This document shows positions 1 through 25,260 of a stretch of 25,260 nt of DNA, in pieces. The stretch comes from a virus. The position numbers and the translations under genes were made by a program. The DNA is taken from IMG/VR virus record IMGVR_UViG_3300023296_001674; one strand, 5' to 3'. How positions within the stretch are numbered: the first letter of the stretch is position 1; each line of letters begins with the position of its first letter. The notes under the pieces are model-generated. The model saw only the letters and a program-made list of their open reading frames with translations. It was not told the origin of the DNA and did no database searches.

Positions 1-186
1 ACAATAACCGAACAAAAAAATATAGAACGTAATTATTGGCGCATTTTTAGCGAATTGGAAGAAGCAAACAAAAAAATAAAAACATTAGAAGCAGAAAATA
101 AAAAATTAAAAGAGAGTGCTAAAAAAGTGCCAAAGAAAAATATATTAACATCAACAAGTGCTGATATATTTTCATCTGATGACTAA
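1..186 (+). CDS. 3' end of a CDS truncated by the window edge (K/E-rich, coiled-coil-like C-terminus), stop TAA at 184-186
   Basis: Open frame 1 from position 1 to TAA; composition ...LEEANKKIKTLEAENKKLKESAKK... Confidence 0.4.
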   Translation, partial: TITEQKNIERNYWRIFSELEEANKKIKTLEAENKKLKESAKKVPKKNILTSTSADIFSSDD

Positions 187-453
187 CAAAGTTTAGTTTA
201 ACGGCGGCGAGTGTTTTTACACTTGTATTTCAAAGATGGTCTCCTGATTGTCGTTAAACTAATAGGGGCGATGATTGTGGCAAAACAGTTCATCGTCCCT
301 TCTACATTACCTGCGGATGGAATAATATTCTTTATCGCTCGCCCACCATCCTTTCTTCGGAATGCACTGATGAGTAAGGGATTAAAAATAACAAACCTAT
401 TGTACGGTGGTTCTAGAACATCTAATCGGCGATAGACAAATGGTTTTTATAAA

Positions 454-492
454 GGCGAGACTACACAAGAGGTAGTCTCGCCTATTTCATTT
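454..492 (+). terminator. Rho-independent terminator: 11-bp perfect stem GGCGAGACTAC / GTAGTCTCGCC followed by a T-rich tract
   Basis: Inverted repeat read directly, then tatttcattt. Confidence 0.6.
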
Positions 493-497
493 AGCCC

Positions 498-525
498 TTG
501 ACATATTATATTAATCGTATATAAT
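498..525 (+). promoter_or_regulatory. sigma70-like promoter TTGACA-N16-TATAAT
   Basis: TTGACA at 498-503, TATAAT at 520-525, upstream of the RBS and ATG at 554. Confidence 0.55.
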
Positions 526-553
526 AATAAAAATTGCACGAAAGGATTTAATA

Positions 554-979
554 ATGACATATAGAAATATTAATGTGAATGGCACTGATTACAAATATGT
601 GATCGGTAAGACTTATATTAAAGTTGTCGGCATTGGATCGATATTAAAATATCGTGTGGGCACACCGGCTGGTATAACATATAAAACATATCTTGAGTGG
701 ATGAAATTGTCCGATTCAGAGTTACAAGAAAAAACTAAAGGTCATAGAGTTCAAACTGGACCCGGTGATGTTAAAAAGTTTATATTAAATCCAGACGGCA
801 ACATTCCTTTATTGGAACCGTTTCGCTGCAATGGATATAGATATATCCATGAAGAGTCGGGACGAGTTCAGGATGATGTAAGATTAAGATCCGACCCATT
901 TGATGGTGAAATCTATCGCAAACTTAATTTTTCATTTTATTGCCAAGAATGCCACGATGAACGCGCAATGGATATTTAA
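554..979 (+). CDS. hypothetical protein (141 aa)
   Basis: ORF with SD aaagga upstream of ATG. Confidence 0.6.
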   Translation: MTYRNINVNGTDYKYVIGKTYIKVVGIGSILKYRVGTPAGITYKTYLEWMKLSDSELQEKTKGHRVQTGPGDVKKFILNPDGNIPLLEPFRCNGYRYIHEESGRVQDDVRLRSDPFDGEIYRKLNFSFYCQECHDERAMDI

Positions 980-991
980 AGGAGTTAAATT

Positions 992-1294
992 ATGAATAAA
1001 AATAAAGCAGTGCGAAATCTTCAGTTGATGATTGATATCAGAGAAGGCAAGCCACCGGTTAGAACTACGGAGAAATCTGCGTTCAACAAAGGCATTGAAG
1101 TAAATCAACCAAAGCACGATGTTTCACGATATCAATATTTTTCTTCGTATACAGGAAGAATGTTATCGCAGCATGAAATGGGCATGATTCGGAGATTTCA
1201 ACAAGCAGAAAATCTTATGTTTGATGGATCGCATACGCAGATTTTTGCAAATGCAATTCGTGGGCATCAAGTTGAAGCAGTTAATAGGGGATAA
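992..1294 (+). CDS. hypothetical protein (100 aa)
   Basis: Strong SD aaaggag 8 nt upstream of ATG. Confidence 0.6.
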   Translation: MNKNKAVRNLQLMIDIREGKPPVRTTEKSAFNKGIEVNQPKHDVSRYQYFSSYTGRMLSQHEMGMIRRFQQAENLMFDGSHTQIFANAIRGHQVEAVNRG

Positions 1295-1302
1295 TTATTA
1301 TA

Positions 1303-1584
1303 ATGCATATTGATAAAATACTTAATCTGCCAATGCAAGAAAATGATGCTGAAGCGAAAACAATACGGGATTATTTGAAAGAGTTGCTTAAAGAACTTTG
1401 GGTGGAGGGTGAAGGATTTTCGGGTAAACGTCCTTTCGGAAATAGCGGCTGGCATCACGAACTCTATACTACATTAATTATACATAAAGTGATTGATGGA
1501 ACGTTGGACGAAGATGGATATATAGATCATTGTGATGATGCACAAGGAGATACCATTATAATTGCTGTGATAAATGCTTTATAA
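1303..1584 (+). CDS. hypothetical protein (93 aa)
   Basis: SD agggga upstream; tightly packed operon-like arrangement. Confidence 0.6.
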   Translation: MHIDKILNLPMQENDAEAKTIRDYLKELLKELWVEGEGFSGKRPFGNSGWHHELYTTLIIHKVIDGTLDEDGYIDHCDDAQGDTIIIAVINAL

Positions 1585-1601
1585 TTATTTAAAAATGAGG
1601 A

Positions 1602-1880
1602 ATGTTTTATATGTTGTATGAAAAGTTATCAGATCATGAAACACTTGATTTAAACAGTGTTGTTTATATTCATTATAGACAGGGTGTGATTTTTAAAAAA
1701 CCGCCATTTTGGGTTAGATGGATTCCAATGGTAATGATCGGCGAAGATATACCTGCTCGAATTCAAATATTACTTGACAATAAGGAACGGTTGATGTATT
1801 ATTATGAAACTAACGAAGAAGCAAATACAGCTTATAATGATGTAGTTGCTAATTGGAAAAAGATCGCGGGACCGTTGTAG
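1602..1880 (+). CDS. hypothetical protein (92 aa), TAG stop
   Basis: SD gagga upstream of ATG; ends in TAG, with 24 further in-frame sense codons before the next TAA. Confidence 0.55.
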   Translation: MFYMLYEKLSDHETLDLNSVVYIHYRQGVIFKKPPFWVRWIPMVMIGEDIPARIQILLDNKERLMYYYETNEEANTAYNDVVANWKKIAGPL

Positions 1881-1975
1881 ACCTTGTATTATGGTTTTGT
1901 ATTTCATACCCCGCAAAAAGACCATGTAATTGCGGATACTGAACATGGTAATTTTTTTTAATAAAAGGCGACAAT

Positions 1976-2398
1976 ATGGTTAATACTAAAACACTTAATA
2001 AAATAGCCACCGACATAGAAAAAAATAAAAAACGTAAAGAACGACGTCGCGAGTTATATGCTTTAAAAAAAGAAGAAATAAGAAAAGAAGCAGTGATACA
2101 AAAAGGTGTTAAAAAGGCATTAAGACGATTGGGACCACGTTGCGAAGAATCCGCAAAAAACGGCGAAAAATATCTTCCGTTGATTACAACAAGATCAACA
2201 AGCGGAAATGACTCTATTGATTTTTGGCATCCAAGTGAACGCGACGAGCCAGAATGTTTTCATGAAATTGCTTCTAGGATAGAAGAACATTTAGAAAAGA
2301 AAAATATTGATCATGACTGGCGGCATTGGGATGATAGTGGAGTGGCAACTTGGAGCAATTATGCGCTTTGTGTTGTATGGGATGGTATAAATAAATAA
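1976..2398 (+). CDS. hypothetical protein (140 aa) with a basic N-terminus
   Basis: SD aaagg upstream; KKRKERRRE basic tract. Confidence 0.55.
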   Translation: MVNTKTLNKIATDIEKNKKRKERRRELYALKKEEIRKEAVIQKGVKKALRRLGPRCEESAKNGEKYLPLITTRSTSGNDSIDFWHPSERDEPECFHEIASRIEEHLEKKNIDHDWRHWDDSGVATWSNYALCVVWDGINK

Positions 2399-2492
2399 GA
2401 TGTTTGGCACCGGTTGTAAGTCACCTGACGACATAGGGCGGATCGGCTAAGAGAGTGCATGTAGGACTACCAAATATTTTCAAGGAGTTAAT

Positions 2493-2684
2493 ATGAACGA
2501 TAAAGATGAAATGCTACAAATTATTGGCGAACTTAAAAATGGTGCGATGGATATTCTTAAAAAAATACAAAATCATGAATTATCAGAAGACGAGTTGTTA
2601 TACTATATGAATATAGCAGATGATGCAAACAGCATACTTGCTGGAACAATTAAAAAAATAGATGAAGCGCAAAAAACTACTTGA
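2493..2684 (+). CDS. hypothetical small protein (63 aa)
   Basis: Strong SD aaggag upstream of ATG. Confidence 0.55.
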   Translation: MNDKDEMLQIIGELKNGAMDILKKIQNHELSEDELLYYMNIADDANSILAGTIKKIDEAQKTT

Positions 2685-2709
2685 CAATCTAAAAAGGGTG
2701 TTGTATAAT
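2681..2709 (+). promoter_or_regulatory. sigma70-like promoter TTGACA-N17-TATAAT
   Basis: TTGACA 2681-2686, TATAAT 2704-2709. Confidence 0.6.
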
Positions 2710-2881
2710 GCCTAAAGTTAAAAAATGATAAATACTTTTACGGTGAACATCTTCGCCATGGTGAAATACCCAAAACCCAATTAAGTGGATGTGAAAAAAC
2801 ATAGAACAAAACGCCATGGTGGCGTATTATTTGAATCGGCTTTAAAAACTTTTTAAGCCTAACGAGAAAAGGAACCGAGAT

Positions 2882-3043
2882 ATGACTTCTACTTTTAAAC
2901 ATAAACATATAGATACAGGGACCATTTGTAATGGTAACGGTATTGTTGTGTTTATGCGCAATGTAGTGAGAAATACAAATGATACAAAACGAGGTTGGGA
3001 TTTTACCAACTTTATCAAAGGCAAAGGAGTTAACGGGCATTAA
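2882..3043 (+). CDS. small hypothetical protein (53 aa), absent from the ORF track (under 60 aa)
   Basis: SD aaagga 9 nt upstream of ATG at 2882; sits between promoter 2681 and terminator 3073; the overlapping minus-strand ORFs have no signals. Confidence 0.4.
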   Translation: MTSTFKHKHIDTGTICNGNGIVVFMRNVVRNTNDTKRGWDFTNFIKGKGVNGH

Positions 3044-3072
3044 AACCTAAAATTCCAGTTCAAACAGAACTA

Positions 3073-3107
3073 AAAGCCTTTGATAGAAATATCAAAGGCT
3101 TTTTTTA
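3073..3107 (+). terminator. Rho-independent terminator: stem AAAGCCTTTGATA / TATCAAAGGCTTT followed by T7
   Basis: Long inverted repeat followed by ttttttt. Confidence 0.65.
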
Positions 3108-3394
3108 TTGAGCAAACGAGATCGAATACAGTGTTAACGCGGAACGAGACTGCTAGGAACACTTAAAATATACCTAATATGGGCGCGTTGTGGATGGATT
3201 TCCTTTTGTGGAATGATAAAAGCAATGGTAGGAAGCAAAGCGACCTACTAGGGAAAGCGTTATATGCTTTCCTGATAAGTTATTTTGTATGGAAGTGCCA
3301 TTAAAGCAGAACAATTGGTTTGGCGACCAAGCACCTTCGGGGCATAAAATCTGCTACTACTATACTATTTTAATCATAACTAAGTGTCACAAAA

Positions 3395-3464
3395 TATTGT
3401 ATGGTGTAGTGGTAACACGCTGCCTTTATCGGCGGAGCCGTGGGTTCGAGTCCTACTATGATAT
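3395..3464 (+). tRNA. tRNA-like gene: 7/7 acceptor stem (two G-U), D-arm gtgt/acac, GGTTCGAGTCC T-arm, but only a 6-nt anticodon loop and no encoded CCA
   Basis: Manual cloverleaf; acceptor tattgta pairs with tatgata. Confidence 0.35.
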
Positions 3465-3822
3465 TTGGATTACGTTCAGTGTGCACACCGAACGCCACAA
3501 ATTATCTGTTATTATCGCGATAGTGATAGATAATGTTGGGTCACTTAGTTATGATTAAAGTTTTTAGGGTGTTCGTCTAGTGGATTAGGACGCGCCGCCT
3601 TGGGTAGTTGGAGTTCGATTCTCCTTAGCAACGGTTACGTAAATCCGCACGGTGAGACATTGGTTCGAATCCAATACATGTTAAAATAACGATTTCACAT
3701 GAGATGTATAGTTTTAATGGATAAATCAGGCATGAGCCTTGTGCGGCAAGATAGTGGGTTCGATTCCCCTTGCGTTGAATGTGAAATGATGCTATATTGG
3801 TTTTTTAATATAGGAGATAATA

Positions 3823-4377
3823 ATGGAACTAGAAACATATCTTAAAGATTATGGCTTAACTGATGATATTATACGTTATGCTATATTCACTGGTACATTA
3901 ACCAAATATAGTATTTCAGATTGGCGTGTTATATGTTATATAATCGACGATCCTGATTTAGATCGTGAAACAAAAGTAGCCATGATTGAAAAAGCATTTA
4001 AAGATGATAAATGGCGTGCCAAAGAATTATTTGTTTTTATTGAAACATTAAATCAATTTGTAAAAGCAGATGATATTCTTTCAGGGGCACACGAAAAAGA
4101 TTCATGGGGAAAAGGTACACCATCTGAGCAATTTGCCATATCAGTGTCGCTCTGTGAAGCACTTAAAAAAATGAAAACCGAAAATAAATTAAACAGCGAT
4201 GAACAAATTGATGTTTTTGACCGATTTGTTGTATACATTATGGATATGTTTTCACCCGAAATGGTTGTGTTGACATTCAGACATGCTATCAAACAATATG
4301 GTATAAAATTCGATATACATAAACATTCCGAATTTAAAAAAGCAATGAAAGCATATAATCGTATAATATTAGCATGA
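3823..4377 (+). CDS. hypothetical protein (184 aa)
   Basis: SD taggag upstream of ATG. Confidence 0.6.
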   Translation: MELETYLKDYGLTDDIIRYAIFTGTLTKYSISDWRVICYIIDDPDLDRETKVAMIEKAFKDDKWRAKELFVFIETLNQFVKADDILSGAHEKDSWGKGTPSEQFAISVSLCEALKKMKTENKLNSDEQIDVFDRFVVYIMDMFSPEMVVLTFRHAIKQYGIKFDIHKHSEFKKAMKAYNRIILA

Positions 4378-4679
4378 AAGCATATAAATTATTCAAAAAA
4401 CGAAAAGATGGTTCAATTGGACCACTTTTCATTAATGCCAAAATGCGTATACCATTAAATGTGTGGCTGGATGCTGAAGATCATCCAACCAAAGGTTATG
4501 CACATAGACCAGGATGGCATGCTGGCGCTGAACCAAATGCACCACACCTAAGTGAAAAAGGACGCGTTTGGTATGAAGTAGAAATAAAAGACTTTGTGAC
4601 ATTTAAACGACCCATCAATCAAGGTGGTGAATGGTTGATTGCACAAAAAATCAAAGTGATAGGTGAATATCACAAATAA
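4374..4679 (+). CDS. hypothetical protein (101 aa), ATGA start/stop overlap with the upstream gene
   Basis: Translational coupling overlap. Confidence 0.55.
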   Translation: MKAYKLFKKRKDGSIGPLFINAKMRIPLNVWLDAEDHPTKGYAHRPGWHAGAEPNAPHLSEKGRVWYEVEIKDFVTFKRPINQGGEWLIAQKIKVIGEYHK

Positions 4680-4682
4680 TAT

Positions 4683-4757
4683 GGACCGGTAACTCAGAGG
4701 CAGAGTGTTCGCCTTTTAAGCGAAACGTCGGGATTTCGAAATTCCCCCGGTCTACCA
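4683..4757 (+). tRNA. tRNA, anticodon UUU (Lys), CCA encoded
   Basis: Acceptor ggaccgg/ccggtct, anticodon stem ttcgc/gcgaa, loop cttttaa, T-arm TTCGAAA. Confidence 0.75.
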
Positions 4758-4766
4758 ATCACTTAT

Positions 4767-4841
4767 GCACGATAGATAACTGGGGTTACGACGGCTTTTA
4801 CATGGCTGTTGTGGTGGGTTCGATTCCCACATCGTGTACCA
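4767..4841 (+). tRNA. tRNA, anticodon probably UAC (Val), weak D-stem
   Basis: Acceptor gcacgat/atcgtgt, T-arm gtgggTTCGATTcccac, loop tttacat. Confidence 0.6.
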
Positions 4842-4852
4842 ATACAATATAT

Positions 4853-4927
4853 GGACCGGTAGCTCAGAGGCAGAGCGTTCGCCTCTTAAGCGAAATGTCG
4901 AGATTTCGAAATTCTCCCGGTCTACCA
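4853..4927 (+). tRNA. tRNA, anticodon CUU (Lys)
   Basis: Close paralog of the 4683 gene with loop ctcttaa. Confidence 0.75.
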
Positions 4928-4936
4928 ATACCTTAT

Positions 4937-5011
4937 GCTCGATAGATAACTGGGGTTACGACGGCTTTAACATAGCTGTTGTGGTGGGTTCGATTCCCAC
5001 ATCGAGTACCA
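4937..5011 (+). tRNA. tRNA paralogous to the 4767 gene; loop ttaacat gives an apparent AAC anticodon (Val-like, A34)
   Basis: Acceptor gctcgat/atcgagt, perfect 5-bp anticodon stem cggct/agctg. Confidence 0.6.
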
Positions 5012-5094
5012 ATATTTTTGATACACATAATGGTTTAGTGTATTGATAAACCGGCTGTGGGTGAAGCGGTATAACAAATGTCTACCCCCAATAT

Positions 5095-5169
5095 GGTCGT
5101 GTAGCTCAAAGGCAGAGCATTCGCTTTACATGCGAAAGGTTGTGATATCGTAATTCACCACGACTACCA
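5095..5169 (+). tRNA. tRNA, anticodon UAC-like, non-canonical T-loop atcgtaa
   Basis: Acceptor ggtcgtg/cacgact, anticodon stem ttcgc/gcgaa, loop tttacat. Confidence 0.6.
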
Positions 5170-5224
5170 ATATTGCTTTTTAGTTGTATAGTATGCTATT
5201 ATTGTTTTTTATAGGAGATATATA

Positions 5225-5617
5225 ATGGAATATGCATGGAATGATAAAATAGTTGAAGCGAATTTTAATTTTGATTCTGCGTATGAACATACGGAATGGG
5301 GATGTGATGATGGATATACATCATTATCGGTGTTGATTAATCGATGCCAAAATATGATAAAACTAAGATACACAAATGTTAATCGCATCCCGCCAAAAGT
5401 GCCTATGCCGATAACGCCGTGGTCGTTTGTTCTTGATGACATAGATATAGTAGTATATATGACATTGCGGTGCTATGATATATTTCTTATGGACACAAAA
5501 ACGTTTGATTATAGGCAGCATTTTACTATTAAAATCGATGACGATATGGATGATAATATAATAATAGTGTCATCTGTTGATAATGTATATACAGAAGCAA
5601 TAAGAATTCTAAAATAA
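5225..5617 (+). CDS. hypothetical protein (130 aa)
   Basis: SD taggag upstream of ATG. Confidence 0.55.
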   Translation: MEYAWNDKIVEANFNFDSAYEHTEWGCDDGYTSLSVLINRCQNMIKLRYTNVNRIPPKVPMPITPWSFVLDDIDIVVYMTLRCYDIFLMDTKTFDYRQHFTIKIDDDMDDNIIIVSSVDNVYTEAIRILK

Positions 5618-5653
5618 TATCTAACGCAGTGCTAATCACATAAGCCGTTATTT

Positions 5654-5728
5654 GCAGGGGTAGCTCAGTGGTAGAGCGGTTGGTTGAAGCCCAGCGCGTG
5701 AGGAGTTCGATTCTCTTTCCCTGCACCA
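5654..5728 (+). tRNA. tRNA-Phe, anticodon GAA
   Basis: Canonical: gcagggg TA GCTCAGTGGTAGAGC ... loop ttgaagc ... GAGTTCGATTCTC ... CCA. Confidence 0.85.
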
Positions 5729-5740
5729 ATACAATAATAT

Positions 5741-5816
5741 GGAACCCAGGTATATCTGGTGAGTACGCGTGGTTGAAGTTCACGAGGACGCAGTTCGATC
5801 CTGCGGGGTTCCACCA
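5741..5816 (+). tRNA. tRNA, anticodon GAA (second, diverged Phe-like copy)
   Basis: Acceptor ggaaccc/gggttcc, anticodon stem cgtgg/tcacg, loop ttgaagt, T-arm cgcagTTCGATCctgcg. Confidence 0.75.
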
Positions 5817-5831
5817 ATCAAAGACCATTAT

Positions 5832-5906
5832 GGACCGTAGGTGTAATGGCTGCATCCGAGCCTTTTAAGCTCAGGGGACAGAGTTCGATTCTCTGATGGT
5901 CTACCA
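5832..5906 (+). tRNA. tRNA, anticodon UUU (second Lys-like copy)
   Basis: Acceptor ggaccgt/atggtct, loop cttttaa, T-arm cagagTTCGATTctctg. Confidence 0.65.
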
Positions 5907-5915
5907 ATAATCAAT

Positions 5916-5991
5916 GCCGTATTAGTGACACTGGCTAACACGCCTGTTTTGTAATCAGGAAAATGGGGATCGATACCTCAATATGGCACCA
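5916..5991 (+). tRNA. tRNA, anticodon UGU-like (Thr), non-canonical T-loop atcgata
   Basis: Acceptor gccgtat/atatggc 7/7, loop tttgtaa. Confidence 0.6.
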
Positions 5992-6008
5992 ATAAATAAT
6001 ACTATAGA

Positions 6009-6083
6009 GCCTCTGTAGTTAATCTGGTATAACGGTAGATTTGTAATCTTCAATGCGCGGTTCGAGTCCGTGTGGAGGCACCA
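6009..6083 (+). tRNA. tRNA, anticodon UGU-like (second Thr-like copy)
   Basis: Acceptor gcctctg/tggaggc, D-stem gtta/taac, T-arm cgcggTTCGAGTccgtg. Confidence 0.7.
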
Positions 6084-6089
6084 ATAAAA

Positions 6090-6854
6090 TTAATCATTGT
6101 GTAGTTGCGTTTTTTCATATTCATCGACATCAAGTTTTAATTGTTTATATGTGATAGATGATGTATTACGTTTTTTTACATTATCTTTCTGAAGCATTAT
6201 TTCACAATTTAATGGATGTGTAATATAATATGGATCATACTTGTTAACAATTGATTCATTTATAGATATTTTATGATCCCTCGCTACACCGTTTGAATTT
6301 TTCTTTGGGACATACCAACCATGTTTTTTTATTAAATCTAAATTGAGTAGATTGGGATAATCATTGACATCAAATTTGAAATAATATGGACGTTTCGTAG
6401 TTTGAAGTTCTTTTGCTGTTCTACCATATTGTTCAACGCAGCATTGACATTTTGATATATACCGATCTTTGGCGGTGAAAAGTGTAATACAGGTGGAGCA
6501 AGTTCTAAACCATACCATGGAATATTCACCATCGATATATTTTTTTAGTTTATCCCATCTTTTTGGATAATGACCAATATCTTTTATGATTTTGATATGA
6601 CTTTTACTCATTCGTTCTTTAGTTTCATTGCTATGTTTGCGACGGCTATTATTATATTTGGCGGCACAAGATTGATTACAATATTTCTTTTTTATAAGTG
6701 CTTCATCGTATGACCATGATTTGCCGCATTGGTTGCATGTTTTTGGATTTTTATTATATTCGGCAATGCGATGGTTTTTTTGATTTATTTGCGTTTTTCG
6801 TGAAGCTATAAATCCTAATTTACCAGCTTCAGATTTGGACAATTTACATGTCAT
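6090..6854 (-). CDS. HNH-family homing endonuclease (254 aa), one of four paralogs; N-terminal CxxC / C-N-Q-SCAAKYNNSRRK zinc-binding-like motif, C-terminal RDHxxS...HPxNC core
   Basis: SD aagga upstream of the ATG at 6854; conserved C-terminal block shared with ORFs 8344, 11473 and 14042. Confidence 0.75.
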   Translation of the reverse strand: MTCKLSKSEAGKLGFIASRKTQINQKNHRIAEYNKNPKTCNQCGKSWSYDEALIKKKYCNQSCAAKYNNSRRKHSNETKERMSKSHIKIIKDIGHYPKRWDKLKKYIDGEYSMVWFRTCSTCITLFTAKDRYISKCQCCVEQYGRTAKELQTTKRPYYFKFDVNDYPNLLNLDLIKKHGWYVPKKNSNGVARDHKISINESIVNKYDPYYITHPLNCEIMLQKDNVKKRNTSSITYKQLKLDVDEYEKTQLHND

Positions 6855-6967
6855 GGCATATTTTTCCTTGTTATAAATAACTATGGCGGTAGATCAATCC
6901 TTGTGTCTTTAGTGATAAGTGCTTCAACACTTGTCACGCCGCTACTACTATTTATAACTTATACTAA

Positions 6968-7061
6968 GTCGGATTTCCCTAACTGGTGTGGGTAGAATCC
7001 ATAATATGCACTGGGTGATCCTTATGTGCTGCACGTGGTTCGATTCCACGATCCGGCTCCA
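6968..7061 (+). tRNA. tRNA-like gene, 94 nt: good acceptor and T-arm, unresolved internal extension
   Basis: Acceptor gtcggat/atccggc (one G-U), T-arm cgtggTTCGATTccacg, CCA encoded. Confidence 0.4.
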
Positions 7062-7307
7062 ATTAATTTTGTTCAATTAAATTCGAATCACTGATTGAAC
7101 AATTGCTCATCCGGCGGGTTACATGAGCCACGCCATAACGGATTGAAATGAGCCATGCCGTTGGGTATGGATATCAGGAGTTTCGGTGATGAGCTACCAA
7201 TTAACTAAGGTGAACGGTAGTAACCTTTAATGTGCGGCAGTGGTGCAATTCCCTAACTGATTGAGTTCGACTCTCATTCGGGTCTAGATGACAAAACATT
7301 ATAATAT

Positions 7308-7391
7308 GGACGGTGATGTTAAGACTATGGCTGGGCCAGCGCAAGCCTCTTAAGCTTGTATAAAAGAGTTCGATTCTCTCACCGTCTTCCA
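7308..7391 (+). tRNA. tRNA, anticodon CUU (second Lys-like copy), 84 nt with about 9 extra nt in the D region
   Basis: Acceptor ggacggt/accgtct, anticodon stem caagc/gcttg, loop ctcttaa, T-arm TTCGATT. Confidence 0.5.
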
Positions 7392-7457
7392 ATTATGCAG
7401 GCCATAGATGTTCCCTTTGTCCATTATTGGGAACTGTGGATGAAAACAAAAACGAAA

Positions 7458-7527
7458 GCAGGGTTAATGGACTGTGTGTAAGTTTTGTGATTAAAAGGGA
7501 TGGTGCAAATCCAATTCCCCTGCGCCA
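7458..7527 (+). tRNA. degenerate tRNA-like gene (70 nt), weak T-arm
   Basis: Acceptor gcagggt/cccctgc 6/7 with encoded CCA; body related to the fragment at 9244. Confidence 0.3.
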
Positions 7528-7531
7528 AATT

Positions 7532-7604
7532 TGTTTGATCGTCTTTGGAATACAAGATACCGTTGTCGAAGGCGGAGACGTTGGTTCGAATCCAACTTGA
7601 ACAC
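7532..7604 (+). tRNA. tRNA without encoded CCA; ambiguous anticodon loop (canonical numbering gives GUC; only a 6- or 8-nt loop pairs well)
   Basis: Acceptor tgtttga/ttgaaca 7/7, T-arm gttggTTCGAATccaac. Confidence 0.5.
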
Positions 7605-7694
7605 TTATTGTTAGTAATGATTTTATGTACATAAATGATTTGCTAGGCGAAAGCCAATAGTTTGCTGGTTCTATTTCTTAAAAATCCTCTTATG

Positions 7695-7770
7695 GTAGGT
7701 GTAGTGTTAACGGTTAGCACGTCAGACTGTGACTCTGAAAGTGCCGGTTCAAATCCGGTCATTTACCCCA
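7695..7770 (+). tRNA. tRNA-His, anticodon GUG
   Basis: Anticodon stem tcaga/tctga, loop ctgtgac, T-arm gccggTTCAAATccggt. Confidence 0.8.
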
Positions 7771-7854
7771 AATTTAATGCTGCTTGAGTTCAGGGTTCCA
7801 AGTAGATATTGTGGCTAAACCTAGCCGGTTCTAGCGTGATAATAAATTTTTAAT

Positions 7855-7930
7855 GGCTACGTAGTAATCTGGGATTACGGTGCACTGTCGATGCACGTCG
7901 AGGAGGGTTCAATTCCCTTCGTAGCCGCCA
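7855..7930 (+). tRNA. tRNA-Asp, anticodon GUC
   Basis: Acceptor ggctacg/cgtagcc perfect, anticodon stem gtgca/tgcac, loop ctgtcga. Confidence 0.8.
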
Positions 7931-7932
7931 AT

Positions 7933-8004
7933 ACCCCAGCCGATGCATTCGGACTCGAGTTTTCGAAACTTGACGGGAAGGTTTGATTCCTTCTTGGGGT
8001 GCCA
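7933..8004 (+). tRNA. compact tRNA (72 nt) with a miniature D-arm, anticodon UCG-like (Arg)
   Basis: Acceptor accccag/ttggggt, T-arm gaaggTTTGATTccttc, loop tttcgaa. Confidence 0.5.
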
Positions 8005-8120
8005 ATTTAAAGAACGAGGGTGTAAACCGGTAGGAACTTACGTTGAACGGGATTTGCGGCAAAACCTACTTGCCAATTAACCTGTGATTTTAATAGTCGG
8101 TAGCACCCCGCAGAAATAAT

Positions 8121-8195
8121 GGTCTATTCGTATAGTGGCTAATACACCGGATTGTCGATCCGGGAACGAGAGTTCAATTCTCTCATAGACCGCCA
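8121..8195 (+). tRNA. tRNA-Asp, anticodon GUC (second copy)
   Basis: All four stems perfect: ggtctat/atagacc, gtat/atac, ccgga/tccgg, gagag/ctctc. Confidence 0.85.
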
Positions 8196-8200
8196 ATTAA

Positions 8201-8278
8201 GGCCCATCGGTCCAGCATGGAGTGGACATTTCCCTGTCACGGAAAAGATCACCGGTTCAAGTCCGGTATGGGTCGCCA
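8201..8278 (+). tRNA. tRNA, anticodon GUC-like (third copy), 10-nt D-loop
   Basis: Acceptor ggcccat/atgggtc, anticodon stem tttcc/ggaaa, loop ctgtcac. Confidence 0.7.
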
Positions 8279-8286
8279 AAATTCAA

Positions 8287-8362
8287 TTCAGATGACCAAG
8301 CAAGTGAACGGGACCGCCTGTTAAGCGGATATTGCAGGGAGCGTTACCCTGATCTGGAGCCA
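8287..8362 (+). tRNA. tRNA-Asn, anticodon GUU, non-canonical T-loop agcgtta
   Basis: Acceptor ttcagat/atctgga, loop ctgttaa, T-stem caggg/ccctg. Confidence 0.7.
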
Positions 8363-8991
8363 ATAACTTTATATTTTTTGTCCCATTCATTTATTCGATG
8401 GTATAAATCATATAATGATAAACTTGAATGACGATTTTTAGATGAATTTTCTGGCTGTGGCATTATCTTGCAGTTCGCTGGATGTGATATATGATTTGGG
8501 TCTATTTTGTTTACAAATCCATCATGTACACTATACATGTGATCTCTTGTTAATCCGTTTTTATTTTTGGTACTATGATACATGCCCTGTTGATGTATCA
8601 TTATAAAATCAAATTCTTCTGGAAATGTTTGAAATGAAAATATAAATTTACATTGTTCTTTATATTTTATCTTCTCAATCATGTATTCTTGTGGTGTCAC
8701 CCTCATGGCATTTGTGCAAGTAACTGCACAACTTCTTCCGCAATAATATTCACGAGTTCCGGTTATAGGGCTAAATTTATTATTACATGTTGGATTTTTA
8801 CACTCGATTAGTCGTTTTTGATATTTTGTTAAATTTTTTACCGATATTTCTTTTTTGGTGAATATGCAACTACATGTAATATGTGATATTTTACCGTTGC
8901 TTTTGCCATGCATACGTGAATGACCATTCAATGCCATTAAGGATTTAAATTGATTATCGCATATATTACATGTATAAATATCTTTAGACAT
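8344..8991 (-). CDS. HNH-family homing endonuclease paralog (216 aa from the MSKDIYTCNIC start)
   Basis: The ORF track extends further, but GGAGG SD precedes the ATG at 8991; same conserved C-terminal core. Confidence 0.7.
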   Translation of the reverse strand: MSKDIYTCNICDNQFKSLMALNGHSRMHGKSNGKISHITCSCIFTKKEISVKNLTKYQKRLIECKNPTCNNKFSPITGTREYYCGRSCAVTCTNAMRVTPQEYMIEKIKYKEQCKFIFSFQTFPEEFDFIMIHQQGMYHSTKNKNGLTRDHMYSVHDGFVNKIDPNHISHPANCKIMPQPENSSKNRHSSLSLYDLYHRINEWDKKYKVIGSRSG

Positions 8992-9080
8992 TATCAACCT
9001 CCATTGGTTGTTATAGTTTAGAAGATATGGGGAATTCCAGTTCTCTATATCTTCGTTAGTATTTATCAATAACATATTAT

Positions 9081-9166
9081 TCGGATATAGGAGAATTGGT
9101 AGACCCAGAAGATTGTTAATCTTCCGCAGCAATGCATTCCAGGTTCGAGTCCTGGTATCCGAGCCA
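9081..9166 (+). tRNA. type-II-like tRNA (86 nt, Leu-like D-arm GAATTGGTAGA, variable-arm hairpin) whose anticodon loop reads GUU
   Basis: Acceptor tcggata/tatccga perfect, anticodon stem gaaga/tcttc, loop ttgttaa, T-arm ccaggTTCGAGTcctgg. Confidence 0.65.
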
Positions 9167-9167
9167 A

Positions 9168-9240
9168 TAACACCGTAGCGTAGAAAATAGTTACTTCGTT
9201 TCACTCACGACTGGAATGGGTTCGATTCCCATGCCCTGCG
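9168..9240 (+). tRNA. tRNA-like gene with D, anticodon and T arms but no matching 5' acceptor strand; no CCA
   Basis: T-arm atgggTTCGATTcccat; its 3' strand gccctgc pairs only with the downstream fragment at 9244. Confidence 0.35.
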
Positions 9241-9243
9241 TAA

Positions 9244-9272
9244 GCAGGGTTTAGTGTAATGGTAGCACAGTA
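9244..9272 (+). pseudogene. tRNA 5' fragment (acceptor gcagggt plus D-arm), complementary to the 3' end of the upstream tRNA-like gene
   Basis: gcagggt TT AGTG TAATGGTA GCAC, then no anticodon or T arm. Confidence 0.35.
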
Positions 9273-9353
9273 TATCTCTATTTTCGTTTTTTACTCGGTG
9301 TTGTTATTAATAAATAGAATTATACAAATTATTAGATTGGAGTTGTTATTTAA

Positions 9354-9677
9354 ATGAGTGACGAACGACGAAATAGTTCCAGATTTTCGACTGGGCGTGT
9401 ATCATATTTACGATTGAACGATTATTATTTTCCATTGGTTGATATTAGTGATGATGGATTTTTTGCGGAATGCAGTGATGGTTCATTGAGTATTGGCGAT
9501 GTTGTTGATATTGAAATACATATCAGTGATCGACATGGAATAGCTACATTTAACACTGAAACAGAGATACTGCGTGTTGGCGGTAGATTTATTGCAGGAA
9601 AATGGGATTTAGAATTAAACAGGGCTACGGATTGCGTTAAAACTTATTTTGACAATAGGCACGCACAAGTAGCATAA
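9354..9677 (+). CDS. hypothetical protein (107 aa)
   Basis: SD ggag upstream of ATG. Confidence 0.55.
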   Translation: MSDERRNSSRFSTGRVSYLRLNDYYFPLVDISDDGFFAECSDGSLSIGDVVDIEIHISDRHGIATFNTETEILRVGGRFIAGKWDLELNRATDCVKTYFDNRHAQVA

Positions 9678-9684
9678 TACAAAT

Positions 9685-9759
<75 letters not shown>

Positions 9760-9849
9760 TATCGATGCGTAGTGTTAAGTTACTTCGATTTTTTTTAAAT
9801 AAAAAACCCAAAAACTCTTAATATGTCTTTTTCACGATGTTGATTTCAT

Positions 9850-9923
9850 AGGGGTATCGTATAGTGGTAATACGGTGGATTCCAAACTCACAGACCGGGG
9901 TTCGATCCCTCGTTCCCCTGCCA
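9850..9923 (+). tRNA. tRNA-Trp, anticodon CCA
   Basis: D-stem gtat/atac, loop ttccaaa, T-arm cggggTTCGATCcctcg. Confidence 0.75.
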
Positions 9924-9939
9924 ATTTAACGAGAATAAC

Positions 9940-11166
9940 ATGCATTTTATAATAAGTATCGATAGTGTATCAACGGATAGTCGGCATTATGACTGTGCCA
10001 AAAGTGATGAAAACTGTTGGCTTGATATATACGATGGCAATATCTATAACGATACTATATTAACCAATGCATTTTCATATAAAAACAAAACGATAAAACT
10101 TGATAAAGGTTGGCATACATTAGACCGCGACAAAGATGTTGTATGGTTTAAGGGTTATTCAACAGAAGCAAGATTGATTGATAGGGTTGAAGCCCGTAAT
10201 TATTCATCAATGGATGGAAATTATTGTTTTATTGTGTTTGATAAAACGACAGAATGTATTAACATATATCATGATACCAATCGTGGATTTGGTATATATT
10301 ATACAGATTCTATTATAACCAATTTATATACAATCAAAACATGCGTTAAGTTTGACGGGTGTATCATGGTAGATCACAATGACGAAATAATTGTTTCATC
10401 GTTACAGACAACGTTCACATTGCCTGATATAATTAAAGACAAATCTATTGACGATATGGCTGCTATTATAGCGCCTATGATGATTAAGAAAATCGAAGGA
10501 TTTATGAAATATAATAATGTGGTTGATTTAGAAATACAAGCAACTGGCGGTTTAGATACATTAACGGTGCGTGCATTATTAGATATCTGCGCGATTGATT
10601 ATAAATTGATTGATATAAAACCATTTAAAGATGGATGCAACTGGACTAATGATACAAATTCAATGATGGATATATTATCAAAATATCATTGGGGATTTCA
10701 GCAATGCAATTATTATGATGATATTACATATGTTGCCACTGGTTTTTGGGGCGATGAGTTATTGATGCGCAATCCGCTTCAAGTTCATTGGATATTGAAT
10801 CATTATGATATTGATTTATCGAATGAATATACAAAGCACCCTGATTCATATATGCTAGGATATTTTCAACAAGCGTATAAAGAGAAACTTATAGAACGCG
10901 ATAAAATATTTTCCAATGAAAATGAATTATATCAATATTCATTAGATTATGCACTTGATGAACCACAGATAACGCATGTTGATAATGTTATAATGTTTTC
11001 ACCATTTAAGGGTATTGACATATATATGAAAACACTCAATATGACGAATGAGGCAATATTAGAACAGGTTATAAATGGTGCACTGCAAAAGAAAATTATA
11101 TACGATATTAATCCTAAGTTATTGGATTGCTTAGAAAAATATAAAAATAGAAGAATACCAGTGTAA
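9940..11166 (+). CDS. asparagine-synthetase-like protein (408 aa): AsnB-type block GNYCFIVFD...IYHDTNRGFGIYY and PP-loop-like TGGLDT, but no N-terminal catalytic Cys
   Basis: Motif recall of AsnB (MFAFALYD...GRDHLGIIPLYMGY; SGGLDS). Confidence 0.5.
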   Translation: MHFIISIDSVSTDSRHYDCAKSDENCWLDIYDGNIYNDTILTNAFSYKNKTIKLDKGWHTLDRDKDVVWFKGYSTEARLIDRVEARNYSSMDGNYCFIVFDKTTECINIYHDTNRGFGIYYTDSIITNLYTIKTCVKFDGCIMVDHNDEIIVSSLQTTFTLPDIIKDKSIDDMAAIIAPMMIKKIEGFMKYNNVVDLEIQATGGLDTLTVRALLDICAIDYKLIDIKPFKDGCNWTNDTNSMMDILSKYHWGFQQCNYYDDITYVATGFWGDELLMRNPLQVHWILNHYDIDLSNEYTKHPDSYMLGYFQQAYKEKLIERDKIFSNENELYQYSLDYALDEPQITHVDNVIMFSPFKGIDIYMKTLNMTNEAILEQVINGALQKKIIYDINPKLLDCLEKYKNRRIPV

Positions 11167-11228
11167 TATACCCCGCCCGAAAAGTAAAAATAGCTGTTAA
11201 GTATTTCATAAATAAGCATAAATACTAT

Positions 11229-11498
11229 ATGGATAATAGTACATTAATAGCGTTAGGAAGTTTGTTGTTTGCCATGATTGGTGGATTTTGGGGTGTCATA
11301 ACATACATCCTTGGAATCATCAAGGTGGAAAACGTTGAACGTCGTGGTGTCCAAGAAAAATTATATATGCGCGATGATGTAGCCAAAGATGTAATGAACG
11401 AAAGTTTAACAGAAGTAAAAAGTACCATCCGTGATACGAATGATAGACTCATACGTGTAGAAACAATATTATATGAAAGAACTGATAGAACAAAATAA
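11229..11498 (+). CDS. small membrane protein (89 aa), one N-terminal TM helix
   Basis: Hydrophobic segment LIALGSLLFAMIGGFWGVITYILGII. Confidence 0.45.
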   Translation: MDNSTLIALGSLLFAMIGGFWGVITYILGIIKVENVERRGVQEKLYMRDDVAKDVMNESLTEVKSTIRDTNDRLIRVETILYERTDRTK

Positions 11499-12108
11499 AA
11501 TATGGTTTTTAAGCAAAACGGTAATACGTTGTATAAATAGTTATATGGTTGATTTAAGAAAGAGTTTGCAAACACCAAAAGTTTGCTGTATTGAATGTAA
11601 AACAATATTTAGAACTAATCATTTTGTTAGACACTCGAAGAAGCGATGTATTGAGTGGAAAAAGAAAAACGGCATGATCCCAAAAGGGAAGCGTGGCGGT
11701 TGGAATAAAGGATTAACGAAAATGACTAGTTCGTTGGTCAAAAAAGGAACCGATACTTATCGTCGCCGTTATGAAAATGGTGAATATACACGACGCACAC
11801 AAACCGATGATATAAAGAAACAATATTGGCAAGATTGTAAATTTAAATTCAATGTTTATAATTATCCTGAAATATTTGACTTAAATTTACTCGATAAATT
11901 TGGGTGGTATCATCCTGTAGAAAATCCAAGTGGCGTAAGTAGAGATCATATTATTTCTGTATCATATGGATGGAAAAATGGTATAGATTCGAATATTATT
12001 AATCATATAGCCAATTGTAAATTGATGATTCATTTAGAAAATAACAAAAAAAATAATCGATCTGATTTATTATTAGAAGAATTATTACAAAAAATACACT
12101 CTATGTAG
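11473..12108 (+). CDS. HNH-family homing endonuclease paralog (211 aa)
   Basis: SGVSRDHIISVSYGWKNGIDSNIINHIANCKLM core; N-terminal CxxC pairs. Confidence 0.7.
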   Translation: MKELIEQNKIWFLSKTVIRCINSYMVDLRKSLQTPKVCCIECKTIFRTNHFVRHSKKRCIEWKKKNGMIPKGKRGGWNKGLTKMTSSLVKKGTDTYRRRYENGEYTRRTQTDDIKKQYWQDCKFKFNVYNYPEIFDLNLLDKFGWYHPVENPSGVSRDHIISVSYGWKNGIDSNIINHIANCKLMIHLENNKKNNRSDLLLEELLQKIHSM

Positions 12109-12139
12109 GGGTGGTGTGAATCTGAACCCTTACTCCAAT

Positions 12140-12213
12140 GTTCCGTTGACAGAATGGTTATGTGCGTGGCTGCAACCCGCGTTATCCCGGTTCGATTCCG
12201 GGACGGAACTCCA
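12140..12213 (+). tRNA. tRNA-Cys, anticodon GCA
   Basis: Acceptor gttccgt/acggaac perfect, anticodon stem cgtgg/ccgcg, loop ctgcaac, T-arm cccggTTCGATTccggg. Confidence 0.75.
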
Positions 12214-12221
12214 ATACATAT

Positions 12222-12296
12222 GCCCGGTTCGTCCAACGGTTAGGACACTCTCCCGATAAGAGAGGAATAGTGGTTCGATTCCACTACTGGGTACCA
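12222..12296 (+). tRNA. tRNA-Ile, anticodon GAU
   Basis: D-stem gtcc/ggac, anticodon stem ctctc/gagag, loop ccgataa, T-arm agtggTTCGATTccact. Confidence 0.8.
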
Positions 12297-12317
12297 ATCA
12301 AACAATTTGACCTTAAT

Positions 12318-12391
12318 GGTCCGTTAGCTTAATAGAAAAGCACATGGCTGATAACCGTGCGACGGTGGAGCGTAACCATCACGGACTACCA
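12318..12391 (+). tRNA. tRNA, anticodon GAU (second Ile-like copy), non-canonical T-loop agcgtaa
   Basis: Acceptor ggtccgt/acggact, D-stem gctt/aagc, loop ctgataa. Confidence 0.65.
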
Positions 12392-12507
12392 ATTATGACA
12401 TGATAGTTTAAACAGCTTATTAAATCCATGGATTGTGAGCAAAAGTAGAACATGCCCGTATTCGGGGCAAGATGAGGTGAAATGCCTTGAATGTCGCCAA
12501 GTTTAAT

Positions 12508-12581
12508 GCGGGTATCGTATAATGGAATTACTACACATTGCCTATGTGTAGACGGGGGTTCGATTCCCCCTACCCGCTCCA
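12508..12581 (+). tRNA. tRNA, anticodon GCC (second Gly copy)
   Basis: Acceptor gcgggta/tacccgc perfect, anticodon stem acaca/tgtgt, loop ttgccta, T-arm gggggTTCGATTccccc. Confidence 0.75.
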
Positions 12582-12593
12582 ATAAATAGAAAT

Positions 12594-12848
12594 ATGAACA
12601 GAGAAACATTTGCCAATGCGTTAGAATACTATAGAAATATCAATATCCCACATGGATTTGATACGTGGGCTTATTTTGATGATATGCCGCCTGTTTTAAA
12701 GGAACGTGTTCGTGAATCGATGTCAAATAGAAATAGTGTAGCCATACATCAGATATTCAATGACGATGGCATGGAAGTGGCTATTGCAGTTCTAAATTTT
12801 TTAGACGAAACTGAAAAAGCGCAATATTATAAAACATACGACGATTAA
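12594..12848 (+). CDS. hypothetical protein (84 aa)
   Basis: ORF directly after the tRNA, AT-rich leader. Confidence 0.5.
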   Translation: MNRETFANALEYYRNINIPHGFDTWAYFDDMPPVLKERVRESMSNRNSVAIHQIFNDDGMEVAIAVLNFLDETEKAQYYKTYDD

Positions 12849-12851
12849 TAT

Positions 12852-12938
12852 AGAAGTACTTTGTATTGGTGAACTCAGCAGTCTCCAAAACTGTGTCGCA
12901 TTTGTGACTGGTAGGTTCGAATCCTACTACTTCTGCCA
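12852..12938 (+). tRNA. type-II-like tRNA (87 nt, variable-arm hairpin) whose anticodon loop reads CCA (Trp-like)
   Basis: Acceptor agaagta/tacttct perfect, anticodon stem gcagt/actgt, loop ctccaaa, T-arm gtaggTTCGAATcctac. Confidence 0.65.
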
Positions 12939-12993
12939 ATTTAACTCCCCATGATAAATATCATTTGTGACATAACGCGAATGGGGTAATATC

Positions 12994-13326
12994 ATGATGG
13001 ACGATGATACAAAAAACAGGTTCATAAAAACATTCAGTGATTATATCACAATGATTAAAGGCAAGCATGAATGTGCAAGACTTGTTGATATTAAAATGAT
13101 GGATTTATATACAATTGCGCCACATATATGCATTGTAGATATAGAACATCCATCGTTACGAAAGAAAATTATATTTTTTGGAACACAATTGGTATTAAAC
13201 GCTAATGCTGATTTAACTGGAACATACCTCGACTATGATGAATTAAACATTGATGATATATCCTTTCCATTATATGGTGATGGTGATATTATTGATCACA
13301 TTATAAGTGTTTCATTCAAAAATTAA
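12994..13326 (+). CDS. hypothetical protein (110 aa)
   Basis: ORF with weak SD. Confidence 0.5.
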   Translation: MMDDDTKNRFIKTFSDYITMIKGKHECARLVDIKMMDLYTIAPHICIVDIEHPSLRKKIIFFGTQLVLNANADLTGTYLDYDELNIDDISFPLYGDGDIIDHIISVSFKN

Positions 13327-13329
13327 TAT

Positions 13330-13400
13330 ACCTCCGCTGATGGTTCAGACATAAGCTTGCGAAGCTTGTTGGGAAAGTTCGATTCTTTTCGGGGGTTCCA
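13330..13400 (+). tRNA. compact tRNA (71 nt), anticodon loop ttgcgaa (GCG, Arg-like)
   Basis: Acceptor acctccg/cgggggt, T-arm gaaagTTCGATTctttt. Confidence 0.5.
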
Positions 13401-13441
13401 ATATTGTTATAGCTATGGAAATTAGTTCCTTCTTATCCCAA

Positions 13442-13509
13442 CCTGTAGGTCGTAGGTTCGAATCCTGCTCCTCGCGCCAATTATGCGGGGATAGCTCAGT
13501 GGTAGAGCA
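13442..13509 (+). tRNA. split/permuted-looking tRNA locus: 3' portion (13442-13479, anticodon 3' stem through encoded CCA), then attat, then 5' portion (13485-13509, acceptor plus D-arm GCGGGGATAGCTCAGTGGTAGAGCA)
   Basis: The 3' acceptor tcctcgc pairs 7/7 with the downstream gcgggga; anticodon 3' stem cctgt pairs with the downstream actgg. Confidence 0.4.
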
Positions 13510-13562
13510 ACTGGCAATTTTACTGGTTCCAATTATTATAGCAATATTTTATTAAATAGGTC

Positions 13563-13757
13563 ATGAACAAGTATGACACGGCGTATAGAAATCGCATTGC
13601 TGCCCAACGCAAACAGTGGGCAAACAATACGAAACAGCGTTTGTGGAATAAACGAATAAAGATATTGTATATTGCATGTGTATGTATTATAATCTCTTTA
13701 TCGGTTGCGGCAGAAGTATTTGGATATTTAAATATAATATTTGGTTTTTTGTTGTAA
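13563..13757 (+). CDS. small membrane protein (64 aa)
   Basis: C-terminal hydrophobic segment; weak SD. Confidence 0.35.
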   Translation: MNKYDTAYRNRIAAQRKQWANNTKQRLWNKRIKILYIACVCIIISLSVAAEVFGYLNIIFGFLL

Positions 13758-13765
13758 CATGATAT

Positions 13766-13843
13766 TGACTAGTAGCTCAGTGGTTTAGAGCGGGGAGTTC
13801 TAAACTCTCGACAGCGTTGGTTCAAATCCAACCTGGTCAACCA
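13766..13843 (+). tRNA. tRNA with anticodon CUA (amber-suppressor-like); U1-A72 acceptor
   Basis: D-arm GCTCAGTGGTTTAGAGC, anticodon stem gggag/ctctc, loop ttctaaa, T-arm gttggTTCAAATccaac, CCA encoded. Confidence 0.6.
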
Positions 13844-13850
13844 ATACTAA

Positions 13851-14022
13851 GCGGGTATCGTATAATGGTATTATCGCAGCCTTCCATGTGATATGTTTAA
13901 CATATCTCAGGTTGAGCCATTTATTGGCTCCTTGAAGGTCGAGGGTTCAGACCCCATCCGGTTTAAGCCCGGTAGACCAACTTAAGCTGATGACGGGAGT
14001 TCGATTCTCCCTACCCGCTCCA
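13851..14022 (+). tRNA. tRNA-Gly(UCC)-like gene interrupted by a structured insertion of about 98 nt in the anticodon loop (about 13887-13984)
   Basis: 5' part gcgggta TC GTATAATGGTATTAT... and 3' part ...GACGGGAGTTCGATTCTCCCTACCCGCTCCA match the Gly tRNAs at 9685 and 12508; the 7/7 acceptor pairing exists only across the insertion. Confidence 0.5.
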
Positions 14023-14041
14023 ATATTTGATAAATAGTTAT

Positions 14042-14818
14042 ATGAAATGTAAACAATGTAAAATATCATTTACCCCTATCCCACAAGCAAAAAAAGGTAT
14101 ATTTTGTTCGCACGATTGTCATAATGTATACCAGCGCGTAAATACTCGTGAGCAATACTTAAAAAATCCCAAACGGTGTATTTTTTGTGATGATATAATA
14201 TCATATAGAGAAAATATAAAAGTGGCGAAGTTTTGCAATAGGTCTTGCGGGGCAAAATATAATAATAAAAGACGTACAGAATGCGGATACACCCCAAGTC
14301 ATAAAAAATGGTCTAGTGGTAAAATATCTGCTAAAATGTCATCAAAAATGCGCCGTGCGGATATCAAATCAAGTGTCGTGTTTGGTGATTTTACTATAAT
14401 AACATTTGCTATATGCAATATTACGAATAAACCATATGTTCTACAAACACCGCATGGTGGTATAAAGCAAATATCACCATATATTAAATCATCTAAACAG
14501 ATATATTATGAGCAAGCCAAATTTCGATTTAATGTATATGACTATCCAGATATATTTGATATAACACTTTTAGAAAAATATGGATGGTATACATGTCCCG
14601 GCAAGAAACGAAAAAATCAAAAAAAGAATATAAATGGTGTAAGTAGAGATCATATAATATCTATCAATGATGGATTTAAGAATGGGTATGATCCATATAT
14701 TTTAGCACATCCTGCTAATTGTCGATTGATTAAACAAGTGGATAATGTTAAAAAATTAGATAAATCTAATATGTCATATGACGAGTTATTGATTAACATA
14801 AAACAATGGAATGGATAG
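14042..14818 (+). CDS. HNH-family homing endonuclease paralog (MKCKQCK start; the ORF track's TTG at 14027 overlaps the tRNA), TAG stop
   Basis: CNRSCGAKYNNKRR motif and NGVSRDHIISINDGFKNGYDPYILAHPANCRL core. Confidence 0.7.
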   Translation: MKCKQCKISFTPIPQAKKGIFCSHDCHNVYQRVNTREQYLKNPKRCIFCDDIISYRENIKVAKFCNRSCGAKYNNKRRTECGYTPSHKKWSSGKISAKMSSKMRRADIKSSVVFGDFTIITFAICNITNKPYVLQTPHGGIKQISPYIKSSKQIYYEQAKFRFNVYDYPDIFDITLLEKYGWYTCPGKKRKNQKKNINGVSRDHIISINDGFKNGYDPYILAHPANCRLIKQVDNVKKLDKSNMSYDELLINIKQWNG

Positions 14819-14825
14819 ACTATTC

Positions 14826-14900
14826 GCCCCTATAGTACAATGGTTAATATGATCGCCCGGTAAGCGATAGATGAAAGTTCGATTCTTTCTAGAGGCACCA
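14826..14900 (+). tRNA. tRNA-Thr, anticodon GGU
   Basis: Anticodon stem atcgc/gcgat perfect, loop ccggtaa, T-arm gaaagTTCGATTctttc. Confidence 0.8.
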
Positions 14901-14912
14901 ATAAATAACAAT

Positions 14913-15728
14913 ATGACAATGACACCACCAAATATTATAATTTATAGTAATCCACGTTCAGGAACCACATTGCTTCATCATACATTATTATTATTTTTTC
15001 AAGAATATTATGGTGATTATTATTGTGATTTACATGAATTCTTTACAACATCGCATATGACAACGAGACATCGTAATAATATAGATGAAATAAATTCCAT
15101 TACGTATGAACAGAATAACAATATATTAATAAAGACATACAAGCCAGCAGATACCGAAAGCAATGACTTCGAAGAAGAATTGCAACAACGAATTTCACAA
15201 TGGAACAATTGTGTAATAGCTGATAACAATCAGCCGTTTATAACAAAAATATTTCACAAAAATTTGATTGATCACAATTTTTCAAATACAATATTTGATC
15301 ATTCATTAAATTTGGTTCTTGTAAGAAAAAACGTACAAGATATGATATTGAGTTTTATAATATCAAATAGCAACAATAACTGGTTTTATTATGAAAATGA
15401 AAATATAGAAACATTGCGCGGAAGTTTGATTGGTGATATAGATATAATACGCATTCATTTGGAACGCAATAAATTATTTCTTGAAAATATACCCAATATA
15501 CCCAATGCATTAATCATTGATTATGATGAACTTAATGACTATGAATATTTTTATCAAGTTATTATAGATATGGGCATTGTTGATATTCGTGAATTGCATG
15601 CCATGGAAATATTTGATAACATACAGCTAAAACGTAAAATTATTCCAACACCATATACAATGGATCGTATAGATTATTTTAAGAATGCCAATGAAATAAA
15701 AACACTCATGGATGAATATTGTTCTTGA
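14913..15728 (+). CDS. sulfotransferase-like protein (PRSGTT PAPS-binding-like motif near the N-terminus), 272 aa from the ATG at 14913
   Basis: NPRSGTTLLH resembles the sulfotransferase 5'-PSB loop; the ORF track start at 14871 overlaps a tRNA. Confidence 0.45.
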   Translation: MTMTPPNIIIYSNPRSGTTLLHHTLLLFFQEYYGDYYCDLHEFFTTSHMTTRHRNNIDEINSITYEQNNNILIKTYKPADTESNDFEEELQQRISQWNNCVIADNNQPFITKIFHKNLIDHNFSNTIFDHSLNLVLVRKNVQDMILSFIISNSNNNWFYYENENIETLRGSLIGDIDIIRIHLERNKLFLENIPNIPNALIIDYDELNDYEYFYQVIIDMGIVDIRELHAMEIFDNIQLKRKIIPTPYTMDRIDYFKNANEIKTLMDEYCS

Positions 15729-15752
15729 CAATTTGTATCATTATGTTATTAT
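15725..15752 (+). promoter_or_regulatory. sigma70-like promoter TTGACA-N16-TATTAT
   Basis: TTGACA 15725-15730, TATTAT 15747-15752. Confidence 0.5.
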
Positions 15753-15778
15753 AAACTCTTGAAATATGGAGAATTCCA

Positions 15779-16024
15779 ATGGATGATTATGATAAAATGT
15801 TTGATAATATGATAGAAGGATTCAAATCTGGTAGATTTAATGCTAAGGATTGGAATTTTTGTATTGATATAAATCTTGCTAATAAAAAAGATGTTTATGA
15901 TGGTTATATCATGGGAACTGGTGCTGAACAATGCGCTGGTTGTAAATCGTTTTCGACAAGGGAAGAACTTGTTGATTTGTTTACCAAAGTAGGCGCAAGG
16001 TTTATAATGAATGGAGTTGGTTGA
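15779..16024 (+). CDS. hypothetical protein (81 aa)
   Basis: SD tggaga upstream of ATG. Confidence 0.55.
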   Translation: MDDYDKMFDNMIEGFKSGRFNAKDWNFCIDINLANKKDVYDGYIMGTGAEQCAGCKSFSTREELVDLFTKVGARFIMNGVG

Positions 16025-16329
16025 TGGCACCTCATAGAGTACGACAATTGCATCGACCACGAAAAAAACCATATGGATTTGAAATATATGAAGATTCAAC
16101 ACCACTTAGTCTTGCCAATATTAGAAAGTGGTGCAAAAGTGTTATTGGTAATCTCGGCGAGCCACGCGGATGGTCATTAAAAGATGATACCATTTATATT
16201 AGAGGTCAAAAACGTGGTGGAAAACCCATGATTTATTTTATGGAAGAAAAACACGCTTTAGCATTTAAAAAAATGATAAACACAACAAATGTTGATGATA
16301 TACTTCTTTTTAAATTTATGTATTATTAA
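16021..16329 (+). CDS. hypothetical protein (102 aa), tandem paralog A
   Basis: Shares R.RQ..RPR..PY.F.IY.D...W...IYFM......AFK with the next ORF; ATGA overlap. Confidence 0.55.
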   Translation: MMAPHRVRQLHRPRKKPYGFEIYEDSTPLSLANIRKWCKSVIGNLGEPRGWSLKDDTIYIRGQKRGGKPMIYFMEEKHALAFKKMINTTNVDDILLFKFMYY

Positions 16330-16586
16330 TGGCAAACCGAATAAGACAAATGGTTCGCCCTAGAATAATGCCGTATGCGTTTAAAATTTATAGTGATTTT
16401 ATGGATCGACGTAATGTACATAAAGATCACAACAAACAAATGGCAATATATGGATGGGTTAAAGACACGTTTGGTGAATCTAACTATGATGTATGGACTT
16501 CGCGGCGTGAACCCACACGATATGCAACAATGATATATTTTATGGATGATACATCCGCCATGGCATTTAAGCTGCAATGGATGTAA
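16329..16586 (+). CDS. hypothetical protein (85 aa), tandem paralog B
   Basis: Paralog of 16021-16329; TAATG overlap. Confidence 0.55.
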   Translation: MANRIRQMVRPRIMPYAFKIYSDFMDRRNVHKDHNKQMAIYGWVKDTFGESNYDVWTSRREPTRYATMIYFMDDTSAMAFKLQWM

Positions 16587-16799
16587 ATAAAGCGTGATGA
16601 TCGGGTATCTAGTTCGATTTTTATCGGGATACCAAAATTTTTAACCCAAATAATAGGAGTTCGACATGAAAACGGGATAACTTAGCGGCGGTTTGCCGCA
16701 CACATGGATTACAGCTAAAATCAAGAAATTTAAACTTTAATTAAGGAGATACACAATGAGTAATGAAAACTCAAGGGTATCGCAGAAAGTTTAGACAGT

Positions 16800-17129
16800 A
16801 TGGATAAAGCTGCGCTAAAAACACTTTCCGATACTCTTAATCGGATATGGGGAATCCCTGAACCAAGGGTCTATTATCCGAATAAACATTTCGAAAAACC
16901 TGAACCAGTTGAACAGACAATGTTCTCAGTGTTCATTCTTGACGCTGGTCCTAAACGGATTAACGTCATTAAAGAAATCAGATCAATCTTAGGATTGACC
17001 CTGAAAGAATCAAAGGATTTTGTTGATAATATAGACAAGAGCCTTGTTCAAGAAGACTTAGAAAAATGGGATGCAGATGCATTAGCCGAAACATTATCAA
17101 ATGTTGGAGCAACTGTTGAAGTTTCTTAA
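16800..17129 (+). CDS. ribosomal protein bL12 (L7/L12) C-terminal-domain homolog fused to a novel N-terminal segment (109 aa)
   Basis: FSVFILDAGPKRINVIKEIRSILGLTLKESKDFVDN...DADALAETLSNVGATVEV matches the bL12 CTD pattern. Confidence 0.6.
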   Translation: MDKAALKTLSDTLNRIWGIPEPRVYYPNKHFEKPEPVEQTMFSVFILDAGPKRINVIKEIRSILGLTLKESKDFVDNIDKSLVQEDLEKWDADALAETLSNVGATVEVS

Positions 17130-17172
17130 AATATACCAGTTTGGTGTCTGGGGTATAAACAAAACACCACCT

Positions 17173-17225
17173 TCCTCTTTCGTATAGTGGTTATGATCTT
17201 TGTGTCGCAATCAGAGGACGATTTT
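17173..17225 (+). pseudogene. tRNA 5' fragment (D-arm plus anticodon arm, no T-arm), diverged copy of the tRNA at 17331
   Basis: ttcgtatagtggttatgatctttgtgtcgcaatcagaggacg versus ttcgtatagtggtcattatctctgtgtcgtactcagaggacgg. Confidence 0.3.
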
Positions 17226-17241
17226 TTGTGGAGGCAATTAT

Positions 17242-17325
17242 GCGCGTAGCCGGTATGTTGGTACTACCACTGGTCTTCCAAACCAGCGCGAAAGCATTGG
17301 GGTTTGATTCCCCCTACCCGCTCCA
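17242..17325 (+). tRNA. tRNA, anticodon UCC (Gly-like), with an 11-nt extended variable region (84 nt)
   Basis: Acceptor gcgcgta/tacccgc 6/7, D-stem ggta/tacc, anticodon stem ctggt/accag, loop cttccaa, T-arm ggggTTTGATTcccc. Confidence 0.6.
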
Positions 17326-17330
17326 ATCAA

Positions 17331-17405
17331 GCCCCATTCGTATAGTGGTCATTATCTCTGTGTCGTACTCAGAGGACGGCAGTTCGATTCCGCCATGGGG
17401 CACCA
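17331..17405 (+). tRNA. tRNA, anticodon CGU-like (Thr); 9-nt loop alternative
   Basis: Acceptor gccccat/atggggc perfect, anticodon stem ctctg/cagag, T-loop TTCGATT, CCA encoded. Confidence 0.65.
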
Positions 17406-17471
17406 ATTACATATTGCATTATATCCTATTTTTTTATATAATAAATAAAAAGAACAATAGGACACGAAACT

Positions 17472-18023
17472 ATGCGCGGAACATTAGAAGTGATTACTGG
17501 CCCAATGTTTGCCGGTAAGACGACAGAAATAATAAAACGATTATTATGGTCAAAACATCAAGGTAAATCAACAATTATATACAAACCAGCAATGGATGAT
17601 AGATATAGTGAAACTGAAATAGTTACACATACCAAATTTTCATACGAAGCAACATCCATCATTGATAGTTTTAATATCAATCCAACATACGATCATTATT
17701 TTTTTGATGAAATACAGTTTCATGATAAAAATATTGTTCCATCTATAACTAAATTATTAGATGAAGGAAAAAATGTAACGGTGGCTGGTTTAGACGCTGA
17801 TTATAAAGGTGTTGCATTTGCGAACACTGCTACGTTAATGGCGATGGCAGACGAAGTATTTAAGATAAAATCGCATTGTAGTTTATGTGGCAAAGATGCT
17901 GCTAAAACATTTAAAACTGGTTCGACAAGCGACCAGCGCATAGAATTGGGTGAAAATGACTTATACCGTGCCAGATGTAATGAGCATTGGTATGTATCAG
18001 GAACTGACGATAGTTTTTCTTGA
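17472..18023 (+). CDS. tdk: thymidine kinase (TK1 family)
   Basis: P-loop GPMFAGKTTE, C-terminal CxxC...CxxH zinc ribbon; SD agga. Confidence 0.8.
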   Translation: MRGTLEVITGPMFAGKTTEIIKRLLWSKHQGKSTIIYKPAMDDRYSETEIVTHTKFSYEATSIIDSFNINPTYDHYFFDEIQFHDKNIVPSITKLLDEGKNVTVAGLDADYKGVAFANTATLMAMADEVFKIKSHCSLCGKDAAKTFKTGSTSDQRIELGENDLYRARCNEHWYVSGTDDSFS

Positions 18024-18048
18024 CAATATTTTTTATATAGCATATAAT
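18020..18048 (+). promoter_or_regulatory. sigma70-like promoter TTGACA-N17-TATAAT
   Basis: TTGACA 18020-18025, TATAAT 18043-18048, upstream of the desaturase gene. Confidence 0.6.
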
Positions 18049-18079
18049 GTTAGTATACAAAATTTTTAGGAGATATTAA

Positions 18080-19063
18080 ATGGATAACAACAATTACAAC
18101 GATTTAAAACAGCGTTTGGTTAATGCAGGATGTTTCGAACGAGCGACATCGCATTATGTTCTACGTATTACAGCAATTCTAATTGCTTATGTGGGAGCAT
18201 ATTTTGTTCTGCTTACACAGCCACTAGGATTGGTTGCAGTGGGTGCATTGATTATTGCAGCCTTTGCCAGCGTTCAGGCTGGTTTCATTTCACACGATGC
18301 TGGTGATGGCGGTATTACATCAAATAAGATGCTATCTACCGGTATGCGACAATTCTTTTTATCGTTTGTTACTGGTGTGAGTAGTTCATATTTTCATGCA
18401 CTACATAAAGTGCATCACAAAACAATGTTTAAAGGATCATCGAAATCATCCGACACAGTTTCAGAAAATGAATACGAAGGCAAATGGTTGAAGAAATTAG
18501 TTTCACGTGATGGTTTGTTATTCATGGTAACGATGGTTACATTACGGGGATTCACATTCAAATTTGAAAGTGTAAAATATATGCTTAAACACGCCAATAA
18601 AACCGCCGCAGATCAACTGTTGGTGGGATTGCACGTTGTAGCATGGCTGATCGTTCCAATGATGATTATTGGACCAGTAGCCATTCTAAACTATGCATTA
18701 TTGACGTTGTTGATTGGACCTTATATCGGAACGGTATTGGTTATTAATCATGCCGGTATGGTAACAGCAAACCGACAAATGCATTTGCCTAAATTTGAAC
18801 GCGTAGTAAATACTACACGCAATCTTGGTGACGGCGTTTGGAACAATCTGTTCTTCGGTGGTGTAAACAACCATATTGAACACCATTTGTTTCCGGGTGT
18901 GCCAGTGCCAAATCTAGGTGAAGCTAGAAAGATTACTGAAGCCTTTTGTGAAGAACGTGGTATTAAATACACCAAAGCTTCATATTTCAGCGCATTAATC
19001 GAAGCCAAAGACCATTTCAAGGGTTTGTCTTCACAGAGATTAGTTGCTGAAGCACTCAACTAA
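18080..19063 (+). CDS. membrane fatty-acid-desaturase-family protein (desaturase / carotenoid-ketolase-like His boxes)
   Basis: HDAGD, HKVHH and HIEHHLFPGVP boxes with several TM segments; SD aggag. Confidence 0.65.
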   Translation: MDNNNYNDLKQRLVNAGCFERATSHYVLRITAILIAYVGAYFVLLTQPLGLVAVGALIIAAFASVQAGFISHDAGDGGITSNKMLSTGMRQFFLSFVTGVSSSYFHALHKVHHKTMFKGSSKSSDTVSENEYEGKWLKKLVSRDGLLFMVTMVTLRGFTFKFESVKYMLKHANKTAADQLLVGLHVVAWLIVPMMIIGPVAILNYALLTLLIGPYIGTVLVINHAGMVTANRQMHLPKFERVVNTTRNLGDGVWNNLFFGGVNNHIEHHLFPGVPVPNLGEARKITEAFCEERGIKYTKASYFSALIEAKDHFKGLSSQRLVAEALN

Positions 19064-19073
19064 GGGAAACTAT

Positions 19074-19550
19074 ATGTTTAAATTTAATGTATGTAATTAC
19101 AGTGATTCACTGTATTCAATGGACAACTATACCAAGGCTATTGGTATAGTTGATCCAGATGAAAAAGTAACACCATCAGAAAAATATCATGTTGCACGAT
19201 GCCACGATATAGTAATGCAGGAACACCCTTGGGTGGCTCCCACAATAGACCAGTTTGTCGCAATTATGAATTTTGCAGAAGATTTTACAGACGATGATGT
19301 TGTAATGATTCATTGCTCTGCTGGTATATCACGCAGCACTGCAACTGCCATATTGTTATTAATGTTGCATGGCGCTGACGAAGAAGAAGCATTTAATGCT
19401 GTTGAACAAAATAGACCAAACATGAATCCAAACACATTGATTCTTCGCTTTGCTGATGAATTATTAGGAATGGATGGCGGTTTGATTGAATATCATAAAC
19501 AATGGATGGCGAAACGGGTTATTAAACCAGTTAGTTTCGCAGGACAATAA
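19074..19550 (+). CDS. dual-specificity (Cys-based) protein phosphatase
   Basis: CX5R signature HCSAGISRS; SD aaggga before the ATG at 19074 (ORF track start 19044 is less likely). Confidence 0.7.
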   Translation: MFKFNVCNYSDSLYSMDNYTKAIGIVDPDEKVTPSEKYHVARCHDIVMQEHPWVAPTIDQFVAIMNFAEDFTDDDVVMIHCSAGISRSTATAILLLMLHGADEEEAFNAVEQNRPNMNPNTLILRFADELLGMDGGLIEYHKQWMAKRVIKPVSFAGQ

Positions 19551-19562
19551 AAAGGAAATAAT

Positions 19563-19697
19563 ATGCATCGCGATAAATTAAAAACAGACCCAGCCAATAA
19601 AGAGTATATTGACGGTTGGAATAGAATCTTCAATAAAAAAGAAGAAGTAGTTAAACCAAAAAAGAAAACGGCTAAGAAAAAACCTGCTAAGAAATAA
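19563..19697 (+). CDS. small lysine-rich protein (44 aa), absent from the ORF track
   Basis: Strong SD aaaagga upstream of ATG; MHRDKLKTDPANKEYIDGWNRIFNKKEEVVKPKKKTAKKKPAKK. Confidence 0.45.
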   Translation: MHRDKLKTDPANKEYIDGWNRIFNKKEEVVKPKKKTAKKKPAKK

Positions 19698-19704
19698 AAT
19701 TCTA

Positions 19705-19732
19705 TTGACATATATCAACAATAGTGTATTAT
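19705..19732 (+). promoter_or_regulatory. sigma70-like promoter TTGACA-N16-TATTAT
   Basis: TTGACA 19705-19710, TATTAT 19727-19732. Confidence 0.5.
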
Positions 19733-19738
19733 TAACTT

Positions 19739-19987
19739 ATGATAGATTTAGGATACATATTGGTAGCATTCATATGCTCTACCCCGATTGATACACCAGA
19801 TGGGCACCACAAGTGCTACAGTGGTTCATACGGATGGCATGCGACTGTTAGCCAATGTAGGGCTGCTGGCAAGGAGAAGCTAGCAGTATGGGAACAGCAC
19901 GGCTTACGTTTAGTCGCGGGAGTATGTAGAACACCCTTACCAGACGATGTTGAATATGAACAAGCGAGAAAAGAAAAATCATTTTAA
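19739..19987 (+). CDS. hypothetical protein (82 aa)
   Basis: ORF downstream of a consensus promoter. Confidence 0.5.
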   Translation: MIDLGYILVAFICSTPIDTPDGHHKCYSGSYGWHATVSQCRAAGKEKLAVWEQHGLRLVAGVCRTPLPDDVEYEQARKEKSF

Positions 19988-20000
19988 AAGGATATTATGA

Positions 20001-20279
20001 ATGAATAAAATTTATGAATTTCATTGGGAAGTTGGTAGAATGGGTGACGTTGAAGGTTTGTTCGTTGCCGATGATGCTGACGTTGCTAATTTGATCGGTA
20101 AAGAAATTTACTTTGGTGAAATTCTTGGAAAACATTCCGAAGTTTATGGAACGTTGGAAAAGGGCGATCTTGTTGTGAAATCAGATGATCCAGAATTTGT
20201 TGAAAAATTCATCGAAATAATGGGTTACGGAACAGTATCTGGTTATAATCCATTTGATTATTATGATCCAGATCAATAA
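20001..20279 (+). CDS. hypothetical acidic protein (92 aa)
   Basis: SD aaagga upstream of ATG. Confidence 0.55.
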   Translation: MNKIYEFHWEVGRMGDVEGLFVADDADVANLIGKEIYFGEILGKHSEVYGTLEKGDLVVKSDDPEFVEKFIEIMGYGTVSGYNPFDYYDPDQ

Positions 20280-20328
20280 TAAAATATAGACAAACACTTC
20301 GTTTGGGTGTATAAATATAGAATAATAT

Positions 20329-20436
20329 TTCCAAGTAGCTCAGATGGTAGAGCGTCTGACTGTGGAACAGATGAGCCTAAAGCTTTGAAGTTCAAATTTA
20401 ATCAGAATGTCGGCGGTTCGATCCCGTCCTTGGAAG
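20329..20436 (+). tRNA. tRNA-His-like (anticodon GUG, second copy) with a structured insertion of about 40 nt in the variable position; no CCA
   Basis: Acceptor ttccaag/cttggaa perfect, D-arm GCTCAGATGGTAGAGC, loop ctgtgga, T-arm ggcggTTCGATCccgtc. Confidence 0.5.
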
Positions 20437-20575
20437 CAAATAAAAGTTTTAGGTCGTTCAATAAGCCATGTTTAGCGGCATGGTTAGGACAAGCGGGTAT
20501 AACCGCTAAATGGTATGCTGCAATCGGGGTTAACACTTATTGCAACGAGGTGAAAATCCACCCATAGAAATCAAT

Positions 20576-20667
20576 GCCTCGGTAGCTCAGAAAAGCAACG
20601 TAAGTTGTAGTGTAGTAGCAGGTGACTGAACCTCACCGTGTCGGTAGTTCGAATCTATCCTGGGGCA
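20576..20667 (+). tRNA. tRNA-like gene, 92 nt: canonical 3' two-thirds (anticodon stem ggtga/tcacc, loop ctgaacc = GAA) with about 17 extra nt between D and anticodon arms; no CCA
   Basis: Acceptor gcctcgg/ctggggc, T-arm ggtagTTCGAATctatc. Confidence 0.45.
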
Positions 20668-20711
20668 CAAATAATACAAAGGAAGATAACAATATCAAGT
20701 GAATAACATAT

Positions 20712-20787
20712 AGTTCCGTAGCTCAGTGGATAGAGCGCAACTTTGCGAAAGTTGAAGTCGGTGGTTCGATCCCACTCGGGACTGCCA
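20712..20787 (+). tRNA. tRNA, anticodon loop ttgcgaa (GCG, Arg-like, second copy)
   Basis: Acceptor agttccg/cgggact, D-arm GCTCAGTGGATAGAGC, anticodon stem caact/agttg, T-arm ggtggTTCGATCccact. Confidence 0.75.
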
Positions 20788-20806
20788 ATAACGATGAGGA
20801 TGTGAT

Positions 20807-21307
20807 ATGATCAGATTTTTTGATTACGAAGCAAGTGGATTGGACGCCGAGTCTTATCCTATTCAAGTTGCTTGGTGTGATGTGAATGGTGTTGGCGAAT
20901 CGCATTACATTATACCAAAAGATGAATGGACATATTGGGATTTTCACGCACAACGAGATGTGCATCATATTTCCAGAAGTATGCTTTATGAACAAGGAAA
21001 GCCAGTTGAAATAATCATTGAATTAATGGAAAAGGCATTGATGTGCCGTGATGTATATTGCGATGGTGGTCACTTAGATGAACATTGGCATGAACAGTTA
21101 TATGGTGATAACACCCCAACATTTTGGCTGAATGATTATTTTGCTTTTTTATATGATGTTGTAGACCCATTTAACAGAAAACCTAAATTACCGCATTTCT
21201 ATACAGAAGTGCGTGCCGCTGCTAGATTAGAATGTCCACCTACGCATGATGCCTTGGCTGATTGCCAATTTCTTGCTACTGGATATAGATTAGCAAAAGC
21301 GTTATAA
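20807..21307 (+). CDS. DEDDh-family 3'-5' exonuclease (DnaQ / RNase T / oligoribonuclease-like)
   Basis: Exo I FDYEASGLD, Exo III HDALADC; SD gagga. Confidence 0.7.
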   Translation: MIRFFDYEASGLDAESYPIQVAWCDVNGVGESHYIIPKDEWTYWDFHAQRDVHHISRSMLYEQGKPVEIIIELMEKALMCRDVYCDGGHLDEHWHEQLYGDNTPTFWLNDYFAFLYDVVDPFNRKPKLPHFYTEVRAAARLECPPTHDALADCQFLATGYRLAKAL

Positions 21308-21311
21308 CAAT

Positions 21312-21384
21312 GCCTCCGCCGCTGGGTCGGAGTTGGGACTTCTAATCCCAAACTGGATGAGTTCGATTCTCTCCGGGGGCACCA
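21312..21384 (+). tRNA. tRNA-Arg, anticodon UCU
   Basis: Acceptor gcctccg/cgggggc, 6-bp anticodon stem ttggga/tcccaa, loop cttctaa, T-loop TTCGATT. Confidence 0.65.
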
Positions 21385-21392
21385 ATATTTCC

Positions 21393-21421
21393 TTGACATT
21401 ATGATACAATTATGATACATT
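21393..21421 (+). promoter_or_regulatory. sigma70-like promoter (TTGACA, weaker -10 TACATT) spanning a tandem 11-bp direct repeat attatgataca x2
   Basis: TTGACA 21393-21398; repeat read directly. Confidence 0.35.
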
Positions 21422-21449
21422 TATCCTTTAACAGCAAGGAGTTTGTTCA

Positions 21450-21689
21450 ATGTCTAAAAAAGCAAAAAGAGAAAACGCGGCAAAACTTATTGCTGAAAAA
21501 GTAACTGCTGCTGAAAATTTAATCAAAGACGCAGAAAAAATCGCAAATAAGTATGGTTTAAGTTTTCGCCACAGTGTTGCATATGGCATGGGTGGCGAAT
21601 ATGAAGGTGACAAAAATTTACGAACAGATCGTTGGGGCGACGCTGATCCAGCAGAAGATGGATGGAGTCCTAGTTCACATAGTTGTTAA
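21450..21689 (+). CDS. small acidic protein, member 1 of a tandem triplicated family (79 aa)
   Basis: Strong SD aaggag; conserved SVAYGMGG.Y.GD ... DGWSPSS.C. Confidence 0.6.
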   Translation: MSKKAKRENAAKLIAEKVTAAENLIKDAEKIANKYGLSFRHSVAYGMGGEYEGDKNLRTDRWGDADPAEDGWSPSSHSC

Positions 21690-21698
21690 GGAGATAAA

Positions 21699-21929
21699 AT
21701 GGCAGATAAAATGACAAACGAAGAAGCAGCAAAGGCGATTTCTGAAAAAGTTTCAGAAGCATATGCTGCTATCAATGCAGCAGAATCAATAGCCGATGAA
21801 TATAAATTGGACTTTAATTTTAGTGTCGCATATGGCATGGGTGGTTATTATAACGGCGATCCAGAAGACCGCGACGACGATGATGATGAAATGAATGATG
21901 GATGGAGTCCTAGTTCACAGGGCTGCTAA
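21699..21929 (+). CDS. small acidic protein, member 2 of the tandem family (76 aa)
   Basis: SD aaggag; about 45% identical to member 1. Confidence 0.6.
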   Translation: MADKMTNEEAAKAISEKVSEAYAAINAAESIADEYKLDFNFSVAYGMGGYYNGDPEDRDDDDDEMNDGWSPSSQGC

Positions 21930-21945
21930 CAAACGGGATTAAGCG

Positions 21946-22176
21946 ATGACTGAATTTACAATGGAACAAGCTGCGCATGTTATTGCGTTAAATGTCGAAA
22001 AGATTAACAAACTGGCACAAGAAACTAAAAATCTTGCTAATGAGCATGGATTAGAGTTTGAATTACAATTGGGTGATACTACTGATGCGCCCTTGCAGTT
22101 TGACGAGAATTGGGATTCTAGCGACTGTGGTTATGATGACCCACCGCATTGGGATTCATCCGACTGTGAGTATTGA
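21946..22176 (+). CDS. small acidic protein, diverged member 3 of the tandem family (76 aa)
   Basis: Shared N-terminal A.HVIALNVEKINKLAQE..NLANEHGLEF pattern; repeated WDSSDC C-terminal motif. Confidence 0.5.
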   Translation: MTEFTMEQAAHVIALNVEKINKLAQETKNLANEHGLEFELQLGDTTDAPLQFDENWDSSDCGYDDPPHWDSSDCEY

Positions 22177-22192
22177 TTGAAAGGACATCGTT

Positions 22193-23101
22193 ATGCTTTT
22201 TATTGGGTCTACTGCATTTAAACAACATCATAATTTACCGGGAATTTTACCGAAAGATATTGATGTTATGGGAACATACGAAGATGTTTCAAAGTATGTA
22301 AAAAGTCTTCATGGTGATCTGGTTGCTGCAAGACCATTTGCGGAAGGTAAGAAATATCTTTTCGTTAAGGCTGGTGATCATAAATCACCCGAAACAATTA
22401 TTGAAGCAGAGATTGCGTGGGAAGGATCGTTAGCAGAAGAATTTATCAAATTGATGGATGATACTGCTGGACATACACGATATGCTACATTGAATGGTTT
22501 ATATACCCTTAAGATGTCGCATCGATATTTGAGAAACTCGCCACATTTTTTAAAGACAATGCGTGATATTCATTTTATGAGAACACTGAAGGCTAGAATT
22601 CCAGATGAGTTGAAGGATTTTTACAAACGGCGAATGGCAGCAACGTATGATTATTCTCATCCTAATTTGAGTGTTACGAAAAAGACATTTTTTGATGGTG
22701 ATGGTATTGATTATAAATATGACCATGATTCAATCCATGAGACAGTTAAGATTGGTGAACATCCGGCTTATTGGTATTTTAAGCCAGATACAAGTGAAGT
22801 TGCGGTAAGCAAGGATTTGTTTGAAGCACTTGATTATGAATCACGAATCAATTCGGTTTTGGAAGAGGCGTATGTTCTTGCTATTGAACGTTCACAGGTT
22901 CCACATCCGGGTGTATTAACACGTAGAAAGAGTTTTGTTCTTGCATTAAATAAAGTATGCTCAAGCATTACTTCTGGATGGTGGAGAGAGTTCGCATGGG
23001 AGAATTATGATTCTGTGTATGAACGATATGACGATTCATATATGTATCGTTTTAACGCTGGAATAGATAGTGGATTGGTAAAACCATTCAATGAGGGATA
23101 G
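22193..23101 (+). CDS. Pol-beta-superfamily nucleotidyltransferase (302 aa)
   Basis: N-terminal hG[GS]x(n)DhDh: IGSTAFKQHHNLPGILPKDIDVM; SD aaagga; TAG stop. Confidence 0.5.
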   Translation: MLFIGSTAFKQHHNLPGILPKDIDVMGTYEDVSKYVKSLHGDLVAARPFAEGKKYLFVKAGDHKSPETIIEAEIAWEGSLAEEFIKLMDDTAGHTRYATLNGLYTLKMSHRYLRNSPHFLKTMRDIHFMRTLKARIPDELKDFYKRRMAATYDYSHPNLSVTKKTFFDGDGIDYKYDHDSIHETVKIGEHPAYWYFKPDTSEVAVSKDLFEALDYESRINSVLEEAYVLAIERSQVPHPGVLTRRKSFVLALNKVCSSITSGWWREFAWENYDSVYERYDDSYMYRFNAGIDSGLVKPFNEG

Positions 23102-23103
23102 CA

Positions 23104-23352
23104 ATGATATATGTTTCTTTTTATAATTATTCATTGGATGCTTATGCAATAGTAGAAGCAGAAAACGTGGATATAGCAAAAGGCAAGTTTAAAAATTATT
23201 CTACCAGTGCTGATGGTTGGAGTAGTGGCGATGTGTTAAAATTTCCTAGAGTTAGCGTTCATGGAAATCTTTATACGATAGAAACTATTGAAGCATATAT
23301 ATCAGATACTCGTAGAAATTCAAAATCTATAGTTCTAATAAGGGATAAATAA
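23104..23352 (+). CDS. hypothetical protein (82 aa), coupled to the nucleotidyltransferase gene
   Basis: Starts 2 nt after the upstream TAG. Confidence 0.5.
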   Translation: MIYVSFYNYSLDAYAIVEAENVDIAKGKFKNYSTSADGWSSGDVLKFPRVSVHGNLYTIETIEAYISDTRRNSKSIVLIRDK

Positions 23353-23561
23353 TGAGAGATATAAATCGCATACCAGAAATTCTAGAGGCAATATATAATG
23401 CTTGGACTATTAATACTGAGTGTAGATTGGGACAAGTGCTTAATAATTCAATTCTTGGCAATCAGAGATTGGTTGATATTGAAGATGAGGAATTGCTTAA
23501 GGGGTTGAATGATTATTATGATAAATTAAATTTTAAGACGCATACAAAGGGTGACGTTTAG
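23352..23561 (+). CDS. hypothetical protein (69 aa), TAATG-coupled
   Basis: Overlapping stop/start. Confidence 0.5.
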   Translation: MRDINRIPEILEAIYNAWTINTECRLGQVLNNSILGNQRLVDIEDEELLKGLNDYYDKLNFKTHTKGDV

Positions 23562-23634
23562 GACGTTAGTCTGGGGGCAGTATAACTAGCACATCAGATA
23601 CCTGTATGTAAGGGTCATTTCAAGGAATGGCTGT

Positions 23635-23712
23635 TGACGCAGTATTCCGAAGAGAACGACGGTTGGTTGTAGGGCTGATACTGCCTGATGGGTTCGATTC
23701 CCGCTGTGTCAC
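23635..23712 (+). tRNA. tRNA-like gene: 7/7 acceptor (tgacgca/tgtgtca) and GGTTCGATTCC T-arm, unresolved anticodon arm, no CCA
   Basis: Manual fold only. Confidence 0.3.
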
Positions 23713-23768
23713 TAATTAATGTAACAAAAGGAGAAAGACAATGCTTAGAGGAACACGTTTGATGACTG

Positions 23769-24368
23769 GTGCGGAAGCATCTACATACACGAACACTGTT
23801 GACACACTACGGAGGTGTCTTCATCGATAATAATGTCGAAGAAGTTATAGTTCCGTCGTTATGGGAACAGCAGACATTTATTGATAAAGCAGGAAGTGAA
23901 ATTGTAAATCAGATGTGGGCATTTGAAGATAAGAAAAATCGCCCCGTATGTTTGATACCAGAAGTTACTGGTGTTATACAAGAAATGTGGCGCGATGATT
24001 GGAGTAAATCCAAACCAAAGCCATATTCTATTTTTTATGTGAATCGTTGTTATCGTTATGAACGACCACAGAAGGGTAGATATAGAGAATTCACACAAAT
24101 CGGATTAGAAATTCTTGGTGATACATCAGGGAATGATTACGATATGGCAATTAATTTATTGCAAAAGTGTCTCGATTGTTTTACTATAGATTATAAACTT
24201 ACAGAAACGGTACAACGCGGTTTGGCGTATTATGTTGATGATGGGTTTGAAGTCGAATGTGAGAAGTTGGGCGCACAGAAGCAAATTGCTGGTGGTGGTC
24301 GATACAATGAAGGTATTGGTTGGGCTATCGGCGTTGATAGATTAATATTGGGGATTGATGATGACTAG
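23769..24368 (+). CDS. minimal class II aaRS catalytic core of the HisRS/HisZ type (motif 1 region FEDKKNRPVCLIPEVT, motif 2 YRYERPQKGRYREFTQ, motif 3 GGGRYNEG), lacking the insertion and anticodon-binding domains
   Basis: Motif recall against E. coli HisS; an upstream ATG at 23741 with SD aaggag opens a different frame (MLRGTRL...), suggesting a frameshift at about 23790. Confidence 0.65.
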   Translation: MRKHLHTRTLLTHYGGVFIDNNVEEVIVPSLWEQQTFIDKAGSEIVNQMWAFEDKKNRPVCLIPEVTGVIQEMWRDDWSKSKPKPYSIFYVNRCYRYERPQKGRYREFTQIGLEILGDTSGNDYDMAINLLQKCLDCFTIDYKLTETVQRGLAYYVDDGFEVECEKLGAQKQIAGGGRYNEGIGWAIGVDRLILGIDDD

Positions 24369-24774
24369 TTTACACCTTATTACTTCACCGCGTGAATATG
24401 TGACAACTATGACACATAACTCGGATTATCTTCAGTCTTGCAAGACTAATAAACCATCATGGAAAAAAGCGGATCGTTCATTTCATACACTCGAAAATGG
24501 TGACAAATTATTTAATGTGTACTATGATAATGGTAAATTATGCGTGCAAAGATGGTATCAAAAAAGTGCTAAAATTGAATCTAATGATCTTCATCGATTG
24601 GATGGTCCAGCATATATATCTTATTATGAAAATGGCATGTATTATCGATCTTCGTGGTGGATCAATGGAAATTCTATTTCAGGCAAAGTGATGCGATCAT
24701 GGTTAAAAGAAAATAATATTTCTTCGCCATATTCAGATGAAGATCAAATGGCAATAATATTAAGGTGGGGATGA
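24355..24774 (+). CDS. hypothetical protein (139 aa) with an internally repeated LHR.DGPA...NG segment
   Basis: ATGATGA overlap with the HisRS-like stop. Confidence 0.5.
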   Translation: MMMTSLHLITSPREYVTTMTHNSDYLQSCKTNKPSWKKADRSFHTLENGDKLFNVYYDNGKLCVQRWYQKSAKIESNDLHRLDGPAYISYYENGMYYRSSWWINGNSISGKVMRSWLKENNISSPYSDEDQMAIILRWG

Positions 24775-24962
24775 AAACTGATATATCATCAGATGATGAA
24801 AAAGAATTGATGTATTATATTAAAATGTATAGTCTTGGTTTTCATGGCGCAATTAATTTATTGCGATCTGATGGTATGTTAGAATATTTGGTTGATACTG
24901 AAACAGTTAAGTTAGATATTTTAACACACGCAATAGCGAAGAAAATACGTGATACTAAATAA
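24765..24962 (+). CDS. hypothetical protein (65 aa)
   Basis: Overlaps the upstream stop. Confidence 0.45.
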   Translation: MGMKTDISSDDEKELMYYIKMYSLGFHGAINLLRSDGMLEYLVDTETVKLDILTHAIAKKIRDTK

Positions 24963-24966
24963 CAAT

Positions 24967-25043
24967 GGGCGATTAATCTGGCGAAAATAGGGGTAAAAGG
25001 TGAAGCTCCCCCTTCAGGCGGGTTCAATTCCACGCATCGTCCA
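24967..25043 (+). tRNA. degenerate tRNA-like gene: acceptor gggcgat/atcgtcc, 8-nt T-loop, 6-nt anticodon-type loop, no CCA
   Basis: Manual fold only. Confidence 0.3.
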
Positions 25044-25056
25044 CAAATACCCTATG

Positions 25057-25128
25057 GCTGGGGTGCTAGGAACACAGTTGTCCTTCATATGGATAATGCG
25101 CAGGGGGCGGAACCCTGACCAGCTACCA
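25057..25128 (+). tRNA. tRNA, anticodon CAU (Met/Ile2-like), non-canonical T-loop ggcggaa
   Basis: Anticodon stem tgtcc/ggata, loop ttcatat, acceptor ggctggg/accagct 6/7, CCA encoded. Confidence 0.55.
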
Positions 25129-25135
25129 ATACCAT

Positions 25136-25210
25136 GCTCTTGTAACATAATGGCTAATGTGAGCGTCTCATAAACGTTTGAAGAAGGTTCGATTCCTTCC
25201 TGGAGTACCA
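25136..25210 (+). tRNA. tRNA-Met-like, anticodon CAU
   Basis: D-stem acat/atgt, anticodon stem agcgt/acgtt, loop ctcataa, T-arm gaaggTTCGATTccttc. Confidence 0.7.
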
Positions 25211-25219
25211 ATAAAAGAC

Positions 25220-25248
25220 TTGACATAACTTTCAAGTTTTGATATATT
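25220..25248 (+). promoter_or_regulatory. sigma70-like promoter TTGACA-N17-TATATT at the window edge
   Basis: TTGACA 25220-25225, TATATT 25243-25248. Confidence 0.45.
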
Positions 25249-25260
25249 GTACATAGAAGA

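What the first reader, a model, noticed from the sequence alone, without database searches (positions are those of the whole stretch)
16800..17129. Phage-encoded ribosomal protein bL12 C-terminal-domain homolog with a non-ribosomal N-terminus
Residues about 40-109 match the L7/L12 CTD pattern (F.V.L..AG..KI.VIK.VR...GLGLKEAKD.V......L.E.....DAEAL...L...GA.VEV). This domain recruits EF-Tu, EF-G and IF2. The N-terminal 40 residues are unrelated to the bL12 dimerisation/L10-binding domain. Within a tRNA/HisRS-like/translation-themed island this suggests manipulation of the host ribosomal stalk. The gene is preceded by a strong-SD 12-codon uORF ending in TAG.
Basis: partly seen in the sequence, partly recalled or inferred. 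Interest (0 to 1): 0.7.

Follow-up and report, generated by a model that had tools for sequence, protein, structure and literature searches.

The report
Frameshifted full-length bL12 gene in huge phage
A very large phage carries its own copy of the bacterial ribosomal stalk protein bL12, a kind of gene already reported in phages, but this copy is a complete gene cut near its start by one missing base, not a new fusion protein.

Summary
The ORF at 16800-17129 is real and its residues 42-108 are an unambiguous bL12 C-terminal domain (Pfam PF00542, E=6.6e-19). A model made with an alignment superposes on 1ctf at 1.1 Å.

The claim of a non-ribosomal N-terminus is wrong. Residues 1-22 are the second helix of the bL12 N-terminal domain. 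The first helix is encoded by the 11 codons directly upstream in the same frame (KLKGIAESLDS).

The "uORF" (ATG 16756, with the joint strongest Shine-Dalgarno match in the window) is the gene's original start. It is cut off from the rest by a one-base frame break in an A4 run (16766-16769). Adding one A gives a 124-aa protein that aligns end to end with full-length bL12 proteins.

A separate assembly has the same A4 run. Intact full-length bL12 genes occur in other huge-phage contigs, one of them inside a tRNA array.

Phage bL12 genes are already published (Mizuno 2019, Al-Shayeb 2020). So this is a new, probably recently disabled or N-terminally truncated, member of a known kind. Programmed -1 frameshifting or a soluble truncated product cannot be excluded, but neither has support. 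Interest is modest.

The parts
16693..16721 (+). sigma-70-like promoter match (TTGCCG, 17 nt, TAAAAT) upstream of the gene
   Evidence: This is a consensus match only (9 of 12 positions). The number of such sites in the region does not exceed what shuffled sequence gives.
16742..16748 (+). Shine-Dalgarno sequence TAAGGAG, 7 nt before ATG 16756. It is the original ribosome-binding site of the bL12-like gene.
   Evidence: It is the joint strongest SD match among 30 + strand starts in the window. ATG 16800 has no SD match.
16756..16794 (+). 12-codon leader ORF (MSNENSRVSQKV, TAG stop). Its first four codons (MSNE) are the original start of the gene. The rest is out-of-frame read-on after the frame break.
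   Evidence: MS.EK/MSADK/MPSER N-termini occur in full-length relatives. The out-of-frame peptide NSRVSQKV scores -5.8 against bL12 columns, against +7.0 for the frame-0 peptide.
16766..16769 (+). A4 run where the reading frame breaks. One more A (GAA AAA CTC), or a -1 shift, joins ATG 16756 to the 16800 frame.
   Evidence: One search gives the 124-aa reconstruction. One search shows the identical A4 run in an independent Logan assembly of SRR7528202. Frame 0 is closed just upstream by TAA 16761-16763 and TGA 16764-16766.
16767..16799 (+). 11 codons in the frame of the main ORF (KLKGIAESLDS) that encode helix alpha1 of the bL12 N-terminal domain. The current ATG-started ORF does not reach them.
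   Evidence: In an anchored profile test the peptide scores z=4.4, the best of 27,267 stop-free 11-mers in the window's six frames. phmmer alignments to 119-128-aa bL12 proteins start at query residues 1-9. hhalign against 35 independent bacterial bL12 sequences aligns query 5-36 to template 3-34 without gaps, P=3.5e-4. The AF2 model has a helix at residues 2-11.
16800..17129 (+). The 109-aa ORF as called. It covers bL12 from the alpha1/alpha2 loop to the C-terminus, stop codon included.
   Evidence: P0001, identical protein on contigs up to 570,750 bp.
16806..16850 (+). Helix alpha2 of the bL12 N-terminal domain (KAALKTLSDTLNRIW, followed by the conserved G).
   Evidence: AF2 helix 14-28 in 120-aa numbering, pLDDT 72-80. 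The anchored profile test for residues 16-37 of the 124-aa reconstruction gives z=5.8, the best of 16,201. See also the alignments.
16851..16922 (+). Hinge, unusual in composition (GIPEPRVYYPNKHFEKPEPVEQTM, against the Ala/Val-rich hinge of cellular bL12).
   Evidence: The AF2 model has no regular structure and pLDDT of about 42 here. Similar non-Ala hinges occur in P0085 and P0047.
16923..17123 (+). bL12 C-terminal (translation-factor-binding) domain, beta-alpha-alpha-beta-alpha-beta.
   Evidence: Pfam PF00542, E=6.6e-19. Foldseek matches 1ctf at rmsd 1.1 Å over 68 residues, TM 0.91. Residues matching E. coli V66-V68, K70, L80 and E82 are I, N, V, K, L and E (residue list from PMC5887453).
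16773..16838 (+). Predicted RNA structure: a 10-bp outer stem (16773-16782 with 16829-16838) that encloses the leader's TAG and places ATG 16800 in an apical loop.
   Evidence: MFE -26.7 kcal/mol, z=-1.9, and 7 of 200 shuffles fold as well. This is weak evidence and the significance is unknown.

Best explanation
This is a phage copy of the complete bacterial stalk-protein gene rplL (bL12). It has N-terminal helices alpha1 and alpha2 (dimerisation and uL10 binding), a hinge, and the C-terminal factor-binding domain. It sits in the tRNA island of a roughly 570-kb phage.

In this genome one base is missing from an A-run in codon 5 (ancestral GAA AAA CTC, now GAA AAC TC). The original SD and ATG (16742-16758) therefore open a dead-end 12-codon ORF. 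The rest of the gene survives as a 109-codon ORF that starts at an internal Met in the alpha1/alpha2 loop.

Intact relatives in other huge phages presumably work as proposed for phage bL12. They would exchange into the host uL10-(bL12)n stalk through the N-terminal domain and present a phage-encoded C-terminal domain to EF-Tu, EF-G and IF2. This step is inferred, not shown.

The allele here cannot make alpha1 by standard decoding. If any protein is made, it is most likely by termination-reinitiation, because ATG 16800 lies 5 nt after the leader's TAG. That product would keep an intact factor-binding domain but only half of the anchoring domain. The most likely status is a recently disabled, or at best crippled, phage rplL gene, not a purpose-built chimera.
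For: CTD identity.

N-terminal homology and the frame break:
- The reconstructed 124-aa protein aligns 1-124 with the 126-aa P0047 (40% identity, E 2e-26) and 3-123 with the 121-aa P0085 (41% identity).
- NCBIfam TIGR00855 aligns 1-123 to model positions 1-124 of 125.
- The anchored profile tests give z=4.4 and z=5.8, each the best in the window.
- hhalign of the N-terminal 41 aa against 35 independent bacterial bL12 gives P=3.5e-4 and is gapless from K5. A control carrying the out-of-frame leader peptide aligns over only 14 columns.

Translation signals: the SD sits at ATG 16756, and there is none at ATG 16800.

The break is real in the DNA: a separate Logan assembly has the identical sequence. 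All 5 contigs on record carry exactly the 109-aa product, and no 124-aa version exists in the 5.8-billion-cluster collection.

Intact full-length bL12 genes in other phage contigs:
- L003, L004 (467-kb UViG, between two tRNA-Met genes in a 15-tRNA array) and L005 (533-kb UViG).
- P0075 and P0066 lie in phage-like neighbourhoods.

A second incomplete translation gene in the same window (a HisRS N-terminal fragment) fits a picture of gene decay in this island.
Against: - Only one lineage is available and no reads, so recent inactivation cannot be told apart from a break that translation bypasses.
- The good preservation of the SD, the ATG, MSNE and the 11 upstream codons is what recent inactivation predicts. 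It is equally what continued translation through the break would predict.
- The N-terminal domain is too diverged to hit Pfam PF16320, and the N-terminal fragment alone finds no bL12 in the PDB by phmmer.
- The whole protein scores 58-61 bits against TIGR00855, below its 84.4-bit cut-off.
- Whether an alpha1-less bL12 retains any stalk binding was not tested here.
Confidence: 0.6

Rival explanations
1. The 109-aa alpha1-less protein is the functional product. It is made by reinitiation after the 12-codon leader. It acts as an unanchored or weakly anchored bL12 C-terminal domain that titrates or stimulates translational GTPases, or that forms defective heterodimers with host bL12.
For: The CTD is intact and keeps the residues equivalent to E. 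coli V66-V68, K70, L80 and E82. The leader's TAG lies 5 nt before ATG 16800, and a predicted structure places the ATG in a loop. Short phage proteins that consist mostly of a bL12 domain are known (PMC6375957).
Against: ATG 16800 has no SD of its own. The arrangement is fully explained by a 1-nt deletion in a full-length gene. Relatives in other phages are intact and full length. The RNA structure is only marginally better than shuffled sequence (z=-1.9). No conservation data exist.
Confidence: 0.2
2. A programmed -1 ribosomal frameshift at GAA AAC (16765-16770) restores the full-length 124-aa bL12, with the downstream stem as a stimulator.
For: The upstream frame-0 codons, the SD, the ATG and the MSNE start are all well preserved. 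A 10-bp stem starts 2 nt after the A-run.
Against: There is no X XXY YYZ heptamer. In U GAA AAC, the P-site tRNA-Glu cannot re-pair in the -1 frame (sequence). The 2-nt spacer is shorter than the 5-9 nt usual for -1 stimulators (general knowledge). The fold has a z-score of only -1.9. None of the intact relatives has a frame break at this position.
Confidence: 0.07
3. The frame break is a sequencing or assembly artefact, and the real phage has an intact 124-aa rplL homolog.
For: The break lies in a homopolymer and one extra A repairs it perfectly. The two assemblies may share the same read set.
Against: The A4 run is identical in the window and in a Logan assembly of SRR7528202. Five contigs on record carry the same 109-aa call, the contig is recorded in 2 samples, and no 124-aa form is on record. 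A 4-base homopolymer is not error-prone in short-read consensus (general knowledge).
Confidence: 0.06
4. One reading: a bL12 C-terminal domain fused to an unrelated, non-ribosomal N-terminus, with an independent regulatory uORF.
For: Pfam detects only PF00542. The hinge composition is atypical.
Against: Searches show collinear, gapless homology of the N-terminus to bL12 helices alpha1 and alpha2. That homology includes the codons upstream of the ATG.
Confidence: 0.03

Closest known systems
Cellular ribosomal protein bL12 (RplL, L7/L12; Pfam PF16320 + PF00542, NCBIfam TIGR00855)
   Same: It has the same three-part layout, alpha1-alpha2 N-terminal domain, hinge and beta-alpha-alpha-beta-alpha-beta CTD, and the same length once the frame is repaired (124 aa). 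The factor-contact residues are conserved. The CTD model is 1.1 Å from 1ctf.
   Different: It is only about 35-50% identical to any bacterial bL12. It scores below the TIGR00855 cut-off and does not hit PF16320. The hinge is Pro/Tyr/Lys-rich. G79 of the GLGLKEAK motif is Thr. It is not in an rplJ-rplL-rpoB operon. The gene is broken at codon 5.
Phage-encoded bL12-domain proteins of Mizuno et al. 2019 (PMC6375957), e.g. Ralstonia phage RSB3 (98 aa), Dinoroseobacter phage DFL12phi1 (106 aa), Salmonella phage FSL SP-076 (418 aa)
   Same: It is a PF00542 domain in a phage genome with factor-contact residues conserved, and the hypothesis of action at the stalk is the same.
   Different: Those proteins come from phages under 80 kb. 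They are mostly the bL12 domain alone or embedded in larger unrelated proteins. The present gene derives from a full-length rplL that includes the N-terminal domain. No detectable close relationship was found (tblastn of GenBank phages).
rpL7/L12 genes of huge phages (Al-Shayeb et al. 2020, PMC7162821) and the IMG/VR contigs found here (L003, L004 467 kb, L005 533 kb)
   Same: These are full-length bL12 genes in phage genomes over 200 kb that are rich in tRNAs and translation genes. In L004 the gene lies inside a tRNA array, as it does here.
   Different: Those copies are intact. Identity to the window's protein is only 31-42%. The window's copy has the frame break.
Programmed -1 frameshift genes (dnaX; phage tail chaperone G/GT)
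   Same: Two overlapping frames must be joined by a -1 shift to give the full-length homolog, and a stem follows the site.
   Different: There is no canonical slippery heptamer, the spacer is too short, the site is at codon 4-5, and the break is not conserved in relatives.

Membership tests
bL12 (RplL, L7/L12) | C-terminal domain matches Pfam PF00542 above the gathering score | tested here: met
   68.4 bits against a cut-off of 25.9, E=6.6e-19, profile positions 1-66 of 67
bL12 (RplL, L7/L12) | CTD adopts the beta-alpha-alpha-beta-alpha-beta fold of 1ctf | tested here: met
   The AF2 model made with a 121-sequence alignment has E53-59, H64-75, H79-87, E92-98, H100-112, E116-119. Foldseek matches 1ctf at rmsd 1.1 Å over 68 residues, TM 0.91. 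CTD pLDDT is only 51-72, and the model was guided by a bL12 alignment.
bL12 (RplL, L7/L12) | Conserved factor-contact residues (E. coli V66-V68, K70, L80, E82; PMC5887453) | tested here: met
   The phage has I, N, V, K, L and E at these positions. I65, I68, K69, R72 and L79 (120-aa numbering) fall in columns invariant across 121 sequences.
bL12 (RplL, L7/L12) | N-terminal two-helix dimerisation/uL10-binding domain (Pfam PF16320) | tested here: inconclusive
   There is no PF16320 hit. Collinear homology is nevertheless significant in the anchored tests (z=4.4 and 5.8) and in hhalign (P=3.5e-4), and AF2 gives two helices. Helix alpha1 is encoded outside the ATG-started ORF.
bL12 (RplL, L7/L12) | Whole protein reaches the NCBIfam TIGR00855 equivalog cut-off | tested here: not met
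   58.2 bits for the 109-aa ORF and 60.8 bits for the 124-aa reconstruction, against a cut-off of 84.4
bL12 (RplL, L7/L12) | Uninterrupted reading frame from SD/ATG to stop | tested here: not met
   A 1-nt frame break at 16766-16769, reproduced in a second assembly
bL12 (RplL, L7/L12) | Encoded next to rplJ (uL10) in the rplKAJL-rpoBC region | tested here: not met
   The neighbours are tRNAs, two paralogous small ORFs without family hits, thymidine kinase and a fatty-acid desaturase.
bL12 (RplL, L7/L12) | Binds uL10 helix alpha8 as a dimer and is found on 50S/70S particles | not testable with these tools
   This needs co-sedimentation or pull-down experiments.
Phage-encoded bL12-domain proteins (Mizuno 2019; Al-Shayeb 2020) | PF00542 domain encoded in a bona fide phage genome | tested here: met
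   PHROG hits in the window (phrog_2141 E=6.8e-97, phrog_23051, phrog_592), 27 tRNAs and a 570,750-bp contig
Programmed -1 ribosomal frameshift site | Slippery heptamer X XXY YYZ in the upstream frame | tested here: not met
   The overlap window 16767-16791 contains none. The best candidate is U GAA AAC.
Programmed -1 ribosomal frameshift site | Stable stimulatory structure 5-9 nt downstream | tested here: inconclusive
   A 10-bp stem starts 2 nt downstream. The fold's z-score is -1.9, and 7 of 200 shuffles fold as well.
Programmed -1 ribosomal frameshift site | Frame break conserved among homologs | tested here: not met
   All full-length relatives examined are uninterrupted. No close relative exists for a stricter test.

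The most novel reading that the evidence does not exclude
The split is exploited, not merely decay. The strongly initiated 12-codon leader controls how much alpha1-less bL12 is made, or allows a low rate of -1 shifting to full-length bL12. Its TAG stop can be read by the amber-suppressor tRNA(CUA) encoded 3 kb upstream, and that stop lies 5 nt before ATG 16800 inside a predicted stem. The phage would then make an unanchored factor-binding domain, or a tunable mix of anchored and unanchored forms, to interfere with host stalk function.
Probability: 0.1. Interest if true: 0.6.

Novelty: new member of a known kind. Interest (0 to 1): 0.3.

Why it matters
Phage-encoded ribosomal proteins bear on how far viruses reach into the core of translation, and bL12 is one of the two commonest such proteins.

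This case adds a diverged, full-length-derived bL12 from a phage of about 570 kb. It shows that these genes sit in tRNA arrays in more than one huge-phage lineage. It also gives a caution for annotation: a "CTD-only phage bL12 with a novel N-terminus" can be a frameshifted full-length gene. Domain-architecture claims about viral ribosomal proteins should therefore check the upstream frames.

If the truncated form proved functional, it would be a natural experiment on what a stalk protein's factor-binding domain does when it is not anchored.

Tried and rejected
- Megablast of 3 kb around the gene against GenBank phages gave no match. tblastn of the protein there gave only bacterial-type bL12 genes in mislabelled or host-contaminated records and the 735-kb megaphage at 33% identity. 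There is no close relative in that collection.
- The word-indexed protein search with the 124-aa reconstruction found only the protein itself and one distant hit. The metagenome and GTDB genome scans found nothing above about 51% identity. No allele comparison, dN/dS estimate or donor inference was therefore possible.
- The N-terminal fragments alone gave only chance hits against PDB sequences, and Pfam PF16320 did not match. Sequence-to-sequence methods lack the power for this, so anchored and profile tests were needed.
- Single-sequence AlphaFold gave an unusable model, pLDDT 46.
The frame-0 translation of window DNA was used instead.
- Read-through of the leader's TAG does not join the main frame. 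It ends at TAA 16816-16818.
- Alternative genetic codes do not rescue the frame, because TAA 16761-16763 stays a stop in codes 4 and 25.
- Non-ATG starts in frame 0 (ATC 16779) lie too far from the SD.
- I tested whether the ORF after the HisRS fragment is its missing C-terminal half displaced by another frameshift. It has no similarity to any solved structure.
- A search for the SRA run in the literature found nothing.

Full report
**Observation.** The + strand ORF at 16800-17129 (109 aa, ATG to TAA) exists as described.
- Residues 42-108 match Pfam Ribosomal_L12 (PF00542) across essentially the whole model, positions 1-66 of 67, at 68.4 bits (gathering score 25.9) and E=6.6e-19.
- Every significant match among PDB sequences is a bL12, with E down to 6e-12.
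- The 12-codon ORF in front of it is also real. It reads MSNENSRVSQKV from ATG 16756 to TAG 16792-16794.
- Its Shine-Dalgarno sequence, TAAGGAG at 16742-16748 with 7-nt spacing, is the joint strongest among 30 + strand starts surveyed. ATG 16800 has none.

**Setting.** The window is a tRNA island of a phage.
- ARAGORN finds 27 tRNA genes.
- Phage protein families are present (phrog_2141 E=6.8e-97, phrog_23051, thymidine kinase phrog_592), and so is a HisRS-like fragment.
- The identical 109-aa protein is on record on five contigs, the longest 570,750 bp.
- Nothing similar at the DNA level exists among 50,697 GenBank phage records.

**What the N-terminus is.** The evidence says otherwise.
- The phmmer alignments to D. 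radiodurans and T. thermophilus bL12 already start at query residues 5-6 and run into the N-terminal domain (LKTLSDTLNRIWGI against LADLIDGLKETWGV).
- Reading upstream of ATG 16800 in the same frame gives 11 open codons, KLKGIAESLDS, closed by TGA 16764 and TAA 16761.
- I searched 1.84 billion representative proteins with this 120-aa frame-0 translation. Bona fide-length bL12 proteins (119-128 aa) aligned from query residues 1-9 to their own residues 3-12. That is inside the codons that lie upstream of the ATG.
- Inserting one A into the A4 run 16766-16769, which has the same effect as a -1 shift, joins ATG 16756 to this frame. The result is a 124-aa protein, MSNEKLKGIAESLDSMDKAALKTLSDTLNRIWGIPEP....
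- That protein aligns 1-124 with the 126-aa P0047 (40% identity, E 2e-26, one 2-residue gap) and 3-123 with the 121-aa P0085 (MSEKVEQLADSISKMDKQAAGMLGEALMRALGI...; 41% identity).
- NCBIfam TIGR00855 aligns it 1-123 to model positions 1-124 of 125.

**Significance of the N-terminal match.** I scored the peptides in the fixed register set by the downstream alignment, against the columns of 20 full-length bL12 sequences.
- The upstream 11-mer has z=4.4 and is the best of all 27,267 stop-free 11-mers in the window's six frames.
- Residues 16-37 have z=5.8 and are the best of 16,201.
- The out-of-frame leader peptide scores -5.8, where the frame-0 peptide scores +7.0.
- hhalign of the 41 N-terminal residues against 35 bacterial bL12 sequences, an alignment that excludes the window, gives a gapless alignment of query 5-36 to template 3-34 with P=3.5e-4. 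A control carrying the leader peptide aligns over only 14 columns, P=0.009.
- There are limits. Pfam PF16320 does not match. The N-terminal fragments alone find no bL12 by phmmer against the PDB. The domain is diverged, and it is recognisable only with profiles or an anchored register.

**Structure.**
- A single-sequence model was useless, pLDDT 46.
- With a 121-sequence alignment, AlphaFold2 gives helices 2-11 and 14-28 (pLDDT 72-80), an unstructured hinge at 29-52, and a beta-alpha-alpha-beta-alpha-beta domain.
- Foldseek places the CTD on 1ctf at 1.1 Å over 68 residues (TM 0.91), and the whole chain on the E. coli L7 NMR structure 1rqu.
- The model was guided by a bL12 alignment, so it supports the N-terminal helices but does not prove them.
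- ATG 16800 falls exactly in the alpha1/alpha2 loop, so the called ORF lacks alpha1 entirely.
- The residues reported to contact EF-G (E. coli V66-V68, K70, L80, E82; PMC5887453) are I, N, V, K, L and E here. Five CTD positions of the phage protein fall in columns invariant across 121 sequences. G79 of the GLGLKEAK motif is Thr.

**Is the frame break real?**
- An independent Logan assembly of run SRR7528202 (74-kb contig, L002) is identical over 301 bases around the site, including the A4 run.
- The contig is recorded in two samples. All five contigs carry the 109-aa product, and no 124-aa form exists in the collection.
- A four-base homopolymer is not a typical short-read consensus error. I therefore treat the break as a property of the DNA, with a residual 5-6% chance of artefact.

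**Is the break bypassed by frameshifting?**
- The two frames overlap only at 16767-16791. That stretch holds no X XXY YYZ heptamer, and the best candidate is U GAA AAC.
- A 10-bp stem (16773-16782 with 16829-16838) begins only 2 nt after it. The fold is only marginally better than shuffled sequence (z=-1.9, 7 of 200).
- None of the relatives has a break at this position.
- Programmed -1 frameshifting is therefore possible but unsupported.
- Read-through of the leader's TAG, for example by the tRNA(CUA) at 13766-13843, stays in the wrong frame and stops at 16816-16818.

**Relatives and context elsewhere.**
- A profile scan of IMG/VR found intact full-length bL12 genes on three viral contigs: L003 (46 kb, 128 aa, 42% identity), L004 (466,729 bp) and L005 (532,729 bp, 155 aa with an N-terminal extension).
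- In L004 the gene lies between two tRNA-Met genes inside an array of 15 tRNAs in 10 kb, which matches the window's layout.
- Two of the diverged full-length proteins from the exhaustive search, P0075 and P0066, lie next to HNH endonucleases, vWA proteins, a tRNA-binding domain, an ART-PolyVal domain and Cpn60, not in an rplJ-rplL-rpoB operon.
- No sequence closer than about 50% identity was found in metagenomes or in 185,579 species genomes. The donor and host therefore remain unknown.
- SD usage argues against a Bacteroidota host. This is inference only.

**Comparison with the literature.**
- Mizuno et al. 2019 (PMC6375957) listed bL12 as the second commonest virus-encoded ribosomal protein. 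They described the domain as standing alone or embedded in larger proteins in phages under 80 kb, and they detected a phage bL12 peptide in E. coli ribosome fractions. Affinity purification of ribosomes carrying the tagged protein failed.
- Al-Shayeb et al. 2020 (PMC7162821) listed rpL7/L12 among the translation genes of huge phages.
- The present gene belongs to that known kind. What is specific to it is its derivation from a full-length rplL, its unusual Pro/Tyr/Lys-rich hinge, and the frame break at codon 5.

**Mechanism.**
- Shown: homology of all three parts to bL12, the position of the translation signals, and the frame break.
- Inferred: intact phage bL12 proteins exchange into the host uL10 stalk through the N-terminal domain and present their own CTD to EF-Tu, EF-G and IF2.
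- Also inferred: in this allele, ribosomes start at ATG 16756, stop at the TAG after 12 codons, and can at best reinitiate 5 nt later at ATG 16800. The product would have an intact CTD but half an anchoring domain. The bL12 N-terminal domain is what dimerises and binds uL10 (stated in PMC5887453), so loss of alpha1 should abolish or greatly weaken stalk binding.
- My best estimate is a recently disabled or crippled gene (about 0.6).
- A truncated HisRS in the same window (199 aa, aligning to residues 36-152 of 421-aa enzymes) fits a picture of translation genes that are acquired and then decay.

**Verdict.** The bL12 homology is confirmed and the chimeric-N-terminus interpretation is rejected. 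This is a new member of a known kind, of modest interest. It offers a useful lesson for annotation, and a small chance that the split arrangement is functional.

Noticed in passing
window 13766-13843 (+): ARAGORN labels this tRNA 'Pyl'. It has anticodon CUA, so it is an amber-suppressor-type tRNA. TAG still ends 6 of 35 plausible + strand ORFs (TAA 23, TGA 6), including the 12-codon leader of the bL12 gene. I did not test whether TAG is recoded elsewhere in this phage.
   Followed up: partly
window 17241-17325 (+): A tRNA-like sequence that ARAGORN missed. Rfam gives a sub-threshold tRNA-Sec hit (38.4 bits against 47, E=1.1e-5). It folds as a cloverleaf with a 7-nt anticodon loop CUUCCAA (anticodon UCC), a small extra arm and a 3' UCCA.
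   Followed up: partly
window 17175-17228 (+): A truncated copy of the 5' two-thirds of the neighbouring tRNA-Thr(CGU) gene (17331-17405). Its anticodon loop is altered and it has no T arm, so it is probably a tRNA pseudogene.
   Followed up: partly
window 23769-24368 (+): The HisRS-like ORF of 199 aa covers only the N-terminal part of the catalytic domain (it aligns to residues 36-152 of 421-aa HisRS). The following overlapping ORF, 24355-24774, is in another frame and has no detectable similarity to anything. It may be a second decayed translation gene.
   Followed up: partly
window 3394-3465 (+): ARAGORN reports a tRNA of undetermined identity with a two-base 'anticodon' (ta), so its anticodon loop is unusual.
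   Followed up: no
window 16021-16329 and 16329-16586 (+): Two adjacent small ORFs (102 and 85 aa) look like tandem paralogs (shared ...RQ..RPR..PY.F.IY.D... and ...MIYFM.....A.AFK motifs). They have no Pfam or PHROG match.
   Followed up: no
window 11473-12108 and 14027-14818 (+): Two ORFs between tRNA genes both match phrog_23051 and, weakly, endonuclease VII / HNH families. They are probably homing-endonuclease-like genes scattered through the tRNA array.
   Followed up: no
window 14871-15728, 18080-19063, 19044-19550 (+) and 8344-9204 (-): An unusual set of accessory genes for a phage: a sulfotransferase-like ORF, a fatty-acid desaturase (E=4.4e-30), a dual-specificity phosphatase, and a C2H2 zinc-finger ORF on the opposite strand.
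   Followed up: no
window 16773-16838 (+): A predicted RNA structure encloses the leader's TAG in a stem and places ATG 16800 in an apical loop (z=-1.9). It may be a chance fold or a coupling element.
   Followed up: partly
proteins P0003-P0046: The top-scoring hits in the exhaustive search are long proteins (about 240-1,066 aa) carrying 3-7 tandem bL12 C-terminal-domain repeats. Their origin and function were not examined.
   Followed up: no

What the first reader, a model, noticed from the sequence alone, without database searches (positions are those of the whole stretch)
17472..19550. Thymidine kinase, membrane desaturase and dual-specificity phosphatase cassette
A consensus early promoter (18020) drives a fatty-acid-desaturase-family membrane protein (His boxes HDAGD, HKVHH, HIEHH), immediately followed by a CX5R phosphatase (HCSAGISRS). 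Both lie downstream of a TK1 thymidine kinase. A lipid desaturase in a phage is an uncommon auxiliary metabolic gene; it could act in membrane remodelling or in carotenoid/sphingolipid-type chemistry.
Basis: partly seen in the sequence, partly recalled or inferred. Interest (0 to 1): 0.5.

Follow-up and report, generated by a model that had tools for sequence, protein, structure and literature searches.

The report
Huge-phage desaturase with altered metal site
A roughly 570-kb phage carries an intact membrane desaturase-type enzyme from a rare, unstudied branch of the family in which one iron-binding histidine is replaced by aspartate; in bacteria this branch sits next to amide-cleaving enzymes, so the phage probably modifies an amide-linked lipid, not bulk membrane fat, while the neighbouring thymidine kinase and phosphatase are ordinary phage genes that are not functionally tied to it.

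Summary
The window contains a TK1 thymidine kinase (17472-18023), a perfect TTGACA-N17-TATAAT promoter (18020-18048), a 327-aa FA_desaturase-family membrane protein (18080-19063) and a 158-aa HCX5R dual-specificity phosphatase (19074-19550). It lies in the tRNA-rich region of a huge phage, since the identical protein occurs on a 570,750-bp contig.

The "cassette" is not a conserved module. The phosphatase family is common in large phages but never sits next to a desaturase elsewhere, and the desaturase's relatives never sit next to a phosphatase or TK.

The main new result is that "HDAGD" is not a canonical His box. The second metal-ligand His is Asp, and this defines a small clade: all 56 nearest database hits, and 6 of the best 150 representatives among 1.84 billion proteins. 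The phage copy keeps 53/53 clade-invariant residues.

In 8 of 10 independent cellular loci the clade gene is followed by an amide hydrolase from one of five unrelated families. The figure is 0 of 41 for the canonical-box sister clade. An N-acyl (amide-linked) lipid substrate is therefore the best inference. No relative exists in IMG/VR or PHROGs. I rate it a new variant of a known kind, of moderate interest.

The parts
17472..18023 (+). Thymidine kinase (TK1 type), 183 aa. It is an independent upstream gene with P-loop GPMFAGKT (17499-17522) and zinc motif CSLC/CNEH (17877-17888, 17976-17987).
   Evidence: PF00265 E=1.7e-38 and phrog_592 E=5e-37. NCBIfam NF003296 scores 169 bits against a 183-bit cutoff. 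The best phage relatives are jumbo phages Phosso and Atu_ph07, at about 41% identity.
18020..18048 (+). Perfect sigma-70 consensus promoter TTGACA-N17-TATAAT. Its -35 hexamer overlaps the TK stop codon (TGA 18021-18023). It is the predicted start of the desaturase-DSP-small ORF transcription unit.
   Evidence: 12/12 match. The window holds 6 sites with at most 1 mismatch against 0.61 expected, all on the + strand. Promoter activity and 'early' timing are inferred, not shown.
18068..18072 (+). Shine-Dalgarno AGGAG, 7 nt upstream of the desaturase ATG.
   Evidence: Read directly from the sequence.
18080..19063 (+). FA_desaturase-superfamily membrane di-iron oxygenase, 327 aa, of the Asp-box (H-x3-D) clade. 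Predicted ligand motifs are H72-DAG-D76 (18293-18307), H109-KV-HH113 (18404-18418), N223-H224 (18746-18751) and H265-IE-HH269 (18872-18886). Two hydrophobic hairpins lie at about residues 23-75 and 176-221.
19074..19550 (+). Dual-specificity (Cys-based) phosphatase, 158 aa. P-loop H80-C81-SAGIS-R87-S88 (19311-19337); candidate general acid D45 (within 19200-19214). It starts 10 nt after the desaturase stop.
   Evidence: PF00782 E=2.7e-9. D45, H80, C81, G84, R87 and S88 are invariant in 9 homologues. AF2 pLDDT 88. Foldseek top hits are DUSP8, Tk-PTP, Slingshot-2, DUSP22 and MKP5.
19563..19697 (+). A 44-aa Lys-rich ORF, 12 nt after the DSP stop, with an AAGGAA Shine-Dalgarno. It is probably the last gene of the unit. 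Function unknown.
   Evidence: ORF listing and the gene call in L001. No Pfam, PHROG or PADLOC hit.
19705..19732 (+). The next promoter-like site (TTGACA-16-TATTAT, 11/12), marking the probable downstream boundary of the unit.
   Evidence: No terminator-like site was found between 19063 and 19740.

Best explanation
The 327-aa protein is a functional, four-helix membrane di-iron oxygenase of the fatty-acid-desaturase superfamily. It belongs to a small, uncharacterised clade in which the second ligand of the first 'His box' is an invariant Asp (H-x3-D-G).

A huge phage of about 570 kb captured the gene long ago from a proteobacterium, since its GC content has drifted to the phage's level. The phage expresses it from its own consensus sigma-70 promoter, together with a DSP-type phosphatase and a 44-aa basic peptide.

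In bacteria, the clade gene sits under a divergent TetR regulator and is directly followed by an amide-bond hydrolase: penicillin/AHL-acylase type, ceramidase, amidase-signature, M19 or M20. I therefore infer that the enzyme desaturates or hydroxylates the hydrocarbon part of an N-acyl (amide-linked) lipid or lipid-like signal. Candidates are a ceramide-like lipid, an N-acyl amino acid or aminolipid, an N-acyl-homoserine lactone, or another amide-linked acyl chain.

The phage carries only the oxygenase step. It probably uses it to remodel such a host lipid or signal during infection, not to raise bulk phospholipid unsaturation.

The phosphatase is a separately mobile accessory gene of large phages, most like protein DUSPs. 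TK is ordinary nucleotide salvage.

Shown here: family, fold, motif state, conservation, clade structure, gene neighbourhoods and promoter match. Inferred: metal binding by Asp76, substrate class, co-transcription and infection role.

For: Asp-box clade: D76 aligns with the second His of HExGH in canonical relatives. It is invariant in 20/20 clade members. All top-56 database hits have Asp and every hit from rank 57 on has His. Only 6 of the best 150 representatives from 1.84 billion proteins have Asp. The phage protein nests inside the clade.

Still functional: 53/53 invariant and 80/88 near-invariant clade positions are retained, and the identical protein was recovered on 5 contigs.

Substrate inference: an amide hydrolase lies immediately downstream in 8 of 10 independent clade loci (at most 72% pairwise identity), drawn from five unrelated families:
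- M20 (L002, L035)
- M19 (L003)
- ceramidase followed by Penicil_amidase (L005)
- Penicil_amidase (L008, L009, L112)
- Amidase PF01425 (L010)

The figure is 0/41 in the canonical-box clade, whose downstream partners are TAtT/TRAP (21) and FMO-like monooxygenases (17). Fisher p=7e-8. TetR is divergent upstream in L003, L005, L008, L010 and L112.

Old transfer: the gene is 39.5% GC against 36.3% for the window and 47-65% for the loci of cellular relatives.

Transcription unit: 12/12 promoter, SD sites, 10- and 12-nt gene spacings, and the next promoter-like site at 19705.
Against: No member of the clade has been characterised, and I found no literature on it, so the substrate class rests on gene neighbourhood alone.

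The phage copy has no adjacent amide hydrolase; the only related gene seen is an AstE/AspA-family gene about 7 kb downstream, outside the window.

TetR control (known for DesT-type regulation of ordinary desaturase genes) and a PF00487 fold are equally compatible with an ordinary acyl-lipid or acyl-CoA desaturase.

The M19 and M20 partners could instead point to a peptide or amino-acid substrate.

The loci are metagenomic, and the 41 comparison loci are phylogenetically related, so the Fisher p-value overstates independence.

No electron-donor gene was identified.
Confidence: 0.45

Rival explanations
1. It is a classical viral fatty-acid desaturase AMG. The enzyme introduces double bonds into ester-linked acyl chains of host membrane phospholipids (or acyl-CoA) to raise membrane fluidity, for example in cold or deep marine water. 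This would aid replication, assembly or lysis, as proposed for cyanophage and Arctic-brine viral FADs.
For: It is a PF00487 member with the desaturase fold and four TM helices. There is published precedent for phage FADs with this proposed role (PMC5776448, PMC7300359). TetR-type regulators are known to control ordinary bacterial desaturase genes (established knowledge: DesT of Pseudomonas).
Against: The protein is not of the DesC (Delta-9) type seen in cyanophages, which have HX4H and HX3HH boxes. It belongs to a rare clade with an altered metal ligand. The cellular members of that clade sit in inducible operons with amide hydrolases, not in housekeeping lipid-synthesis contexts. The clade is too sparse, at 14 loci in 185,579 species genomes, to be a general membrane-homeostasis enzyme.
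Confidence: 0.28
2. It is a non-lipid small-molecule oxygenase. The enzyme hydroxylates or desaturates an amino acid, dipeptide or N-acyl amino-acid head group, as some PF00487-superfamily enzymes act on polar substrates. The partner peptidases then process that product.
For: The best NCBIfam match is the GntB L-arginine hydroxylase model (E=8e-15). M19 (dehydropeptidase family) and M20 (aminoacylase family) partners occur in L002, L003 and L035. A DUF2817/AstE-AspA deacylase gene is adjacent in L002, and an AstE/AspA-family gene lies about 7 kb downstream in the phage.
Against: The GntB score is 55 bits against a 380-bit cutoff, so this is not an equivalog. The commonest partners, Penicil_amidase (AHL-acylase type) and PF05875 ceramidase, act on long-chain N-acyl compounds. 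The protein is deeply membrane-embedded like lipid desaturases.
Confidence: 0.12
3. The desaturase and phosphatase form a two-enzyme lipid pathway. The DSP would be a lipid phosphatase (PTPMT1-, PTEN- or MptpB-like) acting on a phospholipid or phosphorylated sphingoid or lipid intermediate, which the oxygenase also modifies.
For: The two genes are 10 nt apart under one promoter. In another phage lineage (L028/L113) the DSP homologue directly follows a class-3 lipase.
Against: The pairing occurs only in this phage. Neighbours of the DSP in 12 viral loci are heterogeneous: ART-PolyVal 3, Ro60/TROVE 2, Lipase_3 1. The three metagenomic contexts also differ. The P-loop HCSAGISRS and the fold match protein DUSPs and archaeal PTPs. 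No lipid or RNA phosphatase is among the top 50 structural hits; PTPMT1 appears only weakly by sequence, at E=0.014.
Confidence: 0.08
4. It is an inactive relic. Loss of the second histidine of box 1 destroyed the di-iron site, and the gene is decaying cargo.
For: The canonical eight-His motif is incomplete, with HDAGD in place of HxxxH.
Against: The Asp is invariant across a whole clade of cellular proteins. Carboxylates are competent iron ligands (established knowledge from soluble di-iron enzymes). The phage copy retains 53/53 invariant positions despite about 50% overall divergence. The ORF is intact with a strong promoter and SD. The identical sequence recurs on 5 contigs.
Confidence: 0.03

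Closest known systems
Cyanophage-encoded lipid desaturases (vFAD, DesC-like Delta-9; Roitman et al. 2017, PMC5776448) and viral FADs of Arctic brines (PMC7300359)
   Same: They are phage-borne membrane desaturase-superfamily genes acquired from hosts and regarded as auxiliary metabolic genes.
   Different: Those have canonical His motifs (HX4H, HX3HH) and clear acyl-lipid desaturase orthology. The window's protein belongs to a different, uncharacterised clade with H-x3-D in box 1. It has no relative in IMG/VR or PHROGs, and its cellular relatives are linked to amide hydrolases.
Microbacterium phage Min1 gp73 ('acyl-CoA desaturase')
   Same: It is the only desaturase-family hit among 50,697 catalogued phage genomes. 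It is a full-length PF00487 protein with the IEHHLFP third box.
   Different: Identity is only 27%. It has a canonical first box (HEAAH) and a front-end-type QIEHH third box. The host is an actinobacterium and the phage is 46 kb.
Canonical-box sister clade (HExGH...HIEHH), mainly from soil bacteria
   Same: Identity is 33-40%. Length, topology, and second and third boxes are the same. PF05875 ceramidase also appears in some of its operons.
   Different: It has His, not Asp, at the second box-1 position. The immediate partners are TAtT/TRAP transporters or FMO-like flavin monooxygenases under a sigma-54 activator, and never an amide hydrolase in the adjacent position (0/41).
Structurally solved membrane di-iron enzymes: Chlamydomonas Orf2971/Ycf2-FtsHi complex desaturase-domain subunit (8xks_K), AlkB (8sbb/8f6t) and SCD1 (4ymk)
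   Different: Sequence identity is 11-14%. No PDB entry is detectable by sequence. All known ligand sets in this superfamily are His-based (established knowledge: Shanklin 1994; SCD1 structures 2015), whereas this protein has Asp at one position.
Dual-specificity phosphatases (MKP/DUSP family; archaeal Tk-PTP); phage DSPs phrog_32716 and phrog_10650
   Same: It has the HCX5R(S) P-loop (HCSAGISRS, close to the MKP motif HCLAGISRS, the latter from memory), an upstream Asp, and the DUSP fold.
   Different: It is a compact 158-aa stand-alone domain of a lineage confined to large-phage contigs. Only 8 relatives turned up in the word-indexed 5.8-billion-protein search, though 67 loci were found in IMG/VR. 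The substrate is unknown.
TK1-type thymidine kinases of large phages (T4 tk; Atu_ph07, Phosso)
   Same: It matches PF00265 over the full length, with the P-loop and zinc motif.
   Different: Nothing notable. It is about 41% identical to the nearest phage TKs.

Membership tests
FA_desaturase superfamily (Pfam PF00487) | Profile match above the curated gathering score over the whole domain | tested here: met
   105.7 bits against a cutoff of 29.7; residues 51-299 match profile positions 4-251 of 253.
FA_desaturase superfamily (Pfam PF00487) | Membrane desaturase fold with two hydrophobic hairpins (four TM helices) and a cytosolic cap | tested here: met
FA_desaturase superfamily (Pfam PF00487) | Canonical first His box H-x(3-4)-H, with both residues as di-iron ligands | tested here: not met
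   The sequence is H72-D-A-G-D76. Asp aligns with the second His of HExGH relatives and is invariant in the clade. This makes the protein a variant within the superfamily, not a non-member.
FA_desaturase superfamily (Pfam PF00487) | Second (H-x2-HH) and third (H/Q-x2-HH) His boxes, plus the N-H ligand in TM4 | tested here: met
   H109-KV-HH113, N223-H224 and H265-IE-HH269 are all invariant.
FA_desaturase superfamily (Pfam PF00487) | Di-iron binding and O2/electron-donor-dependent desaturation or hydroxylation | not testable with these tools
   This requires expression, metal analysis and activity assays.
DesC-type Delta-9 acyl-lipid desaturase (the kind found in cyanophages) | HX4H plus two HX3HH motifs, and orthology to cyanobacterial DesC | tested here: not met
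   The motifs here are HX3D, HX2HH and HX2HH. The motifs of cyanophage vFAD are taken from PMC5776448. No cyanophage hit appeared in tblastn of the phage records.
Carotenoid hydroxylase/ketolase (CrtR/CrtW) | NCBIfam equivalog score for CrtR (NF045688) at or above the cutoff | tested here: not met
   19.2 bits against a cutoff of 475.
GntB L-arginine hydroxylase | NCBIfam equivalog score (NF041365) at or above the cutoff | tested here: not met
   55 bits against a cutoff of 380.
Dual-specificity phosphatase (PF00782, DSPc) | Profile match above the gathering score, an HCX5R(S/T) P-loop, a conserved upstream Asp, and the DUSP fold | tested here: met
   37.4 bits against a cutoff of 33.5. H80-C81-x5-R87-S88 and D45 are invariant in 9 homologues. 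Foldseek E=2.5e-6 to DUSP8, with Tk-PTP, SSH2 and DUSP22 also among the top hits.
Dual-specificity phosphatase (PF00782, DSPc) | Substrate class (protein, lipid or RNA) | not testable with these tools
   Only indirect evidence is available: the top structural neighbours are protein DUSPs, and genomic neighbours are heterogeneous.
Thymidine kinase TK1 (PF00265) | Full-length profile match, P-loop and Zn-binding Cys/His motif | tested here: met
   E=1.7e-38 over profile positions 1-176 of 176. GPMFAGKT, CSLC and CNEH are present. The NCBIfam equivalog NF003296 scores 169 against 183, just under the cutoff.
Sigma-70 promoter | -35 TTGACA and -10 TATAAT hexamers with a 17-nt spacer | tested here: met
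   12/12 at 18020-18048, with enrichment of near-consensus sites on the coding strand. Transcription itself was not tested.

The most novel reading that the evidence does not exclude
The H-x3-D clade is a new functional class of membrane di-iron oxygenase with a His8/Asp1 ligand sphere. It acts on amide-linked lipids or lipid signals such as N-acyl-homoserine lactones, N-acyl amino acids or aminolipids, and ceramide-like lipids. A huge phage has co-opted it to rewrite a host envelope lipid or quorum-sensing-type signal during infection. That would be an auxiliary function not yet described for any phage.
Probability: 0.3. Interest if true: 0.7.

Novelty: new variant of a known kind. Interest (0 to 1): 0.45.

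Why it matters
Phage-encoded desaturases have so far been interpreted only as membrane-fluidity helpers. This one comes from a rare branch of the family in which a supposedly universal metal-binding histidine is replaced by aspartate. In bacteria, that branch's genes are wired to amide-cleaving enzymes.

If the inference holds, two things follow. It identifies a new substrate class, and possibly new metal-site chemistry, for membrane di-iron enzymes, which remain structurally and mechanistically poorly understood. It also shows that huge phages can manipulate amide-linked lipids or lipid signals of their hosts.

The work gives a concrete, testable entry point: one 327-aa protein, one diagnostic residue (D76), and a defined panel of candidate substrates.

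The TK and the phosphatase are routine large-phage accessory genes and do not add to the interest.

Tried and rejected
- Megablast of 17300-19700 against INPHARED found no match, so no annotated close relative exists.
- Foldseek against afdb50 was unavailable.
- The IMG/VR scan for desaturase relatives found none.
- Literature searches for the HDAGD motif, for desaturase plus acylase/ceramidase/TetR operons, and for huge-phage desaturases turned up nothing relevant.
- PADLOC gave no defence-system match for any of the six proteins tested.
- The idea that the DSP is habitually paired with a lipid enzyme was rejected. Only one lineage (L028/L113) has Lipase_3 upstream, and the other neighbours are unrelated.
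- The idea of synteny between this window and other DSP-bearing phage contigs was rejected. Apart from the DSP, tblastn found only one weak ORF match (37% identity, w16329-16586) and two short matches (24 and 29 aa).
- The idea that H-to-D marks a decaying gene was rejected.
- The TTG at 19044 as the DSP start was rejected in favour of ATG 19074.
- The terminator-like hairpin at 18266 lies inside the desaturase ORF. I treat it as a chance match, since 8 were found against 4.8 expected.
- The GntB review text describes that enzyme differently from what the NCBIfam match implies. I therefore used only the score and cutoff, not a mechanistic analogy.
Full report
**1. What is in the sequence**

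The ORF list and raw sequence confirm three consecutive + strand genes.
- TK at 17472-18023 (183 aa).
- A 327-aa ORF at 18080-19063.
- A phosphatase ORF ending at 19550.

Pfam supports all three assignments.
- TK: PF00265, E=1.7e-38, full length.
- FA_desaturase: PF00487, E=4.4e-30, 105.7 bits against a cutoff of 29.7, covering profile positions 4-251 of 253.
- DSPc: PF00782, E=2.7e-9, 37.4 bits against a cutoff of 33.5.

The promoter claim is exact. TTGACA-N17-TATAAT lies at 18020-18048, a 12/12 match and the best site in a 9-kb scan. The window has six sites with at most one mismatch against 0.61 expected, all on the coding strand.

An AGGAG Shine-Dalgarno lies 7 nt before the desaturase ATG. 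The phosphatase starts at ATG 19074, 10 nt after the desaturase stop. That start agrees with the gene call on the source contig and with the N-termini of its homologues.

A 44-aa Lys-rich ORF follows after 12 nt, and the next promoter-like site is at 19705. The likely transcription unit is therefore promoter, desaturase-like gene, DSP, small ORF. TK lies upstream of that promoter.

**2. Genomic setting**

The window has 27 tRNA genes, all on the + strand, and is 36% GC. A protein identical to the desaturase-like ORF occurs on five contigs, the longest 570,750 bp. Aminoacyl-tRNA-synthetase genes lie nearby.

Flanking genes match PHROGs and phage genes. ORF 20001-20279 is 69% identical to a Vibrio phage S4-7 protein. 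TK is closest to the 470-490 kb jumbo phages Phosso and Atu_ph07.

No DNA-level match exists in 50,697 phage records. This is the tRNA/accessory region of an uncultivated huge phage, and its host is probably a gammaproteobacterium. That host guess rests on the Vibrio-phage-like neighbouring gene and on the taxonomy of the desaturase relatives.

**3. The desaturase-like protein is intact but non-canonical**

An AF2 model built on 21 sequences is confident (pLDDT 87, pTM 0.85). It shows two long helical hairpins at residues 23-75 and 176-221, which matches the hydropathy profile.

The second box (H109-KV-HH113), the N223-H224 pair and the third box (H265-IE-HH269) are canonical and invariant. 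The first box is H72-D-A-G-D76. In the alignment with homologues, D76 occupies the column of the second His of the HExGH box of the more distant relatives.

This is not a lesion of the phage copy.
- D76 is invariant in 20/20 members of the closer clade.
- All 56 top-ranked database hits carry Asp, and every hit from rank 57 onward carries His.
- In an exhaustive phmmer search of 1.84 billion cluster representatives, only 55 proteins reach E≤1e-30. Only 6 of the best 150 have Asp (ranks 1, 2, 3 and 6, plus two fragments), against 133 with His.
- A neighbour-joining tree puts the phage protein inside this 'D clade' on a long branch. Its mean identity to clade members is 48%, against 51-68% (mostly 56-68%) among the cellular members themselves.
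- The phage copy retains 53 of 53 positions invariant in the 19 cellular members and 80 of 88 near-invariant ones.

Its GC content (39.5%) has drifted to the phage level, while cellular relatives sit in loci of 47-65% GC. The gene is therefore an old acquisition kept under purifying selection.

**4. What the clade does: evidence from gene neighbourhoods**

I collected cellular loci by exact-protein look-up, a GTDB species-genome scan and a metagenome scan.

Ten independent D-clade loci resulted, with desaturase genes at most 72% identical to each other. In eight of them, the gene immediately downstream on the same strand is an amide-bond hydrolase, drawn from five unrelated families.
- Peptidase_M20: L002 and L035.
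- Peptidase_M19: L003.
- PF05875 ceramidase followed by Penicil_amidase: L005.
- Penicil_amidase: L008, L009 and L112. In L112 its start overlaps the desaturase gene's end by 4 bases.
- Amidase-signature PF01425: L010.

The two exceptions are an IS insertion (L007) and a contig end (L011). A divergent TetR (TetR_N plus TetR_C_33) lies upstream in five loci.

As a control, I scanned the downstream genes of 41 loci from the canonical HExGH clade. There, 21 are the TRAP-transporter T-component TAtT, 17 are FMO-like flavin monooxygenases, and none is an amide hydrolase. A PF05875 ceramidase does appear at the far end of some of those operons, which are driven by a sigma-54 activator. Fisher's exact p is 7e-8, with the caveat that the loci are phylogenetically related.

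Replacement of the partner by non-homologous enzymes that share one chemistry, N-acyl amide hydrolysis, is the classic signature of a functional link. I therefore infer that D-clade enzymes act in an inducible pathway on an N-acyl, amide-linked and probably long-chain substrate. Which substrate, and whether the reaction is desaturation or hydroxylation, remains unknown. No paper I could find addresses this clade.

**5. Rarity in viruses**

No PHROG family matches. The IMG/VR scan of 2.9 million viral contigs gave no relative.

tblastn of INPHARED found only Microbacterium phage Min1 gp73, at 27% identity. That protein has canonical HEAAH and QIEHH boxes.

Phage desaturases are nonetheless a known category. 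DesC-like Delta-9 enzymes occur in cyanophages (PMC5776448) and FADs occur in Arctic brine viruses (PMC7300359). Both are interpreted as membrane-fluidity AMGs.

**6. The phosphatase**

The catalytic residues D45, H80, C81, G84, R87 and S88 are invariant in nine homologues. The AF2 model (pLDDT 88) matches DUSP8, Tk-PTP/ShufPTP, Slingshot-2, DUSP22 and MKP5. By sequence the best PDB hit is DUSP16.

Its close relatives all lie on phage-like contigs of up to 257 kb. The family occurs in 67 IMG/VR loci, many on contigs of 95-457 kb.

Its neighbours vary.
- A HisKA kinase two genes upstream and PTH2 directly downstream (L023).
- A QueC-like gene (L026).
- Lipase_3 (L028 and L113).
- ART-PolyVal, Ro60/TROVE and others.

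None has a desaturase nearby. Beyond the DSP itself, this window shares with those contigs only one weak ORF match and two short matches. The DSP is thus a mobile accessory gene of large phages, and its adjacency to the desaturase is specific to this phage. It is most likely a protein phosphatase, but a lipid or RNA substrate is not excluded.

**7. Assessment**

The family assignments, the promoter and the rarity claim hold. The carotenoid option fails, with CrtR at 19 bits against 475, and GntB equivalence fails at 55 bits against 380. The three genes do not form a conserved cassette.

The most likely mechanism is an Asp-variant di-iron oxygenase that modifies an amide-linked host lipid or lipid signal, expressed from a strong sigma-70 promoter (confidence about 0.45).

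The rivals are as follows.
- Classical phospholipid desaturation for membrane fluidity: 0.28.
- A polar small-molecule substrate: 0.12.
- A coupled desaturase/lipid-phosphatase pathway: 0.08.
- An inactive relic: 0.03.

I rate it a new variant of a known kind: a phage-encoded desaturase-family AMG, but from an uncharacterised clade with an altered metal ligand and a distinctive genomic association. Interest is moderate (0.45). The finding is not startling, but it yields a sharply testable hypothesis about both membrane di-iron chemistry and the manipulation of host lipids by huge phages.

Noticed in passing
window 16800-17129 (+): A 109-aa ORF whose C-terminal 67 residues match the ribosomal protein L7/L12 C-terminal domain (PF00542, E=6.6e-19). 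The phage therefore encodes a stand-alone bL12-CTD-like protein just upstream of tRNA-Thr and TK.
   Followed up: partly
window 13766-13843 (+): A tRNA with a CUA anticodon, which reads amber and which ARAGORN labels 'Pyl'. TAG is nevertheless used as the stop in 6 of 36 + strand ORFs of at least 60 aa. This may be a suppressor tRNA; whether any late genes carry in-frame TAG was not examined.
   Followed up: partly
window 3394-25210: There are 27 tRNA genes, all on the + strand. They include several duplicates (3 Asp-GUC, 3 Lys, 3 Val, 2 Phe, 2 Ile, 2 Gly-GCC) and one odd 'tRNA-???' with a two-base anticodon call at 3394-3465.
   Followed up: no
window 23769-24368 (+); L001 17292-20984: A truncated 199-aa class-II aminoacyl-tRNA-synthetase core, HisRS-like (PF13393, 3e-14). 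Just beyond the window end the source contig encodes a His_Phos_1 phosphatase, an AstE/AspA-family deacylase-like protein (183 aa) and an AspRS-like protein of 604 aa. The AstE/AspA gene is of interest because a DUF2817/AstE_AspA gene adjoins the cellular desaturase homologue in L002.
   Followed up: partly
window 14871-15728 (+): A 285-aa ORF with a weak sulfotransferase-domain match (PF00685, E=2.8e-5, 24.1 bits against a cutoff of 22).
   Followed up: no
window 1774, 2681, 6201, 14913, 18020, 25220 (+): Near-consensus sigma-70 promoters (at most 1 mismatch, 17-nt spacer) are about 10-fold enriched and all lie on the coding strand. A second perfect 12/12 site is at 2681-2709.
   Followed up: partly
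window 19563-19697 (+): A 44-aa ORF with a very Lys-rich C-terminus (KPKKKTAKKKPAKK), apparently co-transcribed after the phosphatase. It has no family match.
   Followed up: no
L028 7006-8486; L113 3051-4531: In another large-phage lineage, the DSP homologue (56-58% identical) is directly preceded by a class-3 lipase gene (PF01764, E=5e-26). This is the only other case of a lipid-active enzyme next to this DSP family.
   Followed up: partly
L029-L033, L012 and about 40 metagenomic loci (L038-L097): The canonical-box sister clade forms conserved operons, mostly in soil bacteria. The order is sigma-54 activator, desaturase-like gene, TAtT, TRAP transporter (DctP/DctQM), LuxR-type small regulator, then PF05875 ceramidase or an FMO-like monooxygenase. 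This looks like an uncharacterised uptake and catabolic system for a hydrophobic amine or amide.
   Followed up: partly
window 8344-9204 (-): One of the few minus-strand ORFs (about 286 aa) carries a C2H2-type zinc-finger match (PF13912, E=1e-5).
   Followed up: no

Follow-up and report, generated by a model that had tools for sequence, protein, structure and literature searches.

Tandem small phage proteins with a conserved Ser-Ser-Cys tail are encoded beside a predicted nucleotidyltransferase

We investigated a run of small genes in a 25,260-nt stretch of viral DNA (IMG/VR record IMGVR_UViG_3300023296_001674; hereafter, the window). Four genes are arranged head to tail with gaps of 9–16 nt behind one promoter-like site, and no terminator-like site was found between 21393 and 23500. 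The features of this cassette are as follows.

21393–21421, + strand: candidate promoter of sigma-70-like type; TTGACA and TACATT separated by a 17-nt spacer, the second hexamer preceded by TG as in an extended −10
21398–21419, + strand: exact tandem repeat, two copies of ATTATGATACA, filling the promoter spacer, with a −10-like TATGAT in each unit
21450–21689, + strand: putative small partner protein, copy 1 (ORF1); 79 aa, canonical, AYGMGGEY, tail GWSPSSHSC, net charge 0
21699–21929, + strand: putative small partner protein, copy 2 (ORF2); 76 aa, canonical, AYGMGGYY, tail GWSPSSQGC, net charge −14
21946–22176, + strand: putative small partner protein, copy 3 (ORF3); 76 aa, diverged, without AYGMGG, two WDSSDC motifs, ending in CEY, net charge −15
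22193–23101, + strand: putative nucleotidyltransferase partner; 302 aa, DUF7277 (N-terminal nucleotidyltransferase domain) followed by DUF7275 (conserved helical C-terminal domain)

ORF1 and ORF2 are 53% identical (BLASTP E = 7e-23) and have SVAYGMGG.Y.GD and DGWSPSS..C in common; ORF3 is 28% identical to ORF1 and 21% to ORF2 (pairwise E = 2e-4 and 0.08), and its C-terminal end, WDSSDCGYDDPPHWDSSDCEY, contains two WDSSDC motifs. These results bear out an earlier note on this DNA, which had described tandem paralogs with shared motifs, a diverged third copy with a WDSSDC duplication, and two AAGGAG Shine–Dalgarno sites; the latter lie at 21436–21441 (ORF1) and 21688–21693 (ORF2), and the ribosome-binding site of ORF3 is weak. 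The proteins had also been called small and acidic, which is true of ORF2 and ORF3 (pI 4.05, strongly acidic) but not of ORF1 (pI 6.7, neutral).

The profile of phrog_899, a phage family catalogued as of 'unknown function', matched ORF1 (E = 2.5e-16), ORF2 (E = 7.8e-16), and ORF3 (E = 1.6e-3), in each case from position 142–145 to position 217–221 of 221. The membership of ORF3 rests on this match together with a BLASTP match to an unrelated family member, P0222 (E = 1.8e-9). Searches of the small proteins against Pfam, NCBIfam, and PADLOC returned only noise, and PDB sequence-profile searches with this family and with that of the transferase found nothing real, the small proteins being without sequence similarity to any solved chain. 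Homology to a structural or housekeeping family, which the earlier note had named as refuting its reading, was not found in Pfam, NCBIfam, PADLOC, phrog profiles, or PDB sequence profiles.

The three copies had been read as a triplication, that is, a local event. The best match of ORF1 is ORF2, but ORF2 is more similar to proteins of other phages (58% identity) than to ORF1 (53%), so the array appears to be old rather than the product of a recent local triplication. Multi-copy arrays of the phrog_899 family are ancestral and widespread. A protein identical to ORF1 is encoded on a 570,750-bp contig (P0001), on which basis the phage behind the window is probably very large. None of 50,697 phage records matched the region at the nucleotide level, and hence no close sequenced relative is among them.

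The promoter candidate matches 10 of the 12 consensus positions. We regard it as a consensus match only, because such sites were no more common in the region than in shuffled sequences (18 found; 15.1 expected). The 11-bp repeat that had been noticed inside this promoter is indeed exact and lies within the candidate; it is the sole exact tandem duplication with a unit of at least 11 bases in the whole window, and any such duplication occurred in 2.5% of first-order Markov simulations of the same window size. The repeat may serve as an operator or may reflect a duplication that set the spacer length. The extended pattern TTGACA-N14-TGnTAnnnT recurs on the + strand at 2681–2709 and 25220–25248, the latter directly after a tRNA-Met gene (25136–25210), and by their sequence these sites may form one early-promoter class.

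We then characterized the small family by searching its profile exhaustively against 1.84 billion cluster representatives. At E ≤ 1e-3, the profile matched 992 clusters, which makes a family of approximately 990 clusters at 50% identity; at E ≤ 1e-10, it matched 173. In nearly all clusters, the profile match extended to the final residue. Members begin with an N-terminal amphipathic helix (T.EEA.K.IAEK...A..LI.EAE.IADE), followed by an F.F..AYGMGG.Y segment (the AYGMGGxY hairpin). The acidic linker that comes next is variable and in many cases, ORF3 among them, carries extra W-[DEN]-S-S-x-C motifs; the C-terminus, G-W-x-[SAP]-S-S-x-x-C, is nearly invariant. Only the W, S, and C of this tail were invariant in an alignment of 136 sequences. 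The final residue was exactly Cys in 140 of the 145 cluster representatives; among these, one of the two Ser was conserved in 139 and the other in 137. The tail motif W-x-x-S-[ST]-x(0-2)-C was found at or within four residues of the C-terminus in 142 of the 145; ORF1 (GWSPSSHSC), ORF2 (GWSPSSQGC), and ORF3 (HWDSSDCEY, plus the internal WDSSDC) all carry it. Most members are strongly acidic (median pI 4.45). In the predicted monomer model, the tail is the low-confidence, flexible part and its Trp lies inside the folded sheet. From these features, we infer a fold in which a long helix packs on a three-stranded sheet and a flexible C-terminal tail, W-x-x-S-S-x(0-2)-C, is exposed.

The gene that follows the array, a predicted nucleotidyltransferase whose linkage to the small genes was missed in the earlier note, starts 16 nt after the end of ORF3 on the same strand. 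Its product also matches phrog_2141 and belongs to a family of more than 1,400 clusters at 90% identity. Among 63 homologs, 32 columns were invariant: in the N-terminal domain, G5, S6, and E71 were invariant and D22 and D24 nearly so, and in the C-terminal domain the invariant residues included K107, H110, K121, T122, D125, R147, H178, D179, H182, E224, E225, E232, R233, and K254, with many invariant His, Asp, Cys, Lys, and Arg across DUF7275. The predicted structure has a polymerase-beta-type nucleotidyltransferase fold similar to MenT structures, and its structural matches include further nucleotidyltransferases and the lincosamide adenylyltransferase LnuA. A Foldseek search of the model against the PDB gave nothing with an E-value below 0.03, and the DUF7275 domain gave no significant structural match. 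PF08843 (AbiEii/DUF1814) did not match the window protein and matched only 1 of the 63 homologs (E = 0.09); DUF6036, another nucleotidyltransferase family, matched 5 of the 63 weakly. From its conserved residues and structural relatives, the N-terminal half is predicted to be a nucleotidyltransferase of the polymerase-beta type that retains the full G-S...D-x-D...E set, and we read the enzyme as a nucleotidyltransferase of the MenT/AbiEii/ANT fold fused to a conserved helical domain.

MenT proteins carry a G[GS] motif, then S/T-x-D, and a Lys and an Asp in the C-lobe (PMC10435456). The Ser/Thr of S/T-x-D is a regulatory phospho-acceptor in auto-phosphorylation (PMC10435456); in the phage enzyme, this position is taken by an Asp (D22-x-D24). 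Judged by their spacing in the sequence, which is 18 residues compared with 15–22 in MenT proteins, the invariant K107 and D125 could be the MenT-type C-lobe pair. We also considered a HEPN motif (R-x4-6-H) in the SHRYLKNSPH segment, but ruled it out as its second His is not conserved.

We examined the linkage between the two families in both directions. In the forward direction, 80 viral loci were fetched with the alignment of the 302-aa family, and their six-frame ORFs were searched with a small-family HMM. In 70 of the 85 transferase-anchored sources, the 2.5 kb upstream of the transferase gene contained one or more small-family ORFs in the same orientation. The copies per locus numbered zero (15 loci), one (19), two (32), three (12), four (2), and five (5); the earlier note had proposed a comparison of copy number, which thus does vary, from zero to five. 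Three of the 15 zero-copy loci had only 365 nt or less of upstream sequence, several others had copies downstream, and in some, the copies may be too diverged for detection. When the HMM was used without iteration and the loci that had trained it were left out, it gave 115 matches among 2,440 + strand ORFs and none among 2,735 − strand ORFs. In the reverse direction, we searched with a degenerate DNA pattern encoding AYGMGGxY and obtained 77 viral loci, of which 44 lay within small-family ORFs. A transferase gene was on the same strand in 37 of these 44, which is 37 of the 37 that could be evaluated, the remaining seven having at most 1,136 nt of downstream sequence each. It lay just downstream (from overlapping to 1.2 kb away) in 35 of the 37 and upstream in two. 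The linkage of the two families is thus strict and two-way.

Clustering of the ORFs from 84 loci revealed no third broadly shared family; the next real family was present in 10 of the 84. One protein (P0082; 377 aa, from an ENA contig of 3,754 bp) has a small-family domain (residues 1–76, ending in WNSSGGPAC) fused directly to the transferase, which may be a true natural fusion or an artefact of sequencing, frameshift, assembly, or gene calling. The proximity of the window cassette to tRNA genes is not a family trait, since tRNA genes lay within 3 kb of the cassette in only 8 of 60 related loci; we therefore dropped tRNA adjacency as a defining feature.

The pairing occurs in phages that are unrelated to one another: the cassette was found in T4-like and rV5-like phages, Otagovirus, Ackermannviridae, and jumbo or megaphages. 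Two or three small genes stand directly upstream of the transferase homolog in the Ralstonia phages RsoM2USA (jumbo) and RSP15 (Ackermannviridae) and in Pseudomonas phage psageK4e; Acinetobacter phage Kimel also carries the cassette, and T4 itself does not. In two Escherichia coli phages, the genes are as follows.

Escherichia coli phage APCEc01 (Mosigvirus): gp165–167 and gp169, between an e.2-like gene and nudE
Phapecoctavirus nieznany (a phage of E. coli K-12): gp062, gp064, gp065, and gp066

The array of phage nieznany is not strictly contiguous, because a vs.4-like gene, gp063 (L172, 1635–1910), sits between the small copies gp062 and gp064. A scan of prokaryotes (one genome per species, 185,579 species) gave only seven loci, all on metagenome-assembled contigs and all with the small copies upstream of the enzyme gene. 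This indicates that the cassette is essentially restricted to phages. In other phages, the accessory regions around it contain Sir2, Dcm, ADP-ribosyltransferase, macro-domain, Nudix, and RNA-ligase genes. Judged from sequence, these neighbors and the early-type promoter point to a possible role in host takeover or counter-defence.

Based on this linkage, we consider it likely that the small proteins work with the transferase as its obligate partners. ORF1–ORF3 would then be the small components, and the product of 22193–23101 the second component, of a phage-specific two-component cassette. Synteny is linkage and not proof of contact. That the partnership acts through the conserved C-terminal tail is somewhat better than an even bet: the Ser-Ser-Cys tail would engage the conserved catalytic cleft of the transferase. 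The reading that we favor from there on, although tentatively and at rather less than even chances, is that the small proteins are acceptor substrates. The enzyme would transfer a nucleotide or nucleotide-derived group onto a Ser (or the Cys) of the tail, so that one enzyme would yield several modified effector or carrier proteins early in infection, for host takeover or counter-defence. We favor this reading because it is the tail, and not the helix, that is conserved, because the tail motif is repeated internally, and because up to five diverged paralogs occur; taken together, they favor a set of substrates or of sites over a single inhibitor, and the internal repeats fit multiple modification or docking sites. 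The invariance of the tail, however, would be just as compatible with a role as a pseudo-substrate inhibitor or as a docking anchor. Three further observations count against a partnership acting through the tail: the closest structural relatives of the enzyme act on tRNA 3' ends or antibiotics, not on proteins; approximately 15% of the transferase loci have no detectable small copy upstream; and in ORF3 and some other members, Cys is not the very last residue.

Transferases of the polymerase-beta fold that modify small proteins on hydroxyls are established: GlnD acts on PII, MNT on HEPN, and GlnE and CitX/MdcG belong to the same group, CitX/MdcG acting on small acidic acyl-carrier proteins. 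GlnD has a further catalytic domain, which is helical, after its nucleotidyltransferase domain. The phage cassette resembles GlnD–PII, MNT–HEPN, and CitX/MdcG in pairing a nucleotidyltransferase-fold enzyme with a small, often acidic protein that has a conserved hydroxyl residue on an exposed segment. Conversely, no sequence homology to these three systems was detected, the Ser-Ser-Cys tail and the multi-copy arrays of the phage family have no counterpart in them, and modification is hypothetical here.

The main rival to the small proteins being substrates is that the enzyme is a MenT-like toxin, which for example would extend host tRNA 3' ends and so switch off host translation, and that the small proteins are stoichiometric inhibitors or timers that block an electropositive cleft, as the 68-aa MenA1 does on MenT1. 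We regard this as improbable. The MenT/AbiEii (DUF1814) toxins with their antitoxins, especially MenT1–MenA1 of Mycobacterium tuberculosis, are among the closest known systems, and the phage enzyme is predicted to have a polymerase-beta-type fold similar to that of MenT. It lacks sequence-level membership in that family, however, as described above for PF08843, has D-x-D instead of the S/T-x-D of MenT toxins, and belongs to a phage-restricted rather than a chromosomal cassette. In MenA1, a 32-residue helix suffices for inhibition and the C-terminus is dispensable, whereas the invariant element of the phage family is the C-terminal tail and not the helix; the phage enzyme is accompanied by one to five paralogs whose defining C-terminal W-x-x-S-S-x-x-C is absent from MenA1. 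Neither sequence nor fold similarity to MenA1 was found for ORF1–ORF3, in keeping with their lack of sequence similarity to any solved chain, MenA1 included. Furthermore, up to five diverged inhibitor paralogs for one enzyme would be unusual for a toxin–antitoxin pair, and the rarity of tRNA genes near the cassette speaks against this reading as well.

A second alternative, which we consider quite unlikely, follows the earlier suggestion that the proteins act on their own: they would be anti-defence proteins, DNA mimics, or decoys directed at host targets, and would be encoded next to the transferase only because the genes are regulated together early on or serve a common pathway in which their products do not touch. 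Like Ocr, Arn, ArdA, and anti-CRISPRs, they are small, mostly acidic, putatively expressed early, and located in accessory regions of virulent phages. The strong acidity of ORF2, ORF3, and most of the family, the early-type promoter, the accessory neighbors listed above, and the repeated short motifs in the acidic linker, which could bind a host protein multivalently, would all agree with such a role. Judged as DNA mimics by charge, ORF2 (−14) and ORF3 (−15) differ from ORF1 (0), which is not acidic. When the suggested structural comparison was made, no similarity to any known mimic, anti-CRISPR, or sponge fold emerged; sequence similarity to the known mimics and anti-defence proteins was likewise lacking, and the phage small proteins, unlike them, are linked to an enzyme gene. 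Because this linkage is strict in both directions, a two-component system is more probable than a mimic that acts alone.

Even less probable is that the small proteins are targeting adaptors, in which the tail would anchor the protein to the transferase while the variable hairpin and linker recruit different substrates; the conserved tail on diverged bodies and the several paralogs per enzyme would fit, but internal repeats of the tail motif are unexpected for a simple anchor, and the reading is entirely inferential.

We give least credence, as highly improbable, to a phage-borne protein or peptide maturation system, in which O-nucleotidylylation of the tail Ser residues would be followed by elimination or transfer of the group by DUF7275. 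Dehydroalanine, a lanthionine-type Ser–Cys crosslink, or a prosthetic group derived from a nucleotide would result on several precursor proteins encoded in tandem, and the nucleotidyltransferase would replace the kinase or glutamyl-tRNA of lanthipeptide-like or carrier-protein-like chemistry. Multi-precursor RiPP clusters, such as those of class II lanthipeptides, have long folded leader peptides, and they resemble the cassette in that tandem paralogous small genes precede a single enzyme gene and encode proteins with a conserved N-terminal domain and, at the C-terminus, a short Ser...Cys motif that is sometimes repeated. The tail S-S-x(0-2)-C, the internal W-x-S-S-x-C repeats, and the arrays of one to five copies beside an enzyme are what a lanthipeptide-type precursor would present. 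In contrast to RiPPs, the C-terminal motif of the phage family is conserved rather than hypervariable, and its Trp is predicted in the folded sheet. Pfam and NCBIfam searches of the window genes tested found no RiPP enzyme (LanB, LanM, LanKC, LanC, YcaO, or radical SAM), leader protease, or exporter, and no such family recurs in the 84 loci.

Returning to the small proteins as partners, and possibly substrates, of the transferase, the cassette probably comprises a nucleotidyltransferase-fold enzyme with a dedicated small protein partner and constitutes an uncharacterized phage system. Both families are catalogued without function (phrog_899; DUF7277/DUF7275), and the cassette is abundant in phages. 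Literature searches by identifier (the phrog ids, DUF7275, DUF7277, PF23940, PF23942, and VOG2418) returned no paper on either family or their linkage, and a search for phage-encoded AbiEii-like transferases returned nothing that describes the cassette. Should the partnership prove real, phages would possess a new kind of enzyme-plus-partner system with the same fold as toxins that target tRNA; it could serve to modify proteins, to shut off the host as a regulated toxin, or to counter host defences. Direct testing is feasible, as the carriers include phages of E. coli (nieznany, on strain K-12, and APCEc01).

The surroundings of the cassette in the window are rich in tRNA genes, with 27 ARAGORN calls, all on the + strand. 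A tRNA-Arg(UCU) gene at 21312–21384 (+; ARAGORN, anticodon at position 30; below the Rfam gathering score) precedes the cassette. ARAGORN missed two Rfam tRNAs on the + strand, at 20329–20436 (108 nt) and 20576–20667 (92 nt), which may contain introns or be otherwise unusual. It called a tRNA with a CUA anticodon at 13766–13843 (+), labeled Pyl, which from its anticodon is a possible amber suppressor, and a tRNA with an undetermined two-base anticodon at 3394–3465 (+). Immediately upstream of the cassette, between two tRNA-Arg genes, is a gene for a DEDDh/RNase T-like 3'-5' exonuclease (20807–21307, +; PADLOC DEDDh, E = 1.1e-9; Pfam RNase_T, E = 0.007); Ralstonia phage RSP15 has an annotated exonuclease approximately 1.7 kb upstream of its cassette. 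Downstream, a 199-aa ORF (23769–24368, +) corresponds only to the N-terminal catalytic part of histidine-tRNA ligase (TIGR00442, E = 1.5e-38; approximately positions 20–137 of 406 in the model) and is overlapped by a 139-aa ORF (24355–24774, +) without a Pfam match; judging by the arrangement, the pair (23769–24774) may be a phage HisRS in split, frameshifted, or truncated form. Four accessory genes are interspersed among the tRNAs on the + strand, namely, sulfotransferase-like (14871–15728), thymidine kinase (17472–18023), fatty-acid desaturase (18080–19063; E = 4.4e-30), and dual-specificity phosphatase (19044–19550) genes, of which the desaturase is an unusual gene for a phage. The sulfotransferase-like ORF contains a 21-nt tandem repeat, AATATACCC, at 15486–15506 (+), with a period of 9 nt and approximately 2.3 copies.

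What the first reader, a model, noticed from the sequence alone, without database searches (positions are those of the whole stretch)
22193..23561. Nucleotidyltransferase with two translationally coupled small ORFs
The 302-aa protein begins with a Pol-beta NTase signature, IGSTAFKQHHNLPGILPKDIDVM (G[GS]...DxD). The LP.KDxD segment resembles the head motif of CCA-adding/poly(A) polymerases and also the CD-NTase active site. Several tRNAs here (7532, 20329, 20576, 23635, 24967) lack an encoded CCA. The two downstream ORFs (82 and 69 aa) overlap start to stop with it. The candidates are a tRNA 3'-end nucleotidyltransferase, a signalling NTase, or an NTase-based toxin/antitoxin-like module.
Basis: partly seen in the sequence, partly recalled or inferred. 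Interest (0 to 1): 0.55.

Follow-up and report, generated by a model that had tools for sequence, protein, structure and literature searches.

The report
Phage nucleotidyltransferase with Cys-tailed partner proteins
The 302-aa gene is a real, probably active nucleotidyltransferase of an uncharacterised phage-only family, and its conserved partners are not the two downstream ORFs but three small acidic proteins just upstream that end in a near-invariant W-x-x-S-S-x-x-Cys tail, a pairing found in many large phages and absent from the literature I could search.

Summary

The two downstream ORFs have no homologues anywhere I searched and do not accompany other family members. The conserved partner lies upstream. 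The window has three tandem small acidic proteins (21450-22176, phrog_899). Two end in ...GWSPSS[HQ][SG]C-stop and the third has a duplicated WDSSDC unit. Of 97 loci holding a family member, 78 have one to six such genes close by on the same strand. In the reverse test, 35 of 42 loci found through the small protein's own motif carry the enzyme; the other seven lack enough downstream sequence.

My best reading (inferred, about 0.4) is that the enzyme acts on the disordered Ser/Cys tail of these proteins, most simply by nucleotidylylation. The main rival (about 0.25) is a MenAT1-like pair, in which the small proteins plug an RNA-end transferase. No paper in the library mentions either family.

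The parts
21393..21421 (+). Sigma-70-like promoter candidate (TTGACA-17-TACATT, TG-extended) between tRNA-Arg (21312-21384) and the first small gene. It may be the start of the transcription unit.
   Evidence: Consensus scan, 10 of 12 matches. The number of such sites in the region is no higher than in shuffled sequence, so this is weak evidence.
21450..21689 (+). Small acidic partner protein 1 (79 aa). It has an N-terminal helix, a beta-hairpin carrying AYGMGG.Y, an acidic linker, and the C-terminal tail GWSPSSHSC-stop.
   Evidence: phrog_899 E 2.5e-16. Family HMM E 6.7e-31. AAGGAG ribosome-binding site.
21699..21929 (+). Small acidic partner protein 2 (76 aa), a paralogue of protein 1, with tail GWSPSSQGC-stop.
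   Evidence: phrog_899 E 7.8e-16. HMM E 1.3e-30. AlphaFold2 model: helix 7-35, hairpin 38-41/49-52, and the last ~25 residues at pLDDT about 50, that is, disordered.
21946..22176 (+). Small acidic partner protein 3 (76 aa), a divergent paralogue. It lacks YGMGG and has two short tail units, NWDSSDC...HWDSSDCEY-stop.
   Evidence: phrog_899 E 1.6e-3. HMM E 4.9e-7. It stops 16 nt before the NTase start codon, with AAAGGA in between.
22193..23101 (+). Nucleotidyltransferase-like enzyme (302 aa). The N-terminal minimal Pol-beta NTase core is DUF7277 (aa 1-87, nt 22193-22453). The C-terminal helical domain is DUF7275 (aa 103-279, nt 22499-23029).
23104..23352 (+). Downstream ORF2 (82 aa). It is lineage-specific, probably co-transcribed, and not part of the conserved module.
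   Evidence: No Pfam, PHROG, NCBIfam or PADLOC hit. No tblastn hit in the phage collection or in related loci.
23352..23561 (+). Downstream ORF3 (69 aa). It overlaps the ORF2 stop by 1 nt, is lineage-specific, and is not part of the conserved module.
   Evidence: Only a chance-level Pfam hit (DUF1040, E 0.12). No tblastn hit.

Best explanation
The locus is one copy of a conserved, phage-specific two-component module. It consists of an array of small acidic proteins (three here) followed on the same strand by a DUF7277-DUF7275 enzyme.

Each small protein has a helix and a beta-hairpin body and a disordered tail that ends W-x-x-S-S-x-x-Cys-COOH. The enzyme has a complete Pol-beta nucleotidyltransferase centre (G5-S6, D22-x-D24, E71, plus K107 and D125 from the helical domain). 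It also has a large second cluster of invariant His, Asp, Glu, Lys, Arg and Cys residues in the DUF7275 domain.

Most likely mechanism (inferred): the enzyme binds the tail of its co-encoded small proteins and transfers a nucleotidyl group from an NTP to a tail hydroxyl, Ser -4 or Ser -3. The invariant HD..H / EE / C cluster would either position the terminal Cys or process the adduct further. The modified small proteins would then be the working products in the infected cell, for host take-over or counter-defence.

Shown: the gene pair, its near-universal linkage, the conserved catalytic residues, the fold class, and the disorder and invariance of the tail.

Inferred: that the tail is the acceptor, which nucleotide is used, and what the proteins do downstream.
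For: Linkage from the enzyme side:
- 78 of 97 loci holding a family member have 1-6 HMM hits to the small-protein family within about 4 kb, all on the enzyme's strand and mostly upstream. By my count from the distance list, roughly a quarter to a third end 30 nt or less before the enzyme's start codon.
- Most of the remaining loci hold motif-bearing ORFs that the HMM missed.

Linkage from the partner side:
- A DNA pattern for AYGMGG.Y found 42 small-protein loci without reference to the enzyme.
- 35 of them carry the enzyme gene on the same strand: 34 have it 12-1383 nt downstream and one has it upstream.
- The other 7 have 1.6 kb or less of downstream sequence.

Tail invariance across 120 non-identical members:
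- 114 end exactly in Cys.
- Of those 114, Trp is at -7 in 89 and at -5 in 23; Ser is at -4 in 95 and at -3 in 84.
- The tail motif occurs in 200 of 3609 same-strand ORFs and in 2 of 4050 opposite-strand ORFs of the same loci.

Other support:
- The tail is predicted disordered, as substrates of modifying enzymes usually are.
- The W-x-x-S-S unit is repeated in about 9% of members, including the window's third paralogue, which is how a short linear motif behaves.
- The catalytic NTase residues are conserved in 83-84 of 85 relatives, including T4-like phages.
- The fold is that of an NTase.
- The closest relatives, at 61-63% identity, also have a ...GWSPSSQSC-stop gene directly upstream.

Precedent from established knowledge: Pol-beta NTases that nucleotidylylate a partner protein include GlnD on PII and MntA on HepT.
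Against: - There is no direct evidence of any modification and no model of the complex. I could not inspect model coordinates or run a multimer prediction.
- The nearest solved folds (MenT1/3/4) act on tRNA 3' ends, not on proteins.
- The small proteins are acidic (median pI 4.5) and could equally be nucleic-acid mimics that block an RNA-binding cleft.
- Known protein-nucleotidylylating NTases use Tyr. Ser as acceptor is less usual for this superfamily.
- The role of the strictly terminal Cys is not explained by simple Ser nucleotidylylation.
Confidence: 0.4

Rival explanations
1. MenAT1-like pair. The enzyme is an RNA or tRNA 3'-end nucleotidyltransferase, used for example to disable host tRNAs or to adjust RNA ends. 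The upstream acidic proteins are its inhibitors or regulators. They would bind through the N-terminal helix and insert the acidic linker and the Ser/Cys tail into the electropositive active-site cleft, possibly with the thiol on a metal.
For: - MenA1 is a 68-aa antitoxin with no DNA-binding domain. 15 of the 21 menA1 genes identified lie upstream of a menT-like gene. It blocks the MenT1 active sites (PMC10435456).
- The small proteins are helical and acidic.
- The window is a tRNA-rich region, and 16 of 60 family loci have tRNAs within 4 kb.
Against: - There is no profile-level homology to DUF1814/AbiEii or to any PADLOC toxin.
- Arrays of up to six partner genes per enzyme, and an invariant hydroxyl-rich tail, are not typical of antitoxins.
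- The family sits in large phages, most of them named lytic groups, and is essentially absent from cellular genomes: 7 hits in 185,579 species, all on metagenome-assembled genome contigs.
- The many invariant His, Asp and Glu residues in DUF7275 are more than RNA-end binding would need.
Confidence: 0.25
2. Reader's candidate 1. A tRNA 3'-end (CCA-adding or repair) nucleotidyltransferase that serves the phage's own tRNAs, or an RlaP-like RNA-repair transferase working with an RNA ligase.
For: - Two insert-containing tRNAs (20329, 20576) lack encoded CCA.
- In Ralstonia phage RSP15 the homologue lies directly upstream of RnlB RNA ligase 2.
- RlaP-type NTases are known partners of phage RNA ligases (PMC7824862, PMC12776372).
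Against: - No hit to the CCA/PAP family or to RlaP (PF10127) at E<=1, and no NCBIfam hit.
- 26 of 27 ARAGORN tRNAs encode CCA.
- Rnl2 homologues lie in the flanks of only about 6 distinct loci among the 184 sources held (1.6 Mb).
- 44 of 60 family loci have no tRNA within 4 kb.
- This reading does not explain the obligate small-protein partner.
Confidence: 0.08
3. Reader's candidates 2 and 3. A CD-NTase-type signalling enzyme, or a toxin/antitoxin-like trio made of the NTase and the two downstream small ORFs.
For: Only the generic G[GS]...DxD motif, and the tight spacing of ORF1, ORF2 and ORF3.
Against: - No PADLOC hit, and that library includes CD-NTase models.
- ORF2 and ORF3 have no homologues in the phage collection or beside any of the related enzymes examined, including the closest ones.
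- ORF1 and ORF2 do not overlap.
Confidence: 0.03
4. Small-molecule nucleotidyltransferase of the ANT/Lnu type, for example one that inactivates or activates a metabolite. The small proteins would act as carriers or scaffolds rather than as substrates.
Against: - There is no sequence-level relation to those families.
- No biosynthetic or resistance context is seen in any locus.
- This reading does not account for the invariant tail.
Confidence: 0.07

Closest known systems
MenAT1 (MenT1 toxin with MenA1 antitoxin; DUF1814/AbiEii superfamily)
   Same: - The partner is a small helical protein, usually encoded upstream of the toxin gene (PMC10435456).
   Different: - No detectable sequence homology (Pfam and PADLOC negative), and only 10-12% identity in the structural alignment.
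- The DUF7275 domain carries an additional invariant H/D/E/C cluster.
- Partners come in arrays of 1-6 and have an invariant W-x-x-S-S-x-x-C tail.
- The module is found in large phages rather than in bacterial chromosomes.
Protein-nucleotidylylating NTases (GlnD on PII; MntA on the HepT toxin)
   Same: A Pol-beta-fold enzyme paired genetically or functionally with a small protein that it covalently modifies with NMP. GlnD also combines the NTase with a second, His/Asp-rich hydrolase domain. This comparison rests on established knowledge and was not tested here.
   Different: - Those enzymes use a Tyr acceptor, not a Ser/Cys tail.
- No sequence or significant fold match was found here.
RlaP (PF10127; phage T4 NrdC.11)
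   Same: A phage-borne Pol-beta NTase of about 300 aa found in accessory or early regions. It is proposed to add 1-2 nucleotides to damaged RNA before ligation (PMC12776372, PMC7824862). One homologue of the present family lies next to RnlB.
   Different: - No PF10127 hit at E<=1.
- No significant BFVD match outside the DUF7275/DUF7277 family itself.
- Linkage to RNA ligase is rare.
Class II CCA-adding enzymes and poly(A) polymerases
   Same: The generic G[GS]...DxD metal-binding signature.
   Different: - No family hit.
- No RRD or ED..R motif in the sequence (read directly).
- Poor structural match.
- 302 aa with an unrelated C-terminal domain.
RiPP precursor arrays with one tailoring enzyme (for example prochlorosins/ProcM; class V lanthipeptide kinase plus lyase)
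   Same: Several tandem paralogous small genes sit upstream of a single enzyme. A Ser-Ser...Cys core could in principle be dehydrated and cyclised. ANT-like NTases are the nucleotidyl counterparts of the APH-like kinases used in class V lanthipeptides. These points come from my own knowledge.
   Different: - Here the invariant part is the C-terminal 'core' and the variable part is the body, the reverse of typical RiPPs.
- The products are 45-220 aa folded proteins.
- No protease, transporter or cyclase gene is linked.
- This is an analogy only.

Membership tests
Pfam DUF7277 + DUF7275 (phrog_2141), an uncharacterised phage family | Both domain models matched above the gathering score, in N-to-C order, in a protein of about 300 aa. 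| tested here: met
   DUF7275 scores 226.6 bits (cut-off 27) over residues 103-279. DUF7277 scores 36.8 bits (cut-off 27) over residues 1-87. phrog_2141 E 6.8e-97 over 1-301.
Pol-beta nucleotidyltransferase superfamily (fold level) | hG[GS] ... [DE]h[DE]h ... h[DE]h carboxylate triad on the alpha-beta core. | tested here: met
   [not shown]
DUF1814 / AbiEii / MenT toxins | Profile match to PF08843 or to the PADLOC AbiE toxin models. | tested here: not met
   No such hit at E<=1 in Pfam or PADLOC. Profile search of PDB sequences found nothing at E<=10.
DUF1814 / AbiEii / MenT toxins | MenT-type fold, with C-terminal motifs III/IV completing the active site. | tested here: inconclusive
   [not shown]
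DUF1814 / AbiEii / MenT toxins | Toxicity, and nucleotide addition to tRNA acceptor ends. | not testable with these tools
   This needs expression and biochemical assays.
Class II CCA-adding enzyme / poly(A) polymerase | PolyA_pol head-domain profile match. | tested here: not met
   No hit at E<=1 in Pfam or NCBIfam.
Class II CCA-adding enzyme / poly(A) polymerase | Head, neck and body fold. | tested here: not met
   [not shown]
CD-NTase (CBASS) / cGAS-like | CD-NTase profile match, or a cGAS/DncV-like fold with its extended helical spine. | tested here: not met
   [not shown]
RlaP (PF10127) | PF10127 profile match. | tested here: not met
   No hit at E<=1.
RlaP (PF10127) | Recurrent operonic linkage to an RNA ligase. 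| tested here: not met
   Rnl2 homologues lie in the flanks of about 6 distinct loci among the 184 sources held. Direct adjacency was seen in RSP15.
Small-protein partner family (phrog_899) | Profile match plus a C-terminal W-x(1,2)-S-S-x(1,2)-C tail. | tested here: met
   The window ORFs 21450, 21699 and 21946 hit phrog_899 at E 2.5e-16, 7.8e-16 and 1.6e-3. 29 of 30 aligned members hit phrog_899. No Pfam family covers them.

The most novel reading that the evidence does not exclude
The module carries out a previously undescribed C-terminal protein modification. The NTase would activate a tail serine by O-nucleotidylylation. The invariant His/Asp/Glu/Cys cluster of DUF7275 would then catalyse elimination and attack by the terminal cysteine. 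The product would be a lanthionine-like or otherwise cross-linked C-terminal cap, possibly involving the conserved Trp, on a family of phage effector proteins. That would make it a RiPP-like pathway built on a nucleotidyltransferase and spread across T4-like, rV5-like, Ackermann-type, jumbo and huge phages, and possibly giant eukaryotic viruses.
Probability: 0.1. Interest if true: 0.85.

Novelty: new variant of a known kind. Interest (0 to 1): 0.62.

Why it matters
- Both gene families are widespread in large phages. The enzyme has homologues in 735 of 50,697 phage records. It has 1,696 relatives at E<=0.001 among the 50%-identity cluster representatives searched.
- Carriers include well-studied E. 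coli phages that can be manipulated genetically (phAPEC8-type phages, RB69/JS98-type T-even relatives). Yet both families are annotated only as 'hypothetical'.
- Recognising them as one obligate enzyme-partner module turns two domains of unknown function into a testable system.
- If the enzyme modifies the Cys-terminated tails, this is a new protein modification used during infection.
- If the small proteins are inhibitors, this is a MenT-like RNA-end transferase used by the virus rather than against it.
- Either result would add a piece to how large phages take over or defend their translation and host-control machinery.

Tried and rejected
- megablast of the locus against the phage collection: no match, so the phage is not close to any deposited genome.
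- Sequence search and profile search against PDB chains: only two chance-level globin matches (E 0.24-0.3) from the single sequence and nothing from the profile.
- Foldseek against PDB: nothing significant; the FeoB and TUTase rows have TM below 0.25.
- The afdb50 fold library was not available.
- Foldseek against BFVD returned only members of the same DUF family.
- NCBIfam and PADLOC: no hits for the enzyme or for ORF2/ORF3.
- I considered using protein P0064 (377 aa) as a natural fusion of small protein and enzyme, to model the complex. Its DNA shows an in-frame TAG, so it is a gene-calling artefact.
- A mixed alignment of small proteins and enzymes for that model mis-aligned and was dropped.
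- The search for related loci with the small-protein alignment failed for lack of a conserved stretch. I replaced it with a hand-made DNA pattern.
- Single-sequence tblastn of a small protein against phages found nothing. The family is only visible with profiles.
- Literature searches for the DUF and PHROG names, the tail motifs, 'C-terminal cysteine + phage + nucleotidyltransferase', and 'RiPP + phage genomes + nucleotidyltransferase' returned nothing relevant.

Full report
**Source of the window.** The window is a tRNA-dense stretch of a very large phage genome. The 302-aa protein is found, identical, on contigs of up to 570,750 bp. The surrounding genes include a ribosomal L12-like protein, thymidine kinase, a truncated HisRS-like protein and an AspRS. 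ARAGORN finds 27 tRNAs and Rfam adds three more.

**Checking the observation.**
- ORF1 (22193-23101), ORF2 (23104-23352) and ORF3 (23352-23561) exist as described.
- ORF1 begins MLFIGSTAFKQHHNLPGILPKDIDVM.
- ORF1 and ORF2 are separated by two bases (TAG CA ATG). Only ORF2 and ORF3 overlap, in TAATG.
- The remark that several tRNAs lack CCA holds for the two insert-containing tRNAs at 20329 and 20576, which end in discriminator+CAAAT.
- 26 of the 27 ARAGORN tRNAs do encode CCA.
- 7532 is a sub-threshold hit. 23635 and 24967 are not recognised as tRNAs at E<=1.

**What the 302-aa protein is.**
- It matches Pfam DUF7277 (residues 1-87, E 6e-9), DUF7275 (103-279, E 3e-67) and phrog_2141 (E 7e-97). 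All three are of unknown function.
- NCBIfam and PADLOC give nothing.
- Homologues occur in 735 phage records: phAPEC8-type phages, T-even relatives such as JS98 and APCEc01, Acinetobacter and Aeromonas straboviruses, Ralstonia RSP15 and RsoM2USA, Otagovirus, and Gordonia and Streptomyces phages. Nearly all are annotated 'hypothetical protein'.
- An exhaustive profile search finds 1,696 relatives at E<=0.001 among 1.84 billion 50%-identity cluster representatives. Nearly all of the 150 listed are about 300 aa.
- A scan of one genome for each of 185,579 prokaryotic species finds 7 copies, all on contigs of metagenome-assembled genomes.
- BFVD shows relatives in giant eukaryotic viruses.
- A 48-sequence alignment and a hidden Markov alignment of 85 non-identical members show the NTase triad essentially fixed: G5-S6, D22-x-D24 and E71.
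- About 20 further invariant polar residues lie in the helical domain: K107, H110, K121, R147, H178, D179, H182, Y193, E224, E225, E232, R233, K254, C256, S258, S261, R265.
- The AlphaFold2 model is confident, at pLDDT 93.6.
- Foldseek against PDB and profile searches of PDB sequences find nothing.
- So it is an active-looking Pol-beta-fold transferase of its own family. It is structurally closest to the AbiEii/MenT and ANT/Lnu group. It is not a CCA-adding enzyme, a CD-NTase or RlaP (PF10127, the T4 NrdC.11 family; PMC12776372).

**The downstream ORFs.** ORF2 and ORF3 match no family. They have no tblastn hit in the phage collection. They have no counterpart in 1.6 Mb of loci around related enzymes, including the two closest relatives I could retrieve. 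They are probably real lineage-specific genes of the same transcription unit, but they are not partners of the enzyme.

**The real partner.** I compared the neighbours of a dozen homologues. The gene directly upstream kept turning up as a small protein with a helical N-terminus and a C-terminus such as ...GWYPSSQSC-stop. The window has three of these in tandem, immediately upstream of the enzyme:
- 21450-21689 (...GWSPSSHSC)
- 21699-21929 (...GWSPSSQGC)
- 21946-22176 (...NWDSSDCGYDDPPHWDSSDCEY)

All three match phrog_899, of unknown function.

**Linkage, enzyme to partner.** I built a hidden Markov model from nine such proteins and searched all ORFs of 97 loci that contain the enzyme.
- It found 136 hits, all on the enzyme's strand, and all but about a dozen upstream within about 2 kb.
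- 78 of the 97 loci have at least one hit, and some have five or six.
- Most of the remaining loci have upstream ORFs with recognisable tail variants.

**The tail motif.** Among 120 non-identical members, 114 end exactly in Cys. Of those 114:
- Trp lies at -7 in 89 and at -5 in 23;
- Ser is at -4 in 95 and at -3 in 84.

Across all 120, the median length is 86 aa and the median pI is 4.5. The tail motif occurs in 200 of 3,609 same-strand ORFs, against 2 of 4,050 opposite-strand ORFs of the same loci.

**Linkage, partner to enzyme.** A DNA pattern encoding AYGMGG.Y pulled 77 viral loci, of which 42 were members of this small-protein family. 35 of the 42 carry the enzyme gene on the same strand. 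In 34 it starts 12-1383 nt downstream of the small gene, and in one it lies upstream. The seven without it have at most 1.6 kb of sequence downstream.

By contrast, tRNA genes lie within 4 kb in 16 of 60 loci. RNA ligase 2 homologues lie in the flanks of about six distinct loci.

**Structure of the small protein.** The AlphaFold2 model has one long helix (7-35), a beta-hairpin with YGMGG in its loop, and a disordered acidic linker and tail. No Pfam family covers these proteins. None of the 40 relatives in the large protein database is named beyond 'hypothetical protein', apart from one evidently spurious label.

**How it probably works.** The enzyme has everything needed for nucleotidyl transfer. 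Its only constant companion is a set of proteins whose only constant feature is a flexible, hydroxyl-rich, Cys-terminated tail. That tail behaves like a short linear motif and is sometimes duplicated.
- The most economical reading is enzyme and substrate. The NTase binds the tail and transfers an NMP to a tail serine. The second invariant cluster would handle the terminal Cys or process the adduct. Pol-beta NTases that modify partner proteins are known (GlnD on PII, MntA on HepT; my own knowledge). I put this at about 0.4. The module itself I consider close to certain.
- The chief rival, at about 0.25, follows the structural neighbours. MenT toxins extend tRNA 3' ends, and MenT1 is blocked by a 68-aa partner protein, usually encoded upstream (PMC10435456). 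The acidic small proteins could likewise plug an RNA-binding cleft.

**Novelty.** Both families exist in databases only as uncharacterised clusters. Searches of 8 million papers and preprints for the DUF and PHROG names, the tail motifs and related concepts found nothing. The pairing, and the Cys-terminated tail family, therefore appear undescribed as far as this library can show. I class the finding as a new variant of a known kind, an NTase with a small-protein partner. It could prove categorically new if the tail chemistry is novel.

**Limits.** I could not inspect model coordinates, run a multimer prediction, or compare profiles with DUF1814 or HD families. No experiment was possible. The acceptor, the nucleotide and the biological role are all inferred.

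Noticed in passing
window 20329-20436 and 20576-20667: Two Rfam-detected tRNAs that ARAGORN missed. Each carries a roughly 20-35 nt insertion and ends in discriminator+CAAAT, with no encoded CCA. The other tRNAs end in CCA followed by AT. They may be intron-containing or otherwise unusual tRNAs.
   Followed up: partly
window 13766-13843: A tRNA with anticodon CUA (amber-suppressor type; ARAGORN labels it 'Pyl'). Yet TAG terminates 8 of 43 long plus-strand ORFs, including the NTase. Read-through of the NTase stop would add only two residues before a TGA. A similar tRNA(CUA) lies near a family member in locus L035.
   Followed up: partly
window 23690-23716 and 25010-25040; also 7532-7604: GGTTCGAnTCC T-arm-like boxes with possible acceptor pairing. 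There is no tRNA model hit at E<=1 for the first two. The third is a sub-threshold tRNA hit of 25.7 bits. They may be degenerate or highly unusual tRNA-like elements.
   Followed up: partly
window 23769-24368: A 199-aa truncated class II aminoacyl-tRNA synthetase core (HisRS/HisZ-like; TIGR00442 E 1.5e-38 but far below the family cut-off). It has no anticodon-binding domain.
   Followed up: no
window 20807-21307: A 166-aa DEDD/RNase T-like exonuclease candidate wedged between tRNA genes (Pfam RNase_T E 0.007; phrog_192 E 3.5e-7). It might trim tRNA 3' ends.
   Followed up: no
window 16800-19550: A ribosomal protein L12-like gene, thymidine kinase, a fatty-acid desaturase and a dual-specificity phosphatase lie in a row. 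These are auxiliary genes typical of huge phages (precomputed Pfam hits for the same DNA in locus L001).
   Followed up: no
window 24355-24774; L182 1647-1982: A MORN-repeat-like small protein lies near the enzyme in the window. A similar repeat protein (YVDGK.HRLDGPA units) lies near the enzyme in a 63%-identical relative.
   Followed up: no
L183 107-1240: A public gene call fuses a small partner protein (...WNSSGGPACW) to the enzyme across an in-frame TAG. It is either a recoded-TAG prediction or a calling artefact. The protein appears as a 377-aa 'fusion' in the database.
   Followed up: yes
BFVD entries A0A3G5AJ90 and A0A3G5AE53 (no locus held): DUF7275 proteins of 508 and 571 aa occur in giant eukaryotic viruses (Sylvanvirus, Satyrvirus). 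I did not check whether they also have Cys-tailed partner proteins.
   Followed up: no
Phage records for Pseudomonas phage KIL4 (hit H59), KIL2 and Stenotrophomonas phage IME13: In some phages the enzyme is split into separate DUF7277-only and DUF7275-only ORFs. In KIL4 an HNH endonuclease is annotated under the match.
   Followed up: no
L003 7006-8028 (Ralstonia phage RSP15): RnlB RNA ligase 2 lies directly downstream of the enzyme homologue. Rnl2 homologues also lie within the flanks of a few other family loci (L176, L086, L103, L088, L057). The RNA-repair association is loose but not zero.
   Followed up: partly
L008 8412-8660: An Acb5-family (anti-CBASS) gene lies about 2.5 kb downstream of a family member. 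This is consistent with the module sitting in counter-defence or accessory regions.
   Followed up: no
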